In this document: positions 1 to 64,000 of the stretch, piece after piece | How positions within the stretch are numbered: position 1 is the first letter of the stretch | Layout of the letters: each line of letters starts with the position of its first letter | Source of the DNA: Candidatus Cryptobacteroides sp. | GTDB lineage: Bacteria > Bacteroidota > Bacteroidia > Bacteroidales > UBA932 | NCBI GenBank assembly: GCA_051870055.1 | Contig: JBJEBM010000040.1 | Span: forward strand, 697 to 64,696 | Direction of reading: 5' to 3' | Length of the DNA: 64,000 nucleotides | Program-made: the position numbers and the translations under genes | The notes under the pieces: model-generated | Seen by the model: the letters and a program-made list of their open reading frames with translations, nothing else | The model's database searches: none | What the model was told of the DNA's origin: nothing

Positions 1-569
1 TGAGAAAATTTGTCACTGTCTTTCCATATCTTGCGGACGGACTTCTGCGCTGGAAACCGCTGTCTGAACTGGAACACAATATGAGGCTCGCCCGGGAACG
101 TGACGCTTTGGTCCTGCCTTCAGTTTTCCTTATCTGCATTTTCCTGTCAAGGCTGTCGGTCTTCCGCCCTGAGTTTATGGAGGGAATGGAACCGGGCCTG
201 CGGACGTCCGCCACTTTCGGCGTGTGCGTTGCGTTCCTGCTTGTCCGGAAGGTGATGATGGTGACAGTTCCGCACAGGAAATTCCACAGGAGTGCGTTGA
301 CCGCGGCGAACGGGGCCGGCCGGGATTTCCTCATCCTTGGGAGTGCCGTTTTAATGATAACGGTTATTGTTGCCTCTGTGTCATCCTGGTGCCTGGCACT
401 TTCGAGGCCGCTGGCCTATTATGCCGCAGGCTTTCTCTGGATGGTCTATCTGGTGCGGAAAACACAGATTCTGTCGGCTGATGCTGGTCAATTGCAAGCA
501 TTTTTGTATCTTTGCACCGTGGAAATTCTGCCAGCAGCGCTGTTGGTGGTTTCAATGTTGATTTTGTAG
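1..569 (+). CDS. DUF4271-like membrane protein (5'-truncated by window edge)
   Basis: The frame of the 81..569 ORF is open back to position 3. It has several hydrophobic segments and a C-terminal YLCTVEILP motif, and lies directly upstream of hemD-rnpA-yidD, the usual Bacteroidetes context. Confidence 0.7.
   Translation, partial: RKFVTVFPYLADGLLRWKPLSELEHNMRLARERDALVLPSVFLICIFLSRLSVFRPEFMEGMEPGLRTSATFGVCVAFLLVRKVMMVTVPHRKFHRSALTAANGAGRDFLILGSAVLMITVIVASVSSWCLALSRPLAYYAAGFLWMVYLVRKTQILSADAGQLQAFLYLCTVEILPAALLVVSMLIL
507..514 (+). promoter_or_regulatory. Bacteroidetes -7 promoter element (TATCTTTG) upstream of hemD, inside the DUF4271 gene
   Basis: Exact TAnnTTTG match about 60 nt upstream of the hemD start. 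Confidence 0.5.
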
Positions 570-1322
570 ATGATTATGGCAATTAAGAAGATTCTGATCT
601 CACAGGAGACGCCGATGAACAAGGCTCCCTATGAGGCGCTTATGGAGAAGTATGGGGTGCAGATAGAGTTCAAGCCATTCTTCCTGATTGAGCCTCTTAC
701 TTCAAGAGAGTTTAGAGCGCAACGACTTAACGTGCTGGACTACACGGCTATAGTGTTTTCCGCGAGACATACGATTGACGCCTTTTTCCAGTTGTGTGAG
801 GAATTGAGGGTCAAGGTGCCCGAGACGATGAAATACTTCTGCACGACCGAGGCCGTGGCGATGTATCTTCAGAAACATATTGTTTTCCGTAAAAGAAAGA
901 TTTTCTATGGCAACGGGACTCCGTCTTCTGTTATTGAGCAGATCGGAACCAAGCACAAGGCCGAGAAATTTCTCATAACCACTTCCGATTCCAGCAACGT
1001 GGAGCCTCTCACGAGCCTTTTCAAAGCACAGAATCTGGATTTTACCACATCAGTGTTTGTGAAATCGGTGTCGCAGGATTTGAAGAGCATTTCGCCGGAT
1101 GAATATGATCTGATCGTTTTCTACAATCCGTCAGACATCAAGTCGCTGAAAGAGAATTTCCCTGAGTTCACCCCGGGGAAAGCGAAGTTCGTGACGTTCG
1201 GGAAGCAGATTGTGAAAGCAATGGAGGAGGCAGGACTGCCGGTGGAGATAAAGGCTCCGACGCCGGAGGCCCCGTCTGTAGCCCGTGCGCTGGAGCTCTA
1301 CCTCGAATCGCATAAAGCATAA
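570..1322 (+). CDS. hemD: Uroporphyrinogen-III synthase (Bacteroidetes HemD type)
   Basis: IKKILISQ..P, VPETMKYFC, YLQKHIVFRKRKIF and APTPEAPS motifs. The start may be ATG at 576. Confidence 0.85.
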   Translation: MIMAIKKILISQETPMNKAPYEALMEKYGVQIEFKPFFLIEPLTSREFRAQRLNVLDYTAIVFSARHTIDAFFQLCEELRVKVPETMKYFCTTEAVAMYLQKHIVFRKRKIFYGNGTPSSVIEQIGTKHKAEKFLITTSDSSNVEPLTSLFKAQNLDFTTSVFVKSVSQDLKSISPDEYDLIVFYNPSDIKSLKENFPEFTPGKAKFVTFGKQIVKAMEEAGLPVEIKAPTPEAPSVARALELYLESHKA

Positions 1323-1335
1323 GGTATATATATAC

Positions 1336-1725
1336 TTGGATGGAAAGTTCACATTGAGCAAGCAGGAGAGGCTGTCCTCGAAAGGCGGTCTCGATGCTCT
1401 GCTGTCCTCAGGAAATTATGGCCGAGAGCAGGTGTTGAAATATTGTTACCGCAGATTCAACTCCTTGCCCTACAACAGGATAGTGGTTTCTGTCCCGAAA
1501 AAGTTTTTCCGCAGGGCGGTGAAACGGAATCTGCTGAAAAGGCGTATCCGCGAGGCATACAGGCTGAACAAATACCTTCTTCCTGTCAGTGTGCCGGCCG
1601 TTCCGGATGAAAGGGGCGGTGGTACTGATATCCTCTTCATCTACAGTTCCAAAGAGGTGATGAACCAGGACCGGGTGACCTCGATGGTGGTGTCAGTCCT
1701 GAAAACTGTCGCGTCTTATGAATGA
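1336..1725 (+). CDS. rnpA: Ribonuclease P protein component
   Basis: FTLSKQERL at the N-terminus and [26 protein letters not shown] (RNR motif). TTG at 1336 was chosen as start because it avoids overlap with hemD. Confidence 0.92.
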
Positions 1726-1984
1726 AACCGGAACATACGGAAAGTCAAAAATATGGAAGTTTCTGAAGAAAGCATCCATATTTCCGTTCATTGTGCTCAT
1801 CCGGTTCTACCAGACCTGCATATCTCCTTTTACACCGTCATCGTGCAGATTTACCCCCACCTGCTCTGCCTACGCACTTGAGGCATTCCGCAAATGGGGG
1901 CCGTTCAAAGGTCTGTATCTCACAGTCCGCCGCCTTCTGAGATGTCATCCCTGGGGCGGGTCGGGCTATGATCCTGTTCCGTAA
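1718..1984 (+). CDS. yidD: Membrane protein insertion efficiency factor
   Basis: [11 protein letters not shown]...G and [14 protein letters not shown] motifs; follows rnpA. Confidence 0.95.
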
Positions 1985-3100
1985 TTATCTGATACCGTAT
2001 TTCTTGAGAATTTTCAGCACAGGCTTCTGGATGGACTCTGCCCAAAGAGTGTAGCCGTAGTCTCCCGGATGTGTGCCGTCAACACTTGTGTCGTGCTTCG
2101 GAGAGGTCGCATTGGTTGTTGTGACGAAATACACATCTTTGTATTTTTTGACGGCTTCCGCCATAAGCTCGTCCACAACCTTGATCCTGTCGCTTTCGTT
2201 TTTGTCGGTAGCAAGGTCGAAATTCCTTCTCTCCCTGTAAATCGTGTGCTGGAAGATAAGCGGTATGCCGGGATGTGCCGCCTGAATCTTCTCGATGAAC
2301 GGGAAGAGGCGCTCCTGAATTTCAGTTATAGTGGGATTGGAGAAAGAATCGAATATAAATGCCTCAATGTCAGGTGCTTGGGCAAGGGCGTCAGCAAATT
2401 GAGGCTGCATTTTGCAATTGCCGGAGCATCCGATGCTGAGCAGCTGGATTCCGGTGTTCCTGCTGAACTGGGCAGGATAAGCCATGCCGGGGCGTGAAGA
2501 ACTGGTGCCCTGTGTGAAGCTGGAGCCGAAGATGGCTACTCTGTGCCTGAACGGCGCGTCACCTTTCTCGATAGTGGCGCCTGACTGCACGCCTATCTGG
2601 ACTGAATACTCCTCGCTGAAGAGAGGCAGGTAGAGCAGGCACTCTTTCATAATGCCGTCCATATTCTTGATAAGAACAGTGTTGTATCCGTCCTCTTTGT
2701 CAATCGGGCCGCATCCGGCAGCTGCCCATACCCATCTTCCGTCTTTCTTGATGTACAGGTCAAATCCCCTGGAAGCGTATCCTCCTACGTGAGAAGCATA
2801 TTGCTTGTAACCATAAGTGGCTTTTACTGAAATGGTTGTGGAGTTTGTCCTGAATGATACGGCGATGCCGGAGGACTGTCTCACCTGCTCGTTCTCGCGC
2901 TTTGTGAAACCTTTGTGTTTCACAGTGTCGATGCGGTGGTATGGGTTCGGAGTGTCCGGGAAAAGCTTACCTGTGAGGGTCAGGTCAGACGCCTCTGTAA
3001 ATACGTACTTCACATCTTTCGGAGTCTGTGCTCCGGATGTCTGGCCGGAGACCAGAAAGAATGCGGCCGTGGCCGCCGCAATGATGCATAAATGTTTCAT
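1985..3100 (-). CDS. Secreted SGNH/GDSL hydrolase with N-terminal GxDLY domain
   Basis: Signal peptide, RGFDLY motif, FGSSFTQG (block I) and DGTHP (block V). Confidence 0.85.
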   Translation of the reverse strand: MKHLCIIAAATAAFFLVSGQTSGAQTPKDVKYVFTEASDLTLTGKLFPDTPNPYHRIDTVKHKGFTKRENEQVRQSSGIAVSFRTNSTTISVKATYGYKQYASHVGGYASRGFDLYIKKDGRWVWAAAGCGPIDKEDGYNTVLIKNMDGIMKECLLYLPLFSEEYSVQIGVQSGATIEKGDAPFRHRVAIFGSSFTQGTSSSRPGMAYPAQFSRNTGIQLLSIGCSGNCKMQPQFADALAQAPDIEAFIFDSFSNPTITEIQERLFPFIEKIQAAHPGIPLIFQHTIYRERRNFDLATDKNESDRIKVVDELMAEAVKKYKDVYFVTTTNATSPKHDTSVDGTHPGDYGYTLWAESIQKPVLKILKKYGIR

Positions 3101-3187
3101 TTTATTGAATTTTAGTGATTTCAGGCTTCAATGGTGCTGAAAGTTAAATTATATTGTTCAAATTTAGTTAAAATTCCGAATTCTCCC

Positions 3188-3195
3188 TATTTTTG
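3188..3195 (+). promoter_or_regulatory. -7 promoter element (TATTTTTG) for the MFS transporter
   Basis: TAnnTTTG match in the AT-rich divergent intergenic region. Confidence 0.5.
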
Positions 3196-3242
3196 CAATG
3201 GCAAATACGGGATAAATATTTCCCGCAGGAAAGCCGTAACAG

Positions 3243-4610
3243 ATGAGCTTATATACATTCTTCAGGATAAGCAAGCCGTCGTCTTCAAAAGTCCCTGAAA
3301 ACGAGGTGGATAACGTTTACAGAAAACTTCGGGCACGCACATTCTGGGGCGCCGCCGCGGCATATAGCCTGTACTATGTCTGCAGGATGACCCTGAGTGT
3401 GGTGAAGCAGCCTCTTATTGACGGGGGCGTGCTTTCGGCCGGAGAACTCGGGCTTGTGGGCTCGGCTATGCTGCTTGTCTATGCTTTCGGCAAATTCACC
3501 AACGGGTTCATTGCGGATTATTGCAACATCAGACGGTTTATGGCCGTCGGACTTTTCGTCTCCGCCACAGTCAATCTTGTAATGGGCCTGCTCGGATTCC
3601 TCGGAACCGCCCTTGGAATATCGGGCATTGTGGTGTTCATTGCGTTCTTCATTCTCTGGGGCGCGAACGGATGGGTCCAGTCAATGGGAGCGCCTCCCGG
3701 AATCATCAATCTGTCGAGATGGTTCCCATTGTCCCGGAGGGGAACATATTACAGCATTTTCAGCGCTACTCCGTATCTGGGCAAATTCCTGACTTTCATC
3801 CTGACCGGAGTGCTTGTCGGCGCTCTCGGCTGGGAATGGGGATTCATCTTCGCCGCCGCTGCCGGATTCGCCGGCACTGCGATTGTGCTGTTTTTCGTCT
3901 CGGACACGCCTGAAAGCAAGGGCCTTCCGTCCGTCCAGCAGCTGTCCGGAGAGACTCCGAAAAAGGTTGACTCAATGCCGACGAAGGCGCTTCAGAAGAT
4001 TGTGCTCAGGCATCCGGGCCTGTGGATTATCGCAGTCTCAAGCGCATTTGTATATATCACGCAGTATGCGGTGAGCGGATGGGGCGTGCTGTTTCTGCAG
4101 AAGGCAAAGGATTTCTCGCTTCCTGCCGCAACCCAGATTATAGCATTCTCCGAGGCGTTCGGTGTGGCCGGAACAATCTTCGCCGGCTGGCTGTCCGACA
4201 CTGTGTTCAGAGGCGACCGTGTCAAGCCTGTGGTGCTTTCTGGAGTCTGCTGCCTGGTATCTCTTGGGCTCTTCCTGTTCACGTCAGGAGGATATGTGCT
4301 GAATGTGGTCTATGTGTCATTCTTCAGCCTGTTCATAGGCGTGCTCTACTGCATTGTGGCCGGCCTGATGGCGGTTGACATTGTTCCCCGCAAGGCCACC
4401 GGGGCGGCTCTCGGCATCGTCGGAATCTCCTCGTATGTGGCTGCCGCTGTGCAGGATGTGGTCAGCGGATATCTTATCGAGGGCAATGTGAATGCGGCAG
4501 GAGTCTATGATTTCTCTCCCGCCGCGATATTCTGGCTTGCCGCCTGTCTGCTGTCCTTCCTGTTGCCGGTGCTCAACTGGCGGTCAATGAAAAGGCAGGT
4601 TGTGGAATAG
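3243..4610 (+). CDS. MFS transporter, organophosphate:Pi antiporter (GlpT/UhpC) family
   Basis: About 12 TM helices; YYVCR, YAFGKF.NG..AD, NGWVQSMG.PP, WF...RG, DTPESKGLP and D.VP.KATGAA.G..G motifs. Confidence 0.85.
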   Translation: MSLYTFFRISKPSSSKVPENEVDNVYRKLRARTFWGAAAAYSLYYVCRMTLSVVKQPLIDGGVLSAGELGLVGSAMLLVYAFGKFTNGFIADYCNIRRFMAVGLFVSATVNLVMGLLGFLGTALGISGIVVFIAFFILWGANGWVQSMGAPPGIINLSRWFPLSRRGTYYSIFSATPYLGKFLTFILTGVLVGALGWEWGFIFAAAAGFAGTAIVLFFVSDTPESKGLPSVQQLSGETPKKVDSMPTKALQKIVLRHPGLWIIAVSSAFVYITQYAVSGWGVLFLQKAKDFSLPAATQIIAFSEAFGVAGTIFAGWLSDTVFRGDRVKPVVLSGVCCLVSLGLFLFTSGGYVLNVVYVSFFSLFIGVLYCIVAGLMAVDIVPRKATGAALGIVGISSYVAAAVQDVVSGYLIEGNVNAAGVYDFSPAAIFWLAACLLSFLLPVLNWRSMKRQVVE

Positions 4611-4619
4611 TCCATTATC

Positions 4620-5147
4620 TCACATCAGCTTGCGTAGTTCTGCGAGCGCGCAGGAAATGTGATACTGCACTGTTTTCGGGCTGATGTCGAGGGCTTCCGC
4701 TATCTCCTGATAAGTCTTGTCCTCGAATCTGCTCATCTTGAATATTTTCTTGCGCAGTTCCGACATCCCTTCCAGGGAAACATTGATCTTGTCCAGCAGG
4801 TCTGCGGTGTCAGCCATTCCGGAAGCGTCATCTTCGAGTACGGAGTCTCCGGAGCGGGACTTGGCGAAAAGCTGCCTGACATTCTGCTCCCTGAGCCTGT
4901 TCAGCACGGCGTTGTGCGTGACCCTGAACAGATATGACTTGAAAGACCGCACTTCCTTCAGCTCCGTCCGGGAGTTCCAGATACGGATGAAAATGTCCTG
5001 GGTCAGATCCTCGGCCTCCGCACTGTTCTTGAGCAGTGCGGCGCACCAGTTCCTGACCAGCGGAGCGTAGGCCACATAGAGGATGTCAAGAGCTTTGACA
5101 TCCCCGTATGAAAGCCTATAAAGTGTGTCTTTTTCGTTCATAGACAC
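4620..5147 (-). CDS. ECF RNA polymerase sigma-70 factor
   Basis: AEDLTQDIFIRIW, FKSYLFRVTHN and region-4 YQEIAEALDISPKTV motifs. The start may be 5141. Confidence 0.92.
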   Translation of the reverse strand: MSMNEKDTLYRLSYGDVKALDILYVAYAPLVRNWCAALLKNSAEAEDLTQDIFIRIWNSRTELKEVRSFKSYLFRVTHNAVLNRLREQNVRQLFAKSRSGDSVLEDDASGMADTADLLDKINVSLEGMSELRKKIFKMSRFEDKTYQEIAEALDISPKTVQYHISCALAELRKLM

Positions 5148-5159
5148 GAATATAGCAAT

Positions 5160-6836
5160 TTACCAACTTTTTACCCTGACTTTGTACATATCCATATCGG
5201 GAACTCTGATGATACGGTCTGTATCAGCTGAATTCCGGTCGATGCCGTGCCTTATTTTCTGGGATGACCAGCTCTCGTTTCCTTCCGGAACAGTGGCATC
5301 AGTGTACCAGAACTCCCCGGTTTCAGGATTGTAGTTCAGTGATTTGATACCAGTCGAATTAGTGAAATGCTTCATCTCGTCGAATGAACCGGTGTTGAGG
5401 TTGTAAAGATATGCTTTCACGCCGGCAACGCAGAGGGTGTTGTCATCAATGAAAGTAAGGTCGTGCAGGCCTCCCTGCGGTGTACTTGCACTCTTGACAA
5501 GCTTGAGCGATGCTGCCCCCGAATCCATACCCTCGATTGTGTATGTCTGGAGCACATTATTGCCTGCGGCGTAGAGCTCCTGGCGCTGGCTGTTCCATAC
5601 CACTCCGTGGGCCGAGTTGAGGTCCGACCTGGAGATGATTTCATTCGAGTGGTTGATGTCGTAGAGTTGCACTTTGCTGTAGTCATCTGTGCTTCCTGTA
5701 GAGCAGGCCACGGCAATGTACTTGCCCATTATGTATTCCGCAGAATGCGCGTTAGGGCACTGGGTGCTGTAGAACAAGACTTTGGATGTGGCGATGTCCA
5801 CCAGGGCGCACCAGTTGTAAGAGCTGCTGAGCAGCAGTTTCTTGCCGTTGTCCACTATCTTGCAGTCGTCCAGATGGTCGCATCTGCTTTCCGGCAGGCC
5901 CAACTGGGAGGCGAGGGTCCTCACGTCCAGGCTCCAGATGACACCTTCAGTATAAATGTCTTTTACGAGGTCCGCATTGATCATATAGACCATATTGTCT
6001 CCGCAGAATACAAGTACTGTTGACTCGCTTTCGGCCGCCGCTCCGGTCACATATCTTCCGCCACGTGTGAGGGTTATCTCATCCGGGAGAGTTGAGGTCA
6101 TTGTCTCTCCGTTTTCAGTGGTGATGGTCACCTCGATTCCTTCCGGCAATGTCACAGGCGCGCAGAACACCGGGACTTCCCGGCTTGCGCTGCGGCAGTC
6201 AAGCGCCTCGGGGAGATTGACAGTAATCTCGGATGAGGATGACTGGCAGGCAGTAGGGTCTGAAATGGCAGTCCGGGTCTCACCGGCTATCATCACTCCG
6301 CCTTTCGCCTTGACAGTGATACTTTTGACAGAATAATCACCCCTGGCAACCGGAATGTAGAGAGTTCCGGTGACGGCTTCCAGTTCAAATTTGCAGCCGT
6401 TGTAGGAATTGATGACGGCGTTGTCCGTGCCGAGCATCAGCGGCGTCCAGTTTCCGTCCTGCGTCTCAGGAATTGTGTAGATAATATCCCCGTCCTCAAG
6501 ATTTATGCTTTCATCTGCAGGATACCAGCAGACTACGTCGGACGGCTCTGTGGTCGCCTTGATGTTGAACAGGAACAGTGACCTGTTGGAGCCGGGCATA
6601 AGCGGAGCTGCTGAAGCGGACTGTGCCGAGCCTCCGGCATCGAGCATGATGGCTGCCCTGTCGGATTCCTGAAGGACTGTCCTGATGTTCTTCTGCCCGG
6701 CCCCGTAATATGAGCCGAGCGTGATGTCGCATTTCGAAGCGAGGTCCCTGACCCCGTCCCCGTCATCCGAGCAGGAGATTAGGGACGAAATCAGAATGGC
6801 CGTGCTACCTAAATATGAGAGTATTCTTTTGTACAT
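5160..6836 (-). CDS. Lipoprotein with fimbrillin-like N-terminal part and DUF6528-like beta-propeller C-terminus
   Basis: Lipobox LISC; NAHSAE, SAHGVVW, GLHDL and terminal MYKVR motifs. Confidence 0.6.
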   Translation of the reverse strand: MYKRILSYLGSTAILISSLISCSDDGDGVRDLASKCDITLGSYYGAGQKNIRTVLQESDRAAIMLDAGGSAQSASAAPLMPGSNRSLFLFNIKATTEPSDVVCWYPADESINLEDGDIIYTIPETQDGNWTPLMLGTDNAVINSYNGCKFELEAVTGTLYIPVARGDYSVKSITVKAKGGVMIAGETRTAISDPTACQSSSSEITVNLPEALDCRSASREVPVFCAPVTLPEGIEVTITTENGETMTSTLPDEITLTRGGRYVTGAAAESESTVLVFCGDNMVYMINADLVKDIYTEGVIWSLDVRTLASQLGLPESRCDHLDDCKIVDNGKKLLLSSSYNWCALVDIATSKVLFYSTQCPNAHSAEYIMGKYIAVACSTGSTDDYSKVQLYDINHSNEIISRSDLNSAHGVVWNSQRQELYAAGNNVLQTYTIEGMDSGAASLKLVKSASTPQGGLHDLTFIDDNTLCVAGVKAYLYNLNTGSFDEMKHFTNSTGIKSLNYNPETGEFWYTDATVPEGNESWSSQKIRHGIDRNSADTDRIIRVPDMDMYKVRVKSW

Positions 6837-6855
6837 TTCTCAATCTGTTTTGGTG

Positions 6856-8883
6856 TTATTTTATACAATTGGAACCGCAGATATCGCCTCCGGAAGTACT
6901 CCAGCCCTCAGCCCTTTCGCCGCCTACATATTTGGCTGCGAAATAACCGTTGGCACTGGCGCTTCCGATGAAGCAGGAATATAGCATTCCGTTGAGGAGG
7001 TTGTTTCCGGCCATCTGCTTCTGGTTGGAGTCACCATCGTCATAGGTCCAGGAGTCAATCACAGCTCCGTCTTTGCTGAAGATGTAGCTTACGTTTCCTT
7101 CCTGGCCGGATGTGATGTAATATCTGTTCTTCGAGTCAACACAAGGATGCGAGAAGTTGAAGGCGTTGGCTGTAGATCCGCCAGACATCACGTGCTTGTA
7201 CGACCAGTTGACAGCTGTCAGATCTTTGTCGATGCAATATACAACACAGTCCTTGCAGCCGACAAATACATTTCCGTCCGGTGCGACGACTGGAACGTAA
7301 GGATTGTTCCCGGCGAATACGAAATTGTCCTTGATTATGGTTTCTGCATCAATGTCGAATGAGCTGAGGCCGTTTGCCACAGGCAGATATACAGTCTTCT
7401 TGTCAGCAGCCACGGCAAAGCCGGTGATTCCGACCATAGATGAGGTCATTGCAAGAGTCTTGCGCAGGCTTCCGTCCGCAGCATTGAGGAAATACAAGCT
7501 CTTTCCGGCACCGACTACTACCTTGTCGCCCTTGACAATGAGACCGGCTGCAGCTCCGGAGAACGCGGCCTGCCAGTTCTTCGCACCGCTTGCAGCATTG
7601 AGGGAGAACAGTTTGCCAGCCTTGTCAGCGACATAGACCGTGCTTCCGTCAGCGCTCACCGCCGGTGCCGTGCTCTGCATTGACCCTGCCTCAGTGAACT
7701 GCCATTTCAGTGTCCCGTCAGGCGTTACTGCATAGAACTGTCCCGCAGTCGTGGTGCCGTAGTAAATGTCTCCGGTTACCGGATTGACTGTCAGAGGGTT
7801 GTAACTGCCGCTGTTCTTTGCCGGGATATATTTCCATTTCAATCCGCCGCTTTCCGTGTCGAACGCATACAGGCCGGCATTACCATTGAAGGTAATGATA
7901 TACACGGTCTTTCCGTCAGGTGAAAATACAGGGCAGGTGCCCTTGAAACCGTTGTATCCTCCGCTTGTAACCTCCCATTCATTGAAGTGGATAAGGTATT
8001 CTCTTACAGTTACTTCTATAGTCCAGCTCTTGTCCTTGCCCTTGAGGTTGGCGGTCAGTGTCACTTTCTGGACTCCCGGGGCGAAGATGCTGGATTTCAC
8101 CACTTCACCCTCCTTGACAGAACCGTCCGGGAATGTCCATCTGATATCGGTGGCGTATGGATATCCTTTAATGTTGAAAGTGAATGTGATAAGCTGTCCG
8201 GCAGCTATATTGTCCCTGTCGAGGAAATAAGGGATGGCCATTGTCGGCATCACCTTGATGACTTTGGCCTCGGCCGGACCCTTGGCATAATTGGCGGTGA
8301 GGCTGAAATAATATTTTATGTCATTCTCGAGTCCTGTGACAGTATATTCAGTCTGGTCGCCTTCCAGGGAAACTTCGCTTCTTGCCGCCTCGTCAGTCTC
8401 AGGCCACCAGGCTAAATCATAAGACAATACTGTGGTGGCAGGTGCCTCCCAGGCAAGGTCCACAGTAGCATCGGTTCCGACGCCATCGAAGACCTTTACC
8501 GGGAACCTGCTGGTGGACGGTTTTGCCTTCGCCTCCACTCCGTTGGAGACAAGCTTACCGTAAACCGCCTGGACTGCAAATACATAGTCGGTTCCGTTGA
8601 TGAGATTGGATATGGTCCATTCGGTCTGGATGCCTGTATTTACAGTCTCTTTTCCATTCGGTCCGGTGTAGGTAATGATATAGTCGGTCGGATTCCATCC
8701 TTCCGCTGCGTTCCAGGTCAGCAGGACTTCTTCGTCTCCAGGCACGGCTTTCAGGTTCTCTACCTGGTGGCGTCCCGCTCCGGCCTCCGGTATGTCCTCT
8801 TTCCAGCAGGAAACAGTGGCAAGGCAGATGCCGGTGAGCATTATAATATTTGATAATCTTTTCATTTTCATAACCTTATACAT
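6856..8883 (-). CDS. Surface lipoprotein with two Fn3 domains, a PKD-like domain and PQQ-like beta-propeller repeats
   Basis: Lipobox TVSC; L.NGTDY.F.V.A and GLEND..Y.F.L.A Fn3 motifs; repeated G.LKW motifs. The start may be 8865. Confidence 0.75.
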   Translation of the reverse strand: MYKVMKMKRLSNIIMLTGICLATVSCWKEDIPEAGAGRHQVENLKAVPGDEEVLLTWNAAEGWNPTDYIITYTGPNGKETVNTGIQTEWTISNLINGTDYVFAVQAVYGKLVSNGVEAKAKPSTSRFPVKVFDGVGTDATVDLAWEAPATTVLSYDLAWWPETDEAARSEVSLEGDQTEYTVTGLENDIKYYFSLTANYAKGPAEAKVIKVMPTMAIPYFLDRDNIAAGQLITFTFNIKGYPYATDIRWTFPDGSVKEGEVVKSSIFAPGVQKVTLTANLKGKDKSWTIEVTVREYLIHFNEWEVTSGGYNGFKGTCPVFSPDGKTVYIITFNGNAGLYAFDTESGGLKWKYIPAKNSGSYNPLTVNPVTGDIYYGTTTAGQFYAVTPDGTLKWQFTEAGSMQSTAPAVSADGSTVYVADKAGKLFSLNAASGAKNWQAAFSGAAAGLIVKGDKVVVGAGKSLYFLNAADGSLRKTLAMTSSMVGITGFAVAADKKTVYLPVANGLSSFDIDAETIIKDNFVFAGNNPYVPVVAPDGNVFVGCKDCVVYCIDKDLTAVNWSYKHVMSGGSTANAFNFSHPCVDSKNRYYITSGQEGNVSYIFSKDGAVIDSWTYDDGDSNQKQMAGNNLLNGMLYSCFIGSASANGYFAAKYVGGERAEGWSTSGGDICGSNCIK

Positions 8884-10278
8884 TTAATCACCATAACCAG
8901 GATTCTGCCAGAGGATGGATTTGTCGTTGACAATCTGAATCTGGTCCTGTGGAATAGGGAATATCAGCTGGTGCGCATCAAGCGTGTAGCCCATATCTTT
9001 GAAATAGCTTACCGCCAGTCCGAGACGTACCAGGTCATACCATCTCTGTCCCTCAAGTGCGAACTCCCTTCCGCGCTCATCGGCAAGTTCCCGGATAAAT
9101 GCTTCTTTACCGGAAACTTCGTCTGCTGTCAGGACCGGCAGCCCCGCGCGGGTCCTGGTCCTGTTCAACTGTGCTACCGCTCCCGGAATGTCCCCGGTCT
9201 GGCATAATGCCTCGGCGTACATAAGCACCAGGTCAGCATAGCGGATGAGTGGGAAATCATTCCCGACCTGTGTCGTGTATGTGGCGTCATAGGTGTCCAT
9301 CCACTTGTTCATAGCATAGAGCTTGTCATTGATTTTGGTGTATGTGTTTATGAGCGGAAGCCTGCTGTCGGATGCGTCATACAGGGCCTTGAACTTCGGA
9401 GTAGGATTCCGGATGTCATCCATCACCGGGGTGTTCGAACTGTACCAGTATCCGTGTCCGTTGTCGTTTGTCTTGTTGTAATACAGGGCGAAAATAATCT
9501 CCTTGTTCATCTTGTTCTTCACATCGAAAGCCGCGGCAGTGGATGTCATCAGCCCGAATCCGCCGTCCGTCATAGCCTCCTCAATGATATTCTTCGCCTC
9601 GTTGTATTTGCCGAAGGTAAGATAAACCTTCGCAAGAAGTGACTGGGCGGCGATTCTGGTGACCCTGGCCTTTTCAGCAGGCTGGGCGAGAGGCAGAAGC
9701 TCAGCTGCTTCGGTCAGGTCATTGACAAGCAGGTCATACATCTCCTCGTCCGTGCATCTCTTGATAGTCTTTGCCTTGGCCGGTGTCACGACAGTTGTGG
9801 TGACCGGCACTGTGCCGAAAGTCCTGTAAAGATTGAAATAGAACCAGGAACGGATGAAGAGGCATTCGCCCCTGTATTTCCCGATATTCGGGAGATCTTT
9901 GCCGGCGGCGTGGTCAAGGACGTCGTTGCAGCGGTAAACGCCATTGTACCAGTTGTTCCAGACACTGCTGAGGATTCCGTTGTAGGAATTCTCCTGGAAA
10001 TGGTCAATGTCGTATCTGTCCTGAGTGGAAACTGCCATCGATTCCAGAATGCATTCGTCACTGCGGTATGCGAGTTCGGTCAGGAAGAAACTCATATTGA
10101 CCTTGAGCTTGTAGTAGCAGGAATATACGCCCTGGTTGAAGTCATCGTCGGTCTTGTAGAAGTTGCCTTCGGTAATGCTGTTTGCCGGATACTGCTCGAA
10201 GAAATTCTCACCGCAGGAAGCCGCGCCCAGCAGTGCCGTTCCGGCAAGTATGTATTTCAATATGTTTTTCATTTTCAT
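8884..10278 (-). CDS. RagB/SusD family lipoprotein
   Basis: Lipobox AASC; IRYADLVLMYAEA, ERGREFALEGQRWYDLVR and QNPGY motifs. Confidence 0.95.
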   Translation of the reverse strand: MKMKNILKYILAGTALLGAASCGENFFEQYPANSITEGNFYKTDDDFNQGVYSCYYKLKVNMSFFLTELAYRSDECILESMAVSTQDRYDIDHFQENSYNGILSSVWNNWYNGVYRCNDVLDHAAGKDLPNIGKYRGECLFIRSWFYFNLYRTFGTVPVTTTVVTPAKAKTIKRCTDEEMYDLLVNDLTEAAELLPLAQPAEKARVTRIAAQSLLAKVYLTFGKYNEAKNIIEEAMTDGGFGLMTSTAAAFDVKNKMNKEIIFALYYNKTNDNGHGYWYSSNTPVMDDIRNPTPKFKALYDASDSRLPLINTYTKINDKLYAMNKWMDTYDATYTTQVGNDFPLIRYADLVLMYAEALCQTGDIPGAVAQLNRTRTRAGLPVLTADEVSGKEAFIRELADERGREFALEGQRWYDLVRLGLAVSYFKDMGYTLDAHQLIFPIPQDQIQIVNDKSILWQNPGYGD

Positions 10279-10284
10279 ATCACA

Positions 10285-13200
10285 TCAGAGATTGAAGTTA
10301 ATGCCCACGCTGAAGGTCCTTGAAAGAGGATACGAGCAATAGTCCTCTCCAGGACGGAGTGCATCTGAAGCCCTCTTGTTGACCTCCGGGTTGTATCCGG
10401 AATAATTGGTAATAGTAAACAGGTTGGAACCCTGGACATAGATTCTGAACTTGGTTATTCCGCTCTTTCTCAGCCATTTGTCCGGCATCGTCCATCCGAG
10501 GGAAAGGTTCTGGAGCCTCAGGTATGAACCGTCTTCCAGATGGAATGTGGATGTGCAGGAGCCGTTGTTTCCCGAGGATTTCCTGGTGGCCCTGTTGAGA
10601 TTGCCGTAAGGGAACCGGTTCAGCGCCTCTTTCATCATATTGGAGGATGCCTCCATATTGAGCAGATAGCGTCTTTCGAGATTCAGGATCTCATTGCCAT
10701 AGACGCCCTGGAAATTTGCGGCAAGGTCAATGCCTTTCCATCCGAGGGTGATGCCGAAGCCGTAATAGAAATCAGGCATATAGTTGCCCACAATAACTCG
10801 GTCGTCATCTTTCTCGAGCACTCCGTCGCCGTCAGCATCGACGAACCTGAAGTCGCCGACCGTGGACGTGGAGAAATGCGGATAAGAGTCCAGTTCTTCC
10901 TGGTTGTGGAACACTCCGTCCTGTACAAGCAGATAGTAGCAGCCTACCGGCTGGCCGACCTTGGTGATATAGAATCCGCCAGCATATGAAGATTCCTTGA
11001 TGATTGGAGCGTCCTCGTCACCGAGGTGGAGAACCTTGTTGCGGTTCAATGACCAGTTGGCAGTGAAGTCGTAGTAGAAATCCCCGAACTGCTTGTGTGA
11101 GCGGAGGTTAAGCTCGACACCCTTGTTCTGCATCGAACCGATGTTTACATTGGAGCTTGTGAGTCCGGACACTACTGATACCGGCACGTCGAACAGCATA
11201 TTCGTGGTCTTGGAGAGATAGAAATCGGCATTAATTCCGAGGAGTCCGTTCCACAATGTAGCATCGAGGCCGATGTTGGTCTGGGTGTTCTTCTCCCAGC
11301 CGAGGTCGTTGTTGGCAATCTGCGAAGGATAGACCTGGTTTACCAGGCCGTTGCCGAGGTCAAGTGAAGCCGAACCATAGAGAGCCAGGTATTCCGAATT
11401 TCCAATCTGCGCATTACCTGTCTGGCCGACGCTGGCCCTGATTTTCAGGTCGTTGAGCCATTTTGCACCACTCATAAAGTTCTCGTCGCTGATTCGCCAG
11501 CCGATGGATGCTGCAGGGAAATATCCCCATCTGGTATTCGGGGCAAACCTGGAAGAACCGTCACCCCTGACAGATGCGGATACCATATACCTGCCCTTGT
11601 AGGAGTACTGGGCCCGGACGAGCCAGGAGGCGAACGTGTAAGCGTACTTGTTGTTGTAGGTGTTGTCAATGTCGAGAGTCTTTCCTCTCGTAGTGCGTAT
11701 CTTGTCGTCTCCAATCTGGCCCGTTCCTGAGATGTAGCTGGCCTGTGTGGTCTGTTTCTCGGCCTCATACACCGCAACGGCATTGACGGAGTGGTCGCCG
11801 AATTTCCTGTTGAAGGAAATCTGGTTGGATATGGTCCAGTGAAAATAGGAGTTTGCCTGGTTCGAAGCTGTCGGCTGCGAAGGTGCATCCAAGTATTTTG
11901 AACCCCTGAGTGGTATGTAAGATGGCCTGTAATAGTTTCTTATATAAGAATAATAATCTCCTCCGAGGGTGATTTTGTATTCAAGGCCCTTGATGAATTC
12001 GTAGGAGGCATAGACGTTTCCGATGAGGTTCACTTTCTCCCTGATATCATCAACTTCAAGAGCGAGGGCAACCGGATTGAGCACTTCGTTGGTCTGTGTG
12101 TCCCAGGGATTCCTTACATCTCCTGATTGCCTGAGGAGCCCGTTCATATCCCAGTTGTAGGACCCGTCCTCATTGTACGGCTGGAAAATAGGAGGCGCCA
12201 TCAATGCACTGGCTATCACTCCGTCACCGTTGTACTGGGAGTCGGATGCCACGTAGTTTGTCTTGGAGTATGAAGGCGAGAAACTTACGCCATATTTGAG
12301 ATTTCCTCTCTTGCCGTCGAAATTCGCCCTGAGACCATATCTCTGGAAGTCGGAGCCGATGATTGTTCCTTCCCTGTAAAGGTAGTTCGCCCCGATATAG
12401 TAGTTCATCGTTTTCGTCCTGGCGGATACGCTGATGGAATGCTTGTGTGAGATGGCAGTGCGGAAAATCTCGTCCTGCCAGTCAGTGTTTGTGAGAGTCC
12501 CTGTCTTGTCCTGGAGATATGCCTCGATGAGCGGGGAAATCCTGTGATAGACCTGTGGCCTGGATGGGGAAGGGTCTGATATCGTGCCTTCAGGTACATT
12601 GAACATATAGGCTCCGTTTCTGGCCTCCTTGAAAATCTCTGCCCATTCGTAGGCGTCGAGCATATCAATCTTCTTGGATACTTCGGAGACGCTGAACTGG
12701 CCGTCATAAGATATCACAGGCCTTTCTCCCGCGCCGCGTTTCGTGGTGACGAGAATTACGCCGCAGGAACCTCTTGAACCGTAAATGGCCGCCGCTGACG
12801 CATCCTTGAGCACTTCGAGGCTCTCGATGTCATTGCCGTCGAGGTTGGCGAAAGCCCTGGCCTCGCAAGGTATGCCGTCAATTACGTAGAGAGGCTCGTT
12901 GCCGGATGTGGCCGACTGGATTCCCCTGACACGTACGGAGACATTGCCGTCAGGCTGTCCGCCGAGGTTTATGACCTGGACGCCAGGCATCTTTGCCGCC
13001 ATCGCTTCACGGAAGTCAGTGGTCGGGGTGTTGGCGAACGCCTCTGCCTTGATTGAGGTGATTGATGTGGTCACATCCCTGGAGTTCTGGACACCGTAGC
13101 CCACTACGACGACATCATCGAGCCTGATGGCCTCCTCCATTAGGGCGAAATTTGCAACGGTCTGATTTTCCGTCAGTTGTATTGTCTGCGTAGCGTAACC

Positions 13201-13719
13201 TATAAGGGATGCCTCAAGGACTGCTTCCGGATTCGAAACTTTTACGGAATAGTTTCCGTCCATATCGCAACCGGCTCCGTTGTTTGTTCCTTTTTCAATG
13301 ACCATAGCGCCGATGACCGGGTTGCCGTCTTTGTCGAGCACCTTTCCGGTGACGGTTTTCGGACCGCGCTTCTCCGGCTGTGCCTGTTGCTGTACTGCCG
13401 GCTTGCTGACTTTTTTGAGAAGGATTATCTTCATATCCCGGAATTCGGCCGTTGCCTGCGGCAGGACTCTTTCAAGAATCGAGTCAATGCTTTCGTTCAC
13501 AGCAGTAACGGACACTTTCCTGGACAGGTCAATGTCTGTGTCAACGTACGCAAAGGTGTACGGGCTTGCCTGCTCAATGGCCTTGAGCAGTTCTTTTACT
13601 GTGACATCTTTGACGCTCACGCTCACTGTGCGGTTCTGGGCAAATGATGCCGCTGAGATGAACAGTGCGCACAGAACTGTGAGGCAAAGTTTTGTGACAG
13701 TGATGGCTGATTGTTTCAT
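10285..13719 (-). CDS. SusC/RagA TonB-dependent transporter with N-terminal signalling (STN) domain
   Basis: VVVGYG, PLYVIDG, VLKDASAAAIYGSRG, L.WEK and EDGSYLRLQN motifs, plus an N-terminal extension of about 100 aa. Confidence 0.95.
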   Translation of the reverse strand: MKQSAITVTKLCLTVLCALFISAASFAQNRTVSVSVKDVTVKELLKAIEQASPYTFAYVDTDIDLSRKVSVTAVNESIDSILERVLPQATAEFRDMKIILLKKVSKPAVQQQAQPEKRGPKTVTGKVLDKDGNPVIGAMVIEKGTNNGAGCDMDGNYSVKVSNPEAVLEASLIGYATQTIQLTENQTVANFALMEEAIRLDDVVVVGYGVQNSRDVTTSITSIKAEAFANTPTTDFREAMAAKMPGVQVINLGGQPDGNVSVRVRGIQSATSGNEPLYVIDGIPCEARAFANLDGNDIESLEVLKDASAAAIYGSRGSCGVILVTTKRGAGERPVISYDGQFSVSEVSKKIDMLDAYEWAEIFKEARNGAYMFNVPEGTISDPSPSRPQVYHRISPLIEAYLQDKTGTLTNTDWQDEIFRTAISHKHSISVSARTKTMNYYIGANYLYREGTIIGSDFQRYGLRANFDGKRGNLKYGVSFSPSYSKTNYVASDSQYNGDGVIASALMAPPIFQPYNEDGSYNWDMNGLLRQSGDVRNPWDTQTNEVLNPVALALEVDDIREKVNLIGNVYASYEFIKGLEYKITLGGDYYSYIRNYYRPSYIPLRGSKYLDAPSQPTASNQANSYFHWTISNQISFNRKFGDHSVNAVAVYEAEKQTTQASYISGTGQIGDDKIRTTRGKTLDIDNTYNNKYAYTFASWLVRAQYSYKGRYMVSASVRGDGSSRFAPNTRWGYFPAASIGWRISDENFMSGAKWLNDLKIRASVGQTGNAQIGNSEYLALYGSASLDLGNGLVNQVYPSQIANNDLGWEKNTQTNIGLDATLWNGLLGINADFYLSKTTNMLFDVPVSVVSGLTSSNVNIGSMQNKGVELNLRSHKQFGDFYYDFTANWSLNRNKVLHLGDEDAPIIKESSYAGGFYITKVGQPVGCYYLLVQDGVFHNQEELDSYPHFSTSTVGDFRFVDADGDGVLEKDDDRVIVGNYMPDFYYGFGITLGWKGIDLAANFQGVYGNEILNLERRYLLNMEASSNMMKEALNRFPYGNLNRATRKSSGNNGSCTSTFHLEDGSYLRLQNLSLGWTMPDKWLRKSGITKFRIYVQGSNLFTITNYSGYNPEVNKRASDALRPGEDYCSYPLSRTFSVGINFNL

Positions 13720-13738
13720 TGCTTGTTGTTTTAGTGCG

Positions 13739-14716
13739 TTATTTTCTTTCGAGGTGCAGATCTTTTCCCTGTATGCTCCATTTGACCGGCAGGAGGGTGC
13801 CCAGGATATCCATCACGTCCTCAAGCGGTTCGTTATTGACGGTCAACGACATACGTTTCTCCATCAGGGAACCGAGGTCGGCTTTGATTCCGATCCGGTA
13901 TCTGTGGGAGATGTTCTCAAGTATGTCCCGGAGCGCCACATTGTCAAAGGCGATTTCCTTCTCGTACCAGCGGCAGCATTCCCCGGCGCGGACGTATGAC
14001 ACCTCGGTCTGTCCGTCTTTTTTTGTGAATCTCTGGTTGGGCTTCAATATGATGCTTTCCCCGGATGTCTTGTCCGCTATCTGGACTGAACCGTTTCTCA
14101 GGATGACGTCGGTGCTGTTTTCTCCATTGTAGCCGCAGGCGTTGAATGAAGTTCCCAAAACCTTCACTTCCATATTGCCGTTCATCTTGATAATGAATGG
14201 CTTGCTTTCGTTTTTGGTTACTTCGAAAAATCCTTCGCCTTCAAGGGCGACTCTCCTTTTGCGCCTGTCGAAACGGCTGTCGTACCTGAGATGGCTGTCT
14301 TTGTTCAGCCATACTCTGGTGCCGTCCGGCAGGGAATACTTGCCGATGTTCTCGTCTGAAGCCATAAGGACGGTCTCTTTGCCGTTGTCTCCTATGATTT
14401 CCGCTGCGAAAAATCCGGAAGTGAACAGGACGGCCGCGGCGGCAGCTGCGGCGATGTATCTCATCACCGGGCGTTTGTGTTCGGTAATGCTGCTTTCGCT
14501 TCCGATTCTTCTGTGGAGTTCTTCAAGATTGGCAGGAAGGTCGAAGTCCCCTTTGTCTGCCGGAAAACTGTTCCAGTGCCCTTCGAGAATCCGGATCACC
14601 CGCTCGTCGTCTCCGTGGCGGGAGAGCCAGTCCCTGAACTCGTTTTCCAGTTCTTCCGGGATTTCCGCTCCGCTGAAGAAAAAGTCAAAAATCTGTCTGT
14701 AGTCCTCGGAACTCAT
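13739..14716 (-). CDS. FecR family anti-sigma factor
   Basis: Single TM helix; LPDGTRVWLN..S.L.Y, LEGEGFFEV and VLGTSFN motifs. Confidence 0.92.
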   Translation of the reverse strand: MSSEDYRQIFDFFFSGAEIPEELENEFRDWLSRHGDDERVIRILEGHWNSFPADKGDFDLPANLEELHRRIGSESSITEHKRPVMRYIAAAAAAAVLFTSGFFAAEIIGDNGKETVLMASDENIGKYSLPDGTRVWLNKDSHLRYDSRFDRRKRRVALEGEGFFEVTKNESKPFIIKMNGNMEVKVLGTSFNACGYNGENSTDVILRNGSVQIADKTSGESIILKPNQRFTKKDGQTEVSYVRAGECCRWYEKEIAFDNVALRDILENISHRYRIGIKADLGSLMEKRMSLTVNNEPLEDVMDILGTLLPVKWSIQGKDLHLERK

Positions 14717-15067
14717 TTATTCGGATTTCTGTTTGAATGTGTATGTCCCGGAGTAGGTTCCGGCCTTGATTCTGATTGTTCCGGTCCTTTCAGCTCCGGA
14801 ATTGTTTGGAGAGATGCTGATGACGGATTCGCTGATTCCCTGTCCGCCTTTCGCCGGTTCGACAGTGAACCAGTCTTCTCCCTCAAGAGTCCAGCCGCAG
14901 GTGGCGAAGATGGTTACAGCCTTCGTCGCTCCCTGTGCAGGCTGTGCAGGAAGGACTGTCTGGATCACGGCTGTGTCGTGAATCCCGGATTCGTCCTCCT
15001 TCTGGCACGCCACTGACAGAAGTAATGGTGTGACAATGAGTGACAATAATGATAAACGATGTCTCAT
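14717..15067 (-). CDS. Small BACON-domain lipoprotein
   Basis: Start MRHRLS gives lipobox SVAC; W......W..V.P..G.....N....RTG.I pattern. Confidence 0.75.
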   Translation of the reverse strand: MRHRLSLLSLIVTPLLLSVACQKEDESGIHDTAVIQTVLPAQPAQGATKAVTIFATCGWTLEGEDWFTVEPAKGGQGISESVISISPNNSGAERTGTIRIKAGTYSGTYTFKQKSE

Positions 15068-15142
15068 AGTGCGATTAATTATGAAATACTTGTCTGCGTT
15101 ATGCGGTTCTTTCCACATCGGGATTGAATCGTTTCATAATAA

Positions 15143-15168
15143 AGACACTTGAGACGGGCAATATGCTA
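15143..15168 (-). promoter_or_regulatory. Putative ECF-sigma promoter (TAG-N19-GTCT) of the first SusC/D locus
   Basis: Similar bipartite motifs occur at 22230-22256 and 34634-34659. Confidence 0.35.
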
Positions 15169-15208
15169 AACTCAACTTGAATTTTTTATTGGCGACGCAA
15201 AAATTGCG

Positions 15209-15216
15209 TATCTTTG
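15209..15216 (+). promoter_or_regulatory. -7 promoter element (TATCTTTG) for the peptide deformylase gene
   Basis: TAnnTTTG match; argues for a start at 15240 or 15270 rather than 15177. Confidence 0.55.
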
Positions 15217-15239
15217 TATGTTTTATTATCAATTATAAT

Positions 15240-15860
15240 ATGGACCTGGGTTTTGTTTCAAAGTGCGGGATGAATGCTTTTCTGGCGGCTACCTTGGCGA
15301 TCAGTTTGATGTCGTGCTCGCAATCCGGAGGCTGGAGCGTGGAAGAAAAGTCGCTTATTGCCGGTAAAGGGCAGATTATGAGAGTCCTGACAGTTGATGA
15401 TTATGAGGACTCCCTGTTTTTGAGAAGGGCGACGCTGGAAATGACTCCGGCGATGGTGGCATCGGAGGAATACCGGCTGCTGGCAAGTAAAATGGTTGCC
15501 ACTGTGACCTCTCCTGAACAGGACGGAGTAGGTATAGCTGGACCGCAGGTGGGAATATCGAGGCGGATGGTCGCTGTGCAACGCTTTGATATTGAGGGAG
15601 AACCATTCAGGGTATATCCGAATATAAAAATAACAGCGCGCAGAGGAGCTGAAGAATGCGGCCCTGAAGGCTGCCTGAGTGTGCCCGGCCGCAGGGGAGT
15701 AGTCAGCCGGAGCCGGGACATTGACATTACGTATATTTCACCTGAAACCCTGAAGGATACAATGGAGACAGTCCTGGGTTTCACTGCGGTGATTTTCCAG
15801 CACGAATGTGACCATCTGGATGGCATCCTCTATACAGACCGGCTGGTGACAGGGCGCTGA
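15240..15860 (+). CDS. def: Peptide deformylase with N-terminal lipoprotein signal peptide
   Basis: All three PDF motifs are present (GVGIAGPQ, EGCLS, QHECDH). The N-terminus reads AFLAATLAISLMSC. Confidence 0.9.
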   Translation: MDLGFVSKCGMNAFLAATLAISLMSCSQSGGWSVEEKSLIAGKGQIMRVLTVDDYEDSLFLRRATLEMTPAMVASEEYRLLASKMVATVTSPEQDGVGIAGPQVGISRRMVAVQRFDIEGEPFRVYPNIKITARRGAEECGPEGCLSVPGRRGVVSRSRDIDITYISPETLKDTMETVLGFTAVIFQHECDHLDGILYTDRLVTGR

Positions 15861-15899
15861 TTTGTCCGGACGGTCATCGCTATTCCGGAAGATTTTACG

Positions 15900-15907
15900 T
15901 AAGTTTG
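15900..15907 (+). promoter_or_regulatory. -7 promoter element (TAAGTTTG) for the ECF sigma gene
   Basis: TAnnTTTG match 20 nt upstream of the ATG. Confidence 0.55.
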
Positions 15908-15927
15908 CATAAGTAAACTTGTAACCG

Positions 15928-16506
15928 ATGAATGAATTATCTGACAGATATCTTGTTATGCAGCTCGCCAAAGGCGGGAAAGATGCTTATAATGAACTGT
16001 TTGCCAGATATTATTCCAAAGTGAGGCGGTTTCTGGCATCCGTGCTGTTTTCGGAAGAGGGGGTAGATGATCTTGCCCAGAATGTTTTCCTGAAAATATG
16101 GGAGAAAAGGAGCTCATTGACAGGTATAAAATCGCTGGATGCCTACATTTTCGCAATTGCGAGAAATGAGGCCTGTGATTATATCCGGCATAATGCCGTG
16201 AAGAAAAAATTCGTTGATTCTGCCGGAGACATTGAAGAATATATGTGCGACCTTCAGATTTCGTATGACACTGAGAAGATAGAGGAAATAGTCAACAAGT
16301 GCGTCGCATCGATGCCTCAACAGAGGCAGGCCTGCTATAAGATGAGCCGTGAGATGCATCTCTCCAATCAGAAAATCGCTGACAGCCTGAATATATCCAA
16401 AAGAACTGTTGACCGCCACATCTCCCTGGCACTGAAAGATATAAAGAAAGCAATCGGCGGAGTGCTTTCAGGATATGCGCTGTTTATAATGTCCTCCTGG
16501 ATGTAA
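15928..16506 (+). CDS. ECF RNA polymerase sigma-70 factor
   Basis: DDLAQNVFLKIWE, YIFAIARN and IADSLNISKRTV motifs. Confidence 0.92.
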   Translation: MNELSDRYLVMQLAKGGKDAYNELFARYYSKVRRFLASVLFSEEGVDDLAQNVFLKIWEKRSSLTGIKSLDAYIFAIARNEACDYIRHNAVKKKFVDSAGDIEEYMCDLQISYDTEKIEEIVNKCVASMPQQRQACYKMSREMHLSNQKIADSLNISKRTVDRHISLALKDIKKAIGGVLSGYALFIMSSWM

Positions 16507-16523
16507 ATTGAACACAGAGAATT

Positions 16524-17639
16524 ATGGACCAGTTGTTATATCATTATTCACTTTGTATTGCATTGCCGTTGATGCTGTTTTTCGGCTTTGACATGCTGTT
16601 TGCGCGCGTGCCCGACAAGAGCAAGTTCTCCAACTTCCTGCTTTCCCGCAGATTGATGGGCGCCGCCCTGCTAATCCTTGCGGCAAACTATGCAGTGCAC
16701 TTTTTCTTTGCCATCAGGCTTAAAGATGTGAATGCCGCCATATTGGCCAATATGACAACATACTTTCTCTGCTATTGGCTGTTCAGTTCGGCCTTGATGA
16801 CGCTTTTGGACAGCAAGTACGTCACGAGAAAACGGTTTTCAATCCATCTGGTTCTGTGGCTGGCATTTACTGGATTGGCAGCTACTGAATCTCTCCTGCT
16901 TGCGGATTCCGTTTCCTGGGCGACAAGAGTCCTCGCCCTGTTATTGGTGATATACGGCCTGTTCCTTTCTATCCGTCTGCTGCATACGTACAAAATGGCC
17001 GTGAAGATGTTTGAAAACACGCATTCGGACGATATCGGGGCGTATATCAGCTGGTTGTCAGTTTTCACCTACTGGGCTGTCATTTTCGGAGTCAGTTGCG
17101 CGCTGCTGACCTTCCTGCCTGACAGGTATATTTTCATCTGGGTATTGTCGGCTGTGCCTTTCTACATATATCTTTATTGCTGCTATCACAACTATATGTT
17201 CTTTTATGAGAAGGTTGACGATGCCTTGAAGGACGATATCGGGATGCTGGAGGATGGCTGTGTCCTGCCGTCTGGCGAGGACAATATTGAAGATGTTCCC
17301 GTCTATCACTCTGACATCGCGCCGCGCATAGAGGAATGGATAAAGAGTGAAGGCTATCGCAAGCCGGGTCTCACGCTGAATGAACTGTCGGCGCAGCTCT
17401 GCACGAACCGCACTTATCTGTCGGAATATATAAACAGCGTATATCAGATGACTTTCCGGGACTGGATTACGGACTTGCGTATCGAGTGCGCAAAGCGCTT
17501 GATGGTGCAGAATCCGAAACTGCGTGTGCAGGATATTTCCGTGATGTCGGGCTTCCTTTCCCTCAGCCATTTCTCAAGGACATTCCGTGAAAAAGAAGGC
17601 TGCTCCCCGGCCAGATGGAGCAAGGTCAATCCCGAATAA
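16524..17639 (+). CDS. Membrane-anchored AraC family transcriptional regulator
   Basis: About 7 N-terminal TM segments; C-terminal TNRTYLSEYIN, F.D.I..LRI..AK and GF.S.S.F.R.F....G..P motifs. Confidence 0.9.
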   Translation: MDQLLYHYSLCIALPLMLFFGFDMLFARVPDKSKFSNFLLSRRLMGAALLILAANYAVHFFFAIRLKDVNAAILANMTTYFLCYWLFSSALMTLLDSKYVTRKRFSIHLVLWLAFTGLAATESLLLADSVSWATRVLALLLVIYGLFLSIRLLHTYKMAVKMFENTHSDDIGAYISWLSVFTYWAVIFGVSCALLTFLPDRYIFIWVLSAVPFYIYLYCCYHNYMFFYEKVDDALKDDIGMLEDGCVLPSGEDNIEDVPVYHSDIAPRIEEWIKSEGYRKPGLTLNELSAQLCTNRTYLSEYINSVYQMTFRDWITDLRIECAKRLMVQNPKLRVQDISVMSGFLSLSHFSRTFREKEGCSPARWSKVNPE

Positions 17640-17678
17640 TCAGGTTCCAATTGCATAGAGGAATTGTGAAAACGTCAA

Positions 17679-17715
17679 AAATTTGCCATCCCGTAAAATA
17701 GTGGATGGCAAATTT
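17679..17715. promoter_or_regulatory. Perfect 13-bp inverted repeat (terminator or operator) between araC and the Ntn-hydrolase gene
   Basis: aaatttgccatcc-N11-ggatggcaaattt, followed by gtttt. Confidence 0.55.
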
Positions 17716-17796
17716 GTTTTCCCGCCGGGGTGTTTACTATATTTACCAAGAATTTCAATTCTTTTTTCCTCGAATCAATTCCCAATACAAATAAAT

Positions 17797-19014
17797 ATGT
17801 ATATTAAAAATCACACAACGTTCAGAACCTTGCTGAACTTCGCCATTGTTTCAACCACATTCCTGTTCACCGCCTGCAGTGAAAAAGGACCGGACATCCC
17901 GTCTCCTACACCGACTTCGAATCCGGCAGGCTTGATAGAAGACCCTGAAAAATTGGCTATGCTTTATTCCCTGACAGACCTTGAGGTCGACAAGGGACGC
18001 ATATATGAAATGACATATACCGTGGATTACAAACTGGATGAAGCCCTGAATGCGGGGATTGTCGGAACGACCTCTCTCCAGCAGTTTGCAATGACTCACC
18101 TTATGGATCTTAAGTCTCCCAAGCCTCTGAGCATGCGTTACGATGCCGGGTGCAGCGCTTTTGCGTGCACAGACAAAGATTCTAGGGATTTTATTATGGG
18201 GCGCAACTTCGACTTCAACCACAAGGACGAGAAGGGCGATCGTATAATGATACCGGCTATTGTTGTCCATACCGCTCCTGCAGGAGGAAAGAAGTCTGTT
18301 TCTTTCGTCGATGGCCAGTTTGTCTATTTGAATAGCGGATTTTATACCGACGGGGAAACCGACCTCTCAATATTGATGGCCCTGCCATATCTTCTTCTTG
18401 ACGGAATCAACGAGGACGGATTTGCAATCAGTGTCCTCAAACTCGACGGCAATCCGACCCGCCAGCATTACTCTGACAGGAAAAATATTTTCACTACTGT
18501 TGCAATGCGAATGCTCCTTGACCGTGCCAGCACAGTCGAGGAGGCGACGAGAATGTTGGAGCAGTACAATATGTGTATGGATAACGACGAAGCAAGCTAT
18601 CATTTCTTTATGGCTGATGCCACCGGCGATTATGCGATTGTGGAATATACTTTCAAGGAGGGCGAGGAGTACCCGACTGAAATGGAAGTTCTCAAGAGAG
18701 ATGATGTGTGGCGCTATGTCACAAACTTTTACGCTTCTCCATCAATGATTGATTCTCCGCACGGAAGTGTGATTTCAACGCACGGGAAATGGCGCTATGA
18801 CACGCTGAAGGTCAATCTTGCAAAATACCAGTACAAGCTGGATCCTGCCCAGGCAATGTCATTGCTGGAAAAGGTTGCCCAGGGCCCTGATGATGAAGAG
18901 CAGAGGTCCACCGGCTTCACCCAGTGGTCGGAGGTCTTTAACCTCAGCAAGAGGACAGTCAGGATGTCCATCCTCAGGGAGTTTGACAAGACATTCAACT
19001 TTACAATCGAATAA
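17797..19014 (+). CDS. Ntn-hydrolase lipoprotein (linear amide C-N hydrolase / C45-C59-like)
   Basis: Lipobox FTAC; G|CSAF nucleophile site, GRNFD, DGINEDG, H...ADATG, TNF and TQWS motifs. Confidence 0.85.
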   Translation: MYIKNHTTFRTLLNFAIVSTTFLFTACSEKGPDIPSPTPTSNPAGLIEDPEKLAMLYSLTDLEVDKGRIYEMTYTVDYKLDEALNAGIVGTTSLQQFAMTHLMDLKSPKPLSMRYDAGCSAFACTDKDSRDFIMGRNFDFNHKDEKGDRIMIPAIVVHTAPAGGKKSVSFVDGQFVYLNSGFYTDGETDLSILMALPYLLLDGINEDGFAISVLKLDGNPTRQHYSDRKNIFTTVAMRMLLDRASTVEEATRMLEQYNMCMDNDEASYHFFMADATGDYAIVEYTFKEGEEYPTEMEVLKRDDVWRYVTNFYASPSMIDSPHGSVISTHGKWRYDTLKVNLAKYQYKLDPAQAMSLLEKVAQGPDDEEQRSTGFTQWSEVFNLSKRTVRMSILREFDKTFNFTIE

Positions 19015-19033
19015 AACTCGTTCAATAGGGAAT

Positions 19034-20830
19034 ATGAAAAAATTATCAGTCTTTATTCTGGCAATGGCTGCCATTGCTGTGTCCTGTTCAAAAGATCCGT
19101 TCGACAATAACCCTGTAAAGCCAGACAAAGTTACGGATGCGGTTTATTTCGCAAGTTCGCTTCCGCCGGTTATCGACAAGGCCCTCCGGATGAATTTTGG
19201 CCAGATTACCACAAATCCGGATAATGCCCGGGTTATAGTGGTGGAGTCATCCGATTTGTCAGCTTACAGCGACATTGTCAAGGAAGCATGGGAAGATGGC
19301 AAGATCATCGTGGAGGTTGAACCGGATTGTTCTTCGCACGAGGAATTCTGGACGGCTATCGATGCTCCCTCCCTAATGTCTCCGGACAATGCTGATACGC
19401 CATTGCTCATAGCTGTGCGCAGGTATTCAAGTTTCATCCTGCATAATCCTCTCTCGCTCGATGAATATCTGTCCGACAATGAGGTGGAGCCCGAACCCGG
19501 AACGGCATCTGATGAAGCCTGGGAGGTGGAACTTGGGCCTGTGGGCATCGAATCCGATGAGGAGTACCTCGGCTCCAGAATGTCCTCGTTTGTAGATTGG
19601 GTCAATGAACATTCCCAGCCTGCATCTCCTGTCAATGAAGAAATTTCAGGCTATCAGAAGTTCAATGGAGAGCTTTCGTCGTTTATCTCCGACGAAAAGT
19701 ACACCCAAAGGATTACCGCGTCGTTCCCGGTCGGGGCCGACAAATTCAAGTTGTGCAAGCTTGCCTCATCAGACCCGGATATCATATCAAGGCATTCCGA
19801 GGTCAACGTTCTCATCACCATAACTCCCCTTTACGCTTATAAGGAGAACGGTAGCAACGCCGGCGACTACTATTTCGTGACAGTTTCCGTTATTTCCAAG
19901 AACGAAAAACTCTTCGGTACCTACAAACAGAAACACGGTGGAGTGTGGACGATTGCGCACGCATTCTACAGCGAGGATATTCATTGGACTGCGGATATCT
20001 GCAAACGCAACGGCAAGGGCATTAAAGTTGCCGATTTTATGGACAAGCAACGGCCGTCACCGGCTTCGACATCCGGCTCTACCACATATACTTCTTCACA
20101 TACCACGACATTGAATGTCACTGGGCAGGGAGGAGCTTCAGGCGGAAAACCGGCAGGCACTCTCACCGTCGGCGGCACGTTCTCCTGGAGCAACAGTGAG
20201 TCAAGACCGATGTCGGATATGTCAATCGAGATGGATACGGACGGATCCCGGGTCCAGTATCACTTCCTCAGCCACAACTTCTCCCATAATGACAATGCGA
20301 GAAAGGCAGTGCCGGCGCTTGCTAGGACTGACCAGGAGTGTATCAGCAGCTGGTGCTGGCACGTGGTGGATGTTGAAGACTATGATACCACCGAATTCTT
20401 GTTCACATTCCATCTTGATCCTCTGTACGGCTATATGTACCGTCACACATCCTGGTGGGGGGAAGGCCACGACAGGCACGGTGTACAACTTCTCCCGGAG
20501 GATAAGAGGGACTGGACATTCGCCATAAAACGGCCTGATAGAAGGCGTTTGGGAATTCTTGACTTCAAGTGTACAGACAGTTTGTATGTTTCCAATGTCC
20601 AGGTCATCAATGGTGCAGGTGAGGTAAAGGCTTCGGCTCTCTCTGCGTATGAACGGAACGTGCATCTTAATTTCCAGCTTCCTGTCGGCAACTACAAGAT
20701 TGAGTATTATGCCAAGAACGGAAATTCTGGTTCCGGCAAGGGAAAGAAATACCGCATCGGCAATCTTACAGTTTCGACGGCCAAAACCACCGAAACCTTT
20801 TCAGGCAAAGGTGCGGAAGTAAAGGAGTGA
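19034..20830 (+). CDS. Lipoprotein with putative leukocidin/hemolysin-type beta-pore-forming domain (component A)
   Basis: Lipobox AVSC at the MKKLSV start; Ser/Thr/Gly-rich stem PASTSGSTTYTSSHTTTLNVTGQGG...TVGGTFSWSNSES...D; paralogous to the next gene. The CDS is secure; the function is inferred. Confidence 0.55.
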   Translation: MKKLSVFILAMAAIAVSCSKDPFDNNPVKPDKVTDAVYFASSLPPVIDKALRMNFGQITTNPDNARVIVVESSDLSAYSDIVKEAWEDGKIIVEVEPDCSSHEEFWTAIDAPSLMSPDNADTPLLIAVRRYSSFILHNPLSLDEYLSDNEVEPEPGTASDEAWEVELGPVGIESDEEYLGSRMSSFVDWVNEHSQPASPVNEEISGYQKFNGELSSFISDEKYTQRITASFPVGADKFKLCKLASSDPDIISRHSEVNVLITITPLYAYKENGSNAGDYYFVTVSVISKNEKLFGTYKQKHGGVWTIAHAFYSEDIHWTADICKRNGKGIKVADFMDKQRPSPASTSGSTTYTSSHTTTLNVTGQGGASGGKPAGTLTVGGTFSWSNSESRPMSDMSIEMDTDGSRVQYHFLSHNFSHNDNARKAVPALARTDQECISSWCWHVVDVEDYDTTEFLFTFHLDPLYGYMYRHTSWWGEGHDRHGVQLLPEDKRDWTFAIKRPDRRRLGILDFKCTDSLYVSNVQVINGAGEVKASALSAYERNVHLNFQLPVGNYKIEYYAKNGNSGSGKGKKYRIGNLTVSTAKTTETFSGKGAEVKE

Positions 20831-20836
20831 TAGTAT

Positions 20837-22129
20837 ATGAATAGGAGCCAGTTTATCCCGGTGTTTCTGCTCTGCCTGCTTACTGGTATCGTGCTTTCTT
20901 GTGACAAGATAGAAAGCGACATCAGAGAATTACACAATGACCCTTCCGATGTGCTGACATTCAAGAAGACTTTTGACATAAGTATTCCCGGGCAGGTCAT
21001 AGACAGCAGAAAGGTGGACGGCTACTTGTTTGAAGTTCATTCTCCGGAGGTGAAGGCCTCCGGAGTCTTCGATTTGTATCTCCAGATTTTTCCCCTTTAT
21101 GGTTTCGGCAATGGTTATGCCGCCGGAGACTATTATTGCATTGAAGGTTATATGCTCAGCCACAATGCGAAGATTTATGCTGAACGCGCTGACAGGGATG
21201 TAAAGATAAATGGTTGGTATCCTGAAGATTATACGTTGGAATTCGAACTGCTGTCCCCTGAGGGCAAATCGCTCGATACCGATGAGGTCGAGTTCCTGGT
21301 CCAGCCTGAACCGTCCACGACAATAGGCACTACAACCTACAAGAAAGGGTCAACTTTCACCCTGGGCCTCAGCCTGACATTCGGGTCTGTGAAGCCGGAG
21401 AATCCGACAAGCATCCTTTCCTGGGCGAACACCCTGTTGGGAGGAATCTCTTTCGGATACAAATACGAGAACAGCTCCACTCAGGAACTTCCTGACCAGT
21501 CGGTCGCTCTCTCGACGGAAACCAGCACCTGCGCTGTGAAGTATTCGTTCATTACCAACAATGACACGGGAGGTTATGCGACATCGAACATTCCGGCGAT
21601 ATTCAGGACAGACCAGATTGCGGCTTTCAGCTGGGTATGGCATCTCAAGAAAGGCAAGTATTGCGCCAATGACTATGATTTCGGCAATATGAAAATGAGG
21701 GCTGTCGTCCATCCGAAATACAGGACTGCCTACAACGGAAAGATTGTCGATACTCACGGGCGCGCGATATTCAAGGGCAGGGCTTCGTATCAGCACGATG
21801 ACCTGATTGCCGAGCTCGATTTGCCAGCGATGAACAGAATCCCTACCGGCGATATCAAATTGAAATTTGCCACCCTGGGCAGCAATAATCAACTTACTGA
21901 CCTCAAAGTTTACAGGACAGGGGAGTCAGGGACAGCAAAGGAACCATATTATTCTGACCAGGGAATATATGGGAGGAACGAGGTTATCACCATCCCTCTC
22001 CGTGTCGGCAAATACGATATCCTGTACAAGATTGTCGACGGTTCAAGCGGCAAGACAATCTCCTCCGATATGATTTCCGGCGTCGAGGTTTTCGAAAACA
22101 AATCCACAGAGACATTCACCCCGTTTTAA
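20837..22129 (+). CDS. Lipoprotein with putative leukocidin/hemolysin-type beta-pore-forming domain (component B)
   Basis: Lipobox VLSC; stem PSTTIGTTTYKKGSTFTLGLSLTFG...GGISFGYKYENSSTQELPD; shares PLY..AGDYY and RTDQ....SW.WH with the previous gene. Confidence 0.55.
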   Translation: MNRSQFIPVFLLCLLTGIVLSCDKIESDIRELHNDPSDVLTFKKTFDISIPGQVIDSRKVDGYLFEVHSPEVKASGVFDLYLQIFPLYGFGNGYAAGDYYCIEGYMLSHNAKIYAERADRDVKINGWYPEDYTLEFELLSPEGKSLDTDEVEFLVQPEPSTTIGTTTYKKGSTFTLGLSLTFGSVKPENPTSILSWANTLLGGISFGYKYENSSTQELPDQSVALSTETSTCAVKYSFITNNDTGGYATSNIPAIFRTDQIAAFSWVWHLKKGKYCANDYDFGNMKMRAVVHPKYRTAYNGKIVDTHGRAIFKGRASYQHDDLIAELDLPAMNRIPTGDIKLKFATLGSNNQLTDLKVYRTGESGTAKEPYYSDQGIYGRNEVITIPLRVGKYDILYKIVDGSSGKTISSDMISGVEVFENKSTETFTPF

Positions 22130-22157
22130 ATTACCAAATATTTTGGGAAATGAAAGC

Positions 22158-22197
22158 AAAGGCTGCAAGCGGCAATATAATGCCATTTGCAGCCTTT
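22158..22197. terminator. Hairpin/terminator after the lipoprotein cassette
   Basis: aaaggctgcaa...ggca-atataa-tgcc...ttgcagccttt. Confidence 0.6.
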
Positions 22198-22229
22198 CGG
22201 CTAAAATAATCAAAAAAACTGTTTTCAAT

Positions 22230-22256
22230 TGGGTATGTGACCTTGTCTGTCCGTCT
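22230..22256 (+). promoter_or_regulatory. Putative ECF-sigma promoter (TGG-N20-GTCT) upstream of fecR-susC-susD
   Basis: Bipartite motif shared with the other two ECF-linked loci. Confidence 0.35.
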
Positions 22257-22287
22257 ATAATTGTGTAATCGGATAAATACGTTGATT

Positions 22288-23172
22288 ATGGACAATAACA
22301 CAGCCGGATGGAAAGAGATATGGGACTCAATTCCCGAAGAGGACACGCTGGAAAGCAGACGGGCGTTTGCCCGGTTCTGGGCGGAAGTGCGCAGGCGCAG
22401 GCTTGCCCCGTTCAGAAAGGCCCTGAGATGGTATTCTTATGCGGCCGCGGCCCTTTTTGTTCCGCTTGCTGCCGGCATTGCGTTATATGTGCACGTCAAT
22501 GACAGACGCCCGCAGGAATATGCAGAGCTTGTCGTTCCGCAAGGCCAGCGGGATTCTATCCGCCTTGCCGACAATACTTTAGTATGGCTGAACGCGGGTT
22601 CCCGACTGATTTATCCTGACAAATTTTCCGACAAGGACAGAAAAGTCTATCTGACTGGAGAGGCTTTTTTCCAGGTGGAGAAAGACAGTCGGCGGCCTTT
22701 TATAGTCAGCGCCGGTGAAGTAAGTGTCCGGGTTCTTGGAACGAAATTCAATTTCTCGACATACGAGGATTCAGAATCAGTCTATGTGAGCCTTGTCCAG
22801 GGCTCGGTAAGACTTGAGTCCGAGCGGTCTGGGGTTCACAGCAGCGTTATGCTTGTTCCCGGGGATATCGTGCGGTATCACAGGCCGGATGGGGTCTTCT
22901 CGCGTGCTTCCGGCAGTGCCGCGGCGACTGCAAACTGGATGGACGGTGGCTTCTATTTCAATGACAGGCCACTTGACGAGATAATAAGAAGTTTCGAGCG
23001 TTCTTTCAATGTCAGAATCACCTTGACTGACACATCTATAGGTAAAGAGCGGTATTCGCTTGCATTTGTCAACAATGAGACTGTTGACCAGATAATGTCC
23101 GCCATAGCATATAATGGACGGCTTTCAGTCTCCTGCAAAGATGGAGAATATTCTTTGTCCCGGAGGAAATAA
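22288..23172 (+). CDS. FecR family anti-sigma factor
   Basis: TM helix; LADNTLVWLNAGS.L.YP, LTGEAFFQV and VLGTKFN motifs. ATG at 22288. Confidence 0.92.
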   Translation: MDNNTAGWKEIWDSIPEEDTLESRRAFARFWAEVRRRRLAPFRKALRWYSYAAAALFVPLAAGIALYVHVNDRRPQEYAELVVPQGQRDSIRLADNTLVWLNAGSRLIYPDKFSDKDRKVYLTGEAFFQVEKDSRRPFIVSAGEVSVRVLGTKFNFSTYEDSESVYVSLVQGSVRLESERSGVHSSVMLVPGDIVRYHRPDGVFSRASGSAAATANWMDGGFYFNDRPLDEIIRSFERSFNVRITLTDTSIGKERYSLAFVNNETVDQIMSAIAYNGRLSVSCKDGEYSLSRRK

Positions 23173-23192
23173 CCATTTAATTAAAAACAATA

Positions 23193-26100
23193 ATGAAGTT
23201 AACCGTTAGATTATCGGCTGTTCTCATGCTGATAATGCTGTCTTTCTATTCTTTTACGGCAGCAGCGCAGCAGAGAATCAGCTTTGTGAAAACCGATGTG
23301 CCCATAAAGGAGGTCATCGAGACTCTGAGGAGTGAATGGGGATACTCTTTCGCTTACAAAACCAGCGAAGTGGATTGCAACAGACACGTGAGTATCTCAG
23401 TATCAAATGTTTCCATTGAAGAAGTGCTGGACCGTCTGTTCAAGGACCAGCCGGTGGACTATCTTGTAAAAGGAAGAATCATCTATTTGACTTCCTCTAA
23501 GCGGAATGTCAATGCCAAAGATGCTTCTGCCCTGAGCGGAAAAGTGCTGGACGACAGGGGAAAACCTGTTCCCGGAGCGTATGTGGTAGAAAAGGGTACC
23601 AAAAATGCGGTGGTTACAGGCAATGACGGATCTTTCACATTCCCAAGCCTGTCTGATAATGCAGTGCTTGTGATTTCCTCATTGGGCTTCGAGGAAAAAG
23701 AAGAGCCTGTCGCAGGAAGGAAGACCATCATTATCGAGCTGAAAGAGAATAATTACCTGCTGGACGAGACCGTGGTTGTCGGATATGCATCCCAGAAGAA
23801 AGCCACATTGACGGGTTCTGTGTCTTCGGTAAGGATTGACGACAATTCCATAAGCCGCCCTGTGACAAGCGTTTCCAGCTCTCTTGCCGGTATGGCCGCC
23901 GGCGTCACGGTGAATCAGACGACGGGCAAGCCGGGTTCTTCTGCTACAATAAGAATCAGGGGAATCGGCACCCTGAACAACAATTCCCCGCTGGTCCTTG
24001 TGGACGGGGTGGAATGGAGTATGGACAATCTCAACCCGGCTGACATTGAGAGCATCAGCATCCTGAAAGATGCCGCTTCCACGGCGATTTACGGAGCGCA
24101 GGGCGCCAATGGAGTCATCCTTGTCACAACAAAACAGGGAGAAGGCAAAATCAAATTCGACTACAACGGCTATGTGTCCATCCAGAAAGCACACAACAAA
24201 CTGTCGATGATCTCGGATTATGCTGATTATATGGAACTTGTCAATGAGTCACTGACAAACGTCGACAATACTCCATATTATACCCAGTCAACCATCGATA
24301 TGTGGCGGAGGGCCAAAAAATACCCTTATGCTGTCAACGAATACGGCGTACCGAATTATATTGCATATCCTAACACGGAATGGTTCAGCGAGATATTCAA
24401 GACTGGCGTATCCCACAACCATCACCTTTCCATATCCGGCTCATCCAACGGCATCCGGTATTTCGCCGGCGTCGGATATACGGACAATCCCGGTATAATG
24501 AATGTGGCTGACGGGGTCAATTCGGGTGCGAAAAAACTGACTGTCCAGGCGAAAGGAGAAGGCACTGTCGGGAAATGGCTGACACTGGGTACAAGCCTCA
24601 ACGGGACATTTGACAATCTTGGAGCGGCCAGCACGGCCAACGTCTTCAATTATCTGAGCCGCACGTGTCCCGGAATATGGCCTGGAGAGCCTTACAAGTA
24701 CGGTGTCCCTGCATCTTCGGAAGAATCCACTACGGCCAACAACCTGCTCAGCTGGCTTGACCGTCAGGGTGAGGACAAGAGGGAGCACTATTCTTTGACC
24801 GGCTATTTCAAGGCGAAAATCTATAAAGGCCTCCAGCTCGATGGAAAAGCCAATTATGTCTCATACAGAAGAGATTACAAATATTTTGGAAGCGGAAGGA
24901 CAAGCACCTGGGACTACACCAAGAACGAGTCCCGAAGCGATTCGAATCTTGCGGACCAGCAGGTCACCAATACTGCCCAGCATTCAAAACAGCTTAATAC
25001 TGAATTAATTCTCCGCTATAATGTGAATATCGCCGACAGCCACGAAATCACGGCATTGGCGGGATATTCTACCCAGCATTACAATTACGAGGAATTCTCC
25101 GCGAGGAAGAAAGGAATGACCTCCGAGTCACTTACCGATCTCAACGCCCTTGCTGCAATGGACAATATCTCCGGATATTCCACAGAATGGGCGATGGCCT
25201 CAGTTTTCGGCAGGGTGAACTATTCATACAAAAGCCGTTATATCATTGAAGGCAACATCAGATATGACGGGTCGTCCCGCTTCTCTCCAAAGTCGCGCTG
25301 GGGTCTGTTCCCTTCAGTCTCCGGGGCCTGGAGAATTTCAGAAGAACCGTTTATGTCGTCTGCGAGGTCCTGGCTGGACAATCTGAAGATTCGTGCGTCA
25401 TATGGTGTCACCGGTAACAACAGGACCTCCAATTATGCCTGGCAGGCCACATACGCCACATCCACTATCGTGATGGAAGGTGGGAAGACGTCTGCAATGT
25501 ACACCAGCAAAATCGGAAATGAGAACCTCGAGTGGGAGACCACCAAGACAACGGATGTGGGACTTGATTTCGCATTCCTGGGCAACAAGCTGAGCGGTGA
25601 ACTGGACTGGTACAACAAAAACACCAGCGGAATCCTGTTCGTTCCTTCTCTCAGCATCACGATGGGCCAGGTGACAGGTGCCACTGAAAATATCGCCGAG
25701 GTGAACAACAAAGGATTCGAGGTCAATCTGAAATGGAATGACAGAGTGGGGGATTTCAGATACTCGGTAGGGGCGAACATATCTTTCAACCGGAACAAGG
25801 TCACCAAGTACAAGGGTGCTCTTGTGAAGGGCTGGACAGAAGACGGACAGTACGTGAACAATCTCGCGGATGTGTCAGAAAGCGGATTCGGCGGCAGGAT
25901 TGCCGAAGGTTATAAATTAGGAGAGACATATCTCAGGAAAATCTACCGCGGAACAGGCAACTATGACGGCAGCGGAGTGCTGGACCTCAATGCCGGACCG
26001 AAAGACGGAATCATCAGGACTGAAGCCGATATGGCCTGGGTCCAGATGATGGTGGATGCCGGTTACAAGTTCTGCGGCATCAATATGGTGTCAAAGAACA

Positions 26101-26675
26101 CTCTCTGGTACGGAGACATCATTTATGCGGATTCCAACGGCGATGGAAACTATGGCGATACCAACGACCAGGACTTCACGGGACATACTTCCACCCCGAA
26201 ATATACATACGGAATCAACATCTCCTTGGGATGGAAAGGCATTGACCTTTATATGCTTTTCTCCGGTGCCGGTGGCAATTACCTGTACTGGCAGACGGCT
26301 CCGAGCCTTGCTTCCGGATACAATACTTACTCGTTCCTCATAAAGAACAGGTATTTCTATGATCCTGAAAATCCGGATGATCCCCGCACCAATATCAATG
26401 CGAAGTATCCGCGTATGGGTGGCCGCAATACGGGAACTGCCAGCGAGTTCTGGGAATACAAGGGCGACTATCTGAAACTGAAGAATATCCAGTTGGGCTA
26501 CACCTTCCCGTCCTCCCTTATGCGCAGGATAAGAATTGACAAACTGCGTATCTATGCGACTGCGGACAATATCTTCACCATCACCGATTATCCCGGCCTT
26601 GACCCGGAAATCGGGACAAGCATAACCTATCCGCTTATGAAGCAATATGCAATGGGAATTCAACTTACTTTTTAG
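23193..26675 (+). CDS. SusC/RagA TonB-dependent transporter with N-terminal signalling (STN) domain
   Basis: VVVGY, PLVLVDG, ILKDAASTAIYGAQGANGVILVTTK, RYDGSSRF and LEWET motifs. Confidence 0.95.
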   Translation: MKLTVRLSAVLMLIMLSFYSFTAAAQQRISFVKTDVPIKEVIETLRSEWGYSFAYKTSEVDCNRHVSISVSNVSIEEVLDRLFKDQPVDYLVKGRIIYLTSSKRNVNAKDASALSGKVLDDRGKPVPGAYVVEKGTKNAVVTGNDGSFTFPSLSDNAVLVISSLGFEEKEEPVAGRKTIIIELKENNYLLDETVVVGYASQKKATLTGSVSSVRIDDNSISRPVTSVSSSLAGMAAGVTVNQTTGKPGSSATIRIRGIGTLNNNSPLVLVDGVEWSMDNLNPADIESISILKDAASTAIYGAQGANGVILVTTKQGEGKIKFDYNGYVSIQKAHNKLSMISDYADYMELVNESLTNVDNTPYYTQSTIDMWRRAKKYPYAVNEYGVPNYIAYPNTEWFSEIFKTGVSHNHHLSISGSSNGIRYFAGVGYTDNPGIMNVADGVNSGAKKLTVQAKGEGTVGKWLTLGTSLNGTFDNLGAASTANVFNYLSRTCPGIWPGEPYKYGVPASSEESTTANNLLSWLDRQGEDKREHYSLTGYFKAKIYKGLQLDGKANYVSYRRDYKYFGSGRTSTWDYTKNESRSDSNLADQQVTNTAQHSKQLNTELILRYNVNIADSHEITALAGYSTQHYNYEEFSARKKGMTSESLTDLNALAAMDNISGYSTEWAMASVFGRVNYSYKSRYIIEGNIRYDGSSRFSPKSRWGLFPSVSGAWRISEEPFMSSARSWLDNLKIRASYGVTGNNRTSNYAWQATYATSTIVMEGGKTSAMYTSKIGNENLEWETTKTTDVGLDFAFLGNKLSGELDWYNKNTSGILFVPSLSITMGQVTGATENIAEVNNKGFEVNLKWNDRVGDFRYSVGANISFNRNKVTKYKGALVKGWTEDGQYVNNLADVSESGFGGRIAEGYKLGETYLRKIYRGTGNYDGSGVLDLNAGPKDGIIRTEADMAWVQMMVDAGYKFCGINMVSKNTLWYGDIIYADSNGDGNYGDTNDQDFTGHTSTPKYTYGINISLGWKGIDLYMLFSGAGGNYLYWQTAPSLASGYNTYSFLIKNRYFYDPENPDDPRTNINAKYPRMGGRNTGTASEFWEYKGDYLKLKNIQLGYTFPSSLMRRIRIDKLRIYATADNIFTITDYPGLDPEIGTSITYPLMKQYAMGIQLTF

Positions 26676-26687
26676 ACTATCTATATC

Positions 26688-28502
26688 ATGACATATCGTA
26701 ACAAGACAATAACAGCTCTCATCCTGCTTTGTGCCGGCGCAGCCAGCTGTGTCGATTTGGACACCGTATCGAAGAGTGATATGATGTCGAACAATATGTG
26801 GACTACCGAAGAGCTGGTGGATGCAGCAGTAGCCGGCATCTACAAAGTATTCGTCCCGGATCCATCCAAGATGTATCCCAATGTGGAGACAAATGTAAGC
26901 CATCTGCGTCCTGAAGTGTGCGGGTTCGCCTCCATTGAGATGGCACATACCTTCTTCTTGAACAGTCCGTCTTATTCGGCGGGGGATTCATACCTGAGCA
27001 ATGAGTGGAAAGCCTTGTACACAGGCGTTTCCAGATGCAATGATGCACTTCACAACCTGCCTTCATCCGCTGTCACCGGGGCAAAACGGGCCCGCCTCAT
27101 CGCAGAATGCAAGTTTATGAGGGCCTGGTTCTATACCCGCCTGAATATGCTTTTCAACGGCGTCCCGGTCTATCTTTCACCGATAACGGCGAGCGAGTGC
27201 ACAAAAGGCCAGTCTTCTCCTGATGAAGTGTGGGAGGTTGTCCTCAAAGATATCCAGGACTGTCTGGATGAGCCTGAAATGCCGCTCAACACTCTCAAGA
27301 CCAATTATGGCCGTCCTTCAAAAGGGGCTGCGTACGCATTGAGGGGAATGATATATATGTGGACCCGTCAGTACAGCAAGGCCATACCTGATTTCGAGGA
27401 GGTCGGAAAATGCGGATATGGGCTCTGGGAAGGAAAATATATTGATTTATTCAAAGAGCAGAACGAGAAGAGCAAGGAGATGATTCTTCCTGTCCAGTGC
27501 ATTTCCGAGAATGGCTATGCGGATCCCCAGACACAGCAGATATTCGGAAATCGCTCCACTCTTCAGGGCGTCAACTTCGTCATTCCGTCCTCAGAGTTCG
27601 TTGACTCGTACCAGAATGCAGACGGCTCCGAGTTCTCCTGGTCCCAGATTTTCCCTGACTGGGACAAGCTCACTCCGGTCCAGAGGGAAGTCTTTTTCGT
27701 CCGGGACGGAATGAATTCCAATTCTTCATCCGGTTTCCAGAATCAGAAAAACACAATCGTTGGAAGAGTGTCCAAGACTGTTTGGGACAATTACTATCTC
27801 GACAATGGGAATCAGGCAAGAATAGCAAAGGCTTACTCCGGAAGGGATCCGAGGCTGATGCAGACAATCTTCACCCCGTCAAGCGCCACAATGACCTATG
27901 CGAATACCGGCGGAAAACAGTCCCTCAAGACTTTCCTCTGGCCATATATCAATGCGGGAAACGGGGACAGTGCCGGAGACCTGTGGTCAGACCAGCGCCA
28001 GTGTTTCTGCTATATGTACAGAAAGTTCGTCGTTACGGACAACAATGCCCTTACCAGGGACAGGATGGGTATGGACTGGCCTCTTATGCGCTACACGGAT
28101 GTATGGCTGCTTTATGCCGAGGCTTTGAATGAGGTCGGACGTATGTCGGAGGCCATCAGCGCCGTGAACAAGATCCGCCAGAGAGCCGGGATGCCGCTGT
28201 TGACTGAAGGAGGCGGAGGAGCGAACGGAGTCACGGACAAAGAGGATATGCTGAGGCGCATCCAATATGAGCGCCGCGTGGAATTGTGCGCTGAAGGTGT
28301 GAACTACTTCGATGAGGTCCGCTGGGGCACATTGAAACAAATGAAGTTCAAAGGCCAGGACAGCTACGACTTTACGAATATGTGGGGAACGAGGGCGAAA
28401 TGGCTGATGTATTTCAGGAACAATATGTGGCCTTGGGCCGTGCCCCTCTCCGAGACGCAGAGAAATCCGAATCTGACTCCTACGGACGGATGGAACTATT
28501 AG
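26688..28502 (+). CDS. RagB/SusD family lipoprotein
   Basis: Lipobox AASC; RDPRL, MRYTDVWLLYAEALNE and ERRVELCAEG..YFD..RW motifs. Confidence 0.95.
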   Translation: MTYRNKTITALILLCAGAASCVDLDTVSKSDMMSNNMWTTEELVDAAVAGIYKVFVPDPSKMYPNVETNVSHLRPEVCGFASIEMAHTFFLNSPSYSAGDSYLSNEWKALYTGVSRCNDALHNLPSSAVTGAKRARLIAECKFMRAWFYTRLNMLFNGVPVYLSPITASECTKGQSSPDEVWEVVLKDIQDCLDEPEMPLNTLKTNYGRPSKGAAYALRGMIYMWTRQYSKAIPDFEEVGKCGYGLWEGKYIDLFKEQNEKSKEMILPVQCISENGYADPQTQQIFGNRSTLQGVNFVIPSSEFVDSYQNADGSEFSWSQIFPDWDKLTPVQREVFFVRDGMNSNSSSGFQNQKNTIVGRVSKTVWDNYYLDNGNQARIAKAYSGRDPRLMQTIFTPSSATMTYANTGGKQSLKTFLWPYINAGNGDSAGDLWSDQRQCFCYMYRKFVVTDNNALTRDRMGMDWPLMRYTDVWLLYAEALNEVGRMSEAISAVNKIRQRAGMPLLTEGGGGANGVTDKEDMLRRIQYERRVELCAEGVNYFDEVRWGTLKQMKFKGQDSYDFTNMWGTRAKWLMYFRNNMWPWAVPLSETQRNPNLTPTDGWNY

Positions 28503-28522
28503 AATTTTGAACTTTCAAGAAT

Positions 28523-30346
28523 ATGTCAATGAAAAATAAAGTATTGATTCTGATTCTGTCGGTCCTGGCGCTGGGCTGTTCCGAGCATACAGGTGATGCC
28601 GGACAGAAAGGCCAGCCCAATACCGGCTCAAACGGACATCCGGTCCTGATGATAAAGGCCGGAGATGAAGTCAAGATCAAAGAAATGGTCAATTCCAGCC
28701 CGAAGATGAGACTGGTTCAGCAGAAAGTATATTCACAGGCCAATGCTGCAGTCAAGAGCGGCCTTTCCTCATACGTTCTTACAGGCATCAGGCTTCTTGA
28801 TGTCAGCCGCCGCTCTCTACAGAACCTCTTCTCCCTGTCGTACGCCTACAGGATGTCCAAACAGCAGCAGTATCTTGATGCCGCCATTGCCGAACTGGAT
28901 GCGGTATGCGCTTTCCCGGACTGGCATCCGTCTCATTATCTTGATGTTGCGGAAATGTGTATGGGCGTTGCGATTGCCTACGACTGGCTTTATGAGTGGC
29001 TCCCCCAGCAGACCCGCTATGCTGCAGAGAAGGCGATAGAGGAATTCGCCTTGAACACCGGAGTTGACCCTGCTTACAACAAAGGTTTCCTCAACAGCGG
29101 AGGCAACTGGAACCAGGTCTGCTCTGCCGGTCTGTTTTACGGTGCGGCAGCCATCAAAGACAAATCTCCTGAACTCGCCGCAAGGGTTATGGAAATGTGC
29201 AGGACGTCCATAAAGGCTGCGACGGATTCCTACAATCCTGACGGAACGTATGCGGAAGGACCCGGATATTGGGCCTATGGAACTGATTTCAACGTGATGC
29301 TGAATTATGCCGACAATCTTCTCGGGCATACGCCTTATGTCCCTGACGGATTCAGGAAGACCCCGTATTATTATTTCCACACAATCGCTCCTTCGGGAAA
29401 GCGCTACAATTATTCGGACTGCGGACTTGCTGTCACTCCTGATATCGCAGAGTTCTATTTCGCCGGACTGACCGGTGACAATTCGCTCCTTTGGTGGGAT
29501 ATGAAGATGATAGACGATAATATTGCCGACAACCGTCTGCTACCGGCCATTCTCGTTATTGCCAAAGACCTGGATATGAGCAAAATACCGGCGCCGTCAG
29601 AGAACCATTGGACTGGAGGTGGAAGGACTCCGGTATATTTCGCCCGCAACGGCTGGAACTGTGACTCCTCATATATAGGAATCAAGGGCGGCAAAGCCCA
29701 GGACTCCCATTCCCATATGGATGCGGGATCATTTGTATATGAGGCGGAAGGGCTCAGATGGGCAATTGATTATGGCAATGAGAACTACACCAATGTGGAA
29801 AACGCCGGTGTGTCCCTATGGAACATGTCCCAGAATTCAGGCCGCTGGAAACTGCTGGCCTACAACAACAGGCAGCACAATACCATTACTCTCGGAGGCA
29901 AGGACTTCGTAGTATCGGGCAAGGGCGAGATAACTGACCTGATTGATTCGGACGGCAAACAGGGTGTTGTCCTGGATCTGACCCCTTGTTATGATAATGT
30001 GTCAAAAGTGACCAGGACCGCCTGCCTTTATGATGACGGCTCGATGGAGACGGTGGATGTGGTCAAGCCGAATTCCGATACAGAGTATTGCTGGACAATG
30101 ATTTCTGATTACAGAGTGAGCGCAGATACGGGGAATGACGGAAGTGTTCTCCTCTACTGGGAAGGCAAGAAACTTATGGTGACTGTGTCAGCATATCCGG
30201 AAGGCACTTCGGTAAAGGCCTCCTCTGAACTTTTCACGCCGGTAACGTCTTACGAGTCAATGAGAGGCCGCCGCACTACATTCACGGCGACAGTGCCGTC
30301 CGGTGTTGAAGCGAGATTCACAGTTGTATTGAAACCTGTCAAATGA
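28523..30346 (+). CDS. Heparinase II/III-like polysaccharide lyase lipoprotein
   Basis: Lipobox ALGC; NWNQV, DG.Y.EG.GYW.YG, HSHMDAGSF and HNT motifs of alpha/alpha-toroid lyases. Confidence 0.8.
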   Translation: MSMKNKVLILILSVLALGCSEHTGDAGQKGQPNTGSNGHPVLMIKAGDEVKIKEMVNSSPKMRLVQQKVYSQANAAVKSGLSSYVLTGIRLLDVSRRSLQNLFSLSYAYRMSKQQQYLDAAIAELDAVCAFPDWHPSHYLDVAEMCMGVAIAYDWLYEWLPQQTRYAAEKAIEEFALNTGVDPAYNKGFLNSGGNWNQVCSAGLFYGAAAIKDKSPELAARVMEMCRTSIKAATDSYNPDGTYAEGPGYWAYGTDFNVMLNYADNLLGHTPYVPDGFRKTPYYYFHTIAPSGKRYNYSDCGLAVTPDIAEFYFAGLTGDNSLLWWDMKMIDDNIADNRLLPAILVIAKDLDMSKIPAPSENHWTGGGRTPVYFARNGWNCDSSYIGIKGGKAQDSHSHMDAGSFVYEAEGLRWAIDYGNENYTNVENAGVSLWNMSQNSGRWKLLAYNNRQHNTITLGGKDFVVSGKGEITDLIDSDGKQGVVLDLTPCYDNVSKVTRTACLYDDGSMETVDVVKPNSDTEYCWTMISDYRVSADTGNDGSVLLYWEGKKLMVTVSAYPEGTSVKASSELFTPVTSYESMRGRRTTFTATVPSGVEARFTVVLKPVK

Positions 30347-30356
30347 ATTTTCTGAT

Positions 30357-31718
30357 ATGAGTTGTATAAAAAACATAATTATAACGGCGGCTATATGCGT
30401 TACGGCTGCAATTGCCGCATCCTGCTCTGATAATGAGGAGGTCAGCATTTCCGCAATTCATCTGGATTGCACGGATCTGACATTGACGATAGGGGACACC
30501 TATCAGATTGTCGCAATGACTGAGCCTGACAATGTCCCTGAAGGGGCCTATGTCTGTATGAGCAACAATTACGCTGTTGCATCGGTCACAGAGGACGGCC
30601 TTGTGACAGCCCTTACCGAAGGCTCGGCCACGATCACTGTGTCGGCCTTGAAGGGAGGCGCTTATGAAAACTGCCGGGTGACGGTCAAGACACCGGGATT
30701 CAACCTGAGCGAGGAAGAAACAGCGAACTGCTACATTGTCAATGAGCCTGGCCTGTACAAGTTCAAGCCGGCGATGGGCAACTCAACCCAGGTAATAGTG
30801 CCGGCATCGGTTGAGGTCCTCTGGGAGACATTAGGCACTTCAACCGCTCCTGAAGCCGGTGCTCTGGTTCGGGATGTCAGATACGAGAACGGACTGGTTT
30901 ATTTCTCCACTCCGGATGAGTTCGTCCCTGGAAACGCTGTCATAGCAGCAAGGAATGAATCCGGCAAAATACTGTGGAGCTGGCATATATGGCTTGTCGA
31001 TGAAATCGGGGAGATTGTCTATGCCAACAATGCCGGCATCCTGATGGACAGGAATCTCGGGGCCACATCTGCCAAACCGGGAGATGTCGGCGCGCTTGGA
31101 CTCGTATATCAGTGGGGAAGGAAGGATCCGTTCCCGGGAGCATCCTCAATCAAGCAGAACGGCTCCAGGGCGGCCACGACTCCTGAAGCTCCGGACAGGG
31201 AGATTATGACTCCGGCCACAGGCAATATTGAATATACGGTAATGAATCCGAGGGTCTTCCTGTCCTATGACAAAAAAGTCAGCGGTGTCGCCAATGACTG
31301 GTATTGCAATGAGAGTGCGGGAACGACTGACGCTACAAGGTGGATGGATACGAAGACAATGTATGACCCTTGTCCTCCGGGATGGAAAGTTCCAAGAGCC
31401 ACATCGGCAGGACTGTGGAAGACCGCGGGTATCCCGCATGCAGTCGCCACTCCTGGAGTCGATTCGGAGAACTGCGGCATAATGCTCGGGGAACCTTATT
31501 GTACGCCTGATACCTGGTATCCTTGTGCGGGCCATACGGCAAATGGCAAGCTCAATTCCGGAAATGAAGGCCACTACTGGTCGTTCTCCACTACCGATAT
31601 GGGCGGCAAGGCCTTCTCCGCCGGCCTGTTCCGGTTCATGTTGACCGACAGAATCTTCTCTGCGGACAACGCCTACAAATATCTTGGAAAGTCTGTCCGC
31701 TGCCAGAAGGTTGAATAG
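30357..31718 (+). CDS. Surface lipoprotein with Ig-like (Big_2) domain and fimbrillin/FISUMP-like C-terminal domain
   Basis: Lipobox AASC; VASV..DG.VTA...G.ATIT; ANCYIV, LWSWHIW, DRNLGA, YQWGRKDPF, DPCPPGWKVP, G.YWS and SVRC motifs. Confidence 0.75.
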   Translation: MSCIKNIIITAAICVTAAIAASCSDNEEVSISAIHLDCTDLTLTIGDTYQIVAMTEPDNVPEGAYVCMSNNYAVASVTEDGLVTALTEGSATITVSALKGGAYENCRVTVKTPGFNLSEEETANCYIVNEPGLYKFKPAMGNSTQVIVPASVEVLWETLGTSTAPEAGALVRDVRYENGLVYFSTPDEFVPGNAVIAARNESGKILWSWHIWLVDEIGEIVYANNAGILMDRNLGATSAKPGDVGALGLVYQWGRKDPFPGASSIKQNGSRAATTPEAPDREIMTPATGNIEYTVMNPRVFLSYDKKVSGVANDWYCNESAGTTDATRWMDTKTMYDPCPPGWKVPRATSAGLWKTAGIPHAVATPGVDSENCGIMLGEPYCTPDTWYPCAGHTANGKLNSGNEGHYWSFSTTDMGGKAFSAGLFRFMLTDRIFSADNAYKYLGKSVRCQKVE

Positions 31719-31742
31719 ACATTCCAGCCTATAGAATAGCAG

Positions 31743-31774
31743 CAGGGCCCGGAGATTTTGACCTCCGGGCCCTG
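31743..31774. terminator. Hairpin between convergent genes (probable bidirectional terminator)
   Basis: Perfect 12-bp stem cagggcccggag/ctccgggccctg with an 8-nt loop. Confidence 0.75.
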
Positions 31775-31796
31775 ATTGTGTATATTGTCTTGCGGA

Positions 31797-32591
31797 CTAT
31801 TCGCCCTCGGCTTCTTCCACTGCCTTGAAATAGCGGTATGAGTTAACCTTGAGCTCGCCCACAGAAAGCTCGTCGCAGACGATGGTGCCTGCCGGATGTG
31901 CCTGGAGACCGGAAACAGTGCAGTAGTGGGAGTAAGGTCCCTCCACGGCGTCCCTGATGGCGCGGGCCTTCTTGCTTCCGAAAGCGAGAATCACCACTTC
32001 CTTGGCTCCGAGCACGGTGGCTACGCCGACGCTGAGCGCCTGTTTCGGTACCTGGTTCACGTCATTGTCGAAGAATCTGGAATTCACTACCCTTGTGTCG
32101 TAGGTAAGTGTCACGACACGTGTCCTTGACTGGAGAGAGGAGAACGGCTCGTTGAATGCGATGTGTCCGTCCTCGCCGATGCCGCCAAGGAACAGGTCGA
32201 ACCCGCCTGCTGCCTCGATGGCTTTCTCGTAATTATCGCACTCCGCCTTGAGGTCGGCTGCGTTGCCATTGAGAATGTGGATATTTCCGGCCGGTTCGTC
32301 AATGTGGTCGAACAGGTATCTGTGCATAAATGAGTGATAGCTCTCCGGATGATTCTCAGGGAGTCCCACATACTCATCCATATTGAAAGAAATCACATTC
32401 TTGAAAGAAACCTCACCGTCTTTCACCATTCTGATGAGTTCAGCATAAGTCTCGATCGGAGTTGAACCGGTGCAGAGGCCGAGCACAAAAGGCTTGTCGC
32501 TCACTGCCGCTTTCTCGTTGATTCTTTTGGCGATGTAATGTGCGGCCCAGATGGAACCGCTCTTGCTGTCGTCTCTGATTATAAGTTTCAT
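31797..32591 (-). CDS. nagB: Glucosamine-6-phosphate deaminase
   Basis: [19 protein letters not shown] and [13 protein letters not shown] motifs with the catalytic residues intact. Confidence 0.95.
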
Positions 32592-32612
32592 CTTGTATTG
32601 TTTTTTTGTCTG

Positions 32613-34535
32613 TTAGCAGAGCTTGAGGAATACCTCAATTGCCTGATATTCAGCCATTCCGAGTTCGTCATATAGACGGGCTGTGTTCTGGGTGCGGTCC
32701 TCTGCCCTCTGCCAGAACTCACGCGGGTCGTCTCCCGGGAACGGCACGATGTCCTTCTGGGAAAGGTGACGGAAAATGGCGTGGCGTTTCTCCACAACTT
32801 CGTCCGGGCTGAGCGGAACGGCCATATCGACACGTCCGATCTCCCACTCCATCCACGCTCCGCGGTAAAGCCAGATGTGGGTGTCGTTCAGCCAGTTCTC
32901 TCCTTCTTCCTTCAACTGCTCGATAGCCTCAAGTGCGGCCTCGGTGCAGACTCTGTGCGTTCCGTGAGGGTCGGCAAGGTCGCCTGCCATAAATATCTGG
33001 TCAGGACGGAGTCTCTTGATGAGATCCTTGATAATGTCGAGGTCAACCTGGGTGCGCGGCATCTTCTTCACTCCGCCGGACTCATAGAACGGCAGGTCGA
33101 GGAAATGCACATTGGTGTTGTCATTGAGGCCGAACGAACGGTCGGCGCCTCTGGCCTCGCTGCGGCGGATAGCTCCTTTCAGCGCCAGAAGCTCCTTAGG
33201 TTCAGGCTCTCCCGGTTTCTTCGAGTCAATGATGGCCTTCACTCTGTCGAACTCATCTCCGAATCCGAGCTGGTGAACTGCGTCCATATGCTGGAGCACC
33301 ACATCGTCGTGAACGGCGAGGTCTCCTGAAGTCTCATAAGCCACGTGGACATTGTGTCCCTCATGCACGAGACGGATGAAAGTACCTCCCATTGAGATGA
33401 CATCGTCATCCGGGTGAGGTGAGAATATCAGCACGGTCTTGGGGTAAGGCAATGCGGATACAGGCCTCTGGCTGTCGTCAGCGTTCGGCTTTCCGCCCGG
33501 CCATCCGGTGATGGTGTGCTGCAGGTCGTTGAACACCTCTATGTTGATTTTGTCGTAAGGTCCGAATTTGTCAAGCAGCTCTCCGAGCGAATGCTCCAGA
33601 TAATCCTTCTGGGTGAGCTTGAGAATCGGCTTGTGAACTTCCTGGCAAAGCCATACGACAGCTTTCCTGATAAACTTCCTGGTCCAGTCGCAAGGGCCTA
33701 CCATCCAAGGAGATACCACCCTTGTGAGCAGCGATGCGGCAGTCTCGTCAGCGTAGCAGACAATGTCCGGATGTGACTGGAGCATAGATGCCGGCCAGTC
33801 GATGTCAGGCCTGCATTCTGTCACGTTTTTCACGGCAGTGGCCTTGTCCTCGCCCCACGCCATAAGGATGATTTTGCGGGCGCTCATCATCGTGTCAATG
33901 CCCACTGTGATTGCGGCCATCGGAGTGTGCTTGAAATCTCCGTTGAAGAATCTTCCCTGGCGTTTCCTGGACTGGTATGAAAGCAGCACCGTGCGGGTGC
34001 GGCTCTTCGGAGAGGTGCCGGCCTCGTTGAAGCCTATCTGTCCTCTTTCGCCCATGCCCATAACGAGCAGGTCGAGGCCCCTGAATTCCTTGTCGAATTG
34101 CTCACAGTATGCTGAAATCCTGTCCTCTCCTACACTTCCGTCCGGTACGTGGATGTCGTTCTCGCTGATATCCACATAGTTGAGAAGATAGGAATGGAGA
34201 ATGCTGTTTCGGCTCTGAGGCTCTCCCTTACCGTAAGGATAATACTCGTCAATGGAATAGACCTCCACATTTTTGAATGAGACTTTTCCGTCCTCGAATC
34301 TTTTTCTGAGTCTGTTGTAGAGGGAAACAGGTGTGGTTCCGGTGGAAAGACCAAGCTTGAATTTTCTCCCGGAGCAGGAGTTGATGGCTTCCACAATGAT
34401 GTCAGCGATGGTGTCGCTCGCAGTTGAAGATTGGTCGTAGATTTCCGTCCTTATTCTCTCGAAGCCGTGGAGAATGTCAGCCGGAATCCCCTTCTCTATC
34501 AAACCGCCTTCTTTTGGCAATGTAAAATGCTTCAT
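32613..34535 (-). CDS. Long NagB-like protein: deaminase-like domain fused to a PIG-L/LmbE deacetylase domain
   Basis: N-terminal GLSTGTTP, DEYYP and GQIGFNE; C-terminal FSPHPDDDVISMGG and DPHGTH. Start MKHFTL at 34535. Confidence 0.88.
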   Translation of the reverse strand: MKHFTLPKEGGLIEKGIPADILHGFERIRTEIYDQSSTASDTIADIIVEAINSCSGRKFKLGLSTGTTPVSLYNRLRKRFEDGKVSFKNVEVYSIDEYYPYGKGEPQSRNSILHSYLLNYVDISENDIHVPDGSVGEDRISAYCEQFDKEFRGLDLLVMGMGERGQIGFNEAGTSPKSRTRTVLLSYQSRKRQGRFFNGDFKHTPMAAITVGIDTMMSARKIILMAWGEDKATAVKNVTECRPDIDWPASMLQSHPDIVCYADETAASLLTRVVSPWMVGPCDWTRKFIRKAVVWLCQEVHKPILKLTQKDYLEHSLGELLDKFGPYDKINIEVFNDLQHTITGWPGGKPNADDSQRPVSALPYPKTVLIFSPHPDDDVISMGGTFIRLVHEGHNVHVAYETSGDLAVHDDVVLQHMDAVHQLGFGDEFDRVKAIIDSKKPGEPEPKELLALKGAIRRSEARGADRSFGLNDNTNVHFLDLPFYESGGVKKMPRTQVDLDIIKDLIKRLRPDQIFMAGDLADPHGTHRVCTEAALEAIEQLKEEGENWLNDTHIWLYRGAWMEWEIGRVDMAVPLSPDEVVEKRHAIFRHLSQKDIVPFPGDDPREFWQRAEDRTQNTARLYDELGMAEYQAIEVFLKLC

Positions 34536-34633
34536 AAAAAATATAGTTTTAGCAGTTCCAAGAGGAATTACAAAAATACTAAAAATTTTGAGTAAGAAAC
34601 TCAATGTAAATCAAAAAAATATTTTTGGCAGGA

Positions 34634-34659
34634 TGGTACTATTTGGGGGAAATACGTCT
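34634..34659 (+). promoter_or_regulatory. Putative ECF-sigma promoter (TGG-N19-GTCT) upstream of the TonB receptor
   Basis: Bipartite motif shared with the other two ECF-linked loci. Confidence 0.35.
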
Positions 34660-34704
34660 ATCTTTACGGCGGAGAGAACAGAATCCCGCCTGAAAGACTG
34701 ATTT

Positions 34705-37461
34705 ATGAAAAGAATTTGTTTGACAATCATATCTGTGGTTCTTGCCTGTGCGCTGCCGGTTCCTGAAGCCGCAGGCAATGCAGTTTCCGGTACGGGTAAA
34801 CACACAAATTTCGGGCGTCAGGAGAAAGTTGTTTCAATAAAGGAAGTCCTTGACAGCCTTGAAATTGAATATGGAGTGCGGTTTGTCTATGACTCGTCCA
34901 TCAGCCCGCTGCTCGATGTTCCTGCCAATTCATCCATTACTATACCGGAGGCTTCCGGACAGGGCTGTTCCGCTGCCTCCGGACTGACAGGCGGCTCTTC
35001 CCTTGAAAAGACCCTCTCAGCACTTTTACCAGGGGCAGGCATCGAATGGAAAGTCCAGAAGAAATACATTGTCCTCAAACGGGCTTCCCGTCCGCAGGCT
35101 GCCGTGCAGCATTCCAGGAACAAATTCACTGTCAGCGGCTTCATCTACGATTCAGCCTCCGGTGAGACCCTGATAGGAGCCGGAGCCTCCGATGGATACA
35201 TTGGTGCAGTGACCAACAACTTCGGCTATTACACATTGACACTTCCGGGCGGCAAGGCAGCTGTAACCTATTCTTATCTTGGCTGCGAGCCGGTTACCGT
35301 GTCCCTGGATGTCAGGAAAGACACTGTAGTCAATATTACCCTTGCCCAGTCCGCCTCTATTGAAGCCTCAAAAGTGGTCGCCCGCAAAGATGCCGGAATT
35401 GCCTCCACATATATGGGTGCCATCGAGATTCCGGGCAGCATTATTGGCAACACTCCCGCCGTCCTCGGAGAGGCTGACCTTCTCAAGACAGTCCAGATGA
35501 TGCCCGGAGTCCAGAGCGGAATGAACGGATTCTCAGGCATATACGTCCGTGGAGGAGGGGCGGATGAGAACCTGATGATGATTGACGGCATATCATTGTA
35601 CAATGTCAGCCACCTCCTCGGGCTGTTTTCAGTATTCACGCCGGAGTCGGTGAAGAAGGCCACGCTCTACAAGGGCTCGTTCCCGGCACGTTACGGCGGC
35701 AGGGCTTCCAGCGTCCTGGATGTCAGGACCAATGACGGCAATGCCAACGGATTCCACGGCTCGGTGAGTGCCGGCCTGCTCTCCGAAAAACTGCATTTCG
35801 AAGGCCCGATTGGAAGCCCGCGTACCACGTACTCCCTGAGTGCCAGGGGAATGCATACTTTTTTCCTGGACCCTTTGGCCAGATTGCTCGGCAGTCCGGC
35901 CAATTATGCATTCTATGACATCAATGCCAAGATTGCCCATCGCATTTCCGGTTCGGACCGCATTTCGGCCGGTTTCTATATGGGCCGGGATTATTTCAGA
36001 TACTCTGAGTCGAACAAACGCAGCAGGCGGTACTATGGGCCTGATTATGAGCCGTATGAGAGACTTACAGACGATATGTCCAAGATCAGGATGAACTGGG
36101 GCAATACAGTGGGGATGCTGCGCTGGAACCACGTCTTCAACGGGAATCTCTTCCTCGATGCCTCGGCTTATGTGAACAGATACAGGATGAATGTCGGGAC
36201 AGTTTCCTCGTATTGGGAAAAAGATGCTGAAGCGGAGACGCGGGACAGGATGGAGTACGGCTTTTTCTCCGGCATTCTCGACATCGGAGCGAGGGCCGAC
36301 TTTGAGTATGTCCCTGTGAGCGAACACCTTGTAAAGTTTGGAGCAGAGTATGTCCGCCATACCTTCAATCCCGAGACTGAAAGCTCCAGCCAGATGATCA
36401 AGAATAATGATGTCGTGATTGACACCACCCTGCGGAGCGACGTTTCCAACAGGTCCTGGGGAGACGAACTGTCTTTCTATGCAGAAGATGACATTACCCT
36501 GGGAGAACATTTTTCCCTCAATCCGGGCTTGCGCCTGAGCCTGTTCCATACAGGCCGCAAGGTGTATTTCTGCCCTGAACCGAGATTGTCGTTCAAGGCC
36601 TCGTTCGGCAGGGGCTGGGCGGTGAAGGCCGCCTATTCGAGAATGTCGCAATATGTCCACCAGTTGGCTTCAGGCAATCTCAGCCTGCCTTCAGACCTCT
36701 GGGTGCCGATTACCGGGAAGATTCCTCCCGTGAAGTCGAGGATTGTTTCTGCTGGCGGATATTACGGAGGCCTTGAGGGTTGGGAGTTCTCGCTCGAACT
36801 TTACTGGAAGAAGATGGACAATGTCCTTGAATATCTGGACGGCAAGCGGGCGTTCACGTCATCCTCGGGCTGGGAGACGAATGTAGCGGTGGGCGAGGGC
36901 CGCTCGTACGGAGCGGAACTGTATGCCAGGAAGACCGTGGGCCGCACGACAGGCTCCGTTTCATATACGTTGTCCAAGTCTGACAGGATATTCCGGAACG
37001 GAAGCATCAACAACGGCAGGTGGTTCCCTTTCGTATATGACCGTCGTCACAATCTCTGCATTGATGTCAACCAGCGGATAGGGAAGCGTATCGACCTTTC
37101 CGCAGTCTGGAGATTTGACTCGGGACACTGGATGACTGTTCCGGAGGGATGGACCATCGTCATGGATGACAAAGGCGGGTACGGGGACATTGTCCCGTAT
37201 ATTCCGTCGAGGAACAATTATCATCTGCCTCCGTCACACCGTCTGGACCTGGGCATGAACATCCACAAGAAGACGAAGCGGGGTGAGAATGTGTGGAATG
37301 TGAGCCTTTGCAATGCCTATGGCGCGAGAAACCCGGACTGGGTGGTGACTGACAGGACAAATTACAGGTATGAAGACGGCAAGGAGGAGACGCGGCTGGC
37401 ATTGTCCGTGAGGTCGTTCCTGCTTTTCCTTCCGTCATTCAGCTATACTTTCAATTTCTGA
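34705..37461 (+). CDS. TonB-dependent receptor (non-SusC type) with N-terminal signalling domain
   Basis: GETLIGA, GEADLLK..Q..PGV, YVRGG..DENL, YKG.FPARYGGR.SSVLD motifs and terminal LPSFSYTFNF. Confidence 0.92.
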   Translation: MKRICLTIISVVLACALPVPEAAGNAVSGTGKHTNFGRQEKVVSIKEVLDSLEIEYGVRFVYDSSISPLLDVPANSSITIPEASGQGCSAASGLTGGSSLEKTLSALLPGAGIEWKVQKKYIVLKRASRPQAAVQHSRNKFTVSGFIYDSASGETLIGAGASDGYIGAVTNNFGYYTLTLPGGKAAVTYSYLGCEPVTVSLDVRKDTVVNITLAQSASIEASKVVARKDAGIASTYMGAIEIPGSIIGNTPAVLGEADLLKTVQMMPGVQSGMNGFSGIYVRGGGADENLMMIDGISLYNVSHLLGLFSVFTPESVKKATLYKGSFPARYGGRASSVLDVRTNDGNANGFHGSVSAGLLSEKLHFEGPIGSPRTTYSLSARGMHTFFLDPLARLLGSPANYAFYDINAKIAHRISGSDRISAGFYMGRDYFRYSESNKRSRRYYGPDYEPYERLTDDMSKIRMNWGNTVGMLRWNHVFNGNLFLDASAYVNRYRMNVGTVSSYWEKDAEAETRDRMEYGFFSGILDIGARADFEYVPVSEHLVKFGAEYVRHTFNPETESSSQMIKNNDVVIDTTLRSDVSNRSWGDELSFYAEDDITLGEHFSLNPGLRLSLFHTGRKVYFCPEPRLSFKASFGRGWAVKAAYSRMSQYVHQLASGNLSLPSDLWVPITGKIPPVKSRIVSAGGYYGGLEGWEFSLELYWKKMDNVLEYLDGKRAFTSSSGWETNVAVGEGRSYGAELYARKTVGRTTGSVSYTLSKSDRIFRNGSINNGRWFPFVYDRRHNLCIDVNQRIGKRIDLSAVWRFDSGHWMTVPEGWTIVMDDKGGYGDIVPYIPSRNNYHLPPSHRLDLGMNIHKKTKRGENVWNVSLCNAYGARNPDWVVTDRTNYRYEDGKEETRLALSVRSFLLFLPSFSYTFNF

Positions 37462-37465
37462 CATT

Positions 37466-38521
37466 ATGAGACATTTCCGTAAAATATTGACAGCGGTGCT
37501 TCTTGCCCTTCTTTCCGTTTCCTGCGAGAAGATGATCACGCTCGACGGAAGCAGTGAAAAATTCATCATTGCCAACGGATTCCTGAGCTCATCCGACAGC
37601 CTCCATACGGTGTCAGTGGTAAAGGGCGGCTTCCGTATGAGCGATTTCGAGACAGTACAGTCCGCAAGGCTTCAATGCTTTGTCAACGGGGAGCCTGCCG
37701 GAGGAACCGATTCCCTTGTGAAAGCTGCTTCCATATATTTTGCCACGATATCCAAGATGATATTCAAGGCAAGGTTCAATCCCGGGGATGAGGTTAAAAT
37801 TGAAATAGATGCCGACGGCCTGCATGCGGAAATCAGGGAAACGGTCCCGATGCCTGCTCCAGTCGCTTCTGTGGATACGGCAGTTGTCCTGAGACGGGAT
37901 CCGGAGGGAAATATGATACGGGTTTTCCAGCTCGGAGTTTCGGTCAGCGACCGGCCCGGGGAGGACAATTATTACAGGCTCTTGATGCGGATACAGGGCC
38001 GTGCAGTGGTGGAGAGACTGGAAGTGTCTGATCCTGACGGATTTCCTTCTGTAGGAGAAGAAATCGGAAGCCGTGAAGAGTCCATATCTTTTGATAATTC
38101 CGAGGAACCTTTACTCAACAAGCGTATGGATATGTTCGGAGGCGGGGAGAATTATTATGACAATAAGTATAATATTTTTACCGATGCATTGTTCCGGAAC
38201 GGCAGCTACAGGCTTTCGCTCCTGGTCTCAATGTACGATCTGTCGGTACCGGCGAGGGTTTACAGCCCCGGACAGTTGTATATGAGAGTGTCGAGGAAGA
38301 TAACAGTAAGTCTGGTCTCGATGAAGCGGGACAACTATATGTATCTGGATGACTTGCAGTTCGAGGACTCTTCACTCTCGGATTCCTACCTCGTCGAAGA
38401 GATGCCTTATCCGTCCAATGTCAGGGGAGGACGCGGTTACATTGGAATTTCGTCCAGATCGGATTTCGTCTTGAATCTCCGGGATGTCGTGACGGATGAT
38501 GCGTATGGTTTATATTATTAG
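37466..38521 (+). CDS. DUF4249-like lipoprotein
   Basis: Lipobox SVSC followed by EK; D.PGE.NYY, IFTD.LF and SNV.GG.G motifs; typical partner of this receptor class. Confidence 0.75.
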   Translation: MRHFRKILTAVLLALLSVSCEKMITLDGSSEKFIIANGFLSSSDSLHTVSVVKGGFRMSDFETVQSARLQCFVNGEPAGGTDSLVKAASIYFATISKMIFKARFNPGDEVKIEIDADGLHAEIRETVPMPAPVASVDTAVVLRRDPEGNMIRVFQLGVSVSDRPGEDNYYRLLMRIQGRAVVERLEVSDPDGFPSVGEEIGSREESISFDNSEEPLLNKRMDMFGGGENYYDNKYNIFTDALFRNGSYRLSLLVSMYDLSVPARVYSPGQLYMRVSRKITVSLVSMKRDNYMYLDDLQFEDSSLSDSYLVEEMPYPSNVRGGRGYIGISSRSDFVLNLRDVVTDDAYGLYY

Positions 38522-38529
38522 CAGTCATC

Positions 38530-39123
38530 ATGAGAAAAATTTTAATATTGTTGCTCGGAGTTACTCTCCTGCCGGTATCCTGCCGGGAGGAAAGCTGGCA
38601 TCGTGATATGTCCGACGCAGCCAGGGCAGTCCTGGACAGGGTTGTGGGGATTTATGTCATTGAAGACATTGGCTGGGACGGCCCTGAGGTTGATATTGAC
38701 AATGACGGAGTTGCAGGGCGTGACCTGATGTCCCAGCTGCCTTCCGTCCCGTTCACAGGCACGAGGGAGATGGAGGCAAAGGCAGATATGCAGACGGGAT
38801 CAGGATACGCCGGAGTGGTCAGTTTCCGGATATGTGCCAACCGGACCAGCTCCTGGTCCCGCTATTATTGGAGCGATTTCTGGCTGAATATTCATTTCGA
38901 CGTGTACGGCGGGGAGTTCGAACCGGATATGAATTATTTTCATTGGGGATACAATGAGGTCATTTTCGAGAATCCTTCGTTAGTCCTCACCGGAGACGAC
39001 AGGCTCGTGTTAGGGGCGGATACGGGGGTTTATGATTATATGACGGAAAGTGTCGTGAATGGAAGAATCTCCTGGAAGTTCCGATGTGTTTCGGGAAAGG
39101 GTAAATCTGATAAAACCGACTGA
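38530..39123 (+). CDS. Hypothetical lipoprotein
   Basis: Lipobox PVSC; VDIDNDG motif; tightly packed in the operon. Confidence 0.65.
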   Translation: MRKILILLLGVTLLPVSCREESWHRDMSDAARAVLDRVVGIYVIEDIGWDGPEVDIDNDGVAGRDLMSQLPSVPFTGTREMEAKADMQTGSGYAGVVSFRICANRTSSWSRYYWSDFWLNIHFDVYGGEFEPDMNYFHWGYNEVIFENPSLVLTGDDRLVLGADTGVYDYMTESVVNGRISWKFRCVSGKGKSDKTD

Positions 39124-39125
39124 TT

Positions 39126-40025
39126 ATGAGCAATATTGAAGACAGGATTCTGTCGTTCGTGATGAAACATTACGAAGCCGGCAGGTTGGATGCGTCCAGG
39201 GCGTATGAGCGTTTCTGCAGGCTGTCCGGAATGGAGCCGGAGAACTTGAATATGCGCCGTTTTTCCACCCTGGCATCCGGCAGGAAGAAAGTGCTGGCCG
39301 GGCTGTTTTCCGTTGCGGCGGCGCTGGCAGTCATTGCTGCCGGAATCGGGTTGTCGCAAAGCCGCTGGGACGGTTACCGGGCGATTGATGTCGCCCAGAA
39401 ATTCACCCTGCCGGATTCTACAGAGGTCGTTCTCGCTCCTGGCTCTGAACTGGAATTCAGGATGAAACGCAATGCCAGGCTGGCAAGAATGTCTTCGGGA
39501 AAGGTCTATTTCGATGTCAGCCGTGACGAGTCCGCTCCGTTCAGCATCAATGCGGGAGACGGGTATGTCCGGGTTCTCGGCACACAGTTCCAGGTAAGCC
39601 GGGATGATGCGGAGGTCCGGGTTGACGTTTCCTCCGGCAAGGTCTTGTTCGCCGCCGGTAATCCAGGCCGTGTCCCACGCCTTCCCGGCCGGGCTGGGCA
39701 GGTTGACAGTTCTGCCTCCGCTTCAGTAACACTGACCGCCGGAATGTCCGCCGTGCTGAATGCGGAATCCGCTGTCCCCCGGATAGTTGTACAAAAATCT
39801 AAAAACTTCGCCGTCTGGGCATCGCAGGAGTTCGTTTTCGATAACACCCCGCTTGAGGACGTTGTGGCCGAATTGTCCGGATATTATCATAAAAACATCA
39901 ATGTCACATCGTCCGGTGAATGGCGGACCAGATGCCTGACTGCGAGATTCTCGGCCGACGATCTTCAGGAAATTCTTTCAATCATCTCTTCCGCCCTCGA
40001 TGTCGGGATGGAAATACAGCCGTAA
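39126..40025 (+). CDS. FecR family anti-sigma factor
   Basis: TM helix; LPDSTEVVL..GS.L, GKVYFDV, VLGTQF and F.NTPL..V motifs. Confidence 0.9.
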   Translation: MSNIEDRILSFVMKHYEAGRLDASRAYERFCRLSGMEPENLNMRRFSTLASGRKKVLAGLFSVAAALAVIAAGIGLSQSRWDGYRAIDVAQKFTLPDSTEVVLAPGSELEFRMKRNARLARMSSGKVYFDVSRDESAPFSINAGDGYVRVLGTQFQVSRDDAEVRVDVSSGKVLFAAGNPGRVPRLPGRAGQVDSSASASVTLTAGMSAVLNAESAVPRIVVQKSKNFAVWASQEFVFDNTPLEDVVAELSGYYHKNINVTSSGEWRTRCLTARFSADDLQEILSIISSALDVGMEIQP

Positions 40026-40030
40026 TGTAT

Positions 40031-40038
40031 TATATTTG
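40031..40038 (+). promoter_or_regulatory. Internal -7 promoter element (TATATTTG) for the ECF sigma gene
   Basis: TAnnTTTG match in the 21-nt gap between fecR and the sigma gene. Confidence 0.5.
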
Positions 40039-40046
40039 TCCCCGAT

Positions 40047-40586
40047 ATGGACACTCAATTGACATTGGCGGATAACGGGATTGAAAAACTGTTCAAGGGG
40101 CTGTACAGGCCTCTTTGCCTGTATGCCCTTCATTATGTGGATGATATAGATGCAGCGGAGGACGTTGTCCAGGACGCGTTCCTGGCATGCTGGAACCGTT
40201 CCAAGGCCGGTTCCGCCCCTGTTTCCCCAAAATCATATCTGTACAGTTCTGTCAGGAACAGTTGTATCGACCGTCTCCGGAAGAAGTCTCCTGACCAGGT
40301 TTCCCTTGACAGGATTCCCGTTGACGATGAGTCAGTCATCACTGACGATGAGGCCCGGTCGAGGTCCGAAGAGGAGGCCCGGCTTTGGGCCGCGGTTGAC
40401 CGCCTCCCGGCCCAGAGAAGGCAGATACTGCTTATGAGCAAACGTGACGGGATGAAATATTCCGAGATTGCATCGGAGCTCGGACTGTCCGTCTTCACGG
40501 TCCGCAACCAGATAAGCCGGGCCCTCTCGTCACTCCGTTCGGACACCGGCTTGAAACTGAAGACAATACTGTTCCTTCTCGGCTAA
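40047..40586 (+). CDS. ECF RNA polymerase sigma-70 factor
   Basis: AEDVVQDAF, KSYLYSSVRN and YSEIASELGLS..TV motifs. Confidence 0.92.
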   Translation: MDTQLTLADNGIEKLFKGLYRPLCLYALHYVDDIDAAEDVVQDAFLACWNRSKAGSAPVSPKSYLYSSVRNSCIDRLRKKSPDQVSLDRIPVDDESVITDDEARSRSEEEARLWAAVDRLPAQRRQILLMSKRDGMKYSEIASELGLSVFTVRNQISRALSSLRSDTGLKLKTILFLLG

Positions 40587-42970
40587 TTCTCCCGGAATGA
40601 AAGCCTCAGCCCGAAATTGAAATTGCGTCCGAAACCCCAGTATCCTGTGAATGTGGAAATGTCGTGGTCCGTCCCGTCTTTTCCTCGCTCTATATAATTG
40701 CAGTTCAATATATTGGAACAGCGTACGAATATCTCTGCACCTATTTTCCCGAACAGCTTCCCCTGCCAGTGCAGGCCGGCTCCGAGCAGATTGTATGAAG
40801 GCATCCGGAAAGGAGCATTCCTGTCTGTCGGGTCAGTCCTCGTCGCTGGGTCGAATTCAGCGTACATCCTTCCGTTGTATTTCCAGTCAGCCGTGAGCCT
40901 GAATCCGGCGGGAAGCCTTGCCTCCAGCGAAGCTCCTGCCTGGTCCTGGGGAGCGCCTCCCACCGGCAGGCCGTCGCAATATACATTGACCCGTCCGGCC
41001 TCTAGTCCCGAGTATTCGTCATAGATGATTGCCTCGACATCATTCTTCCACCGCCAGTTGGCTACAGATGCGAAGGCGTTGATTTTCAGGAATGAAGTGA
41101 TGTTCCACCAGCCTTCTGCCTCGATGCCGCAGTGCAATGCGTCCAGCCCGTTCACCATATACCGGCTGTCCTCCTCGTTCTGCTGGCGGTATTTTCCGGA
41201 CATCAGCGTGCGGTCTTTCCACCAGGTGAAATAGCCGGTGACCTCAAGGCCGCCCCGCCCGAACAGGAACCGGTAGCCGGCTTCTGCAAGGAAATTCTTC
41301 TCGTTGTTTATGTCTTTTGAGACCGAATTGTTGCCGGAGGCGAAGAATGTGCCTGAGTAGGGCATTCTTGAATAGCATCCTCCATTGACATACAGGTTGT
41401 GTGCTCCGGTCAGTTTCCACAGCAGCCCGGCTTTGAGGCTCGCTCCGGTTCCGGCAGCTGTATCGCTGTATATGTCCCCTCCAGCGTAATTGTATTTGTC
41501 CCACCGCCGGTTGGTGCTGCCAAAGGCCGCTGCGCCGATTTCGGCGGAGATTTTACTTGATTGCCAAGAAGCTGACAGATAGACTGTTCCGTGGTTGATT
41601 ATTTTGCCGTTGCAGGTGCGGATGGCATCCCCGGCCTGCTTGTAAGGTGACCTTCCGGCCAGCCCTGCCAATGAGTTCCGTTCATAGTCCTCGAACCAGT
41701 AGTCAGCTCCGAGCAAGTCAGTAATGAACTCTCTTTCCCAGGTACGGTAATGCTGGTAATGGATGCCGGCGCCTATTTTCCATCCGCCCCGGAGGGCAAT
41801 ATCTCCGGATATTATGAGCCCCGCCTGGGTGTGGCCGGCCTGGTAGTCGGACAGGATGTTCCTTGCACGTTTCCCGTGGCCGGGGGTCTCTTCCAGGACA
41901 TTGTCCGCCACGGCGGCGTTCCAGTCAATTGTACCGTCTTCGCAAGTATATGAATACAAGGATTTTCCGGTGGTCTCCCGCCATCGTCCGCCGCCATTAC
42001 CGATGGAGACGTATAATGAGTTGCGCATAGAGAGCCTGCCTTTGTTGAGAAGGTGCTGGACAGTGAAGTAGGGCTTGAAATAGTTGTTGTAATTGAGCCC
42101 GAACCTTTCTCCGTCCCGCCATCCCCAGTCGCGGCTGTAACGTGTCCCGTATTTCTCCACTTCTTCTGCCGAGAGTCTGGTGGATCTCTGGCCGTGCTTT
42201 TCCGGAGAGCCGAGAAAATTGAAAATCAATGTGTTGTACCTGCCTATTGTCTTGTTGACATTCAGCATGAATGCGAAAGAGTTGATGTCGGTGCAGTCCA
42301 CATAGCCTCTTCCTCCCACATATGAGCCCATGGCAAGGATGCTCCAGCCGTGCGGCAACTGGCCGCTGCTGTATTGAAGATGAACTTTTCCTGTCCCGAA
42401 ATCTGAAACGTCGGTGCCGGCTTCCACTGACATTTTCTCGCCGGCTGTGGTGGTTACAATGTTCACCGACCCGCCAACCGAGCAGTCCGTAAGCATCGAG
42501 GAGCCGGCTCCTTTCTGTACCTGGATAGCTTCAGTGGCACCTGCAAGGCCCATCCAGTTGTTCCAGTACATTCCTCCGGAAGTGAGCCCCGAGATAGGTA
42601 TTCCGTTGAGGGACACCGAGATATTCTCCTGTGAGAATCCCCTGATGTTCAGCTTGGCGTCTCCGTAGCTGCCTGACTCCGAGGTGGCATACAGTCCCGG
42701 AATCCCGGAGATGAGTTCCGGATAGGTTCTGGACCAGGAACGGTCCTTGAGAGACTCGTTTGTGATGGTTGACAGCCTGAGCGGGCTGTTCTTCGCGTTT
42801 GCGAATGAGGCTCTTGAAATGGCCTCCTGCAATGTCATCGGTTCGCCTTCCCATACCAATGTATCAGCACCGGACACAGCTTCCTCCTTGCGGGGAAGTG
42901 TTTTTCCAAATGCCTGATTGTCAATTGATATGCAGAGAAGCAACACCGAGAAAAAGTAGATTTTCCTCAT
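40583..42970 (-). CDS. TonB-dependent receptor under FMN riboswitch control (candidate riboflavin importer)
   Basis: Signal peptide; plug motifs IRGF.Q.NI...LNGIP, YWNNW, QVQKG.G and GGSVNIVT; C-terminal GRNFNFGLRLSF. Riboswitch directly upstream. Confidence 0.88.
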   Translation of the reverse strand: MRKIYFFSVLLLCISIDNQAFGKTLPRKEEAVSGADTLVWEGEPMTLQEAISRASFANAKNSPLRLSTITNESLKDRSWSRTYPELISGIPGLYATSESGSYGDAKLNIRGFSQENISVSLNGIPISGLTSGGMYWNNWMGLAGATEAIQVQKGAGSSMLTDCSVGGSVNIVTTTAGEKMSVEAGTDVSDFGTGKVHLQYSSGQLPHGWSILAMGSYVGGRGYVDCTDINSFAFMLNVNKTIGRYNTLIFNFLGSPEKHGQRSTRLSAEEVEKYGTRYSRDWGWRDGERFGLNYNNYFKPYFTVQHLLNKGRLSMRNSLYVSIGNGGGRWRETTGKSLYSYTCEDGTIDWNAAVADNVLEETPGHGKRARNILSDYQAGHTQAGLIISGDIALRGGWKIGAGIHYQHYRTWEREFITDLLGADYWFEDYERNSLAGLAGRSPYKQAGDAIRTCNGKIINHGTVYLSASWQSSKISAEIGAAAFGSTNRRWDKYNYAGGDIYSDTAAGTGASLKAGLLWKLTGAHNLYVNGGCYSRMPYSGTFFASGNNSVSKDINNEKNFLAEAGYRFLFGRGGLEVTGYFTWWKDRTLMSGKYRQQNEEDSRYMVNGLDALHCGIEAEGWWNITSFLKINAFASVANWRWKNDVEAIIYDEYSGLEAGRVNVYCDGLPVGGAPQDQAGASLEARLPAGFRLTADWKYNGRMYAEFDPATRTDPTDRNAPFRMPSYNLLGAGLHWQGKLFGKIGAEIFVRCSNILNCNYIERGKDGTDHDISTFTGYWGFGRNFNFGLRLSFREN

Positions 42971-43032
42971 AAGATTGACCTTGAATGTGTAACTTCCTGC
43001 ATACAATCCAAGGCATGCCCGCCATTTGGCGC

Positions 43033-43170
43033 GCTTCTTCTTCCATCCAGACTGTCAGCCTGTCCCGTAGGACCTGCATTACTGTCGGTACCGTAATTCC
43101 AACGGTTCGTGCCCCTGAAGGCTCGCGGACTTTACCGCCGATCGGGAATTTCACCCTGCCCTGAAGTGTT
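43033..43170 (-). ncRNA. FMN riboswitch (RFN element)
   Basis: The minus strand reads cttcagggcagggtgaaattcccgatcggcggtaaagtccgcgagcc...gaaccgttggaattacggtaccgacagt...agtctggatggaagaag, matching the conserved RFN blocks in order. Confidence 0.93.
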
Positions 43171-43176
43171 GCGCCG

Positions 43177-43184
43177 CAAAGGTA
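43177..43184 (-). promoter_or_regulatory. -7 promoter element (TACCTTTG) immediately upstream of the FMN riboswitch
   Basis: TAnnTTTG match placed so that transcription would start at the riboswitch 5' end. Confidence 0.7.
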
Positions 43185-43209
43185 ATGAAGAAAATCTATT
43201 TTCCGAAAT

Positions 43210-45402
43210 TTATTTTGTAATGAACGGTTTTCCGTTCAGCTCTTTCATCGCAGGAGGGTCGTCAGTCGTGATGTAATCCACTCCCGCATTGATAAATTGC
43301 ATCATCTGGGCCTGCGTGTTGACTGTCCATACGTTTACCTCCAACCCGAGCGAATGGGCCTCTGTCACCCATTCCGGATGGCTGGTGAGCACACTGGCAC
43401 TGTAGTCAATGCCTTTGATGCAGTCGGCCTTCACCGTGGCCGGGGCGACATTTCCTCCAAGATACTGCACGTTGTACTCAGGATGCGCCGTCACTATTCG
43501 TTTGCAGGCATTGTAACTGAATGCAATAAAGCCGGTTCTGCTCTCAAGGCCCTTCTCTTTTACAAGCCTGATACTTTCGTCCACCGCACGGAACGTGTTG
43601 GCTTCGGAAGAATGGGATTTGATCTCGATTATCAGTCCCGTGTCCTCGTTTTTCGCAGCCTGCTCGAGAAACGCCTCAAGTGTCGGGGCGGTTTCACCGT
43701 TTGACAGAATCACCCCGGAGAGCTCATCGTGAGAAGATGTCTCAATTACGTGCGAGTCTCCAGGATATTTGCTGTCGTGGTTGACCATTGCGACTCCGTC
43801 GCTGGTTATCCACACGTCGAGTTCCACGGCATATACCCCGCCGAGCTCCTGGGCCGCTTTCAGGGCAGCTATCGAATTGTGAGGATGTCCTGCCTTGTGG
43901 TATCCTCTGTGAGCTACGATTTTAGGTGCCGTAACCTGTGCGGCGTCGCCCGAGAAAGTGAGTACCGTGCTCGCGATCGGCTGCCTTTGGCTATTTCTTT
44001 CAAGAAATATCCTGTACTCGCCGCTGCCAAAATTTTCCCGCAATGTTGAAATCGCCTCTCCTGAGGCTGTAGATGTTTCAGTAACAATTGTTTCCGGGTT
44101 CGAAACCGCTTTTTCAAGAACAATCTTGTCCCCCGATGAGAACCCGTCTCCATATATGTGGAACCTGCAGTTGTCGAACACTTTGGCCTCGTATTGAAGC
44201 AGAAGGTTCTTTACTTTGTGGGTCTCGACGTAAGGGTTTTCCATTCTTGATGCCTCGTAGAGTTTCTCCACATCTTTCCTGGTGAGCGGATTGTCGAAAA
44301 TCCTTGCTACAGCCACATCTCCTTTGAAACTGCTCTCGCAAGCTCCCGAACTGCTCGGATCACCTCCTATGGCGAACCAGTAACAGTTTGTCCCGGAAGG
44401 GAATATGAAGTCTCCAGAAGCATTCTGCGTGCCTTTCAGCTCACCGTCAACATAGATGTATGACCGTCCTTCGGTCTTGTTCCATACTCCTACAACGTGA
44501 TAATACCTGCCAGGCTCCGGTGAGACTCCGCTCTGTGTCCATATCCAGTTGCTCTTTCCGGTCGTGCTGACATTCGGAAGGAATGTGATGTCCGCTCCTT
44601 TGTCGGATTTGGAAATCATCATTGCCACACCTCCGCTCTGCGTGGAACTGAACATCTTGATTTCCGAGGCTCCGGAATTGGTCCCGTCCATCTTGAAGAC
44701 CACCTCGACCGAGTGTCCGTCAGCCAGACGGTTCTGGAAATCCGTGTCGGAGGAGTAGTCAATCTTGTAGTAACTGTCTGTTACTGAGAGTCCTGTCTCG
44801 TTGCTGAAATGAGCGGCGTATTTCACTCCGGGAACCGGGCTTGCGAAATTGACCGCAAGCGGTCCTTTTATAGAAGTCACCTCGTGTCTCGACCTGGAAA
44901 TGTCTGTGGCGGTGTTGTCCGCATTGAATCTGATGTCGAGGAGGTCAGCTTCCGGAACGTCTTTTACAACGGGTGCGCCGCCGCTGCTTTTCTCTTGGGT
45001 TACATTAATCGCACCGATTTCCCTGCCGCCTGAAATGAATACGAGCCTTCCCTTTCTTGACGCATCAGTGTCTTCATTGACAAGCACTTCTGCGGTTATT
45101 GTCCGCTGGCCCTTGGAGCCGCTCCGCGGAGTTGCGGACAGCCATTCACCAGCCGGCTCAGCCGACAGTTCCCAGCTGCCTGTGGAAATGACTGAGAATG
45201 TGGTGGAAGACGCTGACGAGTTGAAAGACAGTTCTTTGAGCGGAGCTCCTCCGGTATCATATATTTTGATGGAGACAGCGCCTCCGCTGTCACCGTTGTC
45301 CGGCTTGTCCGAGCAGGACGCGGAAATGCAGACAGCTGCGGCTGTTAAAACCGCAGCTGCCGTTCCAGTAAGGCAATGTAAATCAAAAAGACGCATAACC
45401 AT
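43210..45402 (-). CDS. Lipoprotein with BACON, LamG-like and glycerophosphodiester phosphodiesterase (GDPD) domains
   Basis: Lipobox SASC; BACON pattern; YYHVVGVW....YVDG (LamG); IVAHRG, ELDV..T.DG....HD, EIK, VWTVN and GVD.ITTD (GDPD). Confidence 0.88.
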   Translation of the reverse strand: MVMRLFDLHCLTGTAAAVLTAAAVCISASCSDKPDNGDSGGAVSIKIYDTGGAPLKELSFNSSASSTTFSVISTGSWELSAEPAGEWLSATPRSGSKGQRTITAEVLVNEDTDASRKGRLVFISGGREIGAINVTQEKSSGGAPVVKDVPEADLLDIRFNADNTATDISRSRHEVTSIKGPLAVNFASPVPGVKYAAHFSNETGLSVTDSYYKIDYSSDTDFQNRLADGHSVEVVFKMDGTNSGASEIKMFSSTQSGGVAMMISKSDKGADITFLPNVSTTGKSNWIWTQSGVSPEPGRYYHVVGVWNKTEGRSYIYVDGELKGTQNASGDFIFPSGTNCYWFAIGGDPSSSGACESSFKGDVAVARIFDNPLTRKDVEKLYEASRMENPYVETHKVKNLLLQYEAKVFDNCRFHIYGDGFSSGDKIVLEKAVSNPETIVTETSTASGEAISTLRENFGSGEYRIFLERNSQRQPIASTVLTFSGDAAQVTAPKIVAHRGYHKAGHPHNSIAALKAAQELGGVYAVELDVWITSDGVAMVNHDSKYPGDSHVIETSSHDELSGVILSNGETAPTLEAFLEQAAKNEDTGLIIEIKSHSSEANTFRAVDESIRLVKEKGLESRTGFIAFSYNACKRIVTAHPEYNVQYLGGNVAPATVKADCIKGIDYSASVLTSHPEWVTEAHSLGLEVNVWTVNTQAQMMQFINAGVDYITTDDPPAMKELNGKPFITK

Positions 45403-47300
45403 TAGTAACCAGTATTCTGAACGAGATTCGGATTGATGTTTATCTGATCCTGCGGAATCGCCATCCAGTAGTTCCTCGGAGTCTCGAATGTGATGGTCTG
45501 CGACCCGAGATACACATCTGTCACCTTGTAGAACTCTTCAGCTGTCTTGCCGGCGAGGTTCCAGCTCTTCGGAACTTTCGCCATATAGTTTCCAGCGAGT
45601 TTCCATCTGCGGAGGTCGTGATACCATCTGCCCTCGAACATAAATTCAATCATCCTTTCCCTGCGTATCATATTCACGAGCTTCGTGCCTGCCGGCATTC
45701 CGCCTGCGAGTGCCCAGGAATCCTCGAAATTCGGGATGCCGGCGCGGTTGCGGATTTTGTTTAGATAGGCTAATCCTTTGGCTGACAGTGTTCCTGTGTA
45801 CTCTGCCTCTGCTTCTGCATAGTTCAGATAAAGCTCCGCGAAACGGATGTAAGGGAACACATATTTGTTGGCTGTGATAGTTTTTGAAGCCACCTCGTAG
45901 GCATCCACTTTGGAAACCCATTTCTTGACATAGTAGCCGGTGCAGGTCTGGTACTCGTGGCCGTTGTCACCATCGTGCTGCTGCTCCTCGCCCCTGCGGC
46001 ATTTGAGGATGATGGTCTTTCCGTTGATATCGTATTCTCCTCTGTCATAACCGATTGACGCATAGAAGCGAGGCTCTCTGCTGTGATGCATATTGACTGT
46101 CTCCTTGGCATCGTCCAATGCGTAAGGGTCGAGGCCCTTTGTCTCGGGATCCTCTTCCCAAGGCAGGCCGTTCTTTGTCCAGTAAGACTCGACAGCATCG
46201 AAAGTAGGAACGAAATATCCGCGGAATCCGGAAGCGTTGTAGCTGTTGTAGCCCACTCTCGGAGCCATGTTCTTGATGTTGTAGGCGATATTCGACTGGT
46301 TGTTGTAAGAGAACAGGTGCTCTTTGCCGTTGAAGAATGATGAAGAGCCTTCAGGTCCGATGAAAGTGGCCCTGTAATTCGCATATCCCTTGGCGAACAG
46401 GTCTCCTTCCGTGCCGGCTTCGTAAAGTCCGAAACCGTCTTTCTCTCCCTGCTGGATAGCGTCTTCCGCAGCGTCCATAGCCTTCTTCCACAGTTCTTTG
46501 TCATAGGTCTGTGAAATGAGGTTCGTTCCGTCCGGATTCTTCAGGTCGGCGTACCAGCTGTTCCCGTTCACGAGAGGGGAGGCCGCGAACAGCCAGGCGC
46601 GGGCCTTGAGTGCCTTGGCAAGCGTCTTGGTCGCTCTTCCGAGATATGTATTATTGTGGCTTTCAGGAAGATACTCCGCTGCCTTGTCGTACATGTCGGA
46701 AATGAACTGTGTGCATTCGAGATAAGTTGAACGAGGGACATTGAGGTCCTCATTCATAGAGAGCTCGTGGTCCACGATGATGATAGGCCCGTAGTATTCG
46801 AGAAGTGTCTGGTGCAGGTAGGCGATTGCCCAATAGGCTTCGCCGATCCATCTGCTCACCTCTTCTTCAGTTGCGTCAGGAACGGTCCTGGCGTTTGCAA
46901 GAAGATTGTATGCATTGCGCATACCTTCCCACATCCTGTAGCTTGTGAGAGCGCCTTCAGGATATTTCTGGGCGGCCTGGGACCACATTGCAATGTAAGT
47001 GTTGGAAGGGCTTTCCATATTGTCATACACCATACTCTTCCACTTGAAATATCTCACGGCCCCGTAGTGGCCGGACATCATATCGCCTCCGCAGATTTCC
47101 AGGGAAGACTGGAAGTAATATCTGTTCGGCATATACCAGTACAGTGAGGCGGCGAAGTTGTCCGCCTGGATGTGAGTCTTGTAAAGGTCTTTCTCTGTCG
47201 CCTTTCCCTCAGGAATCACATCGAGGAAGTTGCAGGAGGAGAGGCAGACCGAGAGGCCCAGCGCGGCAGCCGCAATATTTATCAAAGTTTTAATATTCAT
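45402..47300 (-). CDS. RagB/SusD family lipoprotein
   Basis: Lipobox LSSC; REPRFYA, IRFAELYLNYAEA, ERMIEFMFEG..YHDLRRW and QNTGY motifs. Confidence 0.95.
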   Translation of the reverse strand: MNIKTLINIAAAALGLSVCLSSCNFLDVIPEGKATEKDLYKTHIQADNFAASLYWYMPNRYYFQSSLEICGGDMMSGHYGAVRYFKWKSMVYDNMESPSNTYIAMWSQAAQKYPEGALTSYRMWEGMRNAYNLLANARTVPDATEEEVSRWIGEAYWAIAYLHQTLLEYYGPIIIVDHELSMNEDLNVPRSTYLECTQFISDMYDKAAEYLPESHNNTYLGRATKTLAKALKARAWLFAASPLVNGNSWYADLKNPDGTNLISQTYDKELWKKAMDAAEDAIQQGEKDGFGLYEAGTEGDLFAKGYANYRATFIGPEGSSSFFNGKEHLFSYNNQSNIAYNIKNMAPRVGYNSYNASGFRGYFVPTFDAVESYWTKNGLPWEEDPETKGLDPYALDDAKETVNMHHSREPRFYASIGYDRGEYDINGKTIILKCRRGEEQQHDGDNGHEYQTCTGYYVKKWVSKVDAYEVASKTITANKYVFPYIRFAELYLNYAEAEAEYTGTLSAKGLAYLNKIRNRAGIPNFEDSWALAGGMPAGTKLVNMIRRERMIEFMFEGRWYHDLRRWKLAGNYMAKVPKSWNLAGKTAEEFYKVTDVYLGSQTITFETPRNYWMAIPQDQININPNLVQNTGY

Positions 47301-47339
47301 ATCAAAAATTCATTTAAATAATCCACAATGATTTTGAAA

Positions 47340-50300
47340 TCAGAAGCTGAACTGCATACCGAGCCTGACAGTGCGCTGGAGCGGATAGGAGAGTCCGTGT
47401 CCGTTGCCAATCTCCGGGTCCCAATATTTGAATGGGCTGATGGTGAACAGGTTGCTGCCTGATACATATACCCTGAACTTGAAGAATGAGAAACCGATTT
47501 CCGCATTCTTGAGACGGATATACTGAGCATCGCGGAGATAGTAGGTGGATGCCTGTGTGTTGTTCGGGCTTGTGGATGTCGTGAGCCTCGGATAATGTGC
47601 GTCGGCATTGTTGTTGTCCCAGCTCCAGTGGTCTTTGGCAATGTACTCGGCGATGCCGAAACCGTAGTTGGTCTGGGTGCAGAACGGATGGTGGTTGTAC
47701 ATCCTGAGCTGATATTTTCCGACTCCCTGGAACATAAACGAGAAGTCCCATTTCCTGTATTTGAGAGTTCCACCGAAACCGTACTGGATTTCAGGAACAT
47801 ACGGTTTGTCATCCCAGACATAGTCATTCGCGTCAATGACGTTGTCCCCGTTGATGTCCTTATACTTGATGTCTCCGACACTGTAAGAGCCGAATTTCTG
47901 CTCCGGGCTGTTGTCGATTTCCTCCTGGGAGGTGAACAGGCCGTCAGCGACCAGCACCTGGTGAGCCATAAGAGGATGGCCTACCATCGAGAGGTGCTTG
48001 TTCTTTTCCGGATAGACAGGCTCGTCCCTTGCCACCACCGTGCTGTGGGCGTAAGTGAATGTGCCTCTTACGGTAAAGCTGAAGTCTTTGTTGATAACCT
48101 TGTTGTAATCAAGCGAGATGTCCACGCCCTTGTTGTCCGCCTCTCCAAGGTTGGCATAAGGCACTGTGGCTCCCATACCGGCTGTGGCTGACAGGGACGC
48201 GCGTTTCATAAAGATATTGTAACGGTGCTCCGTGAAATAGTCCACGCTGAGGTTCAGGTCCTTGAACAAAGTCAAGTCAATACCCGCATTGAGTTTGTTG
48301 GAAATTTCCCATGTGGCGTCAGCATTGCCGTAGGTGTCGATATATCCTGCTCCGATTTTGCTGTATGCGATACCGAACGGATAGGCTCTTTCTCCCATAT
48401 TGACAGCAGTGATGTATGGGAAGCGGACCGGAAGGGCATCGTTTCCGACCTGTCCGTAGGAAACTCTGAACTTGAGGTTGGAAACCACTTTCTTCAGAGG
48501 CTTGAAGAAGTTCTCGTTTGAGATGTTGTAGCCGACAGCGACTGACGGGAAGAAGCCGAACCGCTTGCCTGCTATGAAGTTCTCGGAGCCGTTGTAACCG
48601 AAGTTGCCCTCTATGAAATACCTCTTGTCGAAATTGTAGGTGACACGGCCTGCGAGGCCCTGCTCACGGAAAGGCAGAAGCTCTTCCTCGCTGGAACCCA
48701 CGGCGTTGTTCACTTTCTCTTTCATACGGTAAACGAGGTCGGCAGCCACTGAATGTTTGCCGAAAGTCCTGGCGTAGTTGACGGAGGCGTTCATTGACCA
48801 TTCGTGATAACCGCTGTGCGACACGCTGCTGGTGAGATATGTGCTTCCCTCGTCGCCGATTGACTGGGTGGTGAAATTGTATGTTCCGTCCTCGTTGATG
48901 CTGTAATCATCATCAACTCTGAAATAGAATGTGTTGATGTGCCTGTTCGTTGAGGCGTAAGAGTAGTTGTAGAAAGATATGAAAGCCTTGGCTGACAAGC
49001 CTTTGGTAATCATCTTGAGGTCCTGGTCAATCTGCAGGGACGCAGTCATATAGGAATAGAATCTGTCCTTGTATCCGGAACTCATCCTTGCATAAGGGTT
49101 GAGCTCGTTCTTTCCCGCATCCCAGGAATAGTTGTTTCCGTAACGTACGAATGTGTCACCCTCCTCTGCCGGAAGCACTGCCGGGAATCGTGCCGGATTG
49201 GCCCTCATAACCCAGTAGAACAGGTCGCTGGTGCTCTCGTTAGGAGTGTGGTTGTACTGGAGCTGGACGTTGAGCTTCATCGTGACCTTGGTGGTGTTGG
49301 TCATCATAGCCGACACGTTGCTCTGGAAGAGGTACTTCTTGTTGTTCATCCTGATGTCGAGAGGTGATTCCTCCGGCTTCTTGAGAATACCGTTCTCGTT
49401 GAAAATGGAGGCGTTGAGGAAGTAGTTCACTTTCTTTCCGCCACCGCGCATCGTCATATTGAACCTCTGGTTGGTGGCGAAATTCTTGAACATCATATCG
49501 TACCAGTCGTTCTCCGGGAAAATGTACGGATTCAGATGCTGGCGTGTGCCTTCGATTTTTTCGGCGGAATAGAATGGAACGTATTCATTGCCGGTGGCTC
49601 TTGCCTCGTTGTATTTCGCCTCGTTGAACAGTTCCATATATGTAACTGCATCAGCTACTTCCTGTACCTTGGTCGGCATTGAGAACGTGTTGTCGAATGT
49701 GAAATTGACGGCGATTTTCTCGGAATTCCGGCCCTCCTTGGTGGTGATGATGATGACTCCGTTTGCTCCTCTGGAACCGTAAAGCGCCGTGGCTGTTGCG
49801 TCTTTGAGGACTGACATTGACTCGATGGATTCCGGAGGAATGTTGCCGAGCATACTGGAAGTGATTTCCACACCGTCCATTATCAGAAGGGCGGATTTGT
49901 TTGATCCGAATGTCGAAACTCCGCGGACATAGAACTGCGCTCCGTCATATCCGGGCTCGCCGGAACCCTGCGTTGAGATGACGCCAGCGATGTTTCCTGC
50001 GAACGAGGTGGTCAGGTTGGATGAAGTCACGACGAGGTTGGACGGTTTCACGGCCTGGACGGCTCCCACAAGGGATTCCTTTTTCTGGGTACCGAAACCG
50101 ACCACGACTGCCTCCTCAAGGGCGGATGTCTGCACAATCATTGTCACGAGACTGAACAAGTATGGCTGTTCGGTGCTGAGTTCCTTGCGGTCATATCCCA
50201 TCAGGTCGAAAACGATGGTTTTTGTTTCCGCAGGGACGTCGAGGGAGAACTCTCCGTTTGTGCTGGAGATTGCCACGTTTTTCTGCTCGGCTTTGTCATA

Positions 50301-50456
50301 GACAACGACTCCGGCCAGCGGGGCATTGGTGTCTGAACCGATTATTCTTCCGGAGAAAGTCTTTTTCGGCCCTTGCCCGGCTGACGACGCCATAGCTGCC
50401 GCTCCTGTTGCGAGACAGAGCAGCGCCGTCAGTATGATGTGTTTGATATTATTCAT
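47340..50456 (-). CDS. SusC/RagA TonB-dependent transporter (no STN domain)
   Basis: VVVGFG.QKK, VLKDATATALYGSRGANGVIIITTK, GYNGSENF, TWE and YWDPE motifs. Confidence 0.95.
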   Translation of the reverse strand: MNNIKHIILTALLCLATGAAAMASSAGQGPKKTFSGRIIGSDTNAPLAGVVVYDKAEQKNVAISSTNGEFSLDVPAETKTIVFDLMGYDRKELSTEQPYLFSLVTMIVQTSALEEAVVVGFGTQKKESLVGAVQAVKPSNLVVTSSNLTTSFAGNIAGVISTQGSGEPGYDGAQFYVRGVSTFGSNKSALLIMDGVEITSSMLGNIPPESIESMSVLKDATATALYGSRGANGVIIITTKEGRNSEKIAVNFTFDNTFSMPTKVQEVADAVTYMELFNEAKYNEARATGNEYVPFYSAEKIEGTRQHLNPYIFPENDWYDMMFKNFATNQRFNMTMRGGGKKVNYFLNASIFNENGILKKPEESPLDIRMNNKKYLFQSNVSAMMTNTTKVTMKLNVQLQYNHTPNESTSDLFYWVMRANPARFPAVLPAEEGDTFVRYGNNYSWDAGKNELNPYARMSSGYKDRFYSYMTASLQIDQDLKMITKGLSAKAFISFYNYSYASTNRHINTFYFRVDDDYSINEDGTYNFTTQSIGDEGSTYLTSSVSHSGYHEWSMNASVNYARTFGKHSVAADLVYRMKEKVNNAVGSSEEELLPFREQGLAGRVTYNFDKRYFIEGNFGYNGSENFIAGKRFGFFPSVAVGYNISNENFFKPLKKVVSNLKFRVSYGQVGNDALPVRFPYITAVNMGERAYPFGIAYSKIGAGYIDTYGNADATWEISNKLNAGIDLTLFKDLNLSVDYFTEHRYNIFMKRASLSATAGMGATVPYANLGEADNKGVDISLDYNKVINKDFSFTVRGTFTYAHSTVVARDEPVYPEKNKHLSMVGHPLMAHQVLVADGLFTSQEEIDNSPEQKFGSYSVGDIKYKDINGDNVIDANDYVWDDKPYVPEIQYGFGGTLKYRKWDFSFMFQGVGKYQLRMYNHHPFCTQTNYGFGIAEYIAKDHWSWDNNNADAHYPRLTTSTSPNNTQASTYYLRDAQYIRLKNAEIGFSFFKFRVYVSGSNLFTISPFKYWDPEIGNGHGLSYPLQRTVRLGMQFSF

Positions 50457-50488
50457 ATGTTATTGGGTTGTAAGTAAATAGGTTTTTA

Positions 50489-52130
50489 TCATTTGAGGAG
50501 GATGTCGCAAGTCCTGAACACTTTGTCAGTCAGGTACTGGGCAAATGCCTCTTCATCAGATACAGGGTCTGAATATATCTTGGCTGTATAAACCGAGCCG
50601 TTCCAGTTTCCGTTGATGGCCGTCCTTGTCTGGTTGCTCTGGTTCGCTCCTATCATGATGAAGTTAGGATTGAGGGTGGCGAATTTGAGCGGGCCTGCCA
50701 CGTCTTCTTCGGCCTTGAGCTCTCCGTCAAGATATACTTTCGCTTTTCCTGCTGTCTTGTCCCAGCTTCCGAGCAGGTGATAGATATTGCCTGGTTTTGC
50801 AACTACTCCGGTGGTGACAAATGCCCAGGTGCCGTTGTTGTTGATAAGGAAGAGGAGCTGCCCGTCACGTGCGTTGTTGCCAATCATAAGGGCTGTGCCG
50901 CCGCTCTTTGTGGACGAGAGGGCTTTCGCTTCCTTGTTGTTCGCTTCGGCGTTCACTGTGACAATCGCTTCGAGGGCATATCCGTCAGAGAATGCGGTGA
51001 CGATGTCTTCTGTCATTTCTGTCCAGTAATAGCCGGTGTTAACTGAACCTCCGGCGGTGCGTTTGAAGTCAGGCGCCCAGAGACCGTAATCGTTCAGGTA
51101 AGACACTGTGCATGTCTCTCCTTCAACATAGTTGATGGCACGGTTGCTCTTTGATATGTCAGAGGCGGAACCGTCCTCGTTGAATTTCACATTCATCAGA
51201 TCGGCTTGTACTTTCGGTACAATCTGGCTTATAGTCAATGAATTGCTGATGGAAGGGTCATCAGGAGTCGTAAGCGTGATGGCGCCTGTCCTGTCATTTC
51301 CCGTCCCGGCCGCAACGCTGACCTTGACTGCATCCCCAGTCTGTCCGAGGATTGTTATCCAGGAATCTTTTGAGGATGCACTCCATCCTGACAGGTTTGC
51401 TGCGACTACAGGAATTTCAGCCTCTGTGCCGTTCTGCGATACATATGCGATTTTGTGCTCGAAATGCAGTTCAAGGTCTTTCTGTGTCAGCTTGATTTCC
51501 TGTGTAAGGTCCGGATCATTGACGCAGCGGAATGACACAGTAGCTGTATTTGCCGCCACGGCAAGCACTCCGGCAGACAGCACCAGCCCGCTGCTGCTGC
51601 GCTCGCTTTCGGTGAGCCAGTCGCCGGTCTCGCTGTTGATGGTGTAATCCCAGTTAGAATTGCAGTTCACGCTGAATGTGTAGTCTCCGCCTTTGGCGTT
51701 GACAAGTGTCTTGTCCACACTGACTTCGAGGGAATATTTCATTTCCTGGACGATTCTGACCTGGGCTTTCTGCTCGGTCTTTCCGCAGATGAAAGACAGG
51801 ACGGCTGTCCTTTCCTCGAACTCTTCGTTGGCTTCGGCGGTGGCGGTCACCTGGATGTTCTCCCCGGCCTCGCCAGAGGCGGGGGCTACTTTCACCCAAC
51901 CGCAGTCTTTCGGAATTATCACTTTCCAGTCTTCGACTGAAGTGAATGTGAATGTTTTGGAACTGGACTTGTTGGAGAAATCCAGCTGTGTGAGTCCCAG
52001 CTCGTCGGCGTTGTCAAGCTGCATTTTCGCGGACACTCTGGTGATTTCTTCAGAGGCGCACCCGGCGGTCACCCCCCCCCAGTATCCCCAGAGTGAGCAG
52101 CAAAAGACTCAGATTCTTCTTGGTTGCCAT
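50489..52130 (-). pseudogene. BACON-repeat + LamG-like lipoprotein, frameshifted in a G9 tract within the signal peptide (phase-variable OFF state or sequencing error)
   Basis: ATG at 52130 encodes MATKKNLSLLLLTLGIL, then G9 (C at 52072-52080) leads to TGA. With G8 it reads ...LGGVTAGC (lipobox) into the 527-aa ORF. Confidence 0.8.
52072..52080 (-). repeat. Poly-G9 homopolymer in a signal-peptide coding region
   Basis: Nine consecutive C on the + strand; the longest G/C run I noticed in the window. Confidence 0.9.
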
Positions 52131-52234
52131 TTTTTAAGGTTGTGTTGATTGAAAAATATATGAATAGGTTTCGAATTGTTTCGGTTTTTTAAAAGGATGC
52201 GTTAAAGTTCTTTCAAAGGTTAACGAATCGAAAT

Positions 52235-52242
52235 CAAATATA
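52235..52242 (-). promoter_or_regulatory. -7 promoter element (TATATTTG) for the BACON-susC-susD-GDPD operon
   Basis: TAnnTTTG match on the minus strand about 105 nt upstream of ATG 52130. Confidence 0.55.
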
Positions 52243-52398
52243 GAGTAAAAAATAACTAAATACAAGAAATTTCAAGAATATTGCAGGATTTTCCAACAAA
52301 TGGCGGATTTATTACCCATAAAATGCGGGTCTTTTCGGGTTCCCGGTTACGGTTTTAAGGAAATATTCAGTATCTTCGTATGCCAATTGATTGATTAT

Positions 52399-53232
52399 AT
52401 GAAGAAAATGTCAGCGATACTGGCGGCGATATTGCTGCTGGCTTACTGGGCTCCGGATTCTTCTGCGAAAAAGCCCGAAATACAGGACGAAAGTTATGTC
52501 CATCTGAAAAATATTTCTTATTGCCAGCGCGGCGAGGCTGATGAGTACCGCCTTGAACGGTGCCGTCTGGATGTGTATTATCCTGAGAAATCGGAAGGCT
52601 TCGCAACGCTTGTCTGGTTTCACGGCGGCGGGCTTGAGGGCGGAAGCAAAGGCCTGAGAGATGAATTCAGACGTCAGGGATTCGCTGTCGTGGATGTGAA
52701 CTACCGGCTCTATCCGGGAGTGAAATGTCCCGGCTATATAGAGGATGCGGCGATGTCGGTGGCCTGGGTGTTCTCCCATATAGCCGAATATGGCGGCGAC
52801 CCGTCCAAAATATATGTCGGAGGGCATTCGGCAGGAGGATACCTGACCCTTATGCTTGTCCTCGACAAGCAATATCTTTCCGCCTATGGTATTGATGCTG
52901 ACAGGATTGCGAAAGGATATCCGGTCGGGGGACAGGTTGACACCCATTTCACCATCAAGAAAGAAAGAGGTATGGATCCTGACATACCTTATATTGACGA
53001 TATGGCCCCGATTTTCCATTCGAGGAAGGAGGGCGCTCCGCTGATGCTCATCACTGGGGCGAGAGAACTGGAAATGCTTGCGAGATATGAGGAGAACGCC
53101 CATCTTGCGGCGATACTCCGGCACGTCGGTCATCCTGTGGAACTGTTTGAACTGCAAGGCTTCACTCACGTTTCAGTCCTTTCTCCGGCCTGCATCCGCA
53201 TCCGCGAGGACATTAAACGGCTTAATAAATAA
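52399..53232 (+). CDS. Secreted alpha/beta hydrolase (HSL-like esterase/lipase)
   Basis: Signal peptide from MKKMSA; FHGGG, NYRL.P and GHSAGG nucleophile elbow. Confidence 0.88.
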   Translation: MKKMSAILAAILLLAYWAPDSSAKKPEIQDESYVHLKNISYCQRGEADEYRLERCRLDVYYPEKSEGFATLVWFHGGGLEGGSKGLRDEFRRQGFAVVDVNYRLYPGVKCPGYIEDAAMSVAWVFSHIAEYGGDPSKIYVGGHSAGGYLTLMLVLDKQYLSAYGIDADRIAKGYPVGGQVDTHFTIKKERGMDPDIPYIDDMAPIFHSRKEGAPLMLITGARELEMLARYEENAHLAAILRHVGHPVELFELQGFTHVSVLSPACIRIREDIKRLNK

Positions 53233-53249
53233 TTACATATCATATAATT

Positions 53250-55724
53250 ATGACAATTCAAAAGAAAATAGCGGCTGCCGCATTGATGCTGACAATGGCG
53301 GCAACAGCCACATCAGGGCAGACCTTCAGCGTCCCTTCGCAGGCCGATGGCAGGGAATATGTCCGCAAACCGAATTATGCGCTGGCAGAGCGTTTCTCGG
53401 CCAAACGCGTCGGACAGATGGTTTTCACAACTGAAGTGAGACCGTCCTGGTTCAGAACAGGGGACAGATTCCTCTATCAGTGGAAAACATCCTCAGGGAC
53501 AAACTATTACATAGCTGATCCTGTGCTTGGGAAAACCACTCCTGTATTTGACCTGGACAAACTTGCGATGAAACTCACCGGGATTGTGAGGGATCCGTTC
53601 GATGCGAAGCACATCCCGTTCAGAAATCTTGAGATAGACCCGGATGACGAGAACTATCTTACTTTCAACATCACCAGCACACAGGAGCGCCGTGACACCA
53701 CGGACAAGGAAAAGAAAAATGAGAAACTGGTGTACAGATTCAGGTACAGGATATCTGACGGAGACCTGACCTATACCACTGACAAAGAGGAAGATAAATA
53801 TCCGAGATGGGCCAATGTCTCCCCGGACGGTCTCATCGGCGTTTACGTGAAGAAAGCCAATCTGTATTATATGGACACCCTGAATATGCGCAAGGCCGCC
53901 AAGGACCCGAAGGACAGCACTCTCGTTGAGCACAGAATCACTACCGACGGATTCAAGGAATTCGCTTATGGTATTGACAATTACAAGGGCTACAACGAGA
54001 CCGACACCACGGCCAGGACATATCCGGGAGAGCTTGTCTGGGGGCCTGACTCAAAGCATCTTGCGGTGATGCGCTGGGATATGCGTCCGCTGAAGGAAAT
54101 GTGGGTCATCAACTCCCTCAGCAACCCGAGGCCGACCCTTGAGACGTACAAATACCAGATGCCGGGAGAGCCCGGACCGAAAGGTTCCCTGTATGTGTTC
54201 GAGACAGCCGGATGGAGCTCCCACACGGTGAGAATCAATGCGTTCAAGGACCAGGAACTCTCTCTTGACAGAGCTCCGCGCAAGGTCGAGGACAGTTTCA
54301 AGGATTATTATTCGGCCAAATGGCACGGGGACAACAACGGCTTCTACCTGACCCGTATGAGCAGGGACCTCAAACGTATGGATATCTGCTATGTGGGTGT
54401 TGACAGCGATTCCACACGCACTGTGATTTCCGAGAGAATGAACACGTATGTCGAGGGCCGCGGCCTGGAGATTATCGACGGTGGCAGGCAGCTCATCCAC
54501 TGGTCAGAGCGCAACGGCTGGGCAAATCTGTATCTCTACAATGCGGACGGTACCCTTGTCAGGAATCTCACTGAGGGCGCATTCCACGTTGAGGATATTG
54601 TAAGTGTCAATGAGAAAGAGGGCTATGTGATTTTCAGCGCCTGCGGACGCGAGGAAGGCGAGAATCCGTACCAGATGCACACCTACCGGGTCAGCCTCCA
54701 GGGCGGAGCGATAAAGCTGCTCGATATGCCTGATATGAATGTCGAGGCGATTGGTTCGGAGGACGGCAAGTATTTCATTGCCAATTATTCACGTGTGGAT
54801 TACAAACCGGCTTCGGCTCTCTATGACGCCACTGGCAGGCGTATCTGCACATTGGGAGAGGCTGACTTCTCTCTGCTTTTCGCTGCAGGCTACAAGTTCC
54901 CGGAGAGGTTCACGGTAAAGGCCGCAGACGGTATCACCGACCTTTATGGAGCTATCTACAAACCATTTGACTTTGACTCCACAAAGGTCTATCCGATATG
55001 CGATTACGTTTATCCGGGTCCTCAGGTCGAGGCGAATACCATAAAGTGGAGCCGCGGCTTCACCCGCACCGACAGGCTGGCCCAGCTCGGCTTCATCGTC
55101 ATCACGGTCGGCAACCGCGGAGGCCATCCGAACCGCTCGAAATGGTATCACAACTACGGATACGGCAATCTCCGCAATTACGGCCTTGAGGATCAGAAAT
55201 ATGCCATCCAGCAGCTCGGTGCCCGTCATTCCTGGATTGACCTTGACAGGGTCGGAATCCACGGACATTCAGGCGGCGGATTTATGTCAACGGCTGCCAT
55301 ACTGACTTATCCGGATTTCTTCAAGGTCGCTGTTTCCTGCTCGGGAAATCACGACAATTCCATCTACAACAGGTGGTGGAGCGAGCAGCATCACGGCATC
55401 CGCGAGAAGGTCGAGAAAGGCGACACTACGTTCGTTTACCAGATTGAGACGAACCAGCAGCTCGCAAAGAATCTCAAGGGACATCTGCTCCTTTGCACCG
55501 GCGATATTGATGACAATGTCCATCCTGCCAATACGATACGTGTAATCAACGCCCTGATCAGGGCCAACAAGCGTTTCGATATGCTGTTCCTTCCTGGCCA
55601 GCGGCACGGATATGGCGATATGAACGAGTATTTCTTCTGGAAGCTTGCGGACTATTACAGCGAGTGGCTGATGGGCTGCAGCGAGAGGGGCGAGGTGGAT
55701 ATCAAGGAGATGAACAATGATTAG
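53250..55724 (+). CDS. S9 family peptidase (dipeptidyl peptidase IV-like)
   Basis: Signal peptide; YPGPQ, GHSGGG, G..DDNVHP and P...H catalytic triad. Confidence 0.92.
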   Translation: MTIQKKIAAAALMLTMAATATSGQTFSVPSQADGREYVRKPNYALAERFSAKRVGQMVFTTEVRPSWFRTGDRFLYQWKTSSGTNYYIADPVLGKTTPVFDLDKLAMKLTGIVRDPFDAKHIPFRNLEIDPDDENYLTFNITSTQERRDTTDKEKKNEKLVYRFRYRISDGDLTYTTDKEEDKYPRWANVSPDGLIGVYVKKANLYYMDTLNMRKAAKDPKDSTLVEHRITTDGFKEFAYGIDNYKGYNETDTTARTYPGELVWGPDSKHLAVMRWDMRPLKEMWVINSLSNPRPTLETYKYQMPGEPGPKGSLYVFETAGWSSHTVRINAFKDQELSLDRAPRKVEDSFKDYYSAKWHGDNNGFYLTRMSRDLKRMDICYVGVDSDSTRTVISERMNTYVEGRGLEIIDGGRQLIHWSERNGWANLYLYNADGTLVRNLTEGAFHVEDIVSVNEKEGYVIFSACGREEGENPYQMHTYRVSLQGGAIKLLDMPDMNVEAIGSEDGKYFIANYSRVDYKPASALYDATGRRICTLGEADFSLLFAAGYKFPERFTVKAADGITDLYGAIYKPFDFDSTKVYPICDYVYPGPQVEANTIKWSRGFTRTDRLAQLGFIVITVGNRGGHPNRSKWYHNYGYGNLRNYGLEDQKYAIQQLGARHSWIDLDRVGIHGHSGGGFMSTAAILTYPDFFKVAVSCSGNHDNSIYNRWWSEQHHGIREKVEKGDTTFVYQIETNQQLAKNLKGHLLLCTGDIDDNVHPANTIRVINALIRANKRFDMLFLPGQRHGYGDMNEYFFWKLADYYSEWLMGCSERGEVDIKEMNND

Positions 55725-56499
55725 ACTGATGAAAAACAATTTCTGGAGACTTGCGGCCGCCGTTATGGTGACGGTGGCTGCAGCCACCGGTTGCGACCGG
55801 GGAGGGCTGAAAGTGAAAAGTGCTGATTTGCAGCTTAGTGAGGATTTGGTTGAAGGCCGTGCGGATTCCATATCCGTCAGCGCTTTTGTGGAATATCCTG
55901 TGTCCGGCCTGACGGAGGACGCTATGCGCAATATTGTTGCGGCGGTGAACCGCGCGGCGTTCCGGATTGACGAGGCTGGGGATATTGAAATGGCGGAGCG
56001 GGTCTGGGCTGACTCCTGCATCAGGGATTACCGCGAGGCCAATATGGACCTGCTGCAATATCTGCAGGACAATGGGGAGGACTCCGCCGTCCTGTCCTGG
56101 GAGATGAGCGTCAGTGGATATTTCTGCGGTGTGTATGAGAATATGTATTCGTACAATGTGGTGTCGTATTCTTACACCGGAGGGGCGCACGGAAGCACTG
56201 TCGAGACCGGGCTGGTGTTCAACGGGGCGACCGGTGAGCCTGTAGTGGAGGATGACCTGTTCGCCGATGGCTACAGGGAGACTCTGTCGGAACTCCTGTC
56301 TTCTCATTTAGAAGAGTCACTGATTGATTCCGAGGCGTATGACGCCTTGTTTATCAAGGATATAGAGCCTAACGGCAATTTCATCGTGACTTCCGATGGC
56401 ATCACTTACACTTACGGGCAGTATGAGATCGGGCCTTACTATCTCGGCATCATCAAGGTGACTGTCCCTTGGGATGAACTTCAGTCCATTCTCCGGTAG
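55717..56499 (+). CDS. DUF4163/DUF3298 (PdaC/RsiV-like) lipoprotein
   Basis: Lipobox ATGC; YTGGAHG and Y..YEIGPY..G...V..PW motifs. The start may be 55729. Confidence 0.8.
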   Translation: MIRLMKNNFWRLAAAVMVTVAAATGCDRGGLKVKSADLQLSEDLVEGRADSISVSAFVEYPVSGLTEDAMRNIVAAVNRAAFRIDEAGDIEMAERVWADSCIRDYREANMDLLQYLQDNGEDSAVLSWEMSVSGYFCGVYENMYSYNVVSYSYTGGAHGSTVETGLVFNGATGEPVVEDDLFADGYRETLSELLSSHLEESLIDSEAYDALFIKDIEPNGNFIVTSDGITYTYGQYEIGPYYLGIIKVTVPWDELQSILR

Positions 56500-56539
56500 T
56501 AGGCTATTTGCGAGTCTAAAATATTTCTGATTATAAAAA

Positions 56540-56577
56540 TGGTCAAGGATTCTTCTGGATGAAGTCGTCCTTGACCA
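56540..56577. terminator. Hairpin between convergent genes (probable terminator)
   Basis: tggtcaagga...tccttgacca 10-bp stem with additional inner pairing. Confidence 0.6.
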
Positions 56578-56608
56578 CCTTGTTATGTATCAGCTGTATG
56601 TCCTGCGA

Positions 56609-57604
56609 CTACAGGTTCGGGTTGACAGATTTCCAGTCAGCAACTGCAGGGATGATGCCGAGGGTGATAATCTCGTCGCGCATCTTGCAGAGGTGAGCAT
56701 AAGAAGCGTCAAGAGCTGCAAGCTCGTCAGCTGTGCCTTTGATCTCGCCGTAGTGAACTCCGGTCTCGTCCATAACTGTAGGCATAGCCATCATCACATT
56801 GTGATACTTCTCGTTGTTTACGTAAGTACCTGCAGGCCAAGTGAATTTGTCGCCACCCATAGTAGCTGCAATCATCTTCACTGCGTTGAGTGCAGGGCTC
56901 TGGAATGAAGAACGTCCGCGGAGCTTGATAATCTCGGCGCCGCCCTGGATGACATTGTGCTTGATCTCAGCGAATCTCTCCTCGGAAAGCTTGGTGCCGA
57001 GAAGCTCTGAAAGCGGAGTGCCGTCAATCTTCACCTGGGATGCGAACACTGCCATCTGCTCGCCGTGACCACCGTAGGTGTTGCAGCCTGTAACAGTGCA
57101 CTGCTGAACGCCGAACTCCTCGGCGAGAGCTGTCTGGAGACGTGTTGAGTCGAGGGCTGCGAGAGTTGTGACCTGGGATGGTTTCAGACCTGAGTGGAGA
57201 AGAACCACGAGACCGGTGAGGTCAGCAGGATTGAAAATGACAACGACGTGTTTAACGTCAGGGCAATATTTCTTCACGTTCTTGCCGAAGTCCTCAGCAA
57301 TCTGGCAGTTGCCCTTGAGAAGGTCCTCGCGGGTCATGCCCTCTTTACGAGGAGCGCCGCCTGAAGAGATGATGTATTTCGCTCCTGAGAAAGCAACCTC
57401 AGGATCAGTTGTCCAGGTGATGTTGGCGCCTTCAAATGCGCAGTGATTCATCTCGGCTGCTACGCCTTTCAGACCCGGCTCGTAAACATCGTAGAGGCAG
57501 AGGTTCGGAGTAAGACCGAGAAGCATAGCTGTCTGGGCCATATTGGAACCAATCATTCCGGCGGCTCCGACGATTGTCAGTTTGTCATTGGTCAAAAACT
57601 TCAT
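56609..57604 (-). CDS. mdh: Malate dehydrogenase
   Basis: IVGAAGMIGS, GAPRKEGMTREDLL..N (MDH-specific Arg), NPAD, LDSTR and GGHGE motifs. Confidence 0.93.
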   Translation of the reverse strand: MKFLTNDKLTIVGAAGMIGSNMAQTAMLLGLTPNLCLYDVYEPGLKGVAAEMNHCAFEGANITWTTDPEVAFSGAKYIISSGGAPRKEGMTREDLLKGNCQIAEDFGKNVKKYCPDVKHVVVIFNPADLTGLVVLLHSGLKPSQVTTLAALDSTRLQTALAEEFGVQQCTVTGCNTYGGHGEQMAVFASQVKIDGTPLSELLGTKLSEERFAEIKHNVIQGGAEIIKLRGRSSFQSPALNAVKMIAATMGGDKFTWPAGTYVNNEKYHNVMMAMPTVMDETGVHYGEIKGTADELAALDASYAHLCKMRDEIITLGIIPAVADWKSVNPNL

Positions 57605-57651
57605 AATTTTTAATATTTTTGTACGTTATACTTTTAAATTCTTTCGAACCG

Positions 57652-57659
57652 CAAATATA
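57652..57659 (-). promoter_or_regulatory. -7 promoter element (TATATTTG) for mdh
   Basis: TAnnTTTG match on the minus strand. Confidence 0.6.
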
Positions 57660-57713
57660 GCAATTTCAAATGATAATACAGCCAAAGGACGCAAATGATT
57701 GTTCAAAATAGCC

Positions 57714-59357
57714 TCAAAACTTTATAAGAGGTTTGTTCAGGGCTTCCTTCAACTGCCTGTCATATCTCAGGCGTGCCTTGATGCCGCTCTCCTGGTAATA
57801 ATAGCGTGTGGCAATCTCCTCCTCGATGAACGGAATGATTTCCTGTTTCTTGAGCAGGAGGAAATCCCTTTTCTCGATATCCAGGCATTTCTCCATAGCC
57901 TCGATCTGCGGCTTCATCTGCCCGGCCATTCCGTCCTTCTCCAGCTCTTTCTTCATCTGGTCGAACATTGCCTTGGCAGTGGAACGGTAATCGAATTTCT
58001 TGTCCAGTGCGTACTGGATAAAGTCCTCGTAATCAGAGTCTCCGAAATGGAAATCCTCCAGTGCCGGGATTGTCTCGTGCTTCCTGGCATACTCCAAGGC
58101 GTACTGGTCGATAATCCCGTTCAGTACCAATGAGTAAACGAGCCTGCTGTAGCTGGTCGAGGTCAATGTGTCGTCAGGGGTGATTCCTCCTCCGTCGCGG
58201 ACCGGCCTGCCGTGCGCTGTCCTGAATTCAGTGGTCAGCGAGTCAGGGATATGTCCTACGCTGCCGTCCTCGTTCCTGTTGCTGTAGTCGATGGCCTGGA
58301 TGCACCTTCCGCTTGGCGTGTAGTATTTGGCTGTGGTGACTTTGAGCTGGCCGTTGTATGGAAGCGGGCGGACACTCTGGACAAGGCCCTTGCCGTAAGT
58401 CCTTGAACCGAGAATGGTGGCCCTGTCAAGGTCCTGGAACGCTCCTGAGACAATTTCCGAAGACGATGCGGTGCCGGAGTCCACGAGTACAACGATAGGG
58501 ATTTCCGTGTCAACCGGGTCAGTGACTGTCCGGTATTCCTGACGGGAACCTTCCCCGAGACCCTTGGCGGAAACCACGAGTGAGCCCTTGGGAACGAACA
58601 GCGAGACGATGTTGACAGCCTCCTGCATCAGGCCGCCTCCGTTGCCTCTCAGGTCAAGCACCAATTTCTTCATTCCCTGTGCCTTAAGCTTGAAATATGC
58701 GGCCCTGACATCTTCTGAAACTTTCTCTGTGAACCCGGTCTGGAGGATGTAGCCGGTGGTGTCGTTCAGCATTCCGGCGTACTCGACGTCAGGCAGGTGG
58801 ATGCGCTTGCGGGTGATTTTCACCTCCACGGTGTCGCCTGCCTGCCAGGTCTCCCCGCCGAAAGACTTCTTCACTTTGAAAACCACATCTGTCCCCGGAT
58901 TGCCCTTCATCCTCGACGTGGCCTCGTCAGCCAGCAGGCCGATGACGGACTGGCCGTCAATGGCCACTATCTCGTCTCCGCAGCGGAGTCCTCCCATCTG
59001 CGCCGGTGAGCCCATATATGGCTCATTTATAATGACATTGCTCTCTCTCCCTGGTTTGTAGATGATGGCTCCGATGCCTCCGTAAGTCTTGCCTATCATA
59101 AACTCGAAGTCTTCGTTGTCCTCTTCCGGAACGTAAATGGTGTAAGGGTCAAGGTTCTCGAGCATTGCCTCGATGCCTGCCTTCTCAATCCGGTCCAGGG
59201 GCAGTGAATCCACATAAGACCGGTTGAGTTCCTTGATGATGGCGTTCTGGATCTCAACCCATTGTCCGAGTTTGAAGTTTTTCGACTGGCCCTGGGCAGG
59301 AACTGCCATTATGATAGCCGCTATTGCGGCAATGATTGTCTTTTTATACATGTTCAA
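57714..59357 (-). CDS. S41 family C-terminal processing peptidase (CtpA/Prc) with PDZ domain
   Basis: LDPY, YGGIG, LDLRGNGGG, TASSSEIVSG..QD.DR, GKGLVQ and YYTPSGRCIQ motifs. Confidence 0.93.
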   Translation of the reverse strand: MNMYKKTIIAAIAAIIMAVPAQGQSKNFKLGQWVEIQNAIIKELNRSYVDSLPLDRIEKAGIEAMLENLDPYTIYVPEEDNEDFEFMIGKTYGGIGAIIYKPGRESNVIINEPYMGSPAQMGGLRCGDEIVAIDGQSVIGLLADEATSRMKGNPGTDVVFKVKKSFGGETWQAGDTVEVKITRKRIHLPDVEYAGMLNDTTGYILQTGFTEKVSEDVRAAYFKLKAQGMKKLVLDLRGNGGGLMQEAVNIVSLFVPKGSLVVSAKGLGEGSRQEYRTVTDPVDTEIPIVVLVDSGTASSSEIVSGAFQDLDRATILGSRTYGKGLVQSVRPLPYNGQLKVTTAKYYTPSGRCIQAIDYSNRNEDGSVGHIPDSLTTEFRTAHGRPVRDGGGITPDDTLTSTSYSRLVYSLVLNGIIDQYALEYARKHETIPALEDFHFGDSDYEDFIQYALDKKFDYRSTAKAMFDQMKKELEKDGMAGQMKPQIEAMEKCLDIEKRDFLLLKKQEIIPFIEEEIATRYYYQESGIKARLRYDRQLKEALNKPLIKF

Positions 59358-59379
59358 TAGAATTCCATTTTAACACAAT

Positions 59380-59421
59380 CGTCCCGCGTGTTGTGCCTTT
59401 TGGAAAGACAATAGCGGGACG
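59380..59421. terminator. Hairpin between the DUF2442 and S41 peptidase genes
   Basis: cgtcccgc...ttgt...acaa..gcgggacg. Confidence 0.45.
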
Positions 59422-59440
59422 GAAACTTGTAGCCGGACAA

Positions 59441-59674
59441 TTATGCCTCAGGCAGAGCTAAAAGATATTCTGGCGCGAAATCCGCTCCGTTTTCCCATTC
59501 CACAGTATTGTATTTGACGGAAAATCTCTTGAAAAAGTCCAAGTCCTTCAGCGGCTCGAATACAAGACCGTTTAGTGATGATTTAAGGTCAACAACTTTA
59601 GTGACGTTATTGTTGAACCACAATTTTATGCGGTACCCGTCAATGTATTCTGCCCGTGTTACTTCAATAAACAT
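59441..59674 (-). CDS. DUF2442 protein (putative antitoxin)
   Basis: 77 aa from MFIEVT; L.F.N....VD, G.VFEPL.D...F..F and T.EW.NGADFAPE.L motifs. Confidence 0.85.
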   Translation of the reverse strand: MFIEVTRAEYIDGYRIKLWFNNNVTKVVDLKSSLNGLVFEPLKDLDFFKRFSVKYNTVEWENGADFAPEYLLALPEA

Positions 59675-59682
59675 TTCTATTT

Positions 59683-59940
59683 TTATTTGAGAGGTTCTAT
59701 TTTGTCCAACGGCATCCCGTTCTGGGCTTTCTGCCAGTTGTCCATGAGTTCGTCGCGGTGCAGTTCCATCCATTCCATAATCATCTTCAATGCTCTACCC
59801 GGCATCTCGCCTTTTATTACGCCATCTTTTATACTTATGATAACTTTATAGTCACCGTACCATGCGTGAAAATGAGCCGGCGCATGATCAGCGAAATTCA
59901 TCAGAATAATTATTCCATAAAAGAAACTTATCTGCGGCAT
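59683..59940 (-). CDS. DUF4160 protein (putative toxin)
   Basis: 85 aa from MPQISFFYGI; H.P.HFHA.Y, W...H..EL..NW and I.PL motifs; TATATTTG box at 59968-59975. Confidence 0.88.
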   Translation of the reverse strand: MPQISFFYGIIILMNFADHAPAHFHAWYGDYKVIISIKDGVIKGEMPGRALKMIMEWMELHRDELMDNWQKAQNGMPLDKIEPLK

Positions 59941-60080
59941 ATTTTTTCTTTTAGTAAATATCAGCAGCAAATATAGTGCAAAACAGAAGCAGAACAAAAT
60001 TTCTTTTTGCGGTCCGTCCATTTGGAGAATCCGGGAGGAATTGATAACTTTGCGCCGTATTAAGAAATATTGAAAGCAGT

Positions 60081-60731
60081 ATGACAAAAATTGTTTTTGC
60101 AACGGGCAATAGCGGAAAACTGCGAGAGGCATCAGAAATTTTAGGCGGGGCATTTGAGCTCGTTACCCCCGTGCAGGAAGGAATCCTTGAGGAGATTCCG
60201 GAGACAGGCATCACCCTGCGTACCAATTCTTTACAGAAGGCCCAGTACATTTTCGACCATACCGGCGGGGCCAATTGTTTTGCAGATGACACAGGTCTTG
60301 AGGTGGACATTCTCGGAGGCGCTCCGGGTGTCTGGTCCGCCCGTTACGCAGGACCTTCCAAAAGTAATACGGCCAATATGGCTAAACTTCTGAAAGATAT
60401 GGAGCTGCGTGAGACCGAGGCTTCTTTCGCCAGGGAATTCGGTATTGACACTGTCAATGCGACACGCCGCGCCAGGTTCAGGACTGTGGTGACATTGATT
60501 TTCAATGGCGAGAAGCATTTCTTCGAAGGTGTTATGGAAGGCCGCATCGCCAGGTCAAGAAGTGGAGAAGGCGGTTTCGGCTACGACCCGGTGTTCATTG
60601 CCGATGAATATCCTGACCGTTCAGTGGCCGAGCTTGACGAGGAGACGAAAAACGCCATCTCTCACAGGGGCAAGGCTTTGCGCGCTATGGCGGAGTTCCT
60701 TAAAAGCTCTGCTCCGCAGCCGGAGAACTGA
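60081..60731 (+). CDS. rdgB: Non-canonical purine NTP pyrophosphatase (RdgB/HAM1)
   Basis: ATGN.GKL.E, ADDTGL....L.GAPGV.SARY, GFGYDPVF, KN.ISHR motifs; TAACTTTG box at 60045-60052. Confidence 0.93.
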   Translation: MTKIVFATGNSGKLREASEILGGAFELVTPVQEGILEEIPETGITLRTNSLQKAQYIFDHTGGANCFADDTGLEVDILGGAPGVWSARYAGPSKSNTANMAKLLKDMELRETEASFAREFGIDTVNATRRARFRTVVTLIFNGEKHFFEGVMEGRIARSRSGEGGFGYDPVFIADEYPDRSVAELDEETKNAISHRGKALRAMAEFLKSSAPQPEN

Positions 60732-60759
60732 GCGCCTACTCTTATAACCAGCAGATGAT

Positions 60760-61410
60760 ATGACATCCGATGATAAGGTCATAGTCCTGAACACCACCAA
60801 ATTACGTGAAAACTCAATTGTCCTTCACACATTGTCCCGCACTTACGGGCGCAGGAGTTTTCTGGTCAGGGTCGGGACTAAGGCAAGGATGTCGTTCTTT
60901 CTTCCGCTCAATATCCTTGAAATTTCAGTCACGGAAAATCCGCGGTCTGATCTCTGGTGCGCCAGGGTGTCCGGAGCCGCATTTCCGCTCAATTCCATCC
61001 GGAGTGACATCTACAAGAATACGATGACTCTGTTTATGTCCGAGGTGCTATTCCGGACTGTCCGGGAGGGCGCTTTGGAGGAAGGCCTGTTCGAATGGTG
61101 CGAGAAGCAGATTCTGACTCTTGAGGCGCTTGATTCGGATTTCAGCAATTTCCATATCCGTTTCCTGCTGGAGCTCTGCATTGCTCTCGGTTTCCGGCCG
61201 GAGGCTTCCGACTTGCTGCCGTTCAGCGGTGACAACCAGGATGTCATAGAACAGTTTATGCAGTCGTCGCTGCCCGGCTCGATGCTTATTCCGCTTTCCG
61301 GTGCGCTTCGCAATGAGATTGCCGCCTCAATCATCCGTTATCTCGAATTCCACACCGAATCCACCATTCACATCCGCTCCCTTTCCGTACTCCGCGAACT
61401 TTTCGGCTGA
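60760..61410 (+). CDS. recO: DNA repair protein RecO
   Basis: N-terminal OB-fold pattern IVL...K..E...V....R..GR, F.PL..L, D..K....LF.SE.L and LGF.P motifs. Confidence 0.85.
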   Translation: MTSDDKVIVLNTTKLRENSIVLHTLSRTYGRRSFLVRVGTKARMSFFLPLNILEISVTENPRSDLWCARVSGAAFPLNSIRSDIYKNTMTLFMSEVLFRTVREGALEEGLFEWCEKQILTLEALDSDFSNFHIRFLLELCIALGFRPEASDLLPFSGDNQDVIEQFMQSSLPGSMLIPLSGALRNEIAASIIRYLEFHTESTIHIRSLSVLRELFG

Positions 61411-61683
61411 TTCTTTCGGGTCTGTATTGCGCCGAAGGCCGCTCCGTACTACGGCATCTGTGGGCGCAAAGGCTGGATATGGTTCGGTCCCGGATCGGAG
61501 GACAGTCCGTTGCGCTTCTCGTTCCGCGGTTTTGACAAGGACGGCAATCTCTTATGTATTGTGGACCCGTCTCTTCTGTCGGGGCTGCCGGACAGCATCC
61601 GTGCCAAGGTCACTGATCCTGACGTTCTCGCCAATGCCGAACCTGAAGACAACTATCTGATTTTCAGGCTCCGGCTCGAATAA
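61411..61683 (+). pseudogene. Startless 90-codon open frame, probably the C-terminal remnant of a Bacteroidales beta-propeller lipoprotein gene
   Basis: Stop-free frame ending ...DPDVLANAEPEDNYLIFRLRLE*, with no ATG; contains the left copy of the 59-bp repeat. Confidence 0.45.
61542..61600 (+). repeat. 59-bp direct repeat, copy 1
   Basis: cggcaatctcttatgtattgtggacccgtctcttctgtcggggctgccggacagcatcc; identical to 62420-62478. Confidence 0.95.
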
Positions 61684-61695
61684 TTTCTGCAAGAT

Positions 61696-61757
61696 TAAAT
61701 AAAGTTTTGAATGGTTCACTTTTTTAGTGAATTATTCAAAACTTATTTATATCTTTG
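61696..61757 (+). promoter_or_regulatory. higBA promoter with long palindromic operator
   Basis: agttttgaat-gg-ttcact-N5-agtgaa-tt-attcaaaact palindrome directly before TATCTTTG (61750-61757). Confidence 0.65.
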
Positions 61758-61775
61758 CATCGAAAATTAAAGGTT

Positions 61776-62093
61776 ATGATAATAAGGTTTGGTAAGGACT
61801 ATTTAAGGGTGTTGTATGAGGAAGGGCGTTGTCCTGATAAAAAGCATCGTTTTCAGCCTTCTGTAATAGCAAAATATCAAAAGAGAGTAGATATTCTGAT
61901 AAGTGCAACACGGAAAGAGGACTTATTTCCATTGAAATCCTTGAATTTTGAGTCGCTTTCTGGTGATAAACTCGGGTTGTTTTCGATACGTGTGGATTTG
62001 CAATATAGACTCGAATTTGAAATTGAAGAGCAAGATGGCGAATTTCATATAACTATTTGCACCTTGCAGGAATTGTCAAATCATTATAAATAA
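61776..62093 (+). CDS. higB: HigB/RelE-family toxin (plasmid maintenance killer type)
   Basis: M.I.F....L..LY, SLNFE.L.GD..G..SIRV..QYRLEF and ELSNHY motifs; upstream of its antitoxin. Confidence 0.88.
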   Translation: MIIRFGKDYLRVLYEEGRCPDKKHRFQPSVIAKYQKRVDILISATRKEDLFPLKSLNFESLSGDKLGLFSIRVDLQYRLEFEIEEQDGEFHITICTLQELSNHYK

Positions 62094-62100
62094 TATAATT

Positions 62101-62412
62101 ATGAAGCCAATGAATCATTTGCCAATACATCCCGGAGAACTCCTGAAAGAGGAACTGGAGGTTCGTGGAATATCTCAAAAGGATTTTTCCCGGAAAACAG
62201 GGATTCCATATACTATGCTCAATGAAATCTTGAATTGCAAGCGTCCTGTAACAAGTGATTTGTCATTGTTGTTTGAATCAGCGTTGGGTATCAATTCGGA
62301 ATTGTTGATCAATATGCAGACACGCCATAGTCTTGCAAAATCCCGTCTGGAGCCATCAATGGCCTCAAGGATATCAAAAATCCGTCAAGCTTGCGCCGCC
62401 TGGCTTCTATAA
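62101..62412 (+). CDS. higA: HigA-family antitoxin (HTH-XRE)
   Basis: PIHPGELLKEEL..RGISQ and LNEILN.KR motifs. Confidence 0.9.
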   Translation: MKPMNHLPIHPGELLKEELEVRGISQKDFSRKTGIPYTMLNEILNCKRPVTSDLSLLFESALGINSELLINMQTRHSLAKSRLEPSMASRISKIRQACAAWLL

Positions 62413-62419
62413 TCAAGCC

Positions 62420-62478
62420 CGGCAATCTCTTATGTATTGTGGACCCGTCTCTTCTGTCGGGGCTGCCGGACAGCATCC
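62420..62478 (+). repeat. 59-bp direct repeat, copy 2
   Basis: Identical to 61542-61600. Confidence 0.95.
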
Positions 62479-62489
62479 ACGCCCCGGTC

Positions 62490-63932
62490 TCATTTGAAAA
62501 GATCATCGAGGCTGAGACTGATGTTTACTGCCCGGTTGTGGACAGACTCTGCCAGCCCTTGAGAAGTTATCATCACGAACAGGAGGGAATGTGACGGCTT
62601 GTGGCGGGCAGAGGCTTTGAATGCGCTGATTTTTCTAATGATGGATTCTTCATAATTACCTGTTATGAGATATCTGCTTTCAGAAAATTTCATCTCGCAG
62701 ACATAGTCTGTCCTTTCCGCCGGGGACGGGATGACCATATCTATTTGAACTCCCTGGCCTTCAGGCGTCATCCCGGACCAGCAGTATTCTTTGTCGGCAT
62801 ATTTGACCTGAAGACCTTGTTTAATCTGGCGGATATGCTGGGTGCACAGCAGCTCGAAAGTCCTTCCGCTCCAACTCTCGTATTCATAAGAGCGTTGGAA
62901 ATAGTTCCAATCACGGCCGGAATGAGAACTTTTTACAAAATTCAGATAGAACAGTGTGAAGAAATCACATAGCTGATATACAGTCTCTTTCCTTTCTTTT
63001 CCGTAGCGTGGATATTCCCTGATAATGCCGCATTCTCTGAGATTGTCGATTATTTTGGTGAATGTCCCTCCTCCGCTTATTTTCGTGGCATCCAGTATCT
63101 CTTTCCGCGACATTCCGTAGAATTTTCTGCCCAATGCGCAAACTACATCTATGTATCTTGATGCGGACTGGAACAAGCCGGCATAGACATCCGTGAATTC
63201 CTGGTCAATGTTCTTGTTTTCGAAATAGAAACTGTTGATGTTCTGTGTCAATGTCCTGCCGGGTGTCATCCTGTCCATATAATATGGTATTCCTCCTATT
63301 GCCATATGGCACAGGGCAATTTCATAATCTGACATCAGAAATCCACGTCTGTTATAATATTCCCGGCTTTCTCCGAGAGTGAAAGGGGATAGGAACATTT
63401 TCTCTGTCAGCCTGCTGTGCAAGCCACCATAATCCCTGATGATGTTGTCGAGCATCCAGCTTGTCGCGGAGCCGCATACGATTAGTAAAATGTTTCTCTG
63501 TTTTACCGCCCAGTTGTTCCAGAAGAAACCCAACTCTTCGACAAGTTCAGACGACTGCGGTCCGGCCATCCAGGGAAGTTCGTCAAGAAAGATGACGATT
63601 CTTCTGCTGGTATTCTTTGAAAGAAGTATCCTCAAAAGCTCGAAGGCTGCCATCCAGTCTTCCGGCTCTTTGTATTCAGGGCTCAGGCCGTACGCTAAAA
63701 GATTGCTGTAGAAATGTTTCAATTGGATTTTTCTCTGGCTTGTCTCAGGGGATTTTGAGAATATGCCCACTGCGGAGAATGCGATTACTCCCCGGAAAGC
63801 CTCATCGACAAGATAGGACTTGCCGACCCTTCGCCTTCCGTAAATGGCGAGAAACTCGGACTTGTCGGAGTTATACAGCCGTTCCAATGTCCTGACTTCT
63901 TCCTTTCTGCCAATGATTTTATCCGTATTCAT
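62490..63932 (-). CDS. ATPase_2 (archaeal-type) AAA ATPase with C-terminal PD-(D/E)xK nuclease-like domain
   Basis: IIGR..E, YGRRRVGKS (Walker A), IFLDE.PW (Walker B), CGS, GGIPYY and QID...CEMK motifs. Start MNTDK at 63932, with a TATCTTCG box at 63949-63956. Confidence 0.85.
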   Translation of the reverse strand: MNTDKIIGRKEEVRTLERLYNSDKSEFLAIYGRRRVGKSYLVDEAFRGVIAFSAVGIFSKSPETSQRKIQLKHFYSNLLAYGLSPEYKEPEDWMAAFELLRILLSKNTSRRIVIFLDELPWMAGPQSSELVEELGFFWNNWAVKQRNILLIVCGSATSWMLDNIIRDYGGLHSRLTEKMFLSPFTLGESREYYNRRGFLMSDYEIALCHMAIGGIPYYMDRMTPGRTLTQNINSFYFENKNIDQEFTDVYAGLFQSASRYIDVVCALGRKFYGMSRKEILDATKISGGGTFTKIIDNLRECGIIREYPRYGKERKETVYQLCDFFTLFYLNFVKSSHSGRDWNYFQRSYEYESWSGRTFELLCTQHIRQIKQGLQVKYADKEYCWSGMTPEGQGVQIDMVIPSPAERTDYVCEMKFSESRYLITGNYEESIIRKISAFKASARHKPSHSLLFVMITSQGLAESVHNRAVNISLSLDDLFK

Positions 63933-64000
63933 CGTTTCTCTTTTTTTGCGAAGATAATGAATTTTTTCGGTAAATAATGAAAAATCAGCCAAAATGATTG

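What the first reader, a model, noticed from the sequence alone, without database searches (positions are those of the whole stretch)
19034..22129. Tandem paralogous lipoproteins with leukocidin/VCC-like beta-pore-forming stems: candidate bi-component, lipid-anchored pore system
Seen: two adjacent lipoproteins share colinear blocks (PLYAY..NAGDYY / PLYGF..AAGDYY; PSPASTSGSTTY / PEPSTTIGTTTY; VPALARTDQ....SWCWH / IPAIFRTDQ....SWVWH; LPVGNYKI.Y / LRVGKYDI.Y). Each has Pro, a Ser/Thr run, an alternating Gly-rich beta-hairpin, then S.S/T...D and V.Y.F (about 20050-20270 and 21300-21550). Known: this is the layout of the stem region in the alpha-hemolysin/leukocidin/Vibrio cytolysin family, and staphylococcal leukocidins need two paralogous subunits. 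Inference: a two-component beta-barrel pore former that is lipidated. The Lys/acidic residues after the +1 Cys resemble the Bacteroidetes surface-export signal, suggesting surface or OMV display. Component A has about 200 extra N-terminal residues (possible pro-domain) and B has a longer hairpin loop. The well-studied Bacteroidales antagonism pores (BSAP) are MACPF-type, so this would be a different class.
Basis: partly seen in the sequence, partly recalled or inferred. Interest (0 to 1): 0.85.

Follow-up and report, generated by a model that had tools for sequence, protein, structure and literature searches.

The report
Lipid-anchored two-part haemolysin-type pore
A gut bacterium carries two side-by-side, predicted lipid-anchored proteins whose predicted shape matches the staphylococcal and cholera pore-forming toxin family, and related bacteria keep them as an ordered pair, so they likely build one membrane pore together, probably against rival gut bacteria.

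Summary
A (19034-20830, 598 aa) and B (20837-22129, 430 aa) are paralogous lipoprotein-type genes (27% identity, E 6e-24). Both models match alpha-haemolysin/leukocidin/Vibrio cytolysin structures. A aligns to Vibrio pro-cytolysin over pro-domain and core (Z 17.0, 350 residues); B has the core only (Z 14.4). Neither hits Pfam, but a family profile finds CytK (E 8.7e-4).

The host is Ca. Cryptobacteroides; 76 of 400 genus genomes have the family. In 80 fetched loci, A and B form mirrored clades, always ordered A then B (23 complete pairs, the rest cut by contig ends). A second paired clade and 30 single genes also occur. Predicted A-B binding is weak (0.38, controls 0.00).

Additions: most B relatives carry an N-terminal fimbrillin-like domain, lost here. 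A C45 cysteine-amidase lipoprotein and an AraC regulator travel with the pair as a relocating cassette.

Best reading: a two-component small beta-barrel pore toxin, probably antibacterial. It would work like Bacteroidota CDCL pairs but with a different fold. Pore activity, hetero-oligomer and target are untested. Ten literature searches found no description.

The parts
16524..17639 (+). AraC-family regulator with a hydrophobic N-terminal region; first gene of the cassette
   Evidence: Pfam HTH_18 E 3.9e-19. One homologue cluster of 22 neighbours, 18 of them directly upstream on the same strand of A-B or C-D loci. Cassette DNA homology starts at its start codon in L010 and L011.
17797..19014 (+). 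C45/Ntn cysteine amidohydrolase lipoprotein (lipobox C27, predicted nucleophile C119); candidate accessory for immunity or activation
   Evidence: Pfam CBAH 5e-13 and AAT 8e-11; NCBIfam C45_proenzyme 1.2e-19, below its cut-off. C119 invariant in 15 of 15 aligned. Closest solved structures are choloylglycine hydrolases and penicillin V acylases. Linkage.
19034..20830 (+). Component A, 598 aa lipoprotein: pro-domain, cytolysin domain, C-terminal beta-sandwich
19130..19618 (+). A residues ~33-195: alpha/beta domain resembling the Vibrio cytolysin pro-domain; low-confidence linker at 198-212
   Evidence: VIA-align 8jbq Z 17.0, rmsd 4.6, 350 aligned, model 38-504 vs chain 0-453. 1xez Z 16.5, rmsd 4.4, 325 aligned. 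Pore-form chains lacking the pro-region align only 222-228 residues. pLDDT.
19682..20542 (+). A residues ~217-503: alpha-haemolysin/leukocidin-type cytolysin domain
   Evidence: Z 10-13, rmsd mostly 3-4 over 190-230 residues to LukF, HlgB, PVL, alpha-haemolysin, NetF, CytK
20087..20218 (+). A stem (Y352-D395): Gly-rich amphipathic beta-hairpin with a short turn
   Evidence: Alternating hydropathy across the A clade, +1.5/-1.9 and +1.8/-0.6. Aligns without gaps to the CytK stem. pLDDT about 50.
20546..20821 (+). A C-terminal ~90 aa transthyretin/CnaB-like beta-sandwich; candidate targeting domain
   Evidence: Z 7-8.4 to several such domains, a common arrangement. Least conserved of four A regions, 37% mean pairwise identity.
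20837..22129 (+). Component B, 430 aa lipoprotein: cytolysin domain and C-terminal beta-sandwich, no pro-domain
   Evidence: 1xez Z 14.4, rmsd 4.9, 225 aligned, model 31-334 vs chain 135-453.
21338..21496 (+). B stem (Y168-D220): hydrophobic hairpin with a 9-residue longer loop holding a Trp invariant among B relatives
   Evidence: Trp invariant in 19 of 19. pLDDT under 50 at 170-187 and 191-212.
21839..22126 (+). B C-terminal beta-sandwich, homologous to that of A

Best explanation
A and B are predicted lipoproteins with the alpha-haemolysin/Vibrio-cytolysin fold that likely assemble together into one small beta-barrel pore, probably in the outer membrane of competing gut bacteria. Inferred sequence of events: (1) both are lipidated and exported to the surface or onto vesicles; (2) A is held inactive by its VCC-like pro-domain until a protease cuts the flexible linker; (3) the C-terminal sandwiches bind the target, helped in most relatives by a fimbrillin domain on B; (4) A and B alternate in a ring and each inserts one hairpin, A's Gly-rich short one and B's more hydrophobic one, whose Trp-bearing loop would anchor on the far side. 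The co-encoded C45 amidase most likely protects the producer or matures the toxin. Shown by computation: fold, domain layout, stem pattern, gene order and linkage. Inferred: lipidation, cleavage, hetero-oligomer, pore, target, and the role of C45.
For: Fold: all 36 (A) and 31 (B) listed Foldseek rows are alpha-haemolysin-family toxins. The top 7 VIA rows are too, well above the unrelated rows at Z 8.4 or less. Sequence: family profile to CytK E 8.7e-4 over the stem; 2 of 78 distant members pass the Pfam Leukocidin cut-off. Stem alternation is kept in all six groups, and the stem is the most conserved of four regions in both A and B. Two-component: in loci L045-L124, 23 of 24 A genes are followed by a whole B and the 24th by a B cut at the contig end; 23 of 26 B genes follow a whole A and the other 3 lie at contig starts. 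A and B are separate clades (100/99 each) whose distances correlate (r 0.85 over 24 pairs). A second clade pair C-D shows the same pattern (18 of 19 whole). Complex score 0.38 vs best control 0.00, runs agreeing in at least 75% of contacts, partner pLDDT at least 82: weak support. Antibacterial: lipoprotein format, patchy presence (76 of 400) and a relocating cassette parallel BSAP and CDCL (PMC12853789, PMC11169675).
Against: No activity data. The VCC review passages (PMC12369381) describe attack on eukaryotic cells with a need for cholesterol; that the other family members also target eukaryotes is recalled. 30 single family genes have no adjacent partner, so one subunit can suffice in this family. 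Mirrored trees are expected of any linked genes. At scores of 0.60 or under only 18 of 157 solved complexes and both passing mismatches fell, and likeness to solved leukocidin pairs could give the pass. Stems are low-confidence in both models. A and B stems differ by 9 residues. No small dedicated immunity gene was found among neighbours. 22 of 54 top-scoring C45 genes have no family neighbour.
Confidence: 0.5

Rival explanations
1. Same two-component pore, but aimed at eukaryotic cells in the gut (protozoa, fungi or host cells), like its structural relatives.
For: All structural matches are cytolysins named for eukaryotic targets. VCC needs cholesterol and is promoted by ceramide (PMC12369381). 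No classical immunity gene. A fimbrillin-like domain on B relatives could act as an adhesin.
Against: CDC relatives that became Bacteroidota lipoproteins kill bacteria (PMC11169675). The VCC lectin domains are replaced by a ~90 aa sandwich.
Confidence: 0.2
2. A and B are two independent homo-oligomeric pore toxins kept in tandem for different targets.
For: Single-gene members are common (30). Each protein has a complete core, stem and C-terminal domain. Stem lengths differ.
Against: No A or B was found alone where flanks could be seen, and order is fixed, including A-B-A-B arrays in L057 and L058. B has no pro-domain, which would be risky for a stand-alone toxin (inference).
Confidence: 0.12
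3. A is the pore former; B is a non-inserting partner (surface anchor, chaperone or dominant-negative self-protector).
For: B has a long loop in the stem, lacks the pro-domain and often carries a pilin-like domain. No other small immunity gene.
Against: B keeps a clean amphipathic hairpin, +2.2/-1.4 on strand 1, and its stem is its most conserved region.
Confidence: 0.1
4. The fold has been domesticated: a channel or surface structure in the producer's own outer membrane (uptake, adhesion), not a weapon.
For: In the window the cassette lies beside FecR-SusC-SusD loci. Lipid anchors tie both proteins to the producer. An amidase is co-encoded.
Against: Neighbours differ between close copies. A VCC-like inhibitory pro-domain is retained.
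Confidence: 0.08

Closest known systems
Vibrio cholerae cytolysin (VCC/HlyA, 1xez) and V. campbellii pro-alpha-haemolysin (8jbq)
   Same: Pro-domain, linker and cytolysin domain with pre-stem in A (Z 16.5-17.0 over 325-350 residues); cytolysin domain in B (Z 14.4).
   Different: About 9% identity. Lipoprotein signal. One ~90 aa beta-sandwich in place of beta-trefoil and beta-prism lectins. Two paralogues rather than a homo-heptamer. Pro-domain on one subunit only.
Staphylococcal bi-component leukocidins (HlgAB/CB, PVL, LukED, LukGH), alpha-haemolysin, CytK, NetB/NetF
   Same: Core fold (Z 10-13). Stem of CytK length in A. Two adjacent diverged paralogues in fixed order beside single-gene relatives.
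   Different: Lipobox, pro-domain and extra C-terminal domain; Gram-negative gut host. A and B are closer to each other and to Bacteroidales single genes in sequence than to any solved toxin, so the pairing likely arose separately from S/F (no joint tree was built).
Bacteroidota CDCL two-component toxins (PMC11169675, PMC11952106)
   Same: Two lipoprotein-type subunits, protease activation, a co-encoded surface lipoprotein, mobile and patchy in gut Bacteroidales: the best functional analogue.
   Different: CDC fold and giant pore, against the alpha-haemolysin fold and a predicted 1-2 nm pore. The third gene here is a C45 amidase; an immunity role is untested.
BSAP MACPF toxins (PMC12853789)
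   Same: Surface lipoprotein pore toxins with a C-terminal receptor-binding domain and an optional N-terminal spacer domain.
   Different: MACPF fold; single component.

Membership tests
alpha-haemolysin/leukocidin/VCC beta-pore-forming family | Cytolysin beta-sandwich plus rim fold | tested here: met
   AlphaFold2 models (mean pLDDT 77-78); Foldseek E to 3e-10 (A) and 5e-8 (B); VIA Z 17.0 and 14.4
alpha-haemolysin/leukocidin/VCC beta-pore-forming family | Amphipathic stem hairpin at the family position | tested here: met
   Gap-free stem alignment to CytK, E 8.7e-4 with the wider profile, alternation in all groups. The hairpin is low-confidence in the models.
alpha-haemolysin/leukocidin/VCC beta-pore-forming family | Pfam Leukocidin PF07968 match | tested here: inconclusive
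   A and B: no hit. 0 of 30 and 0 of 30 close relatives. 2 of 45 weak. 2 of 78 distant members above the cut-off and 1 more below it.
alpha-haemolysin/leukocidin/VCC beta-pore-forming family | Forms a heptameric to nonameric transmembrane barrel that permeabilises membranes | not testable with these tools
   Needs liposome, bilayer or cryo-EM work
VCC-type subfamily | N-terminal pro-domain | tested here: met
   A only: model 38-504 vs 8jbq 0-453. B starts directly with the core.
VCC-type subfamily | C-terminal beta-trefoil and beta-prism lectin domains | tested here: not met
   Only about 94 residues follow the core in A and 96 in B, modelled as one beta-sandwich
Bi-component leukocidins | Two adjacent paralogous subunit genes kept together | tested here: met
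Bi-component leukocidins | Obligate hetero-oligomer | tested here: inconclusive
   Score 0.38 vs best control 0.00, weak; homo-oligomers not compared
Bi-component leukocidins | Soluble secreted single-domain subunits of about 300 aa | tested here: not met
   Lipobox Cys and extra domains. 114 of 141 full-length-like representatives have a lipobox-like Cys by a simple pattern.
BSAP / CDCL | Pfam MACPF or thiol-activated cytolysin match | tested here: not met
   No such Pfam family at E up to 1 for A or B; the core is accounted for by another fold
BSAP / CDCL | Kills related Bacteroidales; cognate immunity lipoprotein | not testable with these tools
   C45 lipoprotein is a candidate by linkage only

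The most novel reading that the evidence does not exclude
A three-protein antibacterial weapon of the alpha-haemolysin class. A pro-domain-capped subunit and a second subunit, which in most relatives rides on a type V pilin domain, form a hetero-oligomeric pore in rival Bacteroidales. The co-encoded C45 amidase protects the producer by cutting amide-linked surface lipids or activates the toxin, and its stand-alone copies are orphan immunity genes. Two-component versions arose twice within the family.
Probability: 0.18. Interest if true: 0.9.

Novelty: new variant of a known kind. Interest (0 to 1): 0.76.

Why it matters
The Bacteroidales pore toxins named in the papers read here are MACPF (BSAP) or CDC-like (CDCL). 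This would add the third classical beta-pore fold, the alpha-haemolysin family, as surface lipoproteins. The family is large (511 clusters at 50% identity), mostly invisible to Pfam, annotated as hypothetical, and present in about a fifth of sampled Cryptobacteroides genomes. If antibacterial, it is an unrecognised force in gut community structure and a case of this fold turned on bacterial membranes. It also offers a natural series of single genes and two paired clades for asking how two-component pores evolve.

Tried and rejected
Direct family scans of A and B: nothing in Pfam or NCBIfam; PDB sequence search with A alone or the B alignment: 0. The atlas search gave no result.

Wider taxon sampling was thin and mostly negative: own family 3 of 200, order 2 of 400 (72), phylum 1 of 400 at weak E (78), a second family 8 of 201, single genes in the 7 loci examined (80, 81, 97). 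Large families were under-sampled, so this shows no absence.

Independent origin of A-B and C-D: the best tree separates them (96/96). AU tests only marginally reject A+C (p 0.044) and do not reject all four as one clade (p 0.157); A+D was not tested. Left open.

C45 as an exclusive partner: rejected, since 22 of 54 top copies have no family neighbour and weaker C45 homologues occur in 157 of 391 genomes.

Expression: four RNA-library assemblies hold contigs of relatives (about 88-90% alike), one spanning C45-A-B. DNA carry-over was not excluded and no silent control was laid, so this is not counted.

The fimbrillin-like domain had no PDB sequence match and was not folded. The promoter/terminator scan was uninformative. 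No earlier scan findings.
Full report
OBSERVATION. Two ORFs, A (19034-20830, 598 aa) and B (20837-22129, 430 aa), lie 6 bp apart. Both begin with a signal peptide ending in Cys followed by Lys/Asp/Glu. The likeness to the export signal rests on a recalled consensus. A locus with a 100% identical A is labelled Ca. Cryptobacteroides (L010). The best DNA run is a pig gut metagenome, which may be the source sample.

FOLD. Neither protein hits Pfam, NCBIfam or PDB sequences convincingly. A 30-sequence A profile ranks CytK first of 3 hits (E 0.053, gap-free across the stem). A 45-sequence family profile raises this to E 8.7e-4. Two of 78 distant members pass the Pfam Leukocidin cut-off. AlphaFold2 models (mean pLDDT 77.3 and 77.8) return only alpha-haemolysin-family toxins among listed Foldseek rows. 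Against 48,161 chains, the top seven rows for each are this family, above unrelated rows at Z 8.4 or less. A matches Vibrio pro-toxins over residues 38-504 (8jbq Z 17.0, rmsd 4.6, 350 aligned; 1xez Z 16.5), about 125 residues more than the mature pore chains. Its N-terminal alpha/beta domain therefore resembles the VCC pro-domain, and a low-confidence linker at 198-212 follows it. In VCC this domain is removed by proteases before pore formation (PMC12369381, 12 passages read). B matches only the core (1xez 135-453). Both end in a ~90 aa transthyretin/CnaB-like sandwich (Z 7-8, a common arrangement) instead of lectin domains.

STEM. The Tyr-to-Asp stem is 44 residues in 19 of 19 A sequences and 53-55 in 19 of 19 B sequences. 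Hydrophobic and polar residues alternate on both strands in all six groups examined. B's longer loop has an invariant Trp. The stem is the most conserved of four regions in both (55% and 50%). Both stems are poorly modelled.

FAMILY AND PAIRING. The A profile finds 511 clusters at 50% identity. Named members are hypothetical proteins of Cryptobacteroides, Bacteroidales, Prevotella, Muribaculaceae and Bacteroidaceae. In the genus 76 of 400 genomes match. I fetched 80 loci. 121 genes of at least 380 aa went into a tree; shorter fragments were dropped. These fall into clades A (26), B (27), C (19), D (19) and 30 single genes. Within L045-L124, 23 of 24 A genes are followed by a whole B (gap -1 to 141 bp) and one by a B cut at a contig end. 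The three B genes without a whole A lie at contig starts. C-D: 18 of 19 whole, the others cut or partial. No single gene has an adjacent family member. A, B, C, D are each strongly supported in a 33-row IQ-TREE subset. A and B distances correlate (r 0.85, 24 pairs), which linkage alone can produce. The best tree puts A-B and C-D on opposite sides of a 96/96 branch with single genes on both sides, but AU tests leave a single origin open (p 0.044 for A+C, 0.157 for all four). The predicted A-B complex scored 0.38 against 0.00 for the best of three controls; runs agreed in at least 75% of contacts and partner pLDDT was at least 82. This is weak: 116 of 157 solved and 2 of 215 mismatched pairs reach the mark, but at 0.60 or under only 18 solved and both mismatches. 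Likeness to solved leukocidins may contribute.

ADDITIONS. (i) Most B relatives are 713-745 aa. Their extra N-terminal 300 residues match a Pfam Mfa_like_1 fimbrillin protein (E 2.8e-7; hhalign 96.6% over 245 columns within the Pfam-covered stretch). Short B forms are nested among long ones, so the window copy likely lost the domain. (ii) The upstream gene is a C45/Ntn amidase lipoprotein with its predicted nucleophile intact, the only close copy in this genome. Counting by hand, of 54 loci scoring at least 420 bits, 28 adjoin a pair (one at 2.1 kb), 4 adjoin a divergent single gene and 22 stand alone. Such a gene occurs in 35 of 45 pair-bearing genomes against 18 of about 346 others. The profile was built from pair neighbours, kin are not independent, and the two genome samples may differ by a few genomes. 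(iii) An AraC gene lies upstream of many A-B and C-D loci. Copies 82-90% identical in DNA share homology from the AraC start or C45 to B's stop and have different neighbours. The cassette relocates, though no transposase was seen.

MECHANISM. Best reading (0.5): a two-component small beta-barrel pore toxin displayed as lipoproteins, with A activated by pro-domain removal, aimed at other gut bacteria. Components of that figure, by judgement: family fold 0.97, pore former 0.85, two components 0.75, bacterial target 0.6. The target is argued by analogy. BSAPs are surface lipoproteins whose C-terminal domain binds the receptor (PMC12853789: abstract, start of introduction and section 9 read). CDCLs are two-component, protease-activated and come with an immunity lipoprotein (PMC11169675: 12 passages read). 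Rivals: eukaryotic target 0.2, two independent toxins 0.12, B as non-inserting partner 0.1, domesticated channel 0.08.

NOVELTY. Ten full-text searches returned no paper describing alpha-haemolysin-family lipoproteins in Bacteroidales. A 2025 review of Bacteroidales antagonism has no occurrence of 'hemolysin' or 'leukocidin' (PMC11901371, term search and 4 passages). PMC11952106 was seen as a listing only. The library lacks most subscription papers and no supplements were read, so a mention in a table cannot be excluded. It belongs to the alpha-haemolysin/VCC structural family, is not a VCC or staphylococcal leukocidin proper, and likely works like a CDCL pair: a new variant of a known kind, interest 0.76.

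Noticed in passing
window 15928-16506 and 22261-30346: The cassette sits between an ECF-sigma-like gene and a FecR-SusC-SusD run, genes that are usually contiguous (gene names read from sequence, recalled), which suggests insertion. An empty site was not searched for.
   Followed up: partly
L057, L058: Tandem A-B-A-B arrays holding two diverged pairs, each A followed by the B of its own subclade.
   Followed up: partly
L152, L153, L154, L156: C45 lipoprotein directly upstream of a very divergent single family member (39-57 bits in three, fragment in L154).
   Followed up: partly
L146-L151, L155, L157-L171: Near-cognate C45 lipoproteins with no toxin neighbour, inserted among housekeeping genes, some in genomes with no family match: a pattern like orphan immunity genes, or a general amidase.
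   Followed up: partly
L012 1273-3061; L015 3315-4596: Frameshifted copies of A (L012) and B (L015); assembly error or decay not decided.
   Followed up: no
L129 6833-8302; L141-L144: Shorter single lipoprotein members (about 490-525 aa) in another Bacteroidales family; the one read in full (L129) ends at the cytolysin core with no C-terminal sandwich.
   Followed up: partly
L131 158-1591: Weak match (E 2.9e-5) in a more distant Bacteroidota genome: an N-terminal alpha/beta-like region plus cytolysin-like core, without an obvious lipobox.
   Followed up: no
L148 723-5835: Three tandem coiled-coil-like lipoproteins upstream of a C45 gene, not family members by the profile.
   Followed up: no
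window 14717-15118 (-) and 15177-15860 (+): Small BACON-domain protein and a peptide deformylase with a lipoprotein-like N-terminus.
   Followed up: no
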